DNA from: Podarcis melisellensis
Lineage: Eukaryota
DNA length: 64,000 nt
Direction: 5' to 3' (one strand)
Assembly: GCA_964234715.1 (NCBI GenBank)
Contig: OZ174285.1
A program made the position numbers and the translations under genes. Each line of letters starts with the position of its first letter. Position 1 is the first letter of the stretch. The notes beneath the pieces are model-generated. The model worked only from the letters and a program-made list of their open reading frames with translations. It had not been told where the DNA came from and did no database searches. Positions 1 to 64,000 of the stretch are shown here, one piece after another.

Positions 1-630
1 AGTACTTCCTTGAGCACTCTCGGGACAGCATTGATCTCGTGGACATGAGGTTTTACACTAACAAACTGGGCAAAGCACTGAATCACTTCCGGTCTGCGCT
101 GCAGGTGGTGTTCCACAAACTGGAGACCGGGGACCCAGAAGTCCTCCTTGAAGGGGAAAAGAGCTTCCATATGAACAGTGAGCCAGCTCCTGCCCTCCGT
201 AGCCCAAGTGTGCACGGCAGCTTGGATACCTTTGCTGAAACGCCCCCTAGTCAGTCTTCTGAGAGCCAGGCTAACACGACTGTGAGCAGTGACAGTGTGG
301 GCCTGATGCAGAGGGCTCTTCCCAGTGCTTCATTGCCTCTTGATGAAGCTCCAGTCCCTGACCTGGTGCCCCCACCGGATTCTGAGAGCTGTGTGGAGCA
401 GCCCTTCCCCTCTGGAGAGGCCCAGCAGGATCCGGGTTCTGCGCCTGTGCAGCCCGGCGGGTGCCGACCTATGAGCCTCGAGAAGGTGTGTGCCGAGACC
501 ATCTACCTGAACAAGTGCATCAACAACTTCAAGAATGTCCTGAGGGAAAAGAGGCAGATGCGTCGGAGGCTCTTGAAGGAAGTGGCCCAGGAGGCAAGCT
601 GGACTTCCTCGGCTGAAGAGATTCATTCAG
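1..630 (+). CDS. UNC13B: 3' part of the large brain-isoform (bMunc13-2-like) exon with two amphipathic CaM-binding segments
   Basis: Frame +3 is open from nt 3. KLGKALNHFRSALQVVFHKLE (63-125) and CINNFKNVLREKRQMRRRLLKEV (516-584) resemble recalled bMunc13-2 CaM sites. Donor CAG|GTACTC, phase 1. Confidence 0.88.
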
Positions 631-3199
631 GTACTCCCAAAGTTCTTGAGATTTGCTGGTGAAATGCTTGCTCGTTTTTTGTCAGAAAGTTTAGCAGCTG
701 CAGGCAGAATGATTAAATAGAAATGGTTTATTGAAGTTTGGTCAGAGATAGCAGATGATAAGAGCCAAAGACAAAGGCTGCCCTATCTCTGCACCCTTAA
801 CAAATGCAAAAAAACACACAAAACCCCAGTTTCTGGAGGTCTGCCAAATGATTTGTGATGTTCTATCTCCAAGGAAGCAGACATTGACTTCAGATCTGCT
901 TCTTGGCAAACTGAAAGCATGTTGGGAAAGTGTTTCCAATACCATCCACTTGGAAGCACGAGCTTTTCCATGTCTCTTTACTTTCACAGGAAATATTGAA
1001 CCAGGAGCCAGTTGCCATTTCCCATATAAATTTGCCAGGGAAGCTGAAATCGCCTGAAATGTTTAAATAACCACCCCCAAGGAAGAGCTCCGCTAGAACA
1101 CTGTTTTCCTCCATGTAATAATGCCCCTTGAGAAATCCACATAAGAGGTGTTCTGTTGGAGTGCAGAATTCATGTGGATCGTACCCTCCATTATGTTTGT
1201 CATGTGCCTTACTTCAAGAGCCCTCTTCTGTGGAGTTTATATTGAGGACTGTTCAGATGATAATCAGTTGTGGGGTCCACGTGAGCTGCTTCCTAGCGAT
1301 TGTAGGCACTTGAGATTCCAATTGGGTTAGGCTTCGTGTTTTACCTTTGTGGGTTTGTGAAAATCAAACTTCAGAACAGTGGAGCTTGACTTTAGGTAGC
1401 AATAAGGAGACTTGAAGGAGAGCAAAGGGGAAGAGCAGAAGCAAAATTCATCAGAAGCGTCACCCAGCGATATTCAGGGAGCTGCTTTGGTCCTTATGTA
1501 CTACTGAGCTGCAAAAGGACCATGTCTTGGGGGCGGGGGGGGGGCACCACCTGCTCACTCGCTAAAATAAGCAAAAGATTTGCACATATTTGAAATTGCA
1601 CCTCTGGAGCTGACCCTTAGGTATAGTGGCAAAGGCGCTTTCAGCTCCCCCCTAAGGAATGCCCCACCTGATTCCAGACTCTCATGTGTGATGCATGTTT
1701 CCTGAAATTGCGTCCAAGTGGGCCCACAGTAGCCCCCTCCACCACACCGGACAGCAGCGCCTGTCTCCAAGGATAAAGATGAGGCTCTCTCTCCCCTCTT
1801 CCTTCTGCTGTGTGCATTATACAAAGACAGAACATCATGCCTAGGACAGTTTGACACATTGCCCCGTGTGGGAGAATGACTTCTCTCAGAACCCTGCAGT
1901 CCATGCGCCCAGGCCAGAACCACAGTGGCTTCCCACAGCGGCAACATCAAGTCGTAGTGTACTCTGCATGCGCATCTCCCACATTTATGGGGCATGCCAC
2001 ATGCACACATGGAAGGCACGCAGTGCTTCTGCAGTGTATGAAAGGGCTCTTGATAGTGGGATGACAGCAACTCCCACTTTCCAAGAGAAGCCTCATGTCT
2101 TCCCCCAACACTTCATCTTTCCCTGCTTAAAGCAGTTTTCCAAATACTTTTAACGTGTTGTGTCGCAGCTGTGCTTCGGAAGGAAGAACACCAAGTTGAA
2201 CAAGTGTTGGGCTTGGGAGAGCTGGACTCTCATCCTTGCTCACTCACAGGCTGAAGGCTGCTTCAGACATCAGGGGAACAACCACCTCCCTGATGTGCAC
2301 TTTTCTTTGATGCTTGAAGGCGAGATGCATGCAAGGAAGACGTGGGAAACTTGCAGGAGCTGTGATTGGCTGCAATTCCCACTCTGGGCAGGCTGAAACC
2401 TCTTGCCATTTGATTTCTGCTGTTCTAAAACAGGGTTGTGGGGGATTTCCTCCTCTGCAGGACTAAAGGAAAGCAGCACAGCACTTTCAACACTTTAAAT
2501 GATTTTCATAAATCATGGGTCATAAAATTCTCTAGCAGAGTTATGGATAGTGCAGAAGGTTTGAGGCTCAATATTACTGTGGAAATAGTGGTTTTTATGA
2601 GGCAAGAATCCTGCCACAAAATGGTCCCAGGTAATGATAATTCTAGTAAATTAATATGCCCTAGCCATCCATCTTGTGGCCTAGAAAATTTACTCCAGGT
2701 TGTTATAAAATCAGCTTATTAGGGTTGGAGGCAGAGAAGTTGTTTTTGCTGAGGGCTGGCAAAAGTTTGGAGCATTTGCCATCTTCCTTCATAAGAAACC
2801 TTGATCTTACTCAGAATAGCTGGTTTCTAAGTAGAGACAGTTTCTGACTGCAAACCACATTAGCCTTTTGTGTTCAGGTAACAATTAAGAACAACAATGG
2901 AAGCCCTTGGAAATCAATGGCTGACATTGTGGCGCCATTGGGGAGCTTGTGACAAACTATTCATTTTCCTAATTTCTTGTTCTTTTGATTTGACAACAAA
3001 TATTTACCAAAATTGAAATGGGAATAGTTGCTAAAATCTGCCAGCAATTTAGTGCTAGATTTTTCAAGTAATGCTTCAGTTCTCTTTAGAAAACAGATGG
3101 GAGAAGGATTCATTTCTCCTCCACCTGTTAAATCACTGCTCATGTGTGTTCCTTTGGTGCATGTTTTCGTTAGGGAATGGAAGATTTAGAATTTGAAAC

Positions 3200-3201
<2 letters not shown>

Positions 3202-3259
<58 letters not shown>
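3202..3259. repeat. (GA)n microsatellite
   Basis: Uninterrupted GA dinucleotide run. Confidence 0.97.
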
Positions 3260-3262
<3 letters not shown>

Positions 3263-3900
3263 GGACAAAGGTGGGCCTGATGTTTCAGACTCCTAGGTCC
3301 CCAATTCTTTCTTTGCTCTTTTATGCCCAAGAAAAACTAGATGATGTTTACTAAGAAAATGTGCTTTTGTTGTAATGAAGAAGCTTGATTCAGAGCACAC
3401 CCTGTCAGGCATTTTCCTTGGGACAGTTTCAGATGAACTTCAGAGGTGATGGTTGGGTATGTTTCCGGTATGTCAGCTCTTTGTTTGAAAATTAGATTCT
3501 TCTGGCATGGGGCTCTCTCTCTAGGCATAATCCTAACCCCCTTACCAATTTTATTTCACTTTTTGAAAGCTAAGGGTCATCTACTTTTTCGATAATAACT
3601 GCCACACGGGCTCCCCCCCTTTTTTTTTTTGGCCAGCAGTCACCATTATGGATTAAAATTACTATCCATGCAACTTTCTTAAAAGTAAAAAGCCATATTC
3701 TACCGCATGATGCATGTACACTCAAGTTATGGTCTAATCTCAAATTAAATGAGATTGAACATGCCCCCCTGGATTTGGGCTTCCTGGGCCCTTTGACCTA
3801 TATCAGGTTTTTGAGGAGGGAAGCTGAGTAGCTGTGAGATACGGAGATGTTGCTGTCCAAGGTGCTGAATCGAGGGCTTTGCCTACTGAGCTGCCAGTAA

Positions 3901-4225
3901 CACTCATCCAGACTTCATTTTGCACCACACTTTCCAGGGAAAGGTCCACGCTTTAAACTCCATGTCCAAACAGTTTGTTTGTTTGTTTGTTTGTTTGTTT
4001 GTTTTGTCCTGGCGCCTCCCCGGTAAAAACCCGCATTTTACTGCTGAATCGGAGCAAATAGCAATCTGTGGGGAACCCAATTGTGGTTTGCTTCATTCAG
4101 AGGTAAAACGTGGGCTTTACCTGTGAAAGCAGCAGGGAAGAGAAAACGAAACTGCTCAGACATGGAACTTTAAAGTGCAGACCTGGGCCCAGAAACGCAG
4201 CGCAAAAGGAAGTCTGCCTGAGCCT
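3901..4225. mobile_element. palindromic MITE, PIF/Harbinger-like
   Basis: Ends ctcatccagactt...aagtctgcctgag; internal core aaaacccgc...ggagcaaa shared with copies near 34050, 35360 and 53120. Confidence 0.55.
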
Positions 4226-5223
4226 TAAGAGTGCGTCAAGTGGGGAGGGAGGGAGGAAGGGAGAGAGAGAAAGACCCCCCTGCCTGTGCCACTCATTGGC
4301 CTCTCATTGGACTGCTTGGTGTAACAAATGTTCCAAGCACCACTAATAACCTCCCTAACATTTTTTTATACACGAGGTGGAGTGTTTTGAATTGAAGGGT
4401 TTGCTGAAAAGCTGTATGCATATCCATTTCCCTGCTAGCTTGCTTGTCCTGAGGGACAGGACCTCGCAGCATTTTTTTTTTATAAAAAAAAATGTTTAGA
4501 GAAAGCTTCAATAGTGTTTGATGGAATTGTTATTTAGACGTGATAAATCAGTGTGTGGTGTTTTATCCAACCTTCTTCGTTAAAAGTATTAGCTTCTGGG
4601 ACAGTGCTGCAGTTTTGTAACAGAAGCATTTGGCATTTCCCTTCCTTATGGAACAAAACGTTGTCTGAATGTTGTGTCACCACAGCTTCCCTGGACCCTT
4701 TTGCCCCAGGCTCAAAGACATCCTCTCAGGAGGATGTGGGAGCCAACCTACTCTCAGGATCCCTGGAGCTTTGAGGGTCATCATTAAGGAAAGGGGACAT
4801 GGCTTCTTAAGTGAGTCAAGATTTTTGTAGGTGCCTGGTACTGTTGTGAATTTTGAGGCAGGTGTGACTATGCTATGCTAATTAAAAGGTTTACTTGCAA
4901 TTAAGATTCTATGCCCACAGTATGTTGCTGATGCTAAGAAGAAAATGAAATATGAGTGTTTTATTGGAACTGCCACAGAAATTCATTTTAAAAACATAAC
5001 TACCCCAACCTTCCGGCACCTTCAGTGTACAAAGTTGAGCCTATGTTTTTCAAGCTAAATGGACCTTTCCTACTAGGGATTTTGGGGGTGATACAGAAAT
5101 TTATATCTCTGCACTGCTTTGCTTCATTTTCCAAACTTGGTCAACAGCATAATTTTTCCGTGTTAACTGTGTGACTCTCCTTTCCTCTCCTTTGTGTTCC
5201 CCCCACCCCTTTCTCCTTTGCAG

Positions 5224-5246
5224 AAGGAAGTAGAGGAGAACTTCAG
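5224..5246 (+). CDS. UNC13B: 23-nt linker microexon, (E)GSRGELQ
   Basis: Long pyrimidine tract + TGCAG acceptor; donor CAG|GTTATA. Converts phase 1 to phase 0 exactly as required. Resembles recalled mammalian EGKREALQ. Confidence 0.82.
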
Positions 5247-7734
5247 GTTATATACTGTTCATTCTAACCAGTGTGTCTCCTATTTTTGACACTCCAGTGT
5301 GTTATTCGTGCATGCCCTGTTGAATTGTCACTTGGCTGTTTGGCTGACCCCTGAAGTACCCCCCCCCCCGCCAAGTCTCTTGGCAAGTTCAGCATGCGAC
5401 AGTCTTGGGAGGAATTCCTGATCTTGTGATTGAACTGAGAGGAGTCTGTTCAGTGCAGGTAGCTTCTATGAAGGAAGAAAACATTCCTACTTAACACCTT
5501 GTTGATGTTGCAAATCCATGTCTGCTGTGCGTACGCAGTTCCTTCCCAGTCCCAGCAGAGGATAAATGTAGTGTGTGCCATGGGAAGGTTACCTGGAGTA
5601 TGTGTGTATCTGTGGGTCACAGAGGCTCAACCTTTACCTCTTGGGCAGCAGTTCTTAAAATATAAATATTATTTTGTGTTTGTCACTTTGGCAGAAGACT
5701 TGCTGCTAATTCTAGGGATTGGCAGAGCCATAATTCCTTCTGGTGCTTCTGGGCAAAATTGTTTTGTGTTTCTTGGAAGCACTGTGCAAACTCATGGGCA
5801 GAAACGGTCTTTAGGGGTCTGCAGGCTACAAGCAACAAGGGCTTTATCCTTGTGCTACCTTGAACTCAAAAGACTCATTGTCCATTTCCAGCCATTTTAT
5901 TCAGAAGTCAGACACCAGAGGGATGAAGCCCAAGAGCAGCGTTCTGTAAAAAGCAAAGCAGGTTTCTAATTCAGGTTTGTCTACATGTTTCTTAGCAAGA
6001 TCATGCATTTGACTTTTTGGTTTAAGATTTGATGGCCTCCGTGCACAGTTTCCAGGGTGAGAAGGCTGTGCATCCAGAGTTTGTCTAAATAGTGCTTCCC
6101 CAAGTGGGCTTGCTTTATTTGACTGCCGATTTGGACTCCAAATACATGTTCTGTTACTTTAATCTGACTGCATCCTTGCACAAAGCCAGCAGACTTAAGC
6201 CCAGGCACCTCAGAGGAGACCTGCAGCTGGATCAGACCCACGGTCTGTCTGGGCCACCATCCTGTCCTTGCAGATGCCTACAGCTATTTCAGAAGCACGA
6301 CAGGAGTGAGCCAGCACTTGTGCTTCTCGTGTGTCACAGGAGTGAGTCAAAGTGGCCACGTCATCTCTGCTAGCGCTGGCGCCGTGCCTTCACATGAGTG
6401 GATTTCTTGAATGCCACATGATTGATCTGTGACTTGCTCGGCGCAGGCAGCTTTCCTGTTGATTCCTCCACCTTTGCTCTTGTAGGAATTCCTCTGAGAG
6501 GCAGTCCTGGGCAGCCGCGGATCCCCAGGGAGGGGTCTGGGTGGAAATTGCCCTCCTCTGAGACAAAGGGCTGCTTAGCCTGGCCCGAGAGAGTGTTACT
6601 GGGGAAATGAAGCTCCCCTTCTCTCCTTTGTCCATGAACTCCTGAACTCCTCATTCAAAGGGCAGTTAGATTGCCTTCCTTGGCGCAGTTAGCAGAAACT
6701 TGGTAGTTGGCTACTGAGGAAGCCAAGAACAAGGTAGCAGTTGACCAAAAGGGGCTCCTCCTTTCACCTTTCACTGTTTGTTTGCCTGCCAGCCTCTGTT
6801 CCACTTGTTGGCTGCTCTGGTTCCCACAGTGCTGTAGACCTTGGAATAAGTGGCTTCCTATTGAAGTAGCCTGCCTCCTCTCAGTGCTCATTTTGGGACG
6901 CATCCTGGTGGCAGCTTCCTGCACAGACTATGGGGCAGCTCATGTGAGAGCCTTGGACGCCAGCCATGGAGGTGGCAGAGCCCTCTCTCTCTCACCCCCT
7001 CTTCAGGGTGGGGAATTTGAGCAGACATTCTCTCTCCTGGAAGTGGATGCCGCTGCCTGCATGAGCCTTTTGTTCCCTTGTGCTCTCTAGGCAAGGACGG
7101 CTGCTTTTCAGGAATTTGTCTAGCATGTATTTGTTCTTCCAGGAAACAGGCTGCTACTAAATGGTTGCTGCTGCTGCTGCTGCTGCAGCAGCTCCTTGGT
7201 GGTGCAGGTGCCAGGAACAGCTGGCAGGCTCCTCTGGCACCTCACAGAAGCTCCCCCCCCCCCCGGCTGTTTCCTGGCTTAGGCATTGAAAAGCAGTGAG
7301 AGACCAGGCACTTTCCCCTGGTTTCAGAGGGTCCGAAGGGAAGGCAGATGCGTGACTCGATTCCGGTGTCTGTTTGTTCTGTTTGTTTGTGTGCTCTCAA
7401 TAATTAGGTATTTTGGAAATGTTCTCGGCAACAATAGGACTTCACAGATTCAAATCAAACTCGTAGGATCTGCTCTTGCCAAACTCTTGGTTGTTGTTTT
7501 TTTAAAAGAAATGTTTGTGGGTTGATTCCCCCTCAAAAGCACATTGCACTGAACAGGCTCTTTTTGCCCCTCTCCTGTGTGCCGCTGTGTCCACACCACT
7601 GGGCAGCACAGCCTCCCTGCCGTCCTCTGAGGTGCTAATGAACATGAAGCGCTTTGTGTGCATTTTCGTGCATGAAACGTCCTCCCTGATTTTGAACTCT
7701 GCAGCTGGCTTGAACTTTGCTCAGCACAATTAAT

Positions 7735-7738
<4 letters not shown>

Positions 7739-7785
<47 letters not shown>

Positions 7786-7797
7786 TCTCTCTCTCTT
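7739..7797. repeat. (CT)n microsatellite in the 3' splice-site region
   Basis: CT run followed by A11, then TTAAG and exon 7814. Confidence 0.95.
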
Positions 7798-7813
7798 AAA
7801 AAAAAAAATTAAG

Positions 7814-7860
7814 GGTCCGGATGATGGCGATCCGTCCAAATCACCGTGGTTCAAAGGAGG
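7814..7860 (+). CDS. UNC13B: 47-nt exon GPDDGDPSKSPWFKG(G), likely junction of the ub- and b-isoforms
   Basis: TAAG acceptor; donor AGG|GTAAGT; homologous to DDGDPSLPQWLPEG; phase 0 to 2. Confidence 0.88.
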
Positions 7861-8818
7861 GTAAGTGGCCTTTGACAACTTCTGTTTTTATATTGTAAAC
7901 TGCCCTGTAATCCTTGGATGAAGGGCAGTATAGTAATTTAATAAGTTATAATAATTAAGAATGGAGTAGTGGCACACAAGCCTCTCAGAGCTTCTCGCCT
8001 GCCCTGCAAAGGACCTTCTGAGGGCAGCCGGTGAAGTTGGTGTGATCTCCCTCCTCCTCCTGCTCCTCCTCCTCCTCCTGGGTGTCTCTGCACCTGCTCT
8101 TGCCGCCTTCCCCCATTAGGAACTGAAGGCTTGCCAGGAGAAAGATGGGAAGGCACCATTTTACATGCTGTTTGATTTTAAATGTGTTTGTGTGTTTGAT
8201 GAGAGCCATATGGCTTTGATCTGTAATATTTGAATTCTGCTCCCTCCGAGGGCTGGTGTGCGGTTGCAGCCGGCGGGACTGAGCAGGGGGGCCCTGGAAG
8301 CTCCACCCCGAAACGTCTGCCTGAGACTGACTTGCCTCTCTCCCTGCATATAAATCAGGTTTCCAAACAATGAATTAGGCAAAACTAATCAAACATGAAA
8401 TTAAACGAGGGGAGGCTTTAATTTCAATGAGCCTCTTTCCCGAGCTGGCTTCTCTCTTTCGTCTCCTCCTGCCACACCCGCAGATCTGCCGCGCTGCTTA
8501 GCAACTCCCCCTGTGCTGGGAGGTTTGTGGGCCATCACCCCAGAGGCGGCAAGGGAACTGTTTTTGTTTCTTCAAGTGTGCGAAGCGCCTCCTCACATGA
8601 GCTGCTTGTGAATTGCACACACTCAGCTGCCTTGAAAGAGGGGCAGATGTACCCCAGCATGCTTCACTCCAGCTATGCCAGCTGTAACTAGGGGAAAACT
8701 CAAAAGCCCCCCACCCTCCCCTTGCTGAACAGAAGCATCAGCCAGCCCTGGGCAGTGGCTGGGCAGTTATCCTGGCCAAAAGTGTGCCTTGCAGGGGGGC
8801 AGTGTCATTGAGGGTCAT

Positions 8819-9026
8819 GGAATGCCCTTCCACCACATGTCAAAGAGAACAACAACTACCAGACTTTTAGAAGACATCTGAAGGCAGCCCTGTTTAGGGA
8901 AGCTTTTAATGTTTGATGTATTACGGTATTTTAATATTTTGTTGGAAGCCGCCCAGAGTGGCTGGGGAAATCCAGCCAGATGGGCGGGATATAAATAATA
9001 AATTATTATAATATTATTATTATTAT
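8819..9026 (+). mobile_element. L2-clade LINE 3' end
   Basis: Highly similar to the 3' parts of copies at 39549 and 63017; tail gcccagagtggctgggga...ataaataataaattattat. Confidence 0.85.
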
Positions 9027-11043
9027 GGTGCCTTGGAGAAGAGGCTGTAGGGAGGGTGTCAGACAGAGAGTTGAAGCTGAGGCTCCATGCTTGCTTGAGC
9101 CAGCACCACCACCTCCTGTCCTTGGCAAGAGACCAACCTTTTTTTGCTGGGGCTACTTGTACTAACTGGCTAGTGTGAGCTGCCTCCCTAAGGCACCTTC
9201 TCTGGCTTTCTGCTTAACCTGTTGCCATCATAGATAACAGAAATGGAGAAATGGAGCCTTTGGGGTGTGGACACATGATCCCAAAGGCCACTAGCCTGGC
9301 CACTGCTCTCCTCCATTGTCCCTCTGCAGAACCCCCTAAGTCTGGGCCCCATAAGCTTTGCCATGGCCTCCTTCTCTACCCCCCCTTCTCTAAAAACTCT
9401 TGAGCAAATGGAAATCGAAGCAAAGGGCAGGAGGCCAGGAGCAAGGCAGGGCGGCTGGAGAGGGAAAGAAAGGAGCTGGGGTCAGGGAGACTGGAGGACG
9501 TCCCGCTTGAGGGGAGACTAGGAAGGAAGCCTATGGGGGGGGGTCTGGATCCAGGGGAAATGGGCTGTGCTGAGTGGGGGGCAGTATTGTGCCCCGAATC
9601 CTGTCTCCCTTCTGGGTGAAGGCTTCCTGGCTTGGGTCTGAGGTTCCTTTTCCATGCTGCCTTTGCAGAGATAATTAGCCGTGTGCTTGTTGCGCACAAG
9701 CCAATTATCCCCATCCGCTCGTCTCTAACTTTGCCGCTCACGTTTTTCCAAGCGTCTGTGCGCATCAGCGTGACAAGGTATTATCAAAGCTGACAAGCGT
9801 TCTCCTGAGGGCAATAGACTTCCAGCACAGTGCAGATAACACACTCCCCGGAGTTATTCAATGTGAAATATATGTAACTTAGTACAGCAATATTTAAAGT
9901 TTCGCTGACAGCTTCACTCCGTGTTATTGTTCACCTGCAGCGCAAGAGGGAGGCGGCAGAGATGGATTCCAGAGCAGGGAAATGGTTGCATTTTCCCCTT
10001 GCCTGCCAGAATTTCTGCCTGCCTCACTGCCGAAGGGTGGTGTGTGACGGAATTGGGCCTTTTTAACGTGCTCCTAAGTGATCTGCATGGGGTGGTGATG
10101 CCATGTATGGCTCAGGGAGGAAAGAAGGAAACGGGGCTGTGAGGAGTCCAAAAAGAATATGTCCAAACTGGGCAAATGCCATTAAAGTAGTGCATGTGCT
10201 TCTGTATACTGATTAGGCCACAAAATGCGAGCTCTGCCTATTCCCTGATGAGGCCCAAATCAGTTTGCCACCGAGGGAAAGGAGGCAGGCATTGGGCCTG
10301 TAGGGCAGCCAGACTCTTCTGCTCTCCTGCTCCTGCCCCAATGGGCAGAGGTGATGGAAACTGTAGCCCAACAGCGTTTGGAGGGCACAGGTTAGAATCA
10401 GATCATTTTGAAGCCCAAACCTGTCTAAGGCTCTCATCCCAAATCCACAGATAATCTTCAGGGGTCTGGGATGGGAAGGGCTTCCTCCTCCTCGCTGGCC
10501 CTCCTGATGAGCCGATGCTTTTCTCTTTTAAAATGTAGATTACAGGCGCCTGAAGAGCTTTCCTGTTGTGGCTCTTTGGAGTTCAAAGAGTGTGCTGCCA
10601 TGACGGCCTGATGAATTCTGACACCTTCCCCATTGCTGCTTGCCATGCCTCTTTGGAGGAAAGAAGAGAACAAAACCTGATTTAATTTGTACATGGGATG
10701 GATTTGAGCAAGGAGCCCTTGATTTCAGAACTGTCAGGGGCGCCTGTGCTGTGTAACCTGAACTGACGGGAATAATTCACAGACTTAAAGCTGCACAAAA
10801 GCCGCTCGGCATTCAGTCACGTCAAGGTTATTCCTTGTAGCGTGGAGCATTTCTTGCCTTGTTGAACTGATGTGTTTTTAGGTGTTGGTTTCTCCAGGCC
10901 AAGGCGAGATCCTGCATTGCCCGTGTGATTCTTAAGTCTGCAGGAGGCCTCACGTGGTCCCTCAAGAGCACCTGGCTGACAGATGATAACTTGTGGCTTG
11001 CCATCACTGCTTGCCCTCATGCATTTCCCCCTTTGCTTTCCAG

Positions 11044-11122
11044 GCCAGCCGGGGGTCTCTATGGCATCGACAGCATGCCTGACCTGCGCAAGAAGAAGCC
11101 CACCCCACTTGTCAGTGACCTG
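11044..11122 (+). CDS. UNC13B: exon [26 protein letters not shown]
   Basis: TTTCCAG acceptor, CTG|GTGAGA donor; conserved Munc13 motif; phase 2 to 0. Confidence 0.96.
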
Positions 11123-12853
11123 GTGAGACTTCCTGCCCCCCATCTCCCCTCCATGAATATAATGGAAGTGGTCTTTACTGCTTTTCCTTCAAGTGCAGAA
11201 ATGTTATAGGAACAAGACTCTTATGATGAGTTAGACCTGGATGATGTGGATCCCTGGCAAACTCTCGTTTGAAAAGCTGCAGCTTCTTGATGGAGCAGGT
11301 TTTCTCTGGAGGCCTCTGCATGGCAGCCTCCTGCCCTCAGCCCAGCTAAACTAAAAGCGAGGAAGGCAGGGAAGAGGCAAATCTTTTCCCAAGCGTTTCC
11401 TCTGTTTTGTAGACTCTGAAACAAATGTGTTAGTTTCACGTTTGCCTCTCTCTGCTGTGTGGATATATTTTGCAGACTGTCCCCTTTTCAAGTCTTGCTT
11501 GTTTCACTTTATATGCTGCTTCCGCCGTTCAGCATTTCTTTAACCCTCCCAGGGTCTTGTGTGCCACCTGCAACTTGGAAATGACTTGGTCTCTTGCCCA
11601 GATTGGGGCTCTGTCTCTTCCACCCAATCCAACACTGATTTCTTGAAGAGAGGCCTCACTCATGACCAAAGGGCTGGCTTTCATGCCTTGCATTTGGCAC
11701 AGAAAGGCGGTGGAGAGATTATCAGTGTCAGTAAATCAAGGCGATGTAAATCTGTGTTCAAAACACACCAGAAAACATCAAAGCCGGAGTCGTGGGCAGT
11801 GGGTGAAGTGGACAGTGGGTGAAGGCACGGGTGGGTGAAGGGGGGGAGGATACAAATTTGGAAAGAGAATGGGCTACATGCAGCAGGTTTAAAACTAGAT
11901 TATCAGGAGGAGCCTTGTTCTGAACAAAGGCTCCTTTGGGTGTTTGCCTCATGTGTTGGGAACTGGTGAAAAGGGGATGGCAAACGAGTTGTGGAGATTC
12001 CTTTATATAGAGGAGTCGTGCCATTTGGTTGGCTACAGTGGCATAGTGTGGTGGGCAGGGTCACAGGGGCAGCTGGCCTGGGTGCAAAATTCTTAAAGGT
12101 GCAAAATTTCAAAAGGAAGAAAAGAGAAAGTAGCAATAATAAATCAATAGTAGTCCCTCCCCCTCACACAGAAAATTTCCCAAAGTTCATGGGGTGGACT
12201 GAGGAGTGGATTTGGGTGGTGGCTGGTTGCTAGGGTGCCCCCTGAAGGGCTTTAGAAAGATACCCGTTCCCAACCAATCCCCTGTTCTGCTCTTCACCAT
12301 GCTTGACGCTCACGGGGCATTACTGCTGCCACCGACCTATTGCCCCCTTGTTCCAGCCTATCAGTGGGCGGTGCCAAGGATACTTGCCTTGCCCTGGGTT
12401 CTGGCAACTCACGCTATGCCACTGGTTGGTTATAAGGCTTCCATAGTTTTTCAGAGCTGCACAATTGAAAGCAAGAAAGGTTTCAATTAACGTTACTGAG
12501 ACTTAACAACAGATTTCAGGAACACACTAGATGAGCACAAGAGTCCTCCTACTTCCTTATCAGTAGCATTGACCAAGGCCAGTGTCACCAATTCCTCTAG
12601 ACACTAAGATGGGAGTAGTACTTTCTCAACATTTCTGCAAAAGCAAAGGAAAGCAGTGAACTTATTTTCTGCACTGGCAGCAAGATCAGTCTTGCTTAAT
12701 CCACACAGCGTAGAATAATAGCTAACTGGAGAATTGCATCTGTACCCTTGCAAAGAGGAAGCCTGGGCAATGTGTTTGTAGCTTTAGTGATGGGAGGACT
12801 AATGGAATTAACCTGTTACGCTTCTCTTGTATGCTGACATTCTCTTCCTACAG

Positions 12854-12859
12854 GCCATG
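12854..12859 (+). CDS. UNC13B: 6-nt cassette microexon GCCATG (Ala-Met)
   Basis: ttctcttcctacag|GCCATG|gtaagt. Inclusion gives VSDL-AM-SLVQSRK, as in Munc13-1. TGC at 12832-12834 upstream. Confidence 0.88.
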
Positions 12860-13864
12860 GTAAGTGAAAATCCAACCATACGCTCCTTCCTACAACCACC
12901 TATTTAGTTGCATTTCCCTTTCTGGTGGCTGTCCCCCCCTTTTTTGTTTATTTCTGCAGTTTGTTCAATGGGGATACCCTGCCACATTCCGCTTCCTTGC
13001 CCATCAGTGTCTTAAGCATCCCACACAGTCTTGCTGTGAAATGGCCCTAGTTCTGGGGGCTTGGGCCACCTTCAGGGTGAGCATCATCACCTTGCCTGAG
13101 TGTGTGTGGCTGGAGGGCTCCGTGGATGAGGCCCTGATCCGCCTCCTGGCTCCCCTGTGCACTTGGCAGTGGGAGCAGCCAGTGGGCAAGCTCATTTCAG
13201 TCAGTGGCTGCCGAATATGGCATGTGGACGGATCCAGACATGCATGCCCACTTCTCCCTTTCTCAAGCCTCCATGCGTGGTGCCTGCCCCTTCTGGTCCC
13301 GGTGGTCTCTCTTCCATGGAGGAGAATTGCTGGCTTCCCCCGCCCGCAGCCTGGGGGAAGGTCCAAACTGTCTCCTGCAATGGAAGAGGCCAGCTTCCTT
13401 GAAAGCTGCCCTCAAAACATTGGGCAAAAATCTATCTGTTGGGGATCCTTTGGGTACATCTTGCCTTTTTTCCCAAGCAAGAGGCTGGATTCAGTAGGTC
13501 TGTTGGATCCCTTTATGTGATCCCCCTTGGACCTTCCTTCTGTGCCCTGCCTGTGACACGAGGAAGAGCTTTGATGAGTGGCTAATTGGGGGGCCAAGTG
13601 GGTGACCTCCTTCTGGGCCCTTCTTCCTCTCAGGGGCAGAGGAGCTGTGGTGGGAATGGTAGAGCAGGCAAGCCTGCTGGAGCACGGAGGCCCCTTCTCA
13701 CCTGTTGCGTTCCTATTAGTTTGGCTTCCTGCCCTCCCTTCAAGGAGCTCAGGGCGTCTGACTTGGGGGTCAGCAACATGCGCAGAGACCACCCTGAGCT
13801 GTGAACGATGCTCTTGAAAGAAGCACAAGGGTGCAGAGTAACTGAGGCTGCTTTTCTTTCCCAG

Positions 13865-13939
13865 TCGCTGGTCCAGTCCCGGAAGGCCGGAATTACCTCA
13901 GCCATGGCCACCCGAACTTCTCTCAAGGACGAGGAGCTG
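13865..13939 (+). CDS. UNC13B: exon SLVQSRKAGITSAMATRTSLKDEEL
   Basis: CCCAG acceptor, CTG|GTAAGG donor; 75 nt, phase 0-0. Confidence 0.96.
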
Positions 13940-14772
13940 GTAAGGGAGCCGGAGAGCTCGCCTCCGCCTTCTGGCAGGCCCCGGCCTGTGGTCCGAGTGC
14001 CCCTCGCGCTCTCCGTGGAGCACAAAAGCCGGCTCAGAGCGAAGCTGGCGTGGAAAGTCCGCCCTCGTCGGCACAGGCGAGATCAAAATAGCATGAAAGG
14101 GGGAGACTTTCAAAGGCAGCCAAGAGAGCTGAGCTTGCTCCCACAGAACAGCCATTACAAGAACAATGGGGGGTGTGCCGGGGGGGGGGCGGTTAATTAC
14201 CTACGTGGGACTGCTGAAAGGAAAAACAGCAGCACCTGAGGAGACGGAACAGAGCGGCTCTTGCGCGGCTGTTTCCATCAAGTCTCCTGCTCCTTGCCTG
14301 TCCTTTGAAAGTGCTGCCCAGGGCCTGGCTCTTAGGAGCGATGGGGCGGGGGCCACGGAGGGCTCCCCACACGCTGCCACCACAACACAATGCAGGCATT
14401 GGTGGCCTGGTCGGTTGCCGGGCCTTGTTGAAAGGAAGCTCACAGGAGAGGAGGGCTCTGCTTGCTCAGCCTACGTGGATCAGCCCCACCACTCTGGCTT
14501 TGGTTACTAGGGGCAGCTAGCACACTCGAGGAGCTCTTCTCCTGCAATGAAGTAACCCCCCCCCCCGGCCTCTTTTGGTTTGGAAACGCTGGCCCTGAAC
14601 ACGTCCTTGCTGAGTTTGGCAAGGAGCTGTTCGCCGTTAGTGCTGCTCTCTGTGCGCTGCCTGGAAGGGTGGCTCTGCTTCAGGGCTGACCCCGGCAGGC
14701 ATCCCATAAAGCTGGCAGGTGTGGCTGGGTCCCGTATTCTGACCCTTCAAGAAAACGGAGCCTGATCCCTAA

Positions 14773-15072
<300 letters not shown>

Positions 15073-17785
15073 TAGCCCCTCTCTTTCCTGTGGGGCAAGA
15101 ACTGCTAGGGGTAGAGGGGGCGGCCTGTAGGGCAGCCACATTTGTTTCATTTCTCAGTGGCTTGTTCTTGGAGAATGAGGCAAATGAATGGAAAGGCTAA
15201 AAAAATGGGGGCGAGGAAATGGAGAGAAGGCTCTTGAGATTCTGAACAGCGGTCAAGACGCTGTTGGATCTCCCTGGTGATGGTGCTTCGTCTGCTCTGG
15301 CTGGGGCTCCCCTCGTTCCATGGGGGCTGGGGGTGCAGGAGAGTTGGAGTCCAGCAGCATCTGCCGTGGGGCATCAGGTGAGCCAGCTCTGCCCTGCAGG
15401 AGGTGGAGATGTTCTTCAACCCAGCCTTGGCACAGGAGACCCAAGTGACCTCCGTGGCCAGAAGGACCTTGCAGACAGCTGTGTCCTCTCTAGACTGAGA
15501 GCATCTGACTGCTTGGTAACCTCCCCTCTGGATCTGACGCAGTCCATGGTTGTTCACTCATGTCAGCTGTCCTGGGAGGGGCCCCTCTTTTTTTCCTTTT
15601 TGTTGAAGGAAAAGCCAAAATAAAATAAGTTTACTCTTGTGGGTTTCTGTCTGTATCACAAATAGAAAGCTGTGTTTTTGTCTTTCCCTTCTTGGGGGAG
15701 AGGTCTCTTTCCCCCTCCATGGGGAAAACAAGCTGTTTCCTTGTTAGCTGCTGACCGCTTTGGCCTCCTGTCTTTGGGAAGAGTTAAAGCTCAGAAAAGC
15801 TGACACTTTGGGCAGTAGCTTTGTTCTGGGCTGGCCCCATCCCTCTCCCTTGATGCGGCGGGAAGGACATCAATACCCAGCCTGGCTTTGTGTTTCCTTT
15901 CCTGCCTCTCCTCTTGGCACCTGAATGTTTGAGCCAAGTAGCATTTTGGTCTCGGTGGATCACTTTGAATATAATTTCAACCATGGAGTCCCGGGAGGAG
16001 TTGCCTCTTGTTTTTGTGTGTGCAAATTGCCTCCTTTGTCTTGTGAAGGACAGATGGCTTTTTAGCGGCTCTGTGAGGGAGGTAAAAAAGAAAAAGAAGT
16101 CCACCTGGTTTGCAGCTTCACAGAAATAGAAATCTCACATTTTGAATGCAGCAGGTGCGGCAGATGCATTGATGCCCAGATGGCAAATCCTGCAGGGAAG
16201 CTATGAGGCCTAATTTTGGTTTTGTTTTCTGAGAGTTGACCCACTACTGGCAACTTGCTGAGGCTGCCTGCTCAGCCCGTCTTTTCCTAGAGTTGAACCA
16301 GACGGGTCATTGCTGCTTGATATCATTCATCTGAATCACCACCATGGTTTGTCAAGAGGCCTGCTTTCTGAATGCAGAAAGGAAATTTGTGGGGTGTGTG
16401 GAACAGGGCAGAGATGAGAGACCGTAGGCCAGGACCTGGGCAAAGCACTTGGAGGGAGCGTCCTGCACTGGACAAACTGGGCAGAATCCTTGTCATGTCT
16501 GTTGCTGTGTCTTCCTCCCTGCTGCAACAGTTCACAGGGGCTCAGAAAAGTTGCTTGTATGCCATGAATGCCATGACCTGGGATCATTATTTGGACATAC
16601 ATAAAAGTCTGTATACTTCGGGACACTCCTGCAGGAGAACAAAGGATTGAAAACAGACTGTGCCATTTGGATGCCCCCTTTTCTTGGGTTTCATATCCTT
16701 ATTTCTTAAGTCGTAGTTCGTGCAAACACTTTATCTTGGTGCCAGTTCTGCGCCATTTTGAATTGAATTTGATAGGAGCATGTAGCTTGCCTATGTTCAG
16801 TTAAGGTCTGGAGCCCCATCACAAACCATCCTCAACCTCCCCCCCCCCCCCGCCAGAGCAGAGGGGAGAGACTATTTCCCCTAATGAAGGTAAGGGGGGA
16901 GAGGAGGGTGCCCCCCTCCCTGGCGCATCTTGCAGTGCTTTTAGCTGTGAGGCTGCGGCATCCTTGACTCAAACCCTGGAAGCCAACCAGCCGCTTTGGG
17001 AACTGGTTCACTTCCGACTCCGCTCTGGTTGTTTGATCAAAAGGGGGAATTCTCGTTCTCTTCCTTTTACAAACCTTGGTGCTGAGCGTTCAGGCGGTGA
17101 TTGAAGTGCAACCTTTGTGAGCGCCAGTTTCGTCACAGGCTCTCTGTCAAGAAGTGTTTGGGCAGCAGAAGGAACGCTGGTTTTTATTTTAAATCGCAAA
17201 GCCTATTTTAGGGTTCCAAGAACAAATCATTTTCAGGCATTACCCTCCTACCTAACAGATGTCCCCCATACCATCAGCAGGAGGAAGGTGCACATTTCTC
17301 CACTAAGGCAAATGGCACTTGGGGGAAAACTCCCGAGGGGATCCCCAGTTCCTGTGCAGCAAGCACATTCCGTTGGAGGCTTCCCTCTCCTTGTGACCAC
17401 CCTGCGCAAGATGCTGGGGGAGCCAGAAGCCATGGGGGGGGGGTTGGCTCCTGAGGTTGGGATGCTGTTCTGTCATCTGGCCAGGAAAAGACCTTTAAGT
17501 TACAGGCTAGCAGGATCCCCTTTCCCCCTACTCAGCCTCTACTTATAAACGCTGTTTCTGTCTGTCTGCGGCTCTCCCATTAGCAACAAGTGCTCTGTTT
17601 CCAACTGCCTTGGGTGGCATCAGGAATCTCAGTCTTGCATACCACACAGCCCTGACTTAGGGGAATTGAGTTGGGTCCAACTTCCTGGAAACTAGCATGA
17701 TTCCAAGAGCAGTTTTGCTCCCCGGATCGACGGGGTCAGCTCTTTGCCAGCCGTCCCTTGCTAATCCTTTCCGCATTGTTTGCAG

Positions 17786-18013
17786 GAGCGGCAGAGAAGT
17801 GCTCAAAGCATGGGGCCGAGGATCGCACCCAGAACATCATCATGGCCATGAAGGATCGCATGAAGATCCGAGAGAGGAACAAACCAGAGATCTTTGACCT
17901 GATCAGAGATGTCTTCAGTGAGAGCAAAATGACCCACTCTCAGCAGATGAAGACGGTCAAGCAGAGCGTTCTGGACGGTACCTCCAAGTGGTCAGCCAAA
18001 ATCACCATCACAG
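17786..18013 (+). CDS. UNC13B: C1-C2B linker exon ([15 protein letters not shown]...KWSAKITIT)
   Basis: TGCAG / CAG|GTCAGC; 228 nt, phase 1-1. Confidence 0.96.
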
Positions 18014-18126
18014 GTCAGCAAGGCGGCCTGAGCCGTGAGGGGGGTGAAGGTGCCTTAGCTGCTGCTGGAACTGCCTCGTGTTTTTCTTTAGCTGTGCCGT
18101 CTTGTTACGATAATGTGTTTTTCTGA

Positions 18127-18291
<165 letters not shown>

Positions 18292-18423
18292 TAAGTATTT
18301 GTGTGTTGTTTTTTCCACTCTTTCATAGCTTCCCGTGTTGTCCTTTTTGTTTACAAAACACCTTGGGGGGGGAGGGGACACAAATACCTGCCAAATATCT
18401 CAATAATAATAAAAAGGCCAAAA

Positions 18424-18481
18424 GTTGTTGTTGATGATGATGATGGTGATGACGATGATGATGATGATGATGATGATAATG

Positions 18482-18525
<44 letters not shown>
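18424..18525. repeat. compound (GTT)n(GAT)n(AAT)n microsatellite
   Basis: Read directly from the sequence. Confidence 0.95.
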
Positions 18526-18527
<2 letters not shown>

Positions 18528-18949
18528 ACATTTAATCTATTTAGCCCTGATTCAAGATAGCAGCATCCAGGGGCGCAAGAAGGGGGTAGCCACCCACCCA
18601 CAGGCATTTCTGGAGAAAGACAATTGAAAGGGGCCCAGTTGTCTGGCTTATCGTCTGGTTTGTGTAGTGAAATTCCTTGGTAGAGGCAGGACGTACAACT
18701 GCGGTGATCATCTGAATTCCCTGCTGGAGATGGGAGTTGGAGATTGGGTGCTACAGCAGAGCTGCTCTTTTCTGACGGTTGGATTGAGAAGGTGGTGCTG
18801 AGCCTGCAGCCATTGTACAATATAGCTTTACTCTGTCTTGTCCCCCGACCTCTTCAATGTCTTCTTGAAACCGACAGGGGAGGTTTGCCAGGGATTTGGG
18901 TATCTGCCTTTTCATCTGATCCAGAAGAGACTGTGGACGTCTGGGCTCC

Positions 18950-19500
18950 ATGATGGGCTGGGTGTGGGCTGAGGAGCTGGGGCTCAGTCCTGGGAAGGTG
19001 GAGGTGCTGCTGTTGGGTGGTGTGTTGGACCATGACAGGTAGACGTCAGGGCTGCACTTTCCCTCTTGGCAGCTCAGGGCTGCCTTTGGAGCCAGCTTTG
19101 CTGAGAGATGCCTAAGGAGAAGCGATGCCTTTCAACGACTCCAGATTCCCCTTCTGGGAAGGGATGATCTTGTCTCAGATATCCATGCTGTGCTAACACC
19201 CAGTTGGAGGACTGCTGTGCGGTATATATGGGGCTGCCTATGCAAAACATTTGGAAACGTCGGTTATTCCAGAGCACAGCAGCCAAGATATTAGCTGGGT
19301 CTCATTTGGGGGAACTTCACTGGCTTCTGATTTCCTTTGGAAAGTGCTGACTCTAACCAAGAAAGCTATTCATAGCCTGGGGGCTCTTCTCCTGTAAGAA
19401 CCTTCCTTTCAGTGGGGATCAGATCAGGCCCTTCCAGAAGCTAGAGGGGGCTGTCGCTGCAGAGAGGGCCTTTTCTGTGGGGCTGTCCCACTTTCTTTGC
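18950..19500 (+). mobile_element. old degenerate L2 RT fragment
   Basis: Relics of YMGLP, FQSTAAKILAG and ELHWL motifs, similar to the L2 ORF at 63018; boundaries approximate. Confidence 0.5.
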
Positions 19501-19617
19501 CTGCTCCAGACACATTGACCTGGCCTCCTCATTACTCTCTGCTAAGCCTCCTGCTTTCCTGACCTTTCAACAGAACTTGGGATCCGTCATCATCACCAGG
19601 TTTTTTATTTATTTGTA

Positions 19618-19973
19618 CAGTGGTGCCCCGCAAGACGAACGCCTCGCAAGACGAAAAACCCGCTAGACGAAAGGGTTTTCCGTTTTGGAGGCGCTTCGTA
19701 AAACGAATTCCCCTATGGGGTTGCTTCGCAAGACGAAAAAAATATTGCATCCCCCTGCGGTTTTTTTTCGCTTTTTTCACCCTTTTCTTAAGCCGCTAAG
19801 CCGCTTATCAGCTGTTCCGCTGATAAGCCGCTTAACAGCTGATCGCTGGAAGCCGCTTGACAGCTGTAGCGCTAATCCGCTAAGCTGTCAATGGGCTTGC
19901 TTCGCAAGACGAAAAAACCGCTATACGAAGAGCCTCACGGAACGGATTAATTTCGTCTTGTGAGGCACCACTG
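19618..19973. mobile_element. Tc1/mariner (Tigger-like) MITE
   Basis: TA on both flanks; TIRs CAGTGGTGCCCCGCAAGACGAA / CAGTGGTGCCTCACAAGACGAA (20/22). Confidence 0.93.
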
Positions 19974-20135
19974 TACTGTTTATTTTTTAGTACTTTTGAG
20001 TATTGTTTCTGCTTTTGCTCCTTTTATTGAAATCAATGATATTTAAGTGGTTATTTGTAAGCTTCTCTCAGGACAAGGCAAAGGAAAAAGGAAAAAAAGA
20101 AACTTACATGGGCCTCTGGTTCTGTTTGTTAGAGG

Positions 20136-20350
20136 CAGGGCCCGCCCACCCATGAGGCAAGGTGAGGCAAGGTGAGGCAACCGCCTCAGGTGGCAAGATC
20201 CACAAGTGCAGCAGATCCCAATGTAGATCTTTATCCCCGCCCCCGCCCCGTTATGGATGTAGATCTTCATTCAGCCCTTATTCCCAAGCAGGGAAGGAGA
20301 GACCATTTTGTGGTTCGCCTCAGGTGCCCAAATGTCTTGGGCCGGCCCTG
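20136..20350. mobile_element. hAT MITE
   Basis: Perfect 8-bp TSD GTTAGAGG; TIRs CAGGGCCCGCCCA / CAGGGCCGGCCCA. Confidence 0.92.
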
Positions 20351-21925
20351 GTTAGAGGGATTATGGTCCCTTCATCTTGCTTTAGAAAGGGCAGCAGGGT
20401 GCCTGCAGGGTGCTTCTCGGTTAACAGTGCAACCCCTGTATCTGTGCCCAAGTGGCATGAAACCTGGCGGGCAGCACGGTGACAGAGAGCAGGGAAAGCT
20501 GCAGCTAAGGACTTTGTTAGTCTGCAAAGTGGTTGCCAAGTTAACAAGAGATGCCCTGAAGTTGCTGCTGCTGTCGTTTCACATTTAATTAACGCTAAAC
20601 CTAAAGCGGAGTCGGCTGCTGCAGAACAGCTTTGTTCGATGGGTGCTCAGCTTCTTTAAAAGGGTCTCCTCCTTGACAGCAGTTGGCCAGCTTTTCCCTT
20701 CCTCCTCTTGGCCTCCTCCCTCCCTGGGCAAAGGAGCCCTATGACCCCCAGAAGACCCCAAAGTGTCAGCCAAGGGACCTTTGCGTTTGGTATTTTCGTC
20801 AGCTATCTGAGCTGCCATGGCTCTTCTTCCTTGAGAGCAGATTTTGAATGAAAATGGACGAAGTGGGTCTTCTGTGAGCTAGAGCTGGTGGATCTCACTC
20901 CATTCTGAGTGTCAGATGCAGTTTGTGTTTTCAAGAAAATTGCGCACGTTACAAAGATTAAGCTTTTGCTTGGATGGATGAGGAAGCCCTCCTGGTCTTT
21001 CTTTAGAGAATAATTGTCCACAGGAGGCCTGACGGGTTCCTTACAAAGTATTCTGCAACCTCCAGGTTTAAGAGCATGAATGGAGGAGAGACGGAATCCT
21101 TGCGTTGGGCTGAAAGGGGTGCATGAACATCCCGGGAATCAGCTGCCACCCAGTGACCCTTCCCATTGTCCCAGGGCGGGTTCAGCACCGGGAGTGGAGT
21201 TTCTCTTCCCTCTGGGCTGGGAAGCCAGTTTCCTCCGGACGTTCGCTGCCCGTTCAATGCCAGCACTTGGGAAAGCAGAAGAGCTGCCTGCTCACAAGGC
21301 TGGAGCTGGAAAGCCGAGACATGGGCACGTCGAACCTCTGCTGACGTCTCCAGATGTAATTGTCTCAAAGGGGGAATCAGAAAGCACAGCTCATCAGGGG
21401 AATAATCACGCATAAACACAGGATTTCGGTGAGATGCTGAGCGTGATAATAGGCTGGGCCCCTGCAAGAAAGATTACAGAGCCAGGCGGAAGCTTTTAAG
21501 CAGCGACACTGTAGTTAACCACCCAGCTGGCTAGTTTGAGAGGATTTAATGGTAATCAAAACTGTTACATGCGGCTGCCTCATCTACACCTGATATTGAT
21601 CATCAGCTGCAGGGAGGCATCTCATCTCTTGTAGCAGCTGGACTGGCTTTGGTAGCGAGGGAATAAATATATCACAAAAGTACCCCGCTATCTCCCCTCC
21701 CCACAAGGCACCCAGCGACATTGCCATGTGGCTAGAAGAATACCATGCCTGGCAGCTTCTGGAACATTGGCATGACTTGGGCAGAGAGAGACCGCCCACA
21801 TTTGACCACTCGCAGTGTCATCCTGTTAAAAAAGCACAGAGTGTAGTTCTGAGAGAGGAGGGGTCGGGTTTTGTGTGAAGCATGTGTAGACTTGTGAAGA
21901 AATACATGACTGGAGCATAGAAAAC

Positions 21926-22250
21926 AGATTGAGAGTATAGGGGTAAGAACTGTAGGAGACAGAAGCACCTTACTGGGGGTGTCTGCTATAGACCTCCAAG
22001 CCAGACTGAAGACTTGGGTGGTGCAGATTACCAACCATTCAGAAAAGAAAGATATAGTAGTCATGGGAAACTTCAGCTTCCCCGATATCTGTTGGAATGC
22101 AAACTCTGCCAAGAAGGTGAGGTCCAGCATGCACTCTGGCTCTGAGAAGGCCAATTTCAAAAAGCTTAAGGAGCTGCTGGGTGAGATTCCCATGCTCAGA
22201 AATGCTCAGAGAGAAGGGAGTCCAAGTTGGGTGGGGATTTCTAAGAGGAG
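21926..22250 (+). mobile_element. CR1 LINE endonuclease-region fragment
   Basis: GVCYRPP and IVVMGNFSFPDICW motif relics, internally deleted. Confidence 0.75.
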
Positions 22251-22377
22251 AAACTGGAGGTTCTGTGAAACCTCAGGCTCTCTCTCCACACACACACACA
22301 CACACACACACACACCAACTACTGGTGCGTTTGACTCTTGAGAAGCCTGCTTGATGCAGCATTTCCAGAGTAGCTGA

Positions 22378-22449
22378 GATTCCTGCACTGCAGGGGTTGG
22401 GCTAGATGACTCTTGGGGTCCCTCCCGACTTTGCAATTCTATGATTCTA
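22378..22449 (+). mobile_element. CR1-type 3' tail (LINE or SINE)
   Basis: gattcctgcactgcagggg...attctatgattcta terminus. Confidence 0.8.
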
Positions 22450-24052
22450 AGCCCGAAAAGAGAGGTGGCACCCCTGGCCCACCCTCTTGGCAGAGAGGGC
22501 AGAGCAGTGCCACCCTCAGGGAGCGAGAGGAGCCCACTCAGAGAGAGGCCTTCCATGAGTCTGAATGGAGCTCCGCTTCCCAGTGGGAGCTGACGGCAGA
22601 AAGGTTTCAGATGGAAGGCAGCCTCCCTGGGAACGTCTCTCATTTAATTCACTTTTAGCCGTACAAATTGCCAGGAGTTTAAAAGGTGTCAATTAATGGA
22701 TCCCGAGTTACAGGTCAGTGGCAACTGGAAGCCCCACAAAGGCTTGGGGGAGAGCGAGGGAAATGCCACTGTCCTGATTGACAGAAGCTTCGCAGTTCGC
22801 CCATGACCCATTTTTCCACTTTCTTCTTCATTTTCTTCGGGTTGCTTGGCAACAGATGGTGCATTCTTAAAAAGGCTAAATCCCAAGCCTTGAGCACAGG
22901 CTCTGCGATGAGGCAGGTCGTGCGTTTTCCTCCCCAGGCTGGGTAGTTGCCAGGGCTGGTTAGGATGAGTAATTGTTCCCATCATGGGTCCACCTGGGCC
23001 TCTCAGTCCGTCCTTTCTGTCGCTTGCCCTTTGTGAGCTGAGGCATTTGCCACAGGAGCCAACCCGTCTTGCTAGACACACACACACACAAACCTGTTTT
23101 GGGGCTGCGGGGAGAGAAGTGGACCCAAAAATGAGTTTAGTCCAAACGCATGCATCCTCTTTCCCTTGTACCTTCAGGTTGGCTTCAGTATCACATTTGC
23201 ACACCAGAGATTGCTTCCAGAATAACTTCTGAAAAGGCTGCGTGCCTCTGGAAAGCAGGTGTTCCATAAGGATTCAAGAGCAAGCTGGGAGATGCTGGCT
23301 TGGTTCCTTTCTGCTCAGTGTAGCACCCCAGGAAACAGCCGCAGGAGTGGCAAATGTTCAGGTCACGTGGTTTTTACCTGTGTCGCAATAAGCAGCCGTG
23401 CGGACAGGTTCCGAAAGAGCATTCCTGTGGGGGTCCAGGACCAAGGAAGAGGGTTGCAGCTTTTCCCCCTGGGAATGAGCTCAGCTTCTACTGGGGATTG
23501 TCCACGCTCCGTGCCAAGATCACACGCAGGGTTGTTTTTGTATCGACTGGAGACTCAATGGCTTTAAACTGATGTGAAAAGCAAACGGCAGCCGGTCTTC
23601 ACATCTTGAGGAAACATCATATTGGGCTGCCTGGGAAAGAGATGATTGCCAGGCAGAGCCCAGCTCCCTCTGCCAGTTGTCTCCCTCTGAGAAGTCTCAG
23701 GTCTCCCAACCTCATAGCTGGCAGAGCTCTCTAGGCCCTTCTGGGTGGGGGAAACGTCACCTGGTGGGCTCAGCTTATATGTGCAAGATTTCAGCTGGTT
23801 GTGAGGAAGGATGCAAAGCGGTGGCATTGCATCCTTTTCTTTGGCCTGGAATCCCTCAATCCTTCCTCCTTTCCTCAGCAAATGCTGCATTTCTTTAGGA
23901 AAGCTGAGCCTAATACAGCAGAGGACATGTGGGGCAGTGGAGGAGTGAGGGAGATACTTTTTTAAGGCAGGAGACGGAGCTACATGACAGTGCGCTCCCT
24001 CCTTGAACATCTTGAGACTTAGGCTGGTGTGCTGCTCGTTTGGAGCTCTTGA

Positions 24053-24450
<398 letters not shown>

Positions 24451-25551
24451 TACGCTGCTTCACTTCAGTTGGAAATACAGCTTTGTAGACATGTGGATAG
24501 ACTACCTTCAAAAACAAAGGGAAATTGTGTGAGAGAAACACAGAGAGAGACCTACTTCAGTCTGTGCTCAGCCAATAATTTAGTTTCTGGGCCTCAAAAA
24601 TACAAGCTGCAAAATCTTTCCACCTGGAAGCCCTGGCAGAGTCTGGCAGAGAGGCCACAGAAGTGGCTTCCCTGAGCCTTTCCCTGCAGGGCTGCCTTCT
24701 GAGCTCTGACTCGGTTGCAGTGCCAGGAGTGACTGGGCTCAGAACCCAGATCCGCTGCCTCTCACTGCGCACACAAGCAAGAGAACAGCTGCCATGAAGA
24801 CTCCCCCAGAAGAGTGTTGTGGGCAGAAGCAAAGCCGTCCGCAGACACCTCTCCTTAACACCCCCACGAGGCAGCAATATTTGGGGAAGAGTCTGGCTTG
24901 GTGAGAGCTCCAGGCAGATGGTGCCTGGGTTTGGGGGGAGGGCTTGGTTGCCTGCAAGAGTCCTCCGCTGCCCCCCTGCTCTGCTGAGCCGTCTCCTGCT
25001 TTCTTGCCTGGGCTCTCGTGGGGAGGGGAGGTTTGGGGGGAGGACATTTCAGAGAGGGGCACTTGGCTGTGTCACAGAGGGAACTCTACTCCTCTCACAG
25101 CCTGTGAAGTTGTCCTGTTCGCCATCTTCCTGATGGGCAGCTCCAAGGCAGGTGCTCCCAAGGCATCCTGGAGTTGACTTTTGGCTGAGCCATCCCAGGG
25201 CTCTGAAGACATGGAAGTCTTCTCCTGCCTCTTCCCTTGTCTCCTTCCTCTGGAACTGGATCCCCTGGGAGGAAAGGGCTGTTTCAGTTTCTTGAAGCCC
25301 AAGGCCTCCAACTCCAGGATTTTATAGCCAAGGGCAGGATCCTGCCATTAACATTGCAGTGACTGAGGGGACACAGGGCTGCAGAGAATGGACTGCAAAG
25401 TTTGTTTGTGAGCCAGGTAGGCAGGAGCAGGGCTGTCTTGCTGGCACAGCTCTCTGTCTGCAGAGCCCCAACGCTGATCTTTTAAGAGGCCCACAAATGG
25501 GAGAAGGGGTGCAGTCCTAGCCTTGGGGTACAGAGCGCGGGGTTAACTCTG

Positions 25552-26044
25552 TTTTTTAAAAGAAAAAATTTCATTTTTTTGGTTTTTCAAAGACTTACAG
25601 ACATACAAATTACAAAGACACAAATCACATACAGTGGATGCTCAGGTTGCAAACATGATACCTCGGGTTACAGGCACTTCAGGTTGTGTTTTTTTTGGGT
25701 TATGGTCCACTGAAACCTGGAAGTACTGGAACGGGTTTCTTCCGGGTTTCAGCGGTCGTGCATGCGTAGAAGCGCTATATCGCACTTTGCGCATGCTCAG
25801 AAGTGCAAGCCACACGTGCGCAGATGCGGGTTGCAAACGCTGTGGGTTGTGAATGTGCATGCCGCATGGATCACATTCGCAACCCGAGTGTCCGCTGTAC
25901 ACATATATTCGACTTCCCTCCCCCACTTTTGTGGTTTCTTTTTATTTAAAATTTCCACCCTGAATTTCCCACATTGCTCCATCTTTAAGTTATTATCTAT
26001 TTTGTCTTAATAATATGTTTAGCTGTTTGTTTTATGTTAACCCT
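25552..26044 (-). mobile_element. L1-like 3' UTR fragment hosting a MITE
   Basis: T-rich start, gacttccctccccc motif, possible 16-bp TSD (13/16 match: 25536-25551 vs 26045-26060). Confidence 0.55.
25632..25897. mobile_element. Tc1/mariner MITE
   Basis: TA flanks; TIRs CAGTGGATGCTCAGGTTGC / CAGCGGACACTCGGGTTGC. Confidence 0.88.
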
Positions 26045-26176
26045 CGCAGGGTTAGCTCCGGCTGCCCCTCCCCTTTCTTCCTCCAGCCAACCTTGCTGTG
26101 CTTTTGTGGACCCCCAAACTGTGTTAGGGGAGGTTCAGGGTTTCCCTCTTGAAAATGGGCTCGTTTTTCCTTTTAG

Positions 26177-26292
26177 AAAAAAGAACAGACAAGTCTGCCG
26201 TGTCCGGTGCCATCCGCCTTCAGATCAACGTGGAGATTAAAGGTGAAGAAAAGGTGGCCCCTTACCATGTCCAGTACACCTGCCTTCATGAG
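26177..26292 (+). CDS. UNC13B: exon [38 protein letters not shown]
   Basis: TTTTAG / GAG|GTAAGC; phase 1 to 0. Confidence 0.97.
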
Positions 26293-28302
26293 GTAAGCTC
26301 CGCAGCACGGTGGAGGCCCAAGGCGGCAGCGTCTTTTCTCCTTTTGCAAAAAAATGTTGGGGCACAGCAAATTCAGCATCCCCAAAGGCGATTCCCCTGA
26401 CTCTGGAAACCCCTCTCTCTTGCCTGCGTCTCTTGGACTCCAGGGGAAGCTGGCAGGCTAGTGGGACAGAATGGGGGGAGATTCTAGGCAACAGAAGCAT
26501 GTCCTTCTTCACACATGCTTAAGCTATGGATTGCGCTCCTGCATGACGGCCACCAGCATGGACTGCTTTAAAGAAGGATGAAGCAGATTCGTGGAGGAGG
26601 AGGAGAGGGCTATTGATGGCTACGAGACTCCTTGGCTTTGCTCTGCCTCCCTGTTGGTGGCAGGGGTGCCTCTGAATGCCAGGTCCTGATTTGGCTTCAG
26701 GCGCCTTGTAAGCTTCACCAGAAAAGATTTGCAGGCTGCTGCCCAAAACAGTCCTCTGCTCTTGTGGGCACAGCCTGCTTCGATTTGTGCAGGGCGGCCC
26801 CCTCCCTAGGGGAAGAGAGGCACATCCATTTCCTTTGCTTATTTATTAGCTCCAAGGACGTTGTGCTTACTTTTAGTCAGGAATGAGCAAGTTCATGGAC
26901 TGCTGGCATCTCCTGCACTGCAGCCTCTGGGCTCCGATTAAAATCCTGGAAGAATCCTGGTTCTGTGATGATTAGGCGGTCATGTCCGCAAAGTTCCAAC
27001 AAGGAACCAAATGGAAAGGAAGATGGACTCCATCTTCCCAACATTGTCCTTTTCAGGCTGCCTTGGCTGAAGGGCCTTTTGCAGTGGTGTGACTGTTCAT
27101 TACTGAGTCCCAGAGCGGACAAGAGCTGTCCCTGAGCAGCCTGACAAGACAGAAAGCTCAAAGATGATTTGTGCCTGAAATTGAGCCAGCAGGGATGTCA
27201 TTAGGAAATTCATTTGCATGACAGCAGCGAAGAACAGAAAGCTGGCCAGTAATGAAAGTCTAGCAGGACACCAGTATGTGAACTGCTTAAGCCATTTCCT
27301 CGCCTTCTTTCTCTGCCCGGCCACCTGATGGTTTCATAGCCCCTCCAAAAGGGGGGGTTAATTGGGGTCACTTTAGGGAGTCCCATTTTGCTCTGGGAAG
27401 TGTGATTCAAACTCCACCTGAGTTGAAACAGGCAAGCTGGTTCGCCATCCGGCCCTCGCCGCCAACTGACTCATCCTCTGGGGCTGCCTGGCCTGTTTAA
27501 GGAAGCGCTTTGCTCCAGGCTGGCCTCACAACCTTCTCTGGTTTTGCCTGCCCAGCAGAGCTGCCCAGTCTGTGACCTGGTTCTGTCCCCATCGCGGTTT
27601 CCTGATCGCTTGTGGAGAACAGAAGAAGAGCCTGCTCCATGCAGAGGGATAGTTGGAGAGAAGCAGCACACTGATCTTGGTAGCTCAGACACAGAAGAGG
27701 AGCATTTTGGACCCTGCATGCCACCACTCAGGCATTGAGGGCCGCATCTCTATAGTCACTTCTATCCCACCTTTGCATAGAGAGCTCATGGGTGACATGC
27801 CCTGATTTGATCCCCTGCCCATTTTATCTTCACAACACCCCTGTGAAGTAGAAAGGGTGTTGAGGTCACCCAGAGAGGATTTGAACTCTTCGCACAAGTT
27901 CTTGGCAATAGCCCTCACCCTGAGCTTTAGCTTTCCGCAGAAGGGGTTGATTAACCAGAAAAGATTTGGGTGGGACAGCAGAGGTTGTCAGGATGCAGTG
28001 CAGGGGGAGAGAGCAGCCTTCAGGCCAGGGGGAAGGCGAGGGTGGGGGACGAAACCCCACAAGTTTCCCCAAGCTACGAAGGCAGGTGGACTCGGGCCAT
28101 TGGGCAGCTGCTCTTCCCTTTCTGAGTTCTTTAAGAGTACCCCATGTATGTCAATGATAAAGGGAACCTGACTATGAGGGTGCTCTGTATCACTCCGACC
28201 TTCTGCTGGGTCCACACCTGAAGCAGTGCTGTGTCCGTGTCTGTGGCGGCGGCAGCAGCAGCCCCTGTGTTGATGTGCTGGTCTACTCCTTTTCTGCTCC
28301 AG

Positions 28303-28466
28303 AACCTCTTCCACCACCTGACAGATGTGCAAGGAAACGGGGTGGTGAAGATTCCTGATGCCAAAGGGGACGACGCCTGGAAGGTTTACTTTGACGAGAC
28401 AGGCCAGGAGATTGTGGACGAGTTTGCCATGCGCTACGGGATTGAGTCCATCTACCAGGCCATGAC
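28303..28466 (+). CDS. UNC13B: MUN exon NLFHHLTD...IYQAM
   Basis: CTCCAG / GAC|GTGAGT; phase 0 to 2. Confidence 0.96.
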
Positions 28467-30071
28467 GTGAGTTCCTGCCCGATGCCGAGCATCCCTTTCA
28501 TCCCGGGTGCCACTGAAAGGTCCATTGCGGAAAGGTTTCCTGGTTAGGAAGGGGCGGGCTTGGGTTTGATGCGGACTTTTGAGAACCATCGTCCTTTAAA
28601 AACCTGCCTTCCGCAAACTCTTCTGCAGAATGTGATCCTGGCCTTTGTCGGCCTTCAGACTCCTCCTTGCATACTTCCATTTAAAATGCCAGTTTTGCCA
28701 ACTGCAGGGTATCTTCTTCTGCTGCCATGTGTCTTAATGCTGCTCCCTTATTCTGGGATGCCAGAGACAGGGCCGGGTGGGGCTGTAGGGGCCTGGGGCT
28801 CCAGCAGACTGCGTCTGGTGCTCCCCTTGGGGAAACTGGATCCAGGGCCCCCAGGGAGGCTCAGGGAGCTTGTAGGTTCCTCTGGGCTCATCCTGCCATC
28901 CTCAGGAAGGAAGTGGCCTCATTTGCATTTTCTCATTTAATTGCTCTCATTAAAGTGCAGAAAAGAAACCCTCCCGCAGGGAAACTTAAAACTCATTCCC
29001 CCAGCACTAGGGCTTGTGGGATGATTAAAGTAAACAATCAAAGAAAAACTGCTATAAATAAGGGAAAACAGTGCTTGAAAGGGGATTATGTCACGAGACA
29101 TGACAGGAGAGAAGCACTCTCTAATTAATAGAGTTGGCAAGAAAGAGAGAGGCTGAGCAAGTCTTGCTGGGAAGTTGCTGGAGGGGCAGGGCGGAGCTGA
29201 GCAGAGAGGCTCTTGCTCCAGATTCCTGAGCGGGAGCTGAAGCAACAGGAGGCTCTGCTCTGCATCCCAGCTCCTGGGAGTCTCAGGTGGGGAGAGCCCT
29301 CCTCCTCCTCCTCCTGCTGCTGCTGCATTTGCTTCCCAGGAGAGGCAGCGAAGGATGTCTTGGCGTTGGGGATGTCCTTGCGCTCAGAGCGCTGGGCAGA
29401 GGCAGGGAGGCTTAGGTTCCTGGGCACTGGATGAGTTTATTCCCAGCTGGTTCCTAATTCTGGCGCATCTTTTAAGGTGGCCTGTAAAACCAGCAGGCTA
29501 GTTCGCCGTGCTCCCTGTTGTGGCCTCGTTGATGCTGGGGGTCAGGCAGAGATGACTTTGAACCTTTCCTGGCAGCATCTGGACCCCCTGGCACCAGCCC
29601 ACTTGCAGCCGGGATTCTCTATGGTGTGAAGCTCTTTGCTGTGTCATTCTGTTTGGGATGGATCATGGGATGGGTCTTGCTCATCTTCAGTGCCTTTTAT
29701 GGGTTATGAGTGGGATTCCCCCCCCACACACACACCTGAGCCTCTCTGCTGGATCCTGAGGCCCCTCTCCACCCCCACTTCCCCCACAGCGTGGTGCCTC
29801 ATCCAGTCTCTTGAGTCACTTGGAGCCATTTGCTCTGGGGGAAGCATGGGGGCGGGGAGGAGGAGGAGAGTTTTGCTCCTGACTTGCACCCTGTGGCCTG
29901 GTTTTTGCAGGGAGGGGTGTGTGTGTTGGAGTGGATGAGCTTCCGCTTCCCACCCCCAGCATCTCAGTCACCCTGTGATTTCTGGCACAACAGAGGTTGG
30001 GTTGATGCTTGGTAGGAGAAGGGGGAGTCTTTTTTGAAGATAAAAGGCACCTTACGCATGTCCTTCCTTGA

Positions 30072-30452
<381 letters not shown>

Positions 30453-31898
30453 TAGAAATTGGGGTTTGGCTTTTGCTGCCCAACTCCCCTGGGGACTGAG
30501 TCCCCTAAGTCCATGGTCAGTCAGAGAAGAATGTATGGAGGCAGGATCCAGTGGGAAGCAAGGCAGATCTTTATTTTTCTATTGCAACAGAGTTCTCTCC
30601 GCTCCTTCCAAGGAGGGAGAGACCCTGAACAAAAGTGTGCAGGAACCTTTAAAGACTTTTGGCATTGCCCAACCGCCTTAGCCAAAGAACACCACCAAAT
30701 CATCATACATACATCACAGAAGGAGGCAGTTTACAGCAGAAATCCTGTCTGCCAGGATGCCTGATAATGGCCGCTGGTTGCATTACCTGGGCAGTCTCGC
30801 CATTCTTTTGTGAAGGTTAATACTTTAGGATTTGTAGGTGAAAAGACAATGGGAAGGCTTTCCCCATTTGCCTCTCTTACTGCAGAGGAATAGTTGAGGT
30901 CACTGGAAGAGTCAAAATGGCTTCAGGATTGCTCTCCTGTACTGTACTATTTCAGACACATGGCTAATATATTTAGATATCTGTGCATTTATGAATATTT
31001 ATGCTATATTTGAGACCTTAGAATTCTTATAACAATGCCAGGGGCCTGCTCTGCCTGAACTGAATCAATCGGTGTTTGCATGCAGTTCTTTGGATTTTTG
31101 ATGTTGCATGCCTGATAATGTAACAATCTTGAAATTGTTTTTGTTGCCGCTCTGTGGTTTTAAAGCAGAGAACGAAACCAAGTAGTGATGTCCCAGTCCT
31201 TAAACGTAGGCAGTGAAAATGCCTTTTAATCCTTTCAAATCTCCAAGGCCTCAAGAGTTCCAAAATAACACTGATTGGATGTTTTCCCTTACTGTAAAGT
31301 AAGTGGGGCTGCTCTAAATCTTCATGGGATTCTTTTTCCCCACAGAGGGGTGATTCCTAAGGGGTCCTATTTATTTCCTGACAGAGCCGCCCTCCTCAGG
31401 GCAGATTCCTCTGCCACCAGGTTACTCCTCAGGCCTGGGGGCCCAATGTGGCCCTTTGGGCATCTCTTTCACACTCTGGACGGGCCACGCCCCTCTCCCC
31501 CAGGCCACGCCCCTTCAAGGGCCCTGCTTCACGCCCTTCTCGGGTGCCTTTGCCCGGCTGGAATATGCCCTTGAAGTGACGGTGCCTCTCGCTGGCCTGA
31601 ATGGAAGGTGGAGCAAAGTGTGTGCAGAAAAAGGATCTGAGCCTTTTGCAGCCTGCTGTCCGAACATGGTCTGCTCACTTTTGCCACTGCCAGGGCGACC
31701 CTGGGAGGTTGCAGCCCTCGGACAGAAAACAATTCTGCACCCACTGCTTCAATGGATGCAAACCTTTTCACTCTGTTTGTGTGTCCCAACAGACTGAGTG
31801 GCCCATTTTTTTGGGTGGGGAGAGAAATATACCCCAGAAGGGGAGCTCCCCTTTAGGCCTGGAAATAGGTAAGGACCAGTTTTTGGCCGCCCCTCTAA

Positions 31899-32021
<123 letters not shown>

Positions 32022-33780
32022 TAGTTCTTGGCACTCGTGAACCCCCCTCCTGAGCCTTCAAGTGCCTCGCCTTCATTATGTCTGTAATCCTCACTGCTGT
32101 GCTGTAAAGTAGGCCAGCCTGATTATCCCCATGTTGGCCTGGGAGGGTGAGAGAGGCTTGTCTCGGGTTTTTGGCTGAGGCAGGGGGCTTCCTGGCTCCC
32201 ACTGAGTGGAGTCCTGCTAGTCCTTTCTGCTTTTTTAAAAATAAACCTAGGGTAAGAAATGTCTGAGCAGACAAAGGCTGGGTGGGTGGGGAGTTGTCCT
32301 TCTGCTTTCCAACTCAGAAATCCTCCTGTGGGAGGAGGACACTTCAGAATTTAAAAATGGAGTGTAATAGTGACCTTTTGCAGAGTTGTCGTGCTCCCAT
32401 CTAAATTAGCAAAGATTGGGAACAGGCTTTGCGGCTCTCGCCTGCTTGAACATGCCCTCTCCAAAAGACTTGGGGTGGGGAGGGGAGCCGCGCTCTTGCC
32501 TGCAGCTTCTGCACTGTGAACCATGCTCAATGCGTCTGCCCAGACAAATCCAGCATCACTGCACCCCTGCCAGGAAAGCCCAGCCTGTAACACTCAGGAT
32601 TCAGTTCGGATGGCTCTTAGTTAGGATCCCTTGACGGAAGTTTCCACTGGGCTCAGCTGAATGGCATCAACTAAAGCAAGCCTCTTTACCAATTATTTTC
32701 TCTTTACCCCCTTAAAGGTGACCTTAGGAGGACTGTGATACCCAGATTGGGTTTTTATCGTGTTTTGGATAGCCTCTATTCCCATTATTATTGCTATAGC
32801 AATGCAGAGCATGGCAGGGAGTTTCTCCTCCTTGCGATCAAGTAGAGAGAGCTCCTCTGCCTTGGTATACAGCCAGTTCGGCACGTGGTGACAAGGTTGA
32901 GAGTTTCAGTTTCATTTTTGCAGTTTGGGGTTCTGCGTAGCAATAAACAAAAAGGAATGTGCACCACATTGGCTAGAAACAGCGCGAGGAAATGGCCTTT
33001 GGGAATGGTGTAATTATACATTGTAGAATAATACCGCTCGTTATGGTGGGGGGAATAGCTAATCCTTGGATGAGATGCCGGTTCATTCTGCTGCCAAAAA
33101 TAGTAGCCTAGTGTGAGCTGCAGTGAAATGTAATTAGATCTAATTTGTAATGATAAGACTCTCTTGCATAAATGGGCTCCTAATTGATTGTCCCCAAAGT
33201 GCAGCTGACGTTCTGTCTTGGGGAGCGAAGCCCTTCCACATTAATTAAAGGTGTCTTCTGCCCTGGAAACGTCAACAAGGAGGGAGGGCGGCTCCGGCTC
33301 AGAAGCCAGCAGGCCAGAAGCACCCAGAGAGGTTTCTTTCTTGTTGCCTTGGCTCTTGCTCACAGCCAACTTTTAAAAGGAAGCATCCGATCTGTTTCCT
33401 TGACGTTTATCATTCTGAGGATGCCTTAACACAGAGTGAACCAAGCGTGTGGCCGTTGGGTGAATTGGTATCATTGTTGTGACCAGGGAAATCCTGCACT
33501 GAGGGGGAAGTCTCCCTTCCTTGTGCCCCTCCCTGCCGCCCCTCATCCCAGTCTTGTTAAGCTATAAGCAGTTTTTCCTGTCGGGTTAGACTCATGCAGG
33601 GATGTGGTCTTCTAAGCGATGTGAAGCTCCCATCAGCACCAGCCACCAAAACCAGTAGTCAGCAGTGATGGGAAGTCCCCAAAACACCTGGAGGGTCACA
33701 GGTTCTCCTCCTTTGGAAGAGCCTCCCGTGCCACTGCCTGTTTGGGCCACTGAGCTGGGTATTTGTCCCTGGGTGTTTGA

Positions 33781-34336
<556 letters not shown>

Positions 34337-35120
34337 TTCAGCCTCCTAGTCCAAGGAGAGGTCAGCCTTTGCCTCCAAATGCAAGATCTCTCCTCCATCC
34401 TTCCAGCAAGTGGAGATTCTGCTGCAGGTCCCAACTGAGTTGTTATCGCATCTCGCTCACTGATGTGGCTATGAACTTTCCCGTGTGCTTATCTGACAGC
34501 CTTATTCATTTGCCAATTAATTAAATGCTGCTTATTTGTAAATATCCCTGGAAACAAAGTTAAGTACTGGAACAAAACAATTCATTTTACAGGAACAAGA
34601 AGCCCATTATTCACAGTGAAGGCTGCTGATTGGTAATGAAATCTGCCTTTGTGCTTTTCCAGCTAACGGGGAAGCCAAGTGATGATTTCTGACACCCGTA
34701 AAGCTATTACCGCTTCGATGTGAGTGCTGGTGCAGGAAGCGGCAGGCACACCTGTTTATTTTATCTGAACAAACAGGCTTATTCTGCTCCTGGAACATCA
34801 ATACCTGTGCTGTCAAGTTCTTTTTCAGGCCAGGTGTCTGAGTTTGTTTTGACTGCTGCAGAAATTCAGAATAAATGTTCTGCAATGGTGTTTTCCTCTG
34901 TTTGCAAATGTTCTGAGAAGCCGCATCTAAGGTTTTCCCTCTTCCAAAAACTCTGGTTTTTAAAGTCGCAGGGGTCCCATGCCTTCTCCAGAGCAGCAGG
35001 TTTCTAACACCCTTTGTAGGCAACAAAGCCTCGGCGATCTGACTGCCAGCCTCAGAGGCGGCGCGACTTGTGGCACTTGCGGCTTCTCTCTGCCTCCCAC
35101 CCTCTTGCCTTCCTTTCCAG

Positions 35121-35255
35121 GTCCAGGAATTGCAGAGCCCTCCTCGCGCCAGTCAGGTGGTGAAGGATTGTGTCAAAGCCTGCCTCAACTCAACGTACGA
35201 GTATATCTTCAACAACTGCCAGGATTTGTACAGCCGCGAATACCAGACAGACCCT
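35121..35255 (+). CDS. UNC13B: MUN exon [11 protein letters not shown]...YSREYQTDP
   Basis: TTCCAG / CCT|GTGAGT; 135 nt. Confidence 0.95.
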
Positions 35256-35359
35256 GTGAGTCGAGGGTGACAATAGCATTTGTATTCCACTTCATCTGGA
35301 AAGCCCTCCCAGAGTGGCTTAGTAAGGGGTCAGAGTGTCTCTGCCCTTAGGCCCATGTT

Positions 35360-35610
35360 CCAGGCTCAGTCCACGCTTTAAAGTTCAGCGCCAGAGCATC
35401 CCCTGCCAGCGCTTTTGCCCGTCTTTTACCACTGAATCAGAGCAAATGGCAACCCACAGAAAAACCAGTTATCGTTGCTCTGATTTAGCGGTGAAACGCG
35501 GGTTTTTCCCTAGAAGGTGCTGGGGGGGGGGGCACACACTTGGAGAAAGAGCTTTATAGCCCCGGCCTGTGCCTAGAAATGCAGCCCGAAAAGCAGACTG
35601 GATGAAGCTT
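35360..35610. mobile_element. palindromic Harbinger-like MITE
   Basis: Shares gtccacgctttaaa and ctgaatcagagcaaa with the 3901 copy. Confidence 0.55.
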
Positions 35611-35834
35611 AAGAAACACGACCCAGAGGGTGGGAGGGAGAAGGAAGCCCAGATCTCAGTCGCAGAATTCTGAAAATGAAAAATTTGGAGAGCAGCGGCA
35701 CCATCTCCAGGGAGCCCTGTGGGCCCAGGCACCCACAATTTTTTGGCTATGGGTGCCTGGCTTCCCTCGTGTTCTGGCAGAAGGCGCAGGCCCTGGCCCA
35801 GTTGCCCATCTGGTGCCTTTTGCTTTTCCTCTAG

Positions 35835-35968
35835 AACAAAGCTCAGGACATGCCTCCCGAGGAGCAAGGCCCCAGCATCAAGAACCTGGACTTCTGGCCC
35901 AAGCTCATCACCCTCATTGTCTCCATTGTCGAAGAGGACAAGAACTCCTATGCCCCCGTCCTCAACCA
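35835..35968 (+). CDS. UNC13B: MUN exon [24 protein letters not shown]...PVLN
   Basis: CTCTAG / CCA|GTAAGC; phase 0 to 2. Confidence 0.95.
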
Positions 35969-36321
35969 GTAAGCAGACTCTGTGAGCCAGCCGGATTCGC
36001 TTTGCCTGCCTGTCTTTTTTGCCTTTCTGACCTTCCTGTCTCTTTGGGGTGACACTGTTTCGATGGTGTTCCCACTCAGACCCCTGCAGCGTTAGAGCTC
36101 AGATACTCTCCTGACAAGTGGGGTGAGAGCAGCTCCTCTTTGGGCTGGCCTTCCAGGTGCCTTTCTCTCCTCCCCTCAAGAGCTCTTTGTTAGGTCTAAG
36201 CGGGGCTGGGGGAGGGGCTTCATGCGTAGGGCAAGTGAATAACGCAACAAGGTTGTCAAGGGAGCAAGAAGGGCAGGATGTAGCCCAGGGGACTCTCACT
36301 CAACCCAGGAATTTGTGGTAA

Positions 36322-36606
<285 letters not shown>

Positions 36607-39548
36607 TGATGAGCACATTTGCCAGGGGCCGGCAGTGGGCTGGAGCGGCTGCTTTCAGTGCCTTTTGATTTCCAGGAGGCTCCTGTTGAGGCTCCCAACC
36701 AGCCATAAATGACATGGGAGCTTTCCCTGCCCTGCTCCAGCGAGGCTCCCATGGGTCACGCCTTCCAGCTTCTTGCTCGGCAACTGGCCAGTCACGTTCC
36801 GCTTGGGTCGAAGCCTTGCAAAGGCCGGCTGTCCTCTAATCAAATTACTTCTCCGTGATGCTGCAGCCGGAATCCCTGAGCTCTGTGCCGTGTTCTGTGA
36901 GGAGCTGCCAAAAGCTCCCGGGGGAGTTTCTCAGGCCATCCAAGGAAGCCTTGCCAGCGCTGCTCTGCCAGCTCAGCACCGCTGTCGATTCTTGGAATGG
37001 CGCTTGGCATCCTTCGCCCCATCAGAAGACTGAGGACTGGCCCTCCTCCTGCACCAGGCGAGAAGCTGCCAAGCCCTAAGAGCAGCCGCTGGCTCTGTCC
37101 TCTCTGGGCACAATCACCTTCCCATTCTCTCTCCCCCTGGACAGAGGGCGGCATCTCTCTGCCCTTAGCCCCTGAATTTGTGCAGCTAGAGGAGAGGAAG
37201 TCCCTGCCCCCCTTGGTTCGCGCTGTGGGCTAGTACCTGAGTGGAGCAGGGCAAAGAGCTCCCTCAGTTCATGGGATGTTTCCGAGGACCTTCATCTTGG
37301 GTCTCTGCTTCTCCTGCTCTTTGGCATTCTGGGATGTGGGGCAGGGGAGAGGGCTGCTTGCCCCCACCTCTGCCCCAGACCTGTTGCTGGTGTCTACTTT
37401 TTCTTTGCCCCTTATCACTGAAAGGTTTGCTCTACACTTTTGTATATATGGCATGCTTTTTTTTTTAATGTACGCTTTTTTAAATTGAAGCAGTGCTTGT
37501 GGTGGGGCTGGGGGGGGGGTCGCGATGGTCGGAGAGGCCTGTTGGTTGCTGCTCTCTGCACAGCCATCTGGGGAGACAGGAAGGGAGATCAGCCACATCC
37601 TGCACAGCCGGCTTGGGCTGGAAACAGAGCCAGCCTCTCCTGAGCTCCAGTCCCTGGAGGGGGCTTGCAGAGCTGGCCAGACAGGGCTGACCACTGATCC
37701 ACTGCAAACTCCCCACTCCAAACTCTGTTTGCCCCCTAAATGAGCCACTAGTCTCTGGGGAGCATTTAGGGGTGGCATTCCTACTCTGGTTGTTACCTTA
37801 AATGATCAGAGCATTAGAAAATTCCGGGCACCTGAGGTTAGTTTGCTGAAGGTGAGGGATCAAACCAGCAGGAAGAATACACAAGTCTGAATACATGGCA
37901 TGGATCCTGGCATTAGCTACTCCTCCCCACCCTGTGATATCTTGGCAACATGCATACTCATTTGAGTAATAATTATCCCAGGCCTCCAGCTCCTGTTTAT
38001 GCAAAACACAATGGGGGGGGGAGGAGAGGGGGAAAGGGGCCAGGCGGTTAACTGCACTGAGCCATGATGAAGCCTCCTTCTGCGGGTTTGGTTTTTCAAC
38101 CTTTAAAGCCGTTGCTGCCTTTGCTTCCTTTTCAATGCTCTGGGTTTGAGCATGATGCATTTTGATCATGGCTAATAGGCACAGGGGATGTGATCTGTGT
38201 TTCAAGATGCCGCTTCAGGTAATTAGCATCCAATTGGTTCTGACACCTCGAAGAGCAGGAGTGAGACACACACACACACACACACACACTCCTGAGATTT
38301 TGTCCTCCCTCTGCTGCAGTTCTGCTGCAAAGTGGAGCTCTTCCTTAGGAGCGCAAATGTGACTCTTCCATCTCCTGTATTTTGGTGAGCTAAGCCTCTT
38401 CCCTCTGGGCTCCTAATAATGTCTGGCCTGTGTGTGCTTTTTGTCTCACCCCCTTGCTCATCTCTTAAGTTCTGGATAGAATGAGCACCCTCAAGGCATC
38501 ACGTGGTAAGAGCCTTCCCTTTGGTGACCCTTCTGAATGTTTCTGCTAAAGACCTTTCCTCTCCATAGTGAGAATAATAGCACATAGCCTCCCACCCCCA
38601 CCCCCATGGTGTGGTCTTCCACATTAACAGATGTAGAACATGAAGGGAGAGATCCAGAGGGTGGCAGCTTAAGAACGGGGCCTTTTCTGCGATGGCTCCC
38701 TATTTACGGGGTGCTCTCTCCAGGGAGGCTCACCTGGTACCTATCTTTAGATGCCAGGCAAAAACACCCCTCTTCTTCCAGGCCTTTGGCTAATGAAACA
38801 ATCTGTAGCCTTTTAAACTGGGGGAGGGGGGTGTATGCTTTCGGTTGTCTTGTGCTTCTATATTGCAAACAGCCCTGTGATCCTTGGACGAAGGGCAGCG
38901 TAGAAATTTAAATAATAATCATAAAGACGTGAAGTGTCCTTCTGAGCAGCTCTCTCTAGAGGAGCGATTCCTGGTGAGGATGGGAGCCAGCCAGACGCCT
39001 CTCGCTTTGCTCTGCTTCTGACATGGATAGACAGAAGGATCTGCAGCCAACTGGCAGCTTTTTGGAGTTGGGAGTCAGGGAGGGCTGTGTGAACATTGGT
39101 GGTTGGTTCACTCCTACCTTTTCTCTGTCCAAAGCCCCACCTATATTTCGCATCCGCATGGTCCTCTTCCAGGGTGGTAAGAGCCTTTTTTCTTTCTCCC
39201 TGACTTTATTCTAGTTTAGCAGATTCCCATCCCCCTCCCAGGCTGTGCGTAGATCGCAAACCCCAAAGTGATGCTTAGTTTGCAGAGCAGACACGTCTGC
39301 CTGAGCCCCTTTCCATGGCAGGCCAGTGGCGGCAGGAAGCAGCTTGTGTGTGTCGCTCCCCCTTGCAGAAAACCTCACCTGCTGCTGCTCCTCTGCTCTG
39401 AGTGCGCTTTCCCTCCCAGCTTCTTTTCAGGTGCCAGGTACTGTAGGGCCTTCTCCTGGCCCGCCCTCCTTCTAGAGAGCCTCACTAGGAGAGCTCCACT
39501 GCTTGGCAGTGTCCATGCGAAGGTATCCTGGTTTTATGTTTTTATTTC

Positions 39549-39956
39549 CAAGCACAATTCAAAGTGTTGGTGCTGACCTTTAAAGCCCTAAACGGCTTCA
39601 GTTCAGTATACCTGAAGGAGCGTCTCCACCCCCATTGTTCTACCCGGACACTGAGGTCCAGCTCCGAGGGCCTTCTGGCGGTTCCCTCCCTGCGAGAAGC
39701 CAGGTTACAGGGAACCAGGCAGAGGGCCTTCGCGGTGGTGGCGCCCGCCCTGTGGAATGCCCTCCCACCAGATGTCAGAGAGAACAACAACTACCAGACT
39801 TTTAGAAGACGTCTTTAGAAGGCAGCCCGGTTTAGGGAAGCTTTTAATGTTTAATAGACTATTGTATTTTAATATTCTGTTGAAAGCTGCCCAGAGTGGC
39901 TAGGGAAACCCAGCCAGATGGGCAGGGTATAAATAATAATCATAATCATAATCATC
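39549..39956 (+). mobile_element. L2-clade LINE 3' fragment
   Basis: Encodes FKVLVLTFKALNG...AFAVVAPALWNALP; same tail as the 8819 and 63017 copies. Confidence 0.9.
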
Positions 39957-40090
39957 AGATGTCCCTGGGAGGAAAAGCCTGTCGGCCATCGCAGCCCTTC
40001 CTCTCTGTAGGGTCAAGTGTGAAAATCTTGGCTGTTTGCCAATGTATTGGCTTTTAGACGTCGCTGTCCAAAACTTCAGCACTGCGGTCT

Positions 40091-40270
40091 TAGAATCATA
40101 GAATCGTAGAGTTGAAAGATGCCCCAAGGCTCATGTAGTCCAACCCCCTGCTAGGTCATAGATGAGAGATGGCCATCTAGGCTCTTTGAAGGAGAGTCCC
40201 CAACTCTCATGGGAGTCTCTCCACTGTTGGATGGCTCTGACGGCCAGAAGGTTTTCCCTGATGTTTAGCA
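40091..40270 (-). mobile_element. CR1 3' end
   Basis: agaatcatagaatcgtag terminus followed by degenerate CR1 3' sequence. Confidence 0.75.
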
Positions 40271-41005
40271 GGGACCTCTTAAGTTCAGGGTATCATCTGA
40301 AAGCCCAGAAATCTTGAGAAGGAGGTCCGGCTCCTTCTTGAAGGAGGAGACACAGGATACAAATATACACGGCGCCTTCATGTTATGCCATTGGCTCTGT
40401 TTTCCCTGGATATTATCAAGTGGGGATCAGTGGCATTTACCAGCAATTTTTAAGAATTTAGGCAGTCCAAGGTTAGAAAAGTTTCTGCCAGGATAGTTGG
40501 CATTTTTTGCGTTGAGACAAGTGTCATGGAAACATTCTGGAAGCGAAGGTGCCAAAAGCTGAAGGCTCTGCGTTGGCTTTGAAGTCTCGTCTCTCCTGGC
40601 CCTTCTCTCTCTGCGTCCTGAAGTCTTAAGATGGGCTGGGAGAGCCAGACAGCAAGAGGCCTGAGCCCAGGAAAAACCTACAGGAAGCCTCGAAGGGCAT
40701 CACGCACGCAGAGGAGATGAAAAGCCTGAGTGTTTCCTGTTCTCTACAGAGGTCTTGTGGTCCTGAGCAGTAAGGGTGAAAACGATGTCCTGAGCCTAAG
40801 GTGTGGGGAGGAATGCAAAGGTCTTCTTCAGCTGCTGGGAATTCCCTCAAGGGGTCTTGGGAATGCCCTCCATGCTGTGGGGTGCTCCTTCTGATGTGTG
40901 GCACTGGTTGGTGTTGGTAGAACAGGAAAAGGTGGGCAGGGGATTTATTCCAATTACCAAAACCTGAATAATTTAAAATGAAACTGAGGCTAGTGATGGA
41001 ATTTA

Positions 41006-41171
41006 CCCTATTTTTCTGTCTATAAGACACCCCCATGTATAAGATTCCCCCTATTTTGGGGAACTCCGACTTAAGAAAATGGAGGGAGAGCTATAGGTGT
41101 ATAAGATGCCCCCAAATTTTGGAAATTATTTTTTAGGGGGGAAACCTAGTCTTATACACGGAAAAATATGG
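41006..41171. mobile_element. Tc1/mariner MITE
   Basis: TA flanks; TIRs CCCTATTTTTCTGTCTATAAGAC / CCATATTTTTCCGTGTATAAGAC. Confidence 0.85.
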
Positions 41172-42887
41172 TACATTGGTCCTCCAATTATTCTGTAGAA
41201 GAGCTCTTGCTTTCAGGACGGCGGCTTCCTCTAACCAAATGTCTGGGGATCTCCTCGCGCCTTCAGGCTTAGATGGGTATCCAGGTGACCTCTTTTCTTT
41301 CTCTTTCTCTCCCCCAATAAGTCTTAATTACTGGCCTTTGCCTTCCTTGAGTGCTAATAAAACCCTCCTGCTGTCTGAAGTGGAACACAGAATTGCTCTG
41401 CGCTTGCTTTCAGTAAAGCCCCTTTCCCCTGGGGGCTTTCGGGATCTTAGACCGGCCTTGCCATGCCTGGCAAACGACCTGCCCTTGGGGATTCCAGGAC
41501 ATTGACGCTTCCCTGGCCGCTTCTGCTGAAGAGAAGGAGGGGGGGCGCCCTGGCCGGGGTCATCGGCTGGAGAGGAGGGTGGCACATCTTGCTGCCCCTC
41601 ATTGCCCAGAGAATGTGCAGCTCTGCTCCTGGCAGGGAAGGGGGACTGTTTCTTGCAAGCAGTGGCTTCAGCCACACAGTTAGGACCTGCAGATCCTCAG
41701 GTGGCTTGAAAGAGTTGGCTGGTTAGATCTGTCCGTGCCTCGGATGTGCCTCCTGGGCTTGGCCTGCGCTTGGATGGGGGACAGGCCAGGAGCCCCCCAT
41801 GCTGCTGTCCTGAGCTCATGCGGAAGATTGGGGGAGGTCCGTTTCACCTTGGGGAAGAGCCCAGGAGCCACTGGCCCTCAGCGAGGAGAGACCAGAAGCT
41901 CCCTGGACCTTGTAGTTGCAGCGTGTGGGTCACTTCTTGGCAAAAGGTGCCGCTCAACTTGGAGAGCACCCAGCTGTCTGCCAGAGAAGGGGGTGGACAG
42001 GAGGGACTTTGGAAAAAGAGAAGAGGAGAAATCTGTGCACAAGGTCTCATGCTTGAGACGACTGACCTGGGGCAAGATGGAGGCATCATGCGCCTCAATG
42101 GCCTTGTGGGAAGTGTCTCTCTCGTCACCTGGGCAGGCGGACAGTGCAACCTGTCTTCAACTTTTAGATTTGTATCCCACTTTTGCTCCACAACGAAACT
42201 CGAGGCAAAGTCATGGGGTTCCCCGCTAGTCTCCCATCCAGCGCCAGACCAGACCCAGAGCTGCCCAGCTGCAGCAAGGCGGCTGCTTTGTGCCCTTTCG
42301 AACTTGACCTGGCGACCTCTGTGGAGCAGGCAACTGCTTCTCCCGGCTGGTTCAGGAAGCTGCATGTGCTGGATTCGGAAGCTCGTTTTAGAGAGGCTGG
42401 AGGAGCCTGGAAATCCAGGAGGCCAAACCCAGTGCCCCCCCCCCATTCCTTCTGGTTTGCCCAAGGACCGGGCTGGCTTGGGTGAGACGGGGGGCAGAGG
42501 GCGCTCCAGAAGACTCTCCAGCATTGGGGGCTGCTTTTGTTTCTAGGGATTTCCTTTGTGCTTCCAGCTCTAGGAGATGTGCAGCATCTTAGCAGGAGGA
42601 CCAGCCCTAAGAAGCTGTTTTCCTCTCATTGCCATGGCAACCAGAAATTCTTCCCATCTATTTTTGAAGTGCTGTGTGGAAAATCAGCTCCGGGCCCCAA
42701 CCGGATGAACTGCCATGCCCTGTGATCGTTAGCAGGATCCCAGGTTGTGGGGATTTCGTGGGTTTTGGACATGCACCGTATGGCAGGGCGTTCTGCCCTG
42801 CGGATGTGCGGAGGCTCCTGTTTTTGTGGCAGGTTGCTGGGAAAGGATCCGATTGAATTACTCACCTGACAGCATTCTCATTCCTTC

Positions 42888-42950
42888 TCCCTCCCCCCCT
42901 CCCTCCCTCCCTCCCTCCCTCCCTCCCTCCCTCCCTCCCTCCCTCCCTCT
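42888..42950. repeat. (CCCT)n tetranucleotide repeat in the pyrimidine tract
   Basis: Read directly; lies just upstream of exon 42980. Confidence 0.95.
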
Positions 42951-42979
42951 CTCCTCGTCTCTCTCCACCTTCCTCACAG

Positions 42980-43106
42980 AACACGAGAAGCACCGGCTGT
43001 GCAAAAGCGCCGACTACATGAACTTGCACTTCAAAGTGAAGTGGCTCTACAACGAGTATGTCTGCAGCCTGCCAGCCTTTGCCGGGAAAATACCTGAGTA
43101 CCCTGC
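42980..43106 (+). CDS. UNC13B: MUN exon [26 protein letters not shown]...PEYP
   Basis: TCACAG / TGC|GTAAGT; phase 1 to 2. Confidence 0.97.
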
Positions 43107-43659
43107 GTAAGTAACCTGGCTCACCCTGGGACCTCCGGCTCCCTTGCAAGGCACACACCCCTTGCCCCCCCCCCTGCGCCACTGCCTCCCCCCTTCGGAA
43201 AGCGGAGGCGCCTTAAGTTCTCCGGAGGATTCGGCTGTGTGACTCACAGTGCCCTTTCCCGACGGCCTCAGCCTCCTTCCTCTTAGGGGTACGTGAAGCA
43301 GGATGCTGTCTCTCCAGGTTAAAATGCTCCCTGGTGCAAGGGAGGCCTTTCTGAGGCGTGGGGTTACCTCCTGGAAAGGCCAGTCTCTGCCACTTACTCT
43401 TTCGGTTGTCCAACGAGACACACATTTCTGTTGGTGTTTGTTCACCGCCACCACCCCATTCAAGAAGAAACCTTAGAGGGCTCAGCCCAGCATCACAAAA
43501 GAAGTTCCAAAGGCCGGCCGTCTGCTGCCAGAGGGCTCTGAGCTGGGAGGAGAAGCCAGAGCTATCTGTCCTTGCTTAGTCCCTCTCCTGGAGGCTGAGG
43601 GGGCAGCTCTGGCACCAGATGTTGCCTCTGGCCCCACAGAGGAAGAGCTGATGTAGAGT

Positions 43660-44172
43660 AATGGAATCATAGAATTGGGAGGGACCCAAGGGCCATCTAG
43701 TCCAACCCCTGCAGTGCAGGAATCTCAGCTAAAGAATCCCTACCCAATGGCCATCCAAGCTCTGCTTTAAAACCTCCAAGGAAGGAGGGAGTCCGTTCCA
43801 CTGTCGAGCAGCTCTTCCTGTCAGAAAGTTCTTCCTGATGCTTAGTCAGAATCTCCTTTCTTGTAACTTGAAGCCATGGGTTCGAGTCCTGCCCTCCAGG
43901 GCAGGAGAAAACAAGCATCCTCCACCCTCCATGTGGCAGCCCTTGAGATATTTGAAGACAGCTATCATAGCTCCTCTCAGTCTCCTCTTTTCCAGGCTAA
44001 GCATACCCAGCTCCTTCAACCGTTCCTCATCAGGCTTGGTTGCCAGACCCTTGATCATCTTGCTTGACCTCTTCTGCACACCTCCCAGCTTATCAACATC
44101 CTCCTTAAATTGTGGTGCCCAGAACTGAGCGCAGTATTCCCGGTGGGGTCTGACCAAGGCAGAATAGATTGA
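43660..44172 (-). mobile_element. CR1 LINE 3' fragment (ORF2 C-terminus + tail)
   Basis: YSALVRPHREYCAQFWAPQFKEDVDKL...LSLEKRRLRG is typical of CR1 RT; ATTCTATGATTC terminus. Confidence 0.92.
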
Positions 44173-44324
44173 CTTGCAGCTCTGTTCTGCCCCTTTCTCT
44201 CTTAGGTCTCCAGTTAGGTCTCCCTTGAGGGGAGAGCCACAAAGGCCCTTGCCAGCCCCTCCCACTTTCCTCCAAGGGCTCATCCAGACTTCCTTTTGCA
44301 CCACTCAAAAAGGTTCCCCAGCCC

Positions 44325-44480
44325 TTCTTATAAAAGGCCAGATCAGACCCTTGGTCCATCTATCTTGGTGGTATTGACTCTGACTGGCAGCAGCTGCCCA
44401 GGCTTTCAGGCTGGAGTCCATCCCAGCCGTGCCTGTAGCTCCAGAGCCCTTGTTCATGCAGCACTGAGCTACAGCCCTTC
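44325..44480 (-). mobile_element. tRNA-derived SINE (Squam3-like), degenerate
   Basis: tcagacccttggtccatcta...ctgactggcagcagct...cactgagctacagccc resembles the recalled squamate SINE consensus. Confidence 0.6.
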
Positions 44481-46283
44481 ATGTTTGCAAAGGGGGAGAG
44501 ACCTGCCCCCCGGCGCTAGCAGTGTCAGAAGCAGGGCAAACACATGCAGCCTTGCCGTTCCTTGTGTGCCATCCTAGGCCATAGAAAGGGGAAGGAGATC
44601 GTAAGAGCAGGAAGAAGTTTGCTCAGTTAGCATCCTTGCTGGAAGTCTGCCAGCACTTCTTGGCAAAGCTCCAGAAATTAAATGCAGCGTCTGATTCTGG
44701 GGCTGAATTGCTCCTGTAGCTGTGAAGTTTCAGGCTGTGGATTAGAGCAGAACCTGGACCTGATTGGGGTCCAAAGTACCTCCTGAGTCTCTCGTGGGCT
44801 GGAGCAAGGCTTCCTTCCTGGCCTTGTCCTGGACAAAAGAAGGTTGTCACGTGTGATATGCTGCCTTGTTAACTGTGGTTCCAGACCTTTCTGGTCTTGT
44901 GGAAACTGCCTTTGGAGTCTGCGCAGCCGCCAGCAAGAGCCTCCATCAGAATCCCGGCATGCTCTGGACCTCTTGGGTGCAGCCAGGCGTTGGCTCCCTG
45001 GTCCTGGACCTGCAAAACAGTCTGAAGAAGGAAGTGTTCCGGAGTGTGAATCAGACGCCAGGATCGGCAGCCACGCTGTGCCTCTGTGTTTCTGAGCTGT
45101 GAAAGGCAGAGTGTTCGGATCACGTAGAAGAGATGGCGCGCGTTCCGTCCTGCTCATTATTAAGGGCTAATTACCCCCTTCCCCAAGCCAATTCCACGCT
45201 TCCTGTTTCTAGCCCACATGAGAATCTCCGCTGCCGGCTTCCACCACACACAGCCCCGACTCTGAGCCCAGCGCCAAGGATGATTCAGTCGCTTTCAGGA
45301 GGATAACAAATCCGCATTTCTGAGCTGTCTCCCTGTGCACCAGACTTGCCTAGGCTGCCCCACCGAGAAAGCCAGGAGAACGCTGCACCCACCGAGTGGT
45401 TGGATGGCAAGGAACCTGGCTCTAAATTGGCCCAAGTCACCTGCTTTGCCTTGGCTGTGTGGCGAATTGGGCTGTTAGTCAGCCACCTGCCATCTGCGGA
45501 TGGAGAACGGATCTAAATGCTAAGCATTACTAAGCAGAGGGTGCACTGAGAGCCAGTGTGATCTTGGCTGCCCTCTGGACTGCCTCTTGATGGCAGCCCT
45601 GTTGCCATGGCACTTCTCTGCCACCTCCCAGCACCTTCTGCCACTGGGCCAGGCTCATATTTCAGCCCAGGGGCTGTTTGCAGACACCTCCTGCCTCTTC
45701 CAACCCCCAGCCTTGCCTCGCCTCTTGGCAGCAGCCCTGGCAGGATCCCGGGTTTGGTGCATGTGCGTTTGCTGAGTCACTTGCTTTCCTAATAATCTGC
45801 ATCGCCATCAAATTTGGACGATATTAACACTTCCCTGCTTTGGCTTTCTCTCCAAATGTCAGCAAACAACTTAAGGCAAACCGGAGCCTCGTCACAGTTG
45901 GAAGCGGGGCTCTGCGTGGGCAAGAGATGGAAAAATAACATGTGATGGCGTCGTTGCCCACTGCTGGCGGACTCCAGTTGGTTCAAAGAGTAGGGGGAAG
46001 GTGCTGGGCAAGAGCACCCAGTTTCGCTTCCCTTCCTTCCAGCCTCCGTGCTCAAACAGGCAGAGAACTCGCTTTGCCTGTGGGCCGTCAGAGCCTTCCT
46101 CCCAACCCCGGCGTCTCCTCACTTGCAGCTGCGCTTTCCTTTCCTTGGCACCGCAGGGAGTGTTCAGCGCTGCCGAGAAAGGCTGGCCTTGCTCTTGACT
46201 GCCTTAGCAGGTGGCACCAGCCCCTGATAGTCTTCTGGCTCAGCGGAGGCCTGCCCAGCCTTAGCAGGAACGGTGGAGGGAGT

Positions 46284-46647
46284 GGGAAGAGAAGAATGAG
46301 AGGTGAAACGAGAGCCATCTTCCAGTATCTCAGGGGCTGCCTCCTGGAAGATGGAGCAGCCTTCTTTTCTGCTGCTCCAGAGGGGAGGACATGAACCAGT
46401 GGCCTCAAGTTCCAAGAAGAGATTCCAACTAAACATCAGGAAGAAATTTCTGATGGTGAGAGCTGGTCAGCGCTGGAACAGACTCCCTCGGAAGGCGATG
46501 GGCTCTCTTTCATTGGAGGTTTCCAAACAGGTTGGATGGCCACCTGTCAGTCAGGGATTCTTCACTGTGATTCCTGCATTGCCGTGGGTTTGCCTAGATG
46601 TTCCTTGGGTGTCCCTTCCAACTTTGCAAATACATGACTCTATGATT
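46284..46647 (+). mobile_element. CR1 LINE 3' fragment
   Basis: KRRMRG...IFQYLRGC...FQLNIRKKFL...WNRLP; tail gactctatgatt. Confidence 0.88.
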
Positions 46648-48616
46648 ACAGCACTTGAGCAACTCTCAAGAGGCTTACGCTTTTTCCCAAGGTGTCAGAG
46701 ATTCCCTAGCCTTCCTTCTTACCCTCCAGCAGGCCTTGCGCTCCTCCATGAAGACTCCCTGGTCTCTCCCAGCTCTCTGTCTGGAGGTTTCCAGCTGCCT
46801 CTGTCATGGGAATCTGCAGCCCGCTGCTGGCCTGATGTGGCTGTTCCTGTCCAGTCCGGATGGGACTCTTGCATTGTTTGAGGGCTGCTGGTTCTGGGTC
46901 CTAATCATGGCTCAAGTGCCTCCCAGGCACTGCACAAGCATCTACTGCCATCAGCACATGTTAAAGGGGTGCATAGAAGGTCTCAATAGAAAACTTCGCT
47001 GTGCCTCAGAATTTTGGGGGCGTGTTTGTCTCGTAGCCCCAATACGGGGTGCCTAATTCCTGGACCACTTTTGTGTGCAATCAAATTTCTCAGATTCTTG
47101 TGAAATGTCTCAACTGCAAAATACCATGCCGGGTGTGCATTCAAACAGAGCTTTGTGGTGCTTGCAACTTGCTGGAAACTTGCTGGCTGCGGTACGGATG
47201 GGCCGATGCCAGCTTTTTAACACCGTGCCAATTACAATTCCCAGCATCGGGTAGGCTGTGCCTTTCTATTCTGAAGTGTGAAGGGTTATTTCAGGCTTCC
47301 CAGCATGCTCTGGGCTTTGCTCTCGCTCCCTCCGTAGTGTCTCTCACTTTCTTTGCAAATTTAAGCACCCCATAATTAGCGCCGTTTGTATAAACTCAGC
47401 TGCGGGTTTGGAGAGGGCCGTAATCGGCTGCGAAGATCGCACAATGTGCCGCTTTGTTGACTCCCCTTCCCTTGTTTGCAAGCACCTTGTGTTTCAGCCA
47501 CGTTTCTAGACAGAGGCGGACTCTGGCTCCGCACGAACACAAGCAGGCAGACAGAAGCCTCGCAGCGCCAGGCGGGTGTTTCTGTTCTCCTGGGGACGAA
47601 GAGCCCCCTGCCCTCTTCCGTGGCTTGTTCTGCCTCCGGGGCCTGAAGATGCCTCTTCTCTGGCTGCTGTCGGAACTTCAGACAGTCCTGGTTGACAAAG
47701 AACCGATCCTGAAAAGCAGTGCCTGGACTGGGAGGGGTGAGGAGCAGCCCAGGGCAATCCAGCCCATGTGAACAGAGTTTAGGGTGATTTTGGGTCTGGG
47801 CAGGCGGGAGGGGGAGCCTGTGCCATCCCTCGACTGCTTTCCAGAGCAGTGTCATCTGCCGCAAGAAGACACACAAACACAAGCTTGGGAGAGAAGCCAT
47901 CTAGTTGACATGCACCTAAACAGAAAGATTCAATCATCCAGCATTTAGGTAAAACGAGTGAAGCAACCCGAAGGCCAGTCACTCTGTTCTCCACACTTGG
48001 AGGGAATAACGGCAAGCTGTCCTTCTTTCTCTGAAAGAGATTCTGCCTCGGGAGAGAGAGCTCTCGCTGCATCAGCTCTTATTAGGGTATAAATGGAGAC
48101 ATAAATGGAGACCAATTTCCCCCCAACTGGTCTTTTGTCTGCCTCGCCATAACTTTCTGCAATCTGCAGCTCTGTCACTTTCCCAATATCCCATCTCTTA
48201 CATCGATTCTGGGCCTCTGGGGATGCTGTGATAGCCTTGGCTGTGGCAAAGAAGACGTGCAGTCAGTGTTTCAGAAATACCTGGCACACGTGAGGCAGAC
48301 TCAGAATGCCCACAGCCCATGGGGCCACATCCAGACCTTGGGTCCCTGCCCCTTCCTTGGGTGTTTAGTCAAGAGCAGGATTCTCCCTTCATGCAAATCC
48401 CTGTATTTTCCTTCCCTGCAGTTTGCAGTGCTACAGAGGCAGAGGACATGAAATGAAGGAGGGAGGGGGAAAGAGGGGGGCAAGGGCCTGTGAATATTCT
48501 GTCTCCTTCCAATGCTGGGGGGCAGTTTTGGGCGAGTTTGGTCCCAGAGCGGCCGGCTGCTGGGGAAGGGCTTTGCAAACGCAAATGACGTGGGCTTCCC
48601 TCCCTCCCCAACTCAG

Positions 48617-48713
48617 GTGGTTTGAGCAGTTTGTGATGCAGTGGCTGGATGAGAATGAAGACGTGTCCCTGGAATTTTTGCATGGAGCTCTGGAGAGAGA
48701 TAAGAAGGATGGG
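48617..48713 (+). CDS. UNC13B: MUN exon [17 protein letters not shown]...DKKDG
   Basis: ACTCAG / GGG|GTAAGG; phase 2 to 0. Confidence 0.96.
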
Positions 48714-49234
48714 GTAAGGTTTTGGAACACAGAAATAAAGTAAATCATCAAACCATCAATTCTAGCATGTGGGGACCACCTAAATTGTATAATTTGGTAT
48801 TTGAATGATTGGTATTATGAATTGTGTTATAATTTGGCATTGATATAATGAGGCTGTTATTGGATTATTGGACAATGGTGCTGTTATCCAATGTTTGAAT
48901 TGTTGTATGGCTTGTGTGTTTTCCCGCCCTGCCGTGTATAAACTTAATAAATAAGGAAGCCAACGGGTATCCTTCAGGATTGTGGAAAGCTTGGTAGAGA
49001 ACAGAAAAGTGTTACAGCAATTCAGTAAGTGAGCAAGTATTTGTTTTATTCATTTATTTCATAAAGCATATACACTGCTTCATTGTAAAAATGAAGCAAA
49101 ACCTCAAAGCAGTTTACCAAAACGTAAAACAAGAAAACCCAGAAAAAAATTACAAAACATACAAAAAGTTAAAATGCTAATGCAGATTAAAATTCACATG
49201 GTAAAAGGCTTGCATGAACTCAAAGGCACCAGGT

Positions 49235-49306
49235 AGAATCACAGAATCGTGGAGTTAGAAGAGACCCCGAAGGTCCTTGAGTCCAGCCCCCTGCAGTGCA
49301 GGAATC
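49235..49306 (-). mobile_element. CR1-type 3' tail
   Basis: agaatcacagaatc...ccctgcagtgcaggaatc. Confidence 0.75.
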
Positions 49307-49404
49307 TTTTGCCCTGCATTGACATTCAAACCCATGACCCTGAAATTAAGATTCTTGAGCTATCCGGTCTTTCTTCACCCTGCGTGTTTCTTGTTTGTGT
49401 TCAG

Positions 49405-49548
49405 TTCCAGCAGACATCTGAGCATGCTCTCTTCTCCTGCTCGGTGGTGGATGTCTTCACCCAGCTCAACCAGAGTTTTGAAATCATCAAGAAGCTGGAA
49501 TGCCCCGACCCGGCCATCCTGGCCTGCTACATGCGGCGCTTTGCCAAG
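49405..49548 (+). CDS. UNC13B: MUN exon [18 protein letters not shown]...MRRFAK
   Basis: GTTCAG / AAG|GTGATG; 144 nt. Confidence 0.96.
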
Positions 49549-49755
49549 GTGATGCCCCTGCTCCCACGGGATCTCTAGGAGCCTCGTTCTCCGGGGGAAA
49601 GGGGTGCAATTATCATCACAGTCAACAGCAGCATTTGTTAGTGGCTTTTTGCCAAAACAGAACCTCAGAGAGACTTAACCAGATGAAATTCAGCTGTGAC
49701 AAACCATTAAATGTTTCTCTTGTGCCACTCAGTAACGTTTCTGGTCTCCTTGCAG

Positions 49756-49833
49756 ACCATCGGGAAGGTGCTGATGCAGTACGCAGACATCGTCTCCCGG
49801 AATTTCCAGGCCTACTGCTCTAAGGAGAAAGTG
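49756..49833 (+). CDS. UNC13B: MUN exon [26 protein letters not shown]
   Basis: TTGCAG / GTG|GTGAGT; 78 nt. Confidence 0.96.
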
Positions 49834-50040
49834 GTGAGTCCTTCTGCCTGGTTGGGGTGGAGAACGCAGAGGACAAACGGGGAGAAGACGTGCCCCTCTC
49901 TTCTTAGACATATCCTCAAGGCCAGGCGCCTTTGGGCAGATAGCTGCCCACCCAAGACCTCGTTGCACAGATGGCTCTGATACCAAGTTAGTGTGGAGCC
50001 AGCATGCAGGGGCCCTTGCTTAACTTGCAAGATTTGTTTA

Positions 50041-50063
50041 GTGTGTGTGTGTGTGTGTGTGTG

Positions 50064-50101
<38 letters not shown>
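50041..50101. repeat. (GT)12-AT-(AC)n self-complementary microsatellite
   Basis: Perfect palindrome 50041-50090 centred on GTATAC. Confidence 0.95.
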
Positions 50102-50102
<1 letters not shown>

Positions 50103-50781
50103 TGCCAGAAGCCACCCAGAGTTGCTGTGGCAACCCAGTCAGGTGAGTGACGTTGAAATATTAAAATTGTTGTCTGTAGGCAGACGGGCATTCTTGGAAT
50201 GCACTTTTTGCAGCCTGGTTCTCAAGGCAAGAGGTGCCTCATAACCCTTTTCTGCTGCTTAGGAGCAGAAAGTTGCTCAGCCTTCGCTCACAGAAGGGTA
50301 ACAAAATGAGAGGCGCTTCCCGTCCCCGAACGTCGTGCTTGTTCGTTCATTGGTTCCCCGGTAGCTAGTGCTCTTTCTGCCTTGACAAAATGTTCCCTCT
50401 GGCCCTCCCCTCCCTCTCTCCAACTCCTGATAGTGATGGGAGGGCATGAGGTCTGGGACGGGGGTGGGGGCATGGCACTCCAGCCATTTCACTTGTTTCT
50501 CACTCCAAGACTCTCTGCCTGTTGGGCTTCCAGCTCCAAACATCAACTGGGCTTCTCGGAAACTGGCGGGGAGAGAGAGATCCCTTCACTTCCTGCTGGC
50601 TGGGCTACTGAATTTGCAGAACTCGCTTCCCTCCTGAGGAAGAAAGGTCTTCCTCCATCCATCCATCCCTGGCCTCCTCGCCTGTATCTGGCCTGAAGGC
50701 TTTGCGCAGAGAGAGTCAGTGGCCTTCGCATTTGTCTGTCTCACCAGTAACCTGTCTTTGGTGTTTTCTCCTTCTGCTCAG

Positions 50782-50859
50782 CCCTGCATCCTGATGAACA
50801 ACATCCAGCAGCTGAGGGTGCAGCTGGAGAAGATGTTTGAAGCCATGGGGGCCAAGGAG
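50782..50859 (+). CDS. UNC13B: MUN exon [26 protein letters not shown]
   Basis: GCTCAG / GAG|GTGAGA; 78 nt. Confidence 0.96.
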
Positions 50860-51607
50860 GTGAGAGCTCGGAGGAGCCCTTCTGAGGGTGGGGCTCAGCG
50901 CTGCCTCGTAAGCTGGTTGGGGATTGGATTTTGTGGCTGGAGAAATGGGTAGCTTGCAGGCCTGCCCCTGATTGCATCATGCACCACCAAGAGTCAGAGT
51001 GGTGAACTATAATTCCCACCAGGCCCAGCCTGAAGGCTAATGGTCAGAAGGGGGGGGAGAGATGGACGGACATGTTGGCTACTCCTGTCATAGTCAGAGA
51101 AGGACGGGAAGATGAGATCACGGCCTTCGTTGAACACGTTTCCTAACTCTTGAGTTTCTAAAGGGTTCGTATGGATGTGCTGATTCTTACTTTATAAATG
51201 GCCTGAAACATTCACACCATCGGTTTGCCATGTGGCGGCCAACCTGAGTGAAGCTGGGTTGCTGAAAGCTGAGATGCAAATGTGCAAAGACTTTGCTGAA
51301 TGAGTCTGGTTTGAAAATGTGCTTCTTCCAGAAGCAAGTTCCAGCTGCTACAATTGGCTTTGGGTCATCCTTCGCAGCTGAACAGACTGTGTGTGCCCTT
51401 TCTCATTATTCTGGATGCTTGCTGGGCCTGTGTGGATACAGCTGTGTTGCCTGATGCCTTCCAAGCCCTAAACGCCTGTTGTCCTTAACTGGAGGCAGGA
51501 TTTCCCCCCTCTGTCGCTGATTCAAGCTGTGAGATTTTCTGTAATGCTGTGAGAATGCTTGGCCTAACCTTTGCATGTCTGTCTCTGTCTTTCCCTTGCT
51601 TTCCAAG

Positions 51608-51781
51608 ACTGAGAATGTGGAAGAGAAGGAGAAGGAGAAGGAGAAGGACCAGGATCAAAATCAGAATCAGGATGAGACTCAGAATCAGGATGAGAATCAG
51701 GAACAGAATCAGGAACAGGAAAAGGATCAGAATCAGGAACAGAATCAGAATCAGAATCCTGAACCGAGGAATCCTAAGGCT
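51608..51781 (+). CDS. UNC13B: candidate alternative exon encoding a 58-aa E/Q/N/D/K low-complexity insert
   Basis: CTAAC branch (51564-51568), long pyrimidine tract, CCAAG acceptor, phase-0 open frame, 174 nt. The donor GCT|GTTAGA is weak. Confidence 0.42.
51622..51760. repeat. compound hexamer repeat (GAGAAG)n(CAGAAT/CAGGAT/CAGGAA)n
   Basis: Read directly; overlaps the candidate exon. Confidence 0.92.
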
Positions 51782-51846
51782 GTTAGAATCCATATTGCTT
51801 ACTCTTAGCCTTAAGACACTTCCTCCTTAGCCGTGACTTCCTAGAT

Positions 51847-52052
51847 CAGAGCTTTCTAGACTGTGTGTCGCGACACGCTAGTGTGTCGGCTGCAGAATGT
51901 AGGTGTGTGGTGTGAATGCTCCTCGCGCTCCTCCCGGGGCTGGAAAGGGGTTAGTTTAACCTCCGGTTTACTTGTAAAACTGAATTCCTGTGTCATGAAA
52001 TGATGCCTGTCTAAAAAGTGTGTCCCCGACATGGAAAGTTTGGAAAGCTCTG
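51847..52052. mobile_element. hAT MITE
   Basis: TSD TCCTAGAT / CCCTAGAT; TIRs CAGAGCTTTCTAGACT / CAGAGCTTTCCAAACT. Confidence 0.85.
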
Positions 52053-52978
52053 CCCTAGATCCTGAATAGATGTAGGCTCTGCACGTGGCAGGGAACTCCA
52101 TGGTGGCACCTTGGCATGGGGTGGCTTCTCCCTGGCAGCATGTCAAGAAGCAGCTCAGAGCTCTGCAAAATATCCTTAGGAAAAAGCATGGAATGGGAAG
52201 TGATGGCAGAGGCTATTGGTGGGTGCGGAGAACAGACCCAGGCTGCCTTGGGCAAAGTGTTGCCATCCATCGGGTCTCTCTTGCTCCCTCTGGCCAACTT
52301 TGGTCTCCAGCACTGCTGCTAGGAAGAGGCCTTGGTGTCCCTGAAGTGCCTTAAGCGGTTTCCCCCTGGTGCCTCCATCCCAAGTTCTGCTCCGTGCAGA
52401 TTCTCAGTCCCTCTTGCCTTAGCCTGTGTGCCGTGCAGGGACTCAGAATGCTGTTCCTCAGCCTGGCTAGCGAGTGTCGGCCACTGAGATGACGTAGCTC
52501 TCCCGCTTTTGGATTTAGTCAGCTGAGCAAATAGCTAGAAACATTTGCTGCTCGTTTTAGTGCAGAGCTTCACCCTTCCCTCCCCGAAGCCTTTCCCCTT
52601 CCCAGCTTATCTAGAGTTTCCCATGAGTCACCTGCTGCTTTTTCTCTAGGTCTTCTGTAGCGGGAAGGCTTGCCAAATGAAAGCAAATCCTGCACTTACA
52701 GGAACTTGCCTTCCGGAATTAGAGTAGTCATAGTCATTGATGGCCTTATCTAGCTTGTCGTGTGTGAGTGTGTTGACCCTTTCGTTGTGAGTCTCCATGC
52801 AGCTGAGACTGGGGGGACATGGGAATAGCCTGCTGGATCAGACCAATGGCCCAATTGGTCCAGCGTCCATGGACCTCCATCAGGCATTTCCCAGTTTTTT
52901 GCAGGGGGTGGGTGGGTGGACAGGAGAATGGGGTTTTTAAAAGTTTTATGTCTGAGTACTCTTTTTCTTGCTCCAGAG

Positions 52979-53114
52979 CAGGCATAGGCCAACTCAACCC
53001 TCCAGGTGTTTTGGGACTACAACTCCCATCATCCCTCACTAACAGGACCAGTGGTCAGGGATGACGGGAGTTGTAGTCCCAAAACATCTGGAGGTCCGAG
53101 TTTGCCTATGCCTG
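52979..53114. mobile_element. hAT hairpin MITE
   Basis: Perfect 8-bp TSD CTCCAGAG; TIR CAGGCATAGGC; almost fully self-complementary. Confidence 0.93.
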
Positions 53115-53122
53115 CTCCAGAG

Positions 53123-53330
53123 GTTTCCCCATGAAAACCCGCTCTTTACTGCGGAATTGGAGCAAACAGAAATGCACGGAAGCACCCAGTTGCCGCTTCT
53201 TGCGTTTCATCTTTAAAGAGCAGGTTTTCACGAGGAATGCTCCAGGGTAAAAGAAAAAGCAATCACGGTTTTAAAGTGCAGACTCATGCCTGGGAAATGT
53301 CAGGCAAAAGGTAAGTGTGGATCAGTCCTT
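53123..53330. mobile_element. Harbinger-like MITE (right part), interrupted by the hAT MITE
   Basis: aaaacccgctcttta...ttggagcaaa...tttaaagtgcagac...aagtgtggat core shared with the other copies. Confidence 0.55.
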
Positions 53331-54723
53331 ACTCTCTCTTGTGTTCCTGCCGAATGAACACCGGACCATGTTAAGGTGTAAGAGCCATCAATAAATAGTA
53401 TTATTTCCAATGAATGCAATAAGCACATAGTTTAACCATGGTTTGTTCAACAAGCCACAGGTTGTCTCTCAGTCGAGCAGAGAAGCCAGGACTTCTTTCC
53501 AGAGCCGCCTTTGTTTCCCAGCTGCCCTTGCCTCCAGACTCTGTTGCTTAGCACATGCCCAGTGTGGGCAAACTATAGTCGGTTAAGACACTTGGTTTCA
53601 GACATAACATAAAACCATAGTTAAAATATGGTTCGTGAGCCCTTTACAAACCACATCATCACATCTTGGTTTGTTACCAGAAAGTAAACCACGGTTATTG
53701 TGGTGGGCTGGGTTTGGACATTCAGAGAAGCCGCACTTTGGCTAGGCAAGCCGTGGTTTAGTGTTAGGTGTGTTTCATTCGCACAACCACGTCATCCCAC
53801 AACAGCCCCATCCCCAGCAGTGTAAGAGCAGGTGGGGAGTTGAGACCAGCCTAAAGCAGAGCTGATGTTCATCCTCCCTGACTTGAGCCAGCGGGGCTGA
53901 AGCTGAGTTGAGAGATATTTAATGTTATGTTATTAAGTAAAAGAGAGAGAGATGATCTCCCTGGCTGCCCACCTGCATCTTGCTATGGGCTATACCTGTG
54001 GAGCAGGAATAAAGATGCTGGGGCCGGGAGGGAGGGAATCTCGCTCATGGCTGCGCTTGCCCAGGGCCTGCCTGTTCCTGGGCAGCGTGACTCATGCCAG
54101 GGGGGCAGCCGTTCCCTCGGCGCTCACACAGTAATGAGACTGGCTCCCTTAATAAGGCACGACACACACCAGCTTCAGCTGGTTGAATCCTGAGAGGCTT
54201 TTTTAAGCAGCCAGCTCTGCGTGCTCCATCCTCCTCCTCCTCCTCCTCCTCCCGGGGAAAGGGAGAGTTTGCCTTCTGCCGCAGGGTCACAGCCCAGTTT
54301 CCTACGCCAACTGGGACGAGGAGGAGGGGAGGGAGGCCTGGGGCTCCCACCTGACCCAGTCCTGAGATGCACTCCCATTCCAGGGCAGGTGAGAAGTCTC
54401 CAAAGTCCCAGCATCAACAGGGCATTCGCTTGTGTGTGATCTTGGGGCCCTGTGACGTTAAGCTCTCGAATGGCTGCTGATTGAAACAGAGGTCCTTAAT
54501 TTGCCCCAGTGGGCGAGAGGCTTGTGGTATCATCTGACCAGAGGCTGAAACCCATTCGCAAAATTTATCCAAAGTACATTGGCAGGAAAGCAGTGAAAGC
54601 GTTTCAGTTGTGGGAGGAAACACATCAGGTTATAATATGATTGCACGCGGAAACAAAGTGTGAATTTAGGATTAAAGCATTGGGTGAGGTGGCTGTTAAA
54701 TGCAATAATTGTGGCCAAACTAC

Positions 54724-54775
<52 letters not shown>
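54724..54775. repeat. (TAT)n microsatellite
   Basis: Read directly from the sequence. Confidence 0.96.
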
Positions 54776-54776
<1 letters not shown>

Positions 54777-55189
54777 TAAACTCTATTTTGAAATTTGTCC
54801 AAGCAAGTCCAGTGCTCTCATGGGCTCAGGTAAAGGTGACCAGAAATCAGCTTCCCTTTTTCTTGGGGGGCAAGGAACACGCTCCCTCCCAGGGTCTTAT
54901 CCGAGAGCTCTGAGCCCCGAAAAGCATCCTCCTCCTTCCCACTATGGTCCATGGAGACACAGTTTGGCCACGGCCTCATTGCCATGGCAACCCCTTGTCT
55001 GTCTCCCCCTCCGTTCGGAATCCGGCAGCTCTGCCCTCCTTTACAGCTGGAGACAGGCAGGCTGTTGGTGAGCCGCCCTTCACACCCAGGGCTTTTATTC
55101 CGTCGCTCTGGAGGCCTCGACTTCAGAAGCCTTAGGCTCTCGCAAACACTCTCTGGAAACAAGAGCAAACCCACATTGTCGCTTAGGGA

Positions 55190-55443
55190 GGCAGAATCAG
55201 AGACGAGGATGAAACAGTATTCAAGGCTGATTGGGAATAGTTTGCAGATTATACGAAGAACTATCATAAGCAGGTTAAATTGCTAGCAGGTTTGGAGAAA
55301 ATTCAATAGTAAAAGTTACATTGAGAATAAGATGGGGGAAAGATGGTATGGTTTGATTGTAATATTCAGCAGTAATTGTTATATGGAGGAAACCATGGAA
55401 GGGTGGAAGGGAAGCCAATGTTTAATGTATTGTAGGGAAATTA
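55190..55443 (+). mobile_element. L1-like ORF2 end / 3' UTR fragment
   Basis: A-rich segment with FKADWE*F relic and G-rich ggaagggtggaagggaag motif; boundaries approximate. Confidence 0.5.
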
Positions 55444-55497
55444 TATATATATGTAATTTCCCTACAATACATTAAACATTGGCTTCCCTTCCACCCT
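55400..55497. repeat. perfect 44-bp inverted repeat with a 10-nt AT spacer
   Basis: 55400-55443 is the exact reverse complement of 55454-55497. Confidence 0.97.
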
Positions 55498-56370
55498 CCA
55501 ACAGAGGTTTTTGTGGGCAGGCGTCTCTCAGGGGTGCAATAGTCAGAGGCCAGGGGTGAACTATTGGGGGTCCCTTTTGTTGCTGCAACGCCCTGTCTCC
55601 GCGGATGGGCTCCTGTCTCTGTCCCCACCCTGCCTGGAATATAATGGAAAGGCAGAACAAGTGTACTTAAAATAATAATCCCTGGGAAAGAACTGACAGC
55701 ACATCTGTTGAGAGAGACACTCCAAACCAGCTTGAAAAGGTGCTTGTTTTTAATGGCAGTCGTTGGCCCAGAGCCCAGAAACCAGCAATGCCTACAGGTA
55801 GCTAAGGAATCTCTCTTGCCAAAGGCTCTGGCAGGGTGGCTGAGTGGATTTTGGCGTGTTTGCAGCATGGAAGGGAGCAGAGACAGGCAGCGTCTCCCCT
55901 CTGCTGCCTTCTAGATGGGCTTCCACCCATTGCCTTCCCCTTTCTTTCCCCTCTCAATTCTCCCGTGAATGTGCGTAGCCCTGAGTCGGGACCTAAGTCT
56001 TGTGTTTGCCACACAGGTTGGCACCAAGAGAGTCTTGCCGGCTTGGCTCGGCAGGTCTGGACTGTCCTCAACTCCGCAGTTGCTGGGGGACAGAGAGCCG
56101 TGGCCTCGCGGACGGTCTTTCGCTTGCTGCGTCCTTTGCCAGGCAGGGCTTTCTGATGCCAGCCAGATGTTGCTAGAAGCGGGGGAACTTTTGGAGCCAC
56201 CAGGCGCTGCTGCAGAGTTGCTTGCTCCTAGTTCCTAGCACCAGCGTAGTACCGACAGATGCACCCTCCTAGCCAACCGGCCGTTGATCTAGAACTCTGT
56301 GTCCGAATGCAGGCAGTGGGCACAGATGCTCTTGGCGCTTCTCACTTCCCTTCCTTCCTCCTGCCCACAG

Positions 56371-56459
56371 CTGGATCCAGAAGCCAGCGACTCCCTCAAG
56401 GAGCTGCAGGTGAAGCTGAACAACGTGCTGGATGAGCTCAGTGCTGTGTTTGGTAACAG
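56371..56459 (+). CDS. UNC13B: MUN exon [29 protein letters not shown]
   Basis: CCACAG / CAG|GTGGGT; phase 0 to 2. Confidence 0.96.
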
Positions 56460-57503
56460 GTGGGTGCCAGCGGCCCAGGGTTGCGGAGGGAGATGGCCTT
56501 CCTTCTGTGTCTGCTTCACGAGATGGAAAAGAGGCCTGGAGTTTGCTCCTTTCCCTTTTGTTAATCCTCAAATCCTCACGCACGAAAGCAACCGAAGAAC
56601 CGAGAAACGTTTACGCACTTCTCGCCTGGCTCAAAGTGAAATAGTCTCTGAACTGTGAAATCCGCCGCGAGTTCATATTCTTGGGATCCTATCGGTGCCA
56701 GATTTTGCTTGACGGCTCATTGACCGAGTGCAATTTCTCTCTTAACATTCAGAGGGCGATATGGCGGCTTTAGCAAGCTGCAGCTGCATTAAGGGAGAGA
56801 AAGTGCTCTCTCTCGGAGCAGCTCTGCTATCAGCACACAAGCGCTTAGTCAGGGCTGGGAGATAAGGGCATTCCTTGTGCTCTCCTCAATATTGACAAGG
56901 CAAAGTCGGGTTCCTCCTCTGGAATACAGAATCAAAACTGATCACAAGTTATAGGGGCCCAGCCAAAATTTTTAAGGGTGGGGTCAATCCCTTGCTTGGA
57001 TTTGGGACACACAAACCCATCTCTTAGGTCCTGAACTATTTGCTTCTAATAGTGAATGCCAATCTCCTCCGCTGGCAACCAAATATGGGAGGCATTTTAA
57101 ACTCTGGGGACTTTCCTTTTCCGCCTCCGCTGCTTCTCCCGCATTCCCTTGCTCTGCCAGCGCAGTGGGAAGGAGAGATAGAAGCATCCTGGCCTGGCTT
57201 CCGTCCAAGGATAACCACGTATCCTCCCTACGTCCCTCCTCCTGAGAAGTGCAAGGGGGGAAGAGGGGAGAGCTTGAATTTCTGGGAGCATAAATCCCCC
57301 GCCCCGTGAGCTGCCTGAGGTGAGGTGGGCCAGGCTCATGTTAGGGGGCTGCTGAGCGCTGTGCTTTGAGGGCTCGCCCTGTTTTCCTTCATGCAGAGGC
57401 AGACTTTGCCCACAAGCAGGTGGCATCAGCCTGCAAGGGAGGGAGGTGCCCGTAAGTGCCGCGTTGCCGCGCCCAGAGTGATCTTGTCCCTTCTCGCCTC
57501 TAG

Positions 57504-57647
57504 TTTCCAGGCACGGATCGATGATTGCGTCAAGCAGATGTCGGATATCCTCTGCCAGGTGAAAGGGCCGGGGAATGCCCCTCCGAATGTGGTGGCCCAA
57601 GATGCAGACAACGTCCTCAGGCCCTTGATGGACTTCCTGGATGGAAA
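57504..57647 (+). CDS. UNC13B: MUN exon [16 protein letters not shown]...MDFLDG
   Basis: CTCTAG / AAA|GTAAGG; phase 2-2. Confidence 0.95.
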
Positions 57648-58094
57648 GTAAGGGCACCAGGCGGATCCGCAACAGATTTGGAGGGTTTGCGCAGGCCTCT
57701 TGGGGGCCGTCTATGAAGAGCAACCTCAGCTTGAGCCCAGGGCTGGGAAATGGAGGGGGCTGCTTCTGCGGAAAAATCCCCCACCCTTTCTTGGTTTCTC
57801 TGTCAGTCCCAGCTGAGGCAGAAGGACTTTTTTTTAGAAGCGGCCCAGAGTGAATTACAAAAGCTCCCCTAAGAGCTGGAAGTAGCCATAGTAGTTGGCC
57901 TGGCCAGACCTCAAGGCATGGCAGCAGCTGCTGGTTGCGTCCAGCCAAGGGAGTCGGCTGGAGAAGACCAAATGCAGGCTGGATGGACCTTGGGTTCTGG
58001 CCAGGCACTTGTGGCCACCAGGGAAAAGTCAGGGATCCCTTTGTCCTGCTGAGGTCCCCTTGCTTGAGCCGAACCCTCTGCTCTCCCCCTGCAG

Positions 58095-58218
58095 CCTGAC
58101 GCTCTTTGCGGACGTCTGTGAGAAGACGGTGCTGAAGCGGGTGCTGAAGGATCTCTGGAGGGTGGTCATGAACACCCTGGAGAAGATCATCGTGCTGCCT
58201 CCCCTCTCGGACAACACG
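58095..58218 (+). CDS. UNC13B: MUN exon [17 protein letters not shown]...PPLSDNT
   Basis: CTGCAG / ACG|GTAATC; phase 2 to 0. Confidence 0.96.
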
Positions 58219-60770
58219 GTAATCCTCTTCCCCTGCTCCTTTGCCCCAAGGAGGTCAAGCAAAGAGGCAGCAGCTGCCCAAGTCACAGCTCACAGAGCCT
58301 CCTGACCAAGAGGGGGATTGAGCCCTGATCTCTCCCAGGTCCTGGGATGCCACTCTAACCACTAGGTCACACCGCCTCTCTTGCCTTTTGCCAATCTTGG
58401 CTGCTCTCAATGGTCTTTGTAGTTGTCCCCTTCCTTCACCCCCCCAACAGCCCCCAGGTGAACAGAGAACAGAGGTGGTACATTTTTAAGTGTAAGCACA
58501 GAGCTGTAGGGCTGGGGGGGGGAGGGGATCTGAACCAGCCCAGGGGCATTTGGACCAGATGGGAAAGAAGGAGCAGGTCTGAGCGTAAGAGATGCTTCCT
58601 CCTCCAGCCTGTTCCCCCCTGGGCTGCCCTGAGTCTGCTTCTGCCCATGCAGTGGGGAAGCAGTAGAGCTGGGGAGCCAGCTTGGAGGCTGGGCTTCCTT
58701 TAAGGCTGCGAGCGATCAGCGCTCCTGCTGCTGCTGCTGCTGCGTGGGCTTGTGTGAGTTGCCGAAACAGAAGGAGAAGCCCTGCCCGCCTTTGTACGCT
58801 TATCGCATGCCCTGCCGCGAAGAGGTTTAAGCGGAGCTGTGAAAATGGCTGGGTCAGGCTGTCTGCGGGGCAAGCCCAGCGGCAGGCGGCAACCAGCCTT
58901 TTCAGAAAGAAAGAAGGAAGCGAGACAAGCGGGGGGGGGGCTGGCTGCAGAAACCCTTTGAAGCTCCCAGGAAGGGGAGGAAAATGGCCCACCAGCCTCT
59001 TCTCTGCACAAAGCCCACCCCCCACTCCGCGGAACAGAACGGACCCAGAGAGAAACGGGTCCCAATTGCCATGGCCAATGGCAGCAAGTGCCACATTGTG
59101 TTCCTCCAAGGAGCCCCCCGTTGCCTTCTTGAGTGCAGTGCCAAGGAAAGCCCCCACCCACTGGTGCAGGGGCTGGAGAGTTGCATGGGGCAGCCAAGAG
59201 ACCTTTCTTTGTGGCGCCATTCTTTGAAATCTTTCCTCTCTCTTGCCTGGCGTGGGGAGGGCAATTTTCGCCCAGCCTTGTAGCAGCCATTAACACGAAC
59301 AAACAGGAACATTTTGCAAAGCCCGTTTTCAGCAGCCCTGTGTCCACGCTGTGCCTGCAGGGAAAGCTTTAAGGATGATAAGGGAAAGGTGCTGCAGCCT
59401 GGTCAGAGACCTGTTCCCTCCGGAGGGCAGGGGAGCCTGGCTTGGGTGGGCCTGGTGCTTCTTGGCACAGTCCCAGGAGCAGCCAGGAGCCCCGAGGCTG
59501 AAGAGGGAGCACCAGGCAGCCGCAGTCGTCAGGAGACGGCTCAGCCAATCGACTCTGGTGCTGTGGAAACGGAGGGATGTCTCCATGCCTGGAGGCCAGA
59601 AGCCCATCGGACTCTGGGTCAGGGGCTGTGGCTGCCAGCTCCCTAGAGCCTGGCGAAATCTTGTGCCCTGGGAAGCACAACTGGCCTGCGGGTGGATGGA
59701 AGGCACACATGTCTTTCTGTGGTGCGTTTGCCACGGCAGGAAGAGCTGAGCTGTCCCTCAAGGTCTGCAGTCAGCGATGGTGGCCAAGGGTGGAGGGGGT
59801 TGCCCTGATCCGCAGGCCCAAAGGAGGAGGGCCTGCACAAGTGGTTTGGTGCAGGGATACCAGAGGAGGTCAGAAACACCAGAGGGATCCATTCTAGCTC
59901 TAGAACAGGCCAATGTACAACACCGACTGCAGAGCCAGACTCGGCACAGACCCTGAAGAGGCAAGCGGTCGCCACGACTTGTCGGCACCCAGGAAAGCAT
60001 TCAGGCATCACGTCTTATACAAAAGCAAGCTCAGGCTTCCAAACTTCAAAGCAGGTGAACATAAGCAAGCTCATTCTGGCAGCAAATGACAACCAGCCCC
60101 AGGGTTATCCTGACTCCCAAGGTGGCGTTTGCAGGCCTTCTGGAACATGGTCACCGTTTTGGTTCTACACAGGGTTCCCTTGTGCCTCTGCCAGGCGAGA
60201 TATTTCCGTTTCTGCAAGAGCTGGATTCCCAATTCCCAGTTTGATTCTAGGCTAAGGCTGGAGGGGTACGTCTGCATGTTCCCTCATATGCGCCTGGCCA
60301 CAGGGTGCGGGGAGGGAGGGAGGGGTTCATGGTGCAAAGGGGCCTGGAAACACTAAAGCAGAGCGCTGTCAACTGGCCCTTTCCCCACGAGCGCAGCAGA
60401 CGGGTGTGGAAAGGAGGTTCTTTGCTTGGGTCTCCTCTTGGTGCTGGAGGAAGAGCCTCGCTTCCCCCTCAAGGGGCCGCCATGACCAAGCCAGCACAAC
60501 ACCCCCAAGGCTGGCTAGCGGCAAGGGCTTTGGAGCCGAGGGGCGATGGTGAGCAGACCAGGGCAGCTTCTACTGGCTTTGAAGTGAAGTTTTCCTCTCC
60601 TTTTTTGTTTCTGCTGGAACCTTTGTGCACTAAATACCCCCCAAGTCTGACCATACCAGCCTTGTATCCGATCCTTCCAGCTGAGCCCTGGGTCTTCCTT
60701 AGGAGTGAGTGGCTTTAGTGGAAGGAGGAGTATGCAGGTAGCCTCTCAGTCAGGTGTAGGGACCCTCTAG

Positions 60771-60923
60771 CAGGGGTGTCCAAACTTTTTAAAAGAGGGC
60801 CAGCTTTGATGACGTGAACATGCATGGGGGTTGTTGAGCTTTTTTTAGGATTGAAGTTGTTAAGCTTTTTTTAGGGTAAAATAAACTGAATTAGGCCCCT
60901 GAAATGGACTTTGGACTCTCTGC
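60771..60923. mobile_element. degenerate hAT (Charlie-like) MITE
   Basis: caggggtgtccaaact start and ctttggactctctg end; TSD not convincing. Confidence 0.45.
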
Positions 60924-61509
60924 CTTCTTCCTGGACTCTTACCAGCACTTCTTCAGACCTGCCTTGGATGTTTCTGCCTGTCTTTGAACCCTGATGATGC
61001 CTCTGGGTTGCCCAGATGGAGGGCGGAGGAGGTTGTGTGTGTGGAAGTGCTCCTGCAGTACAATGATAATATTTGTACTCGTTGACCTCTGGCCCAGCCC
61101 ACTCCTGGGAGGTCACCTAGGTGGGAAAGTGGCCCTGTCTCTAAGCTGGCTGCATCCACTCCTGCGTATCTTGGAGATTGCCAAGATGGTCGTTTGACGG
61201 CCAAGTCGAGATAAGTGGGGCTTCCCCCCGCAAGCGCCTCTCCTTCCGTTGACAAGCCAGCATGTTCCGCTTGGCGCAAAGCCTTCGGGGCCTCCCGATC
61301 CCTCTTCCCTACTGTACTGGTGTGACCCACGAAGGCTGCCCCCCTTCGCCTTGTTTCCCCCCTGAAGCAGCCCTAGTGGGCAGGCGCTTGCAAGAGGGTC
61401 TCCTGCCTTGGCCAGGGTCCCGCTGGCTGCCCTTGCCTTCTCAGAATCCGGGGTGTAACCTTCTGCTCCTCCTGTCTTGTCTTTCCTCTCTCGCTCGTCA
61501 CGCCCGCAG

Positions 61510-61566
61510 GGGACCCCGCTGATATTCAGCGCCGCTAAAGAACTGGGACACTTGTCGAAGCTGAAG
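61510..61566 (+). CDS. UNC13B: 57-nt MUN loop exon GTPLIFSAAKELGHLSKLK
   Basis: CCGCAG / AAG|GTATGG; phase 0-0; not represented in the ORF track. Confidence 0.93.
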
Positions 61567-61923
61567 GTATGGGGGGGTAACCGCTAGCGCATGGCCCTCC
61601 GCCTGCCCTGCCTGTGACTGTTGCTGCCTGCTTGTGCGTCCCGCAGAATGCCCTTGTGTCCCCTTGTGTGTCTTGTCACCGTTGTCGTAACCGTGGCCAG
61701 TGCCTGAGTCCCTGCCCAGGCGCAAGCTGGGTTTTGCCTTGGCTCTCAGCGCCTGATGCTTGACCGCAGGCCGTCACACCGTCTCTCCGCCCGCCATCCC
61801 TGCAAGAATGAAGCCCTCGTGCCTCAATGGGGGGCCCTTCCCGACGGCCGGACGAGAGAGAGGGCCTCCGAATGGGCAGGGGCTGCGGGGCTGGCCAGGG
61901 GACGGGGGTGGGCTGGGACTCTC

Positions 61924-62312
61924 GGCTGGGATAGCTCAGTTGGCCAAGCATGAGACTCTTTTTTTTTCCATTTTTTTAAATTTTATTTTCCAAATCTATA
62001 ACAAACATAAAAAGAGAAACATTACAATCTGAAAAACAAGCAAACAAACAAGCAAACAAACATACATTTATCCTAACTGATAAATTCCCAATTTTGTTAT
62101 CCTTGTTAGATGACTTCCTCGAATCCCCCCAGCCGAGTCTCCATATAAGTCATTGCAGCAGTTAAGATTAACTTAACCAATTAACATCTTTCTTTCTTTT
62201 CATATTAAGCATGAGACGCTCAGTCTCAGGGCTGTGGGTTTGAGCCCCACCTTGGGCAAAAGATTCCTGCGTTGCAGGGGGTTGGACTAGATGGCCCCGG
62301 GGTCCCTTCCAG
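61924..62312 (+). mobile_element. tRNA-Lys(CTT)-derived SINE with CR1 tail, split by an insertion
   Basis: gatagctcagttgg..agcatgagactctt...tctcagggctgtgggtttgagccccac matches tRNA-Lys; followed by a gattcctgcgttgcagggg CR1 tail. Confidence 0.85.
61961..62206 (-). mobile_element. 5'-truncated L1-like insertion
   Basis: Poly(T) + TTTATT (antisense AATAAA); 15-bp TSD AAGCATGAGACTCTT / AAGCATGAGACGCTC. Confidence 0.8.
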
Positions 62313-62588
62313 GAGACCTTTGTGCCGTGTTTTCTTCCTTGCGGCTGGTGTGTGTGTCCGTCTTCTCTCCCATGTGAGCTTGCATAGGTCTCCAGAGACA
62401 GGCCTGTGGCCGCATTCCCACTCCCTCTCCTCCGCTCGTCTTTCTGCCGCGTGTCTCTTCATAGGCTTCTTCCGCTGGATCCCTGACCCAACCCTGCGCT
62501 TGCCTTCCCTTTTGGCTCCTTATCATTTAAGGACTCCTCCCCGCCCCCCCCCCCGAAACAGCCCTAATCTCACCATCTACTGTTTCAG

Positions 62589-62669
62589 GATCACATGGTC
62601 AGGGAGGAAACGCGGAGTCTCACCCCAAAGCAGTGTGCGGTGCTGGAACTGGCTCTAGACACCATTAAG
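62589..62669 (+). CDS. UNC13B: MUN exon [27 protein letters not shown]
   Basis: TTTCAG / AAG|GTTAGT; 81 nt; last exon found in the window. Confidence 0.95.
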
Positions 62670-62725
62670 GTTAGTGACACACACACACACACCCCGCCTC
62701 GGTTTCTCAAACACAAACAATGGTG

Positions 62726-62800
62726 ATTTCTGCATTGCAGGGGGTTGGGCTAGATGACCCCTGGGACCCTTCCAACTCCTCAGTTCTGTGATTCTGTGAA
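62726..62800 (+). mobile_element. CR1-type 3' tail
   Basis: gatttctgcattgcagggg...ttctgtgattctgtga. Confidence 0.75.
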
Positions 62801-63016
62801 TTCCAGGGAGAGCAGGAAGCACAGCAGTTGTTGCTCACCCACCCAGGGGTGGGGATGTTGGCCAGCGCCAGACTCTCAGGGGCAGAGGGTGGGTCTAAAT
62901 CAGGTTCCCGGGTAAGACATTTTACCTATTAAAAAGGGCAGCAGCAGAACGTATAAAGTTCAGTGAGTTCAGATGTGTCCCAAAACAGCCTGAGACTAGA
63001 TTCGGTAAGTAAATTC

Positions 63017-63660
63017 TGTGTCCAAGGCAGCTGTCTCCCAGCTCCATCTGGTACGCAGGATGAGACCCTACCTGCCCGTGGACTGCCTGGCCAGAGTAGT
63101 GCGTGCTCTGGTTATCTCCTGCTTGGACTCCTGCAATGCGCTCTACGTGGGGCTACCTTTGAAGGTGACCCGGAAACTGCAATTAATCCAGAATGCGGCA
63201 GCTAGACTGGTGACTGGGAGACCACATAACACCGGTCCTGAAAGATCTTCATTGGCTCCTAGTACGTTTCCGAACACAATTCAAAGTGTTGGTGCTGACC
63301 TTGAAAGCTCTAATAGCCTTGGCCCAGTAGACCTAAAGAAGTGTCTCCACCCCCATCATTCTACCTGGACACTGAGGTCCAGCGCTGAGGGTCTTCTGGC
63401 GGTTCCCTCACTGCGAGAAACGAGGTTACAGGGAACCAGGCAGAGGGCCTTCTCGGTAGTGGCACCCACTCTGTGGAACGCCCTCCCATCAGATATCAAG
63501 GAAATTAATAACTACCTGACTTTTAAAAGACATCTGAAGGCAGCCCTATTTAGGGAAGTTTTTAATGTTTGATTCTATTTTTAATATTCCGTTGGGAGCC
63601 ACCCAGGGTGGCTGGGGAAACCCAGCCAGATGGGCAGGGTGTAAATAATAATAATAAATA
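63017..63660 (+). mobile_element. L2-clade LINE 3' fragment (RT C-terminus + tail)
   Basis: ALVISCLDSCNALYVGLPLKVTRKLQLIQNAAARLVTG...AFSVVAPTLWNALP; (ATA)n tail. Confidence 0.92.
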
Positions 63661-64000
63661 GAGATTGCAGTCCAGTTTAAGAGCAATGATTGTTTTAGCC
63701 GCTTTCTCAGTCCACAAGGGAGATAGATGGCTGTAAGACAGAGACTGCGCTAGGCTTTCTTCTAGCCGAGAGAGAAGCTCTTCCTCCTTCCACCTCCTGG
63801 ACCCCTGGGTTCCGGAGTCTCCTTGGTGGGCTTGGGGGTCCCCACCCCCTGTGGCCAAAGGAGCAGGGCAGGTGGGTCCCTGGCTGGGTCCCTGGCTGCT
63901 GCTTCCTTCTGCCTCTGACATGTGTGGGCCAAAAGGGGAGGAAGTTGTCTAGTTTTTGGTGAGAAGGGCCTCACCAAAAAGAGAGAAGAGGCAGTGAGGC

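What the first reader, a model, noticed from the sequence alone, without database searches (positions are those of the whole stretch)
51561..51808. Candidate microsatellite-derived in-frame exon inserting a 58-aa acidic Q/E/N/D linker into the MUN domain
Seen: a strong 3' splice site (CTAAC branch 51564-51568, ~35-nt pyrimidine-rich tract, CCAAG) sits directly before a purine-rich hexamer repeat. In phase 0, the phase of both flanking exons, it reads TENVEEKEKEKEKDQDQNQNQDETQNQDENQEQNQEQEKDQNQEQNQNQNPEPRNPKA. The first GT after the repeat (GCT|GTTAGA) is also phase 0, giving 174 nt. An RBFOX motif TGCATG (51572-51577) lies inside the tract. Known: GAA-rich sequence acts as an exonic splicing enhancer, and the mammalian Munc13 sequences I recall join ...AMGGKE directly to LD.... 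Inference: this is a regulated cassette exon adding a length-polymorphic disordered acidic loop to the MUN rod. If the weak donor is ignored, it could instead be a terminal exon (stop 51806-51808; an AATAAA lies at 53390-53395) that truncates MUN and removes C2C. Caveat: the donor is weak, and this repeat lacks stops in other frames too.
Basis: partly seen in the sequence, partly recalled or inferred. Interest (0 to 1): 0.72.

Follow-up and report, generated by a model that had tools for sequence, protein, structure and literature searches.

The report
Truncating end-exon inside lizard Munc13-2 gene
The repeat-rich stretch is not an inserted middle exon: gene models in related lizards use it as an alternative last exon, cutting the nerve-terminal protein Munc13-2 short and ending it in an acidic tail of variable length, a minor isoform already present in public annotation.

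Summary
The gene is UNC13B (Munc13-2) of a lacertid lizard close to Podarcis. The site lies in the 5.5-kb intron between MUN-domain exons 50782-50859 (…AMGAKE) and 56371-56459 (LDPEAS…).

The cassette-exon reading is not supported.
- Of 192 sauropsid UNC13B models, 187 join GAKE directly to LDPE. None has an insert followed by LDPE.
- The proposed donor GCT|GTTAGA is very weak.
- RNA-type contigs of two related species run unbroken through both proposed sites.

- Two Podarcis muralis models (1709 and 1701 aa) splice GAKE onto exactly this acceptor. They read through the "donor" and stop two codons past the window's TAG.
- A Pogona model does the same at the orthologous acceptor.
- Pogona has no repeat array there, so the hexamer repeat expanded inside an older exon. 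It varies in multiples of 6 nt among relatives.
- The TGCATG motif is not conserved.

The product would lose half of MUN and C2C, so it should not prime vesicles. Its function, if any, is unknown. I obtained no direct junction read: the reads tool masks the repeat.

The parts
50782..50859 (+). Constitutive UNC13B MUN-domain exon ([26 protein letters not shown]), phase 0 at both ends, donor GAG|gtgaga
   Evidence: 26/26 residues align to rat Munc13-1 chains, E 1.5e-10. (tblastn of P0201). In one search the contig X1 record 1 starts 30 nt before 50859, as expected at a graph branch at the donor.
51564..51568 (+). Branch-point-like CTAAC within a conserved block TGGYCTRAC
   Evidence: The block is aligned in Pogona, Phrynosoma and Python (CTAAC/CTAAC/CTGAC/CTGAC).
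51572..51577 (+). TGCATG (RBFOX-type hexamer), specific to this species
   Evidence: In one search, 51575 A>C in runs X1, X6 and X22 gives TGCCTG in three relatives. Absent in Pogona.
51578..51607 (+). Polypyrimidine tract and AG acceptor (…cccttgctttccaag|)
   Evidence: 85% pyrimidine; blastn to the Pogona acceptor region, 74.6% over 59 nt, E 2e-5. The Pogona acceptor ttcaag|ATTGTG is used by the annotated isoform X4.
51608..51808 (+). Coding part of the alternative terminal exon: 66 codons (TENVEEKEKEKEK…NPEPRNPKAVRIHIAYS) plus TAG
   Evidence: In one search, tblastn places P0270 residues 1643-1709 on window 51605-51811 (87% identity, 2 gaps). P0270 and P0276 carry the same tail directly after …[10 protein letters not shown].
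51623..51758 (+). Coding hexamer microsatellite: (GAGAAG)4 then (CAGAAT/CAGGAT)18. It varies in length among relatives by multiples of 6 nt
   Evidence: contig spacing across the masked repeat: +12 nt (X1), -18 (X6), -24 (X22); tails of 66 and 56 aa in the two Podarcis models. Pogona lacks the array.
51782..51787 (+). It is a pseudo-donor that is read through as codons V-R
   Evidence: The orthologous GTTAGG in Pogona is coding. Contigs of X1, X5, X6 and X22 pass through it unbroken (table 8).
53390..53395 (+). AATAAA 1.58 kb after the stop; nearest by 700+ nt of nine polyA-signal hexamers scanned. Possible polyA signal, unproven
   Evidence: There is no depth step at this place, but contig depths are flat by construction.
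56371..56459 (+). Next constitutive exon ([29 protein letters not shown]…), acceptor cccacag|CTG
   Evidence: In one search a contig of depth 82 (X1 record 6) ends at 56369. Depth is 60-86 in three RNA-type runs against 4-24 in the intron.

Best explanation
The stretch 51608-51808 is the coding part of an alternative terminal exon of UNC13B (Munc13-2). It lies in the intron after the exon that ends …AMGAKE.

How it works:
- When the acceptor at 51607|51608 is used in place of the one at 56370|56371, the reading frame runs through a purine-rich hexamer microsatellite.
- The product keeps the N-terminal region, the C1 and C2B domains and the first half of MUN.
- It loses the helices after the GAKE|LD loop and the C2C domain, and ends in a 66-residue acidic, probably disordered tail.

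History of the exon:
- The exon is older than the repeat. Pogona uses the orthologous acceptor but has only GAAGCAGAGGAGAAGGATCC where lacertids carry the array.
- In lacertids this seed expanded into (GAGAAG)n(CAGAAT)n.
- The array stays in frame only because its unit is 6 nt.

What is shown: the sequence features, use of the acceptor in annotated models of Podarcis and Pogona, orthology of the acceptor, and length variation of the repeat.

What is inferred:
- That the same splice occurs in the window's own species.
- That the transcript ends by polyadenylation inside the intron.
- That the isoform is minor.
- That the truncated protein cannot bridge vesicle and plasma membrane. It would then act at most as a competitor for diacylglycerol, calmodulin or active-zone partners, or be a by-product without function.
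For: Gene identity:
- The nearest named proteins are squamate 'protein unc-13 homolog B'.
- Window exons are 97-100% identical to the Podarcis-cluster models in the variable and C1 exons.

Truncated models:
- P0270 (1709 aa) and P0276 (1701 aa) continue …[10 protein letters not shown] with TENVEEKEKEK…/SENVEEKEK… and end …NPKAVRIHIAYSWP.
- P0270 maps to window 51605-51811.
- They sit in the cluster of P0201, whose NCBI members lie on the 67,031,629-bp contig of assembly GCA_964188315.1. One search names Podarcis muralis UNC13B proteins on that same contig.

Pogona:
- Isoform X4 (P0284, XP_078240319.1) is cut at the same junction.
- Its 42-aa tail is encoded right after ttcaag| at L001 59356.
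- That acceptor aligns with window 51608.

Relatives in the reads:
- 51807 A>G in all four runs turns the window's TAG into TGG. This explains the extra 'WP' at the end of the Podarcis models.
- Repeat length differs by +12, -18 and -24 nt.

Structure and function:
- The junction lies in a loop between helices 223-245 and 253-279 of a MUN model with pLDDT 82-97 around it.
- C2C-dependent membrane bridging is crucial for Munc13-1 function (PMC6407922).
Against: - No junction read was seen.
- In run X1 the contig that crosses the exon has the same depth (10.4) as the upstream intron, against 82 for the constitutive exon. Use of the exon is therefore low at best in that sample, whose tissue is unknown.
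- No short ORF from public RNA assemblies carries the tail.
- No common polyA-signal hexamer lies within 850 nt of the stop and the only AATAAA is 1.58 kb away. The Pogona intron has none of the nine hexamers I scanned.
- The tail peptide is not conserved between lacertids and Pogona beyond its first ~20 residues, and the frames differ.
- In Phrynosoma the exon is interrupted 7 nt in by an inserted repeat. In Python the pyrimidine tract is poor.
- Sceloporus, snakes, turtles and birds show no such isoform in the clusters I read.
- The models are automatic predictions, and I could not see their RNA support.
Confidence: 0.65

Rival explanations
1. Regulated in-frame cassette exon (51608-51781, 174 nt). 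It would splice on to 56371 and insert a 58-residue acidic loop into the MUN rod.
For: - Both flanking exons are phase 0 and 174 is divisible by 3.
- The acceptor is real in related species.
- The insertion point is an inter-helix loop.
- The GAR-rich sequence would fit an exonic enhancer (established knowledge).
Against: - 0 of 192 sauropsid UNC13B models has an insert followed by LDPE; 187 join directly.
- The models that use the acceptor read through the GT.
- The donor GCT|GTTAGA departs from MAG|GTRAGT at -2, -1, +3 and +6. By a textbook position matrix recalled from memory its score is roughly 0 bits against about 12 for the consensus.
- Contigs of three RNA-type runs pass 51781/51782 unbroken.
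- The known alternative exons of rat Munc13-1 lie elsewhere, at residues 1416-1438 and 1533-1555.
Confidence: 0.04
2. Plain intronic microsatellite that is not spliced in this species to any meaningful extent. The truncated models in Podarcis and Pogona would reflect rare cryptic splicing picked up by an automatic pipeline, with no biological role.
For: - Contig depth over the exon equals intron depth in X1.
- No RNA-assembly ORF carries the tail.
- The tail peptide is unconstrained, the repeat is free to vary, and the exon is broken or weak in Phrynosoma and Python.
- There is no nearby polyA signal.
Against: - Three separately produced annotations give the same splice. They cover two Podarcis muralis assemblies and one Pogona assembly, from two lizard families.
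- The acceptor, pyrimidine tract and branch-like motif are among the few alignable blocks of the intron between lacertid and Pogona.
- NCBI's Gnomon, as far as I know, builds extra isoforms only from transcript or RNA-seq alignments. I did not test this here.
Confidence: 0.18
3. Internal stop-carrying ('poison') exon. The acceptor 51608 would be used with a donor beyond the stop (for example AAT|GTAGGT after 51898) that splices on to 56371. The transcript would be degraded by nonsense-mediated decay and lower Munc13-2 output.
For: - GT sites follow the stop at 51832, 51862 and 51898, the last with GTAGGT.
- No common polyA-signal hexamer lies within 850 nt of the stop in the window, and none at all in the Pogona intron.
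- The pattern of conserved splice signals with an unconserved peptide fits a regulatory exon.
Against: - Contigs of X1, X5 and X6 run through 51832-51935 unbroken. They end only where the DNA run X22 also breaks, at a high-copy repeat.
- Pogona has no GTRAG donor between its stop and 60989.
- The pipeline issued protein records for these models, which it usually does not do for decay candidates (my knowledge, untested).
Confidence: 0.12

Closest known systems
Alternative last exons / intronic polyadenylation isoforms that truncate multi-domain proteins
   Same: An acceptor inside an intron competes with the downstream constitutive acceptor. The reading frame runs into a short novel tail and a stop. 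The product lacks the C-terminal domains.
   Different: The 3' end is not mapped. No common polyA-signal hexamer lies within 850 nt of the stop and the only AATAAA is 1.58 kb away. Most of the tail is encoded by a hexamer microsatellite.
Known alternative exons of Munc13-1 (rat residues 1416-1438 in the MUN loop and 1533-1555 before C2C)
   Same: Alternative splicing within or next to the MUN domain of a Munc13 paralogue, adding or removing disordered sequence.
   Different: Those are in-frame cassettes at other junctions, in UNC13A. This site is about 120 residues upstream, in UNC13B, and it ends the protein rather than inserting a loop.
Annotated truncated UNC13B isoforms of Podarcis muralis (P0270, P0276) and Pogona vitticeps X4 (XP_078240319.1)
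   Same: Same junction and same (orthologous) acceptor. For Podarcis the tail is also the same apart from the repeat number.
   Different: The window's array is 2 codons longer than in P0270 and 12 longer than in P0276. Its stop comes two codons earlier (TAG where relatives have TGG). Pogona has no array and a different tail after …VR.
Coding microsatellites (hexamer repeats giving variable low-complexity peptide tracts)
   Same: A tandem 6-nt unit inside an ORF. Length changes come in whole units and so never shift the frame. The peptide is acidic and polar with low complexity.
   Different: It sits in a minor terminal exon. Selection on the peptide is probably weak, and its staying in frame needs no selection.

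Membership tests
UNC13B (Munc13-2) gene | Exons encode the C1, C2B and MUN domains, and the nearest named proteins are unc-13 homolog B rather than A or C | tested here: met
   Searches show the C1 exon at 14848-15066, the C2B exon at 18127-18291 and the MUN exons. In one search the top hits are all 'protein unc-13 homolog B' of squamates. The UNC13A-type representative P0034 differs at the junction (GGKDLNVEAS).
Cassette (internal alternative) exon | A 3' splice site that is used | tested here: met
   Indirect: annotated models of Podarcis and Pogona start the exon exactly here. There are no junction reads from this species.
Cassette (internal alternative) exon | A 5' splice site that is used and joined to the next constitutive exon | tested here: not met
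   0 of 192 models have the insert followed by LDPE. The GT is read through. Contigs are unbroken at 51781/2. The donor sequence is very weak.
Alternative last exon / intronic polyadenylation isoform | An in-frame stop within the exon and protein models that end there | tested here: met
   TAG at 51806-51808. P0270 and P0276 end two codons later, P0284 at L001 59482-59484.
Alternative last exon / intronic polyadenylation isoform | A cleavage and polyadenylation site downstream, within the intron | tested here: inconclusive
   The only AATAAA is at 53390, with weaker variant hexamers from 52676 on. Pogona has none of nine hexamers. The contigs available cannot show RNA ends.
RBFOX-regulated exon | A (U)GCAUG near the exon that is conserved among relatives | tested here: not met
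   TGCATG is present in the window. It reads TGCCTG in runs X1, X6 and X22 and is absent in Pogona, Phrynosoma and Python.
Coding microsatellite | A tandem repeat inside the ORF, with length variation in whole units among individuals or species | tested here: met
   (period 6, 4.3 + 18.2 copies). (+12, -18, -24 nt). (66 against 56 aa in two Podarcis models).

The most novel reading that the evidence does not exclude
Many squamates may make, from a conserved intronic acceptor, a C-terminally truncated Munc13-2: N-terminus, C1, C2B and half of MUN, without C2C. This form could act as a regulated competitor or brake on vesicle priming. In lacertids its tail would have become a rapidly evolving, length-polymorphic acidic microsatellite tract that could tune that activity between individuals.
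Probability: 0.12. Interest if true: 0.6.

Novelty: new member of a known kind. Interest (0 to 1): 0.3.

Why it matters
Munc13 proteins are essential for making synaptic vesicles ready to fuse, and the C-terminal C2C domain is needed for that (PMC6407922). A natural isoform lacking half of MUN and C2C would be a built-in loss-of-function or competitor form. It would be worth a look if it is abundant in some cell type.

As things stand it is a minor isoform that automatic annotation already lists for two lizard genera. Its tail shows no sign of selection. The main value of this check is to correct the reading from cassette to terminal exon. It also documents a clear case of a microsatellite expanding inside an existing coding exon.

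Tried and rejected
1. RNA reads.
- The single run search found no run on record as RNA. It found only transcriptome-sized contig sets of related species.
- Laying them showed exon-enriched depth and unbroken contigs. The tool masks 51610-51767, so the key joint could not be seen either way. Even the constitutive 50859>56371 joint was not listed. Absence of joints is therefore weak evidence.

2. Retroposon-tail idea. I asked whether the (ATTCTG)n array is the 3' tail of a minus-strand retroposon. The neighbouring high-copy element (51864-52057) has no second copy in the window and the hexamer array is unique. The Pogona alignment then showed that the array grew from exon sequence. Idea dropped.

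3. Rfam scan of the intron: nothing.

4. Searches for RNA-assembly ORFs carrying the tail. Junction plus tail gave 139 hits, all upstream MUN or intron read-through. The tail alone gave no hit.

5. Fetching DNA of other lacertids and outgroups. I therefore have no DNA-level lacertid comparison beyond.

6. My first guess, that the site coincides with the variable Munc13-1 loop 1408-1452, was wrong. The junction is contiguous in the crystallised chains, and the known alternative exons lie downstream.

7. Literature. No paper in the library links UNC13B with intronic polyadenylation or describes a cassette at this junction.

Working rules.
Exons were searched one by one by reference, and spliced context came only from stored database proteins.
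- One human and one ape protein among the hits were left aside and not used.

Full report
**1. What is in the sequence**

The window carries most of a Munc13 gene on the + strand.
- The C1 exon is at 14848-15066, the C2B exon at 18127-18291, and a run of MUN-domain exons extends to about 62.7 kb.
- The finding lies in a 5,511-nt intron.
- The upstream exon, 50782-50859, ends …GCC AAG GAG|gtgaga and encodes [26 protein letters not shown].
- The downstream exon, 56371-56459, starts cccacag|CTG GAT CCA and encodes [29 protein letters not shown]. Both boundaries facing the intron are phase 0.
- Solved rat Munc13-1 chains align to both exons and join …AMGGKE directly to LD….

- CTAAC lies at 51564-51568 and TGCATG at 51572-51577.
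- A pyrimidine-rich tract ends in ccaag|ACT at 51608.
- (GAGAAG)4 lies at 51623-51648, followed by 18 copies of a CAGAAT/CAGGAT hexamer at 51650-51758.
- The first GT is at 51782 (GCT|GTTAGA), an in-frame TAG at 51806-51808 and an AATAAA at 53390.
- The array is unique in the window.

**2. Which gene and which organism**

- A 75-residue exon (17788-18012) found full-length representatives.
- A region-restricted search with the closest one listed 120 proteins, nearly all named 'protein unc-13 homolog B' of squamates, turtles, crocodilians and birds.
- The best-matching models, P0200, P0201 and their cluster, have their names withheld.
- The NCBI members of that cluster lie on a 67,031,629-bp contig of assembly GCA_964188315.1. 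One search shows named Podarcis muralis UNC13B proteins on the same contig.
- The window is 100% identical to these models in the C1 exon and 96.7% in the variable exon at 3-629.
- It is therefore a lacertid close to Podarcis muralis, but not that species.

**3. Test of the cassette reading**

I scanned 205 retrieved UNC13B models for what follows the motif KMF[ED]xMGxKx (after). The clusters added were not run through this scan.
- 192 carry the motif, and 187 continue directly with LD.E….
- None has an insert followed by LDPE.
- Two exceptions are intron read-through models that begin with V (GT…): one from Naja and one from Phrynosoma.
- The other three exceptions are truncated proteins, described in section 4.
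- About 26 of the models are from Podarcis muralis. Of these, 24 join directly and 2 are truncated.

The proposed donor is poor.
- GCT|GTTAGA departs from MAG|GTRAGT at -2, -1, +3 and +6.
- With a textbook position matrix, recalled from memory and not computed by a tool, it scores near 0 bits against about 12 for the consensus.

Known alternative exons of rat Munc13-1 are at residues 1416-1438 and 1533-1555 (bioRxiv 10.64898/2026.10.23.761409). Neither is at this junction.

An AlphaFold model built on 35 aligned MUN segments places the junction (model residues 250|251) in a 7-residue loop. The loop lies between helices 223-245 and 253-279, with pLDDT 82-97 around it. An insert there would be tolerable. 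Structure does not exclude the cassette; the transcript models do.

**4. What the acceptor is used for**

Two models continue …[10 protein letters not shown] with the microsatellite peptide and then end.
- P0270 has 1709 aa and a 66-aa tail: TENVEEKEKEKDQDQNQNQNQDETQ…NPEPRNPKAVRIHIAYSWP.
- P0276 has 1701 aa and a 56-aa tail: SENVEEKEKDQDQNQNQDETQ…AYSWP.
- tblastn places P0270 residues 1643-1709 on window 51605-51811.

They read through the GTTAGA and stop shortly after it.
- The window's TAG at 51806-51808 is TGG in all four runs laid (51807 A>G). This explains the extra 'WP' before the TAA at 51812-51814 in the relatives.
- The two models come from two different annotations or assemblies of Podarcis muralis. 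One is known only from UniRef and nr, the other lies on GCA_964188315.1.

**5. The exon is older than the repeat**

Pogona vitticeps isoform X4 (P0284, XP_078240319.1, 1637 aa) is also cut after GAKE. Its tail is IVDGEAEEKDPERKGPECVRPNPLSFFSPSLLNCDLLDILNT.

I fetched the Pogona locus (L001).
- The tail is encoded immediately after …cccttgcatttcaag| at L001 59356 and ends at TAG 59482-59484.
- The region aligns with the window. The aligned parts are the block aatg(c/t)ttgg(c/t)ctaac, the pyrimidine tract, cccttgc(t/a)tt(c/t)caag|A(C/T)TG, then GAAG…GAGGAGAAGGA. After a gap in Pogona come (G/A)ATCC…GTTAG… and CTCCTTA(G/A)C(C/T)GTGAC(T/C)TC(C/T)TAGAT.
- Window 51649-51741 has no counterpart in Pogona. 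The CAGAAT-type array is therefore an expansion in the lacertid lineage inside an exon that already existed.
- The GTTAG taken for a donor is coding in both species (A-V-R in the window, C-V-R in Pogona).
- Beyond it the two reading frames differ, so the peptide is not conserved.

Other squamates:
- In Phrynosoma (L002) and Python (L003) the block TGGYCTRAC and an AG|A align at the same place.
- Phrynosoma carries an inserted repeat 7 nt into the exon, and Python has a poor pyrimidine tract.
- In a stricter whole-intron comparison, the acceptor region is one of only three blocks that align between the window and Pogona (74.6% over 59 nt, E 2e-5).

**6. RNA evidence**

Three contig sets of about 100 Mb from two related species (X1; X5 and X6) behave like transcriptomes. 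Depth is 60-86 on exon 56371-56459 against 4-24 in the intron.
- In X1 a contig starts 30 nt before the donor at 50859. Another contig, of depth 82, ends at 56369. This is what an assembly graph with k=31 does at a branch, so spliced and unspliced forms coexist there.
- The intron contig then runs unbroken from 50830 through 51608 and 51781 to 51956, at intron depth (10.4).
- X6 and X5 also cross 51781 unbroken.
- No joint at the proposed sites is listed.

This argues against substantial use of either site in those samples, but the test is weak.
- The tool skips 51610-51767, so a 50859>51608 joint has nothing to lie on.
- The constitutive joint is not listed either.
- Contigs drop rare forms.
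- The tissues are unknown.

The same table gives the repeat length in relatives: +12 nt (X1), -18 (X6) and -24 (X22, a DNA run). All are multiples of 6. It also shows TGCATG changed to TGCCTG in X1, X6 and X22.

Searches for short ORFs from public RNA assemblies that carry the tail found none.

**7. How it most likely works**

Use of the intronic acceptor competes with the strong constitutive acceptor 4.8 kb downstream. The purine-rich start of the exon may help its recognition, since GAR repeats are classic exonic enhancers (established knowledge, not tested here).

The product:
- It keeps the brain-type N-terminus, C1, C2B and about half of MUN.
- It loses at least eight predicted helices of MUN and the C2C domain.
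- Membrane bridging through C2C is crucial for Munc13-1 function (PMC6407922), so the truncated form should not prime vesicles (inference).
- It could compete for diacylglycerol or active-zone partners, or it could simply be a by-product.

The RNA's 3' end is open.
- The only AATAAA is 1.58 kb past the stop, and the Pogona intron has none of nine common hexamers.
- A stop-carrying internal exon that splices on from a donor beyond the stop (for example after 51898) is a live rival. No contig supports it.

**8. Comparison with what is known, and novelty**

The kind is ordinary: an alternative last exon that truncates a multi-domain protein, here carrying a coding microsatellite. The isoform is already present in automatic annotation of two lizard genera. 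I found no paper that describes it.

It fails the test for a cassette exon because the donor is not used. It fails the test for RBFOX control because the motif is not conserved.

The modest points of interest:
- An acceptor shared by lacertids and an agamid, with traces in a phrynosomatid and a python.
- A clear case of a hexamer repeat expanding inside an existing exon and staying in frame for purely arithmetic reasons.

**9. Working rules**

Exons were searched singly by reference.
- One human and one ape protein among the hits were left aside.
- The window has no N stretches.

Noticed in passing
window 52480-52582 (Pogona L001 59889-59941; Phrynosoma L002 58684-58770): A conserved non-coding block about 0.7 kb downstream of the terminal exon's stop. 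It is 75-79% identical across three lizard families and is the best-conserved part of the intron apart from the acceptor. It holds none of the nine polyA-signal hexamers I scanned for. It could be a splicing or 3'-end control element or an enhancer.
   Followed up: partly
window 51864-52057 and 52834-53221: Two very high-copy repeats, with summed contig depth of 1e5 to 3e6 in the DNA run X22 against about 65 for single-copy sequence. The second holds a 143-nt inverted repeat (52976-53117, 85% self-complementary) and looks like a MITE. All contigs break at these places.
   Followed up: partly
P0023 (XP_019961862.1, Paralichthys olivaceus UNC13B-like, 1228 aa): A flounder model is also cut at the same junction (…ESMGAKQ|). 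It ends in an acidic tail, QNELVEEEEEEEEEEAVDEEKQVVTDEQEEAGKALVRTADVGE. This may be a parallel terminal exon or a model cut short by the assembly.
   Followed up: no
P0361 (Tachysurus) and P0364 (Salmo salar), short UNC13C models: Both continue …ESMGGKQ| with a similar non-intronic tail (EEGVVAFCKVC… and EGTVSFCKVC…). Fish UNC13C may therefore have its own conserved alternative exon in the equivalent intron.
   Followed up: no
L002 57780-58010 (Phrynosoma platyrhinos): A palindromic, MITE-like insertion sits 7 nt into the orthologue of the terminal exon. The deposited Phrynosoma protein (P0255) instead reads 114 residues of intron between GAKE and LDPE, which looks like a prediction error.
   Followed up: partly
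window 18295-18624, + strand: The intron after the C2B exon holds an open stretch that would read DDDDGDDDDDDDDDDNDNNNNNNNNNNNNNN. This is another trinucleotide-type repeat (GAT/AAT) in an open frame, seen only in the frame listing.
   Followed up: no
window 51807: The window's stop TAG is TGG in all four related runs and in the Podarcis models. This species' tail therefore ends two residues earlier than in its relatives.
   Followed up: yes
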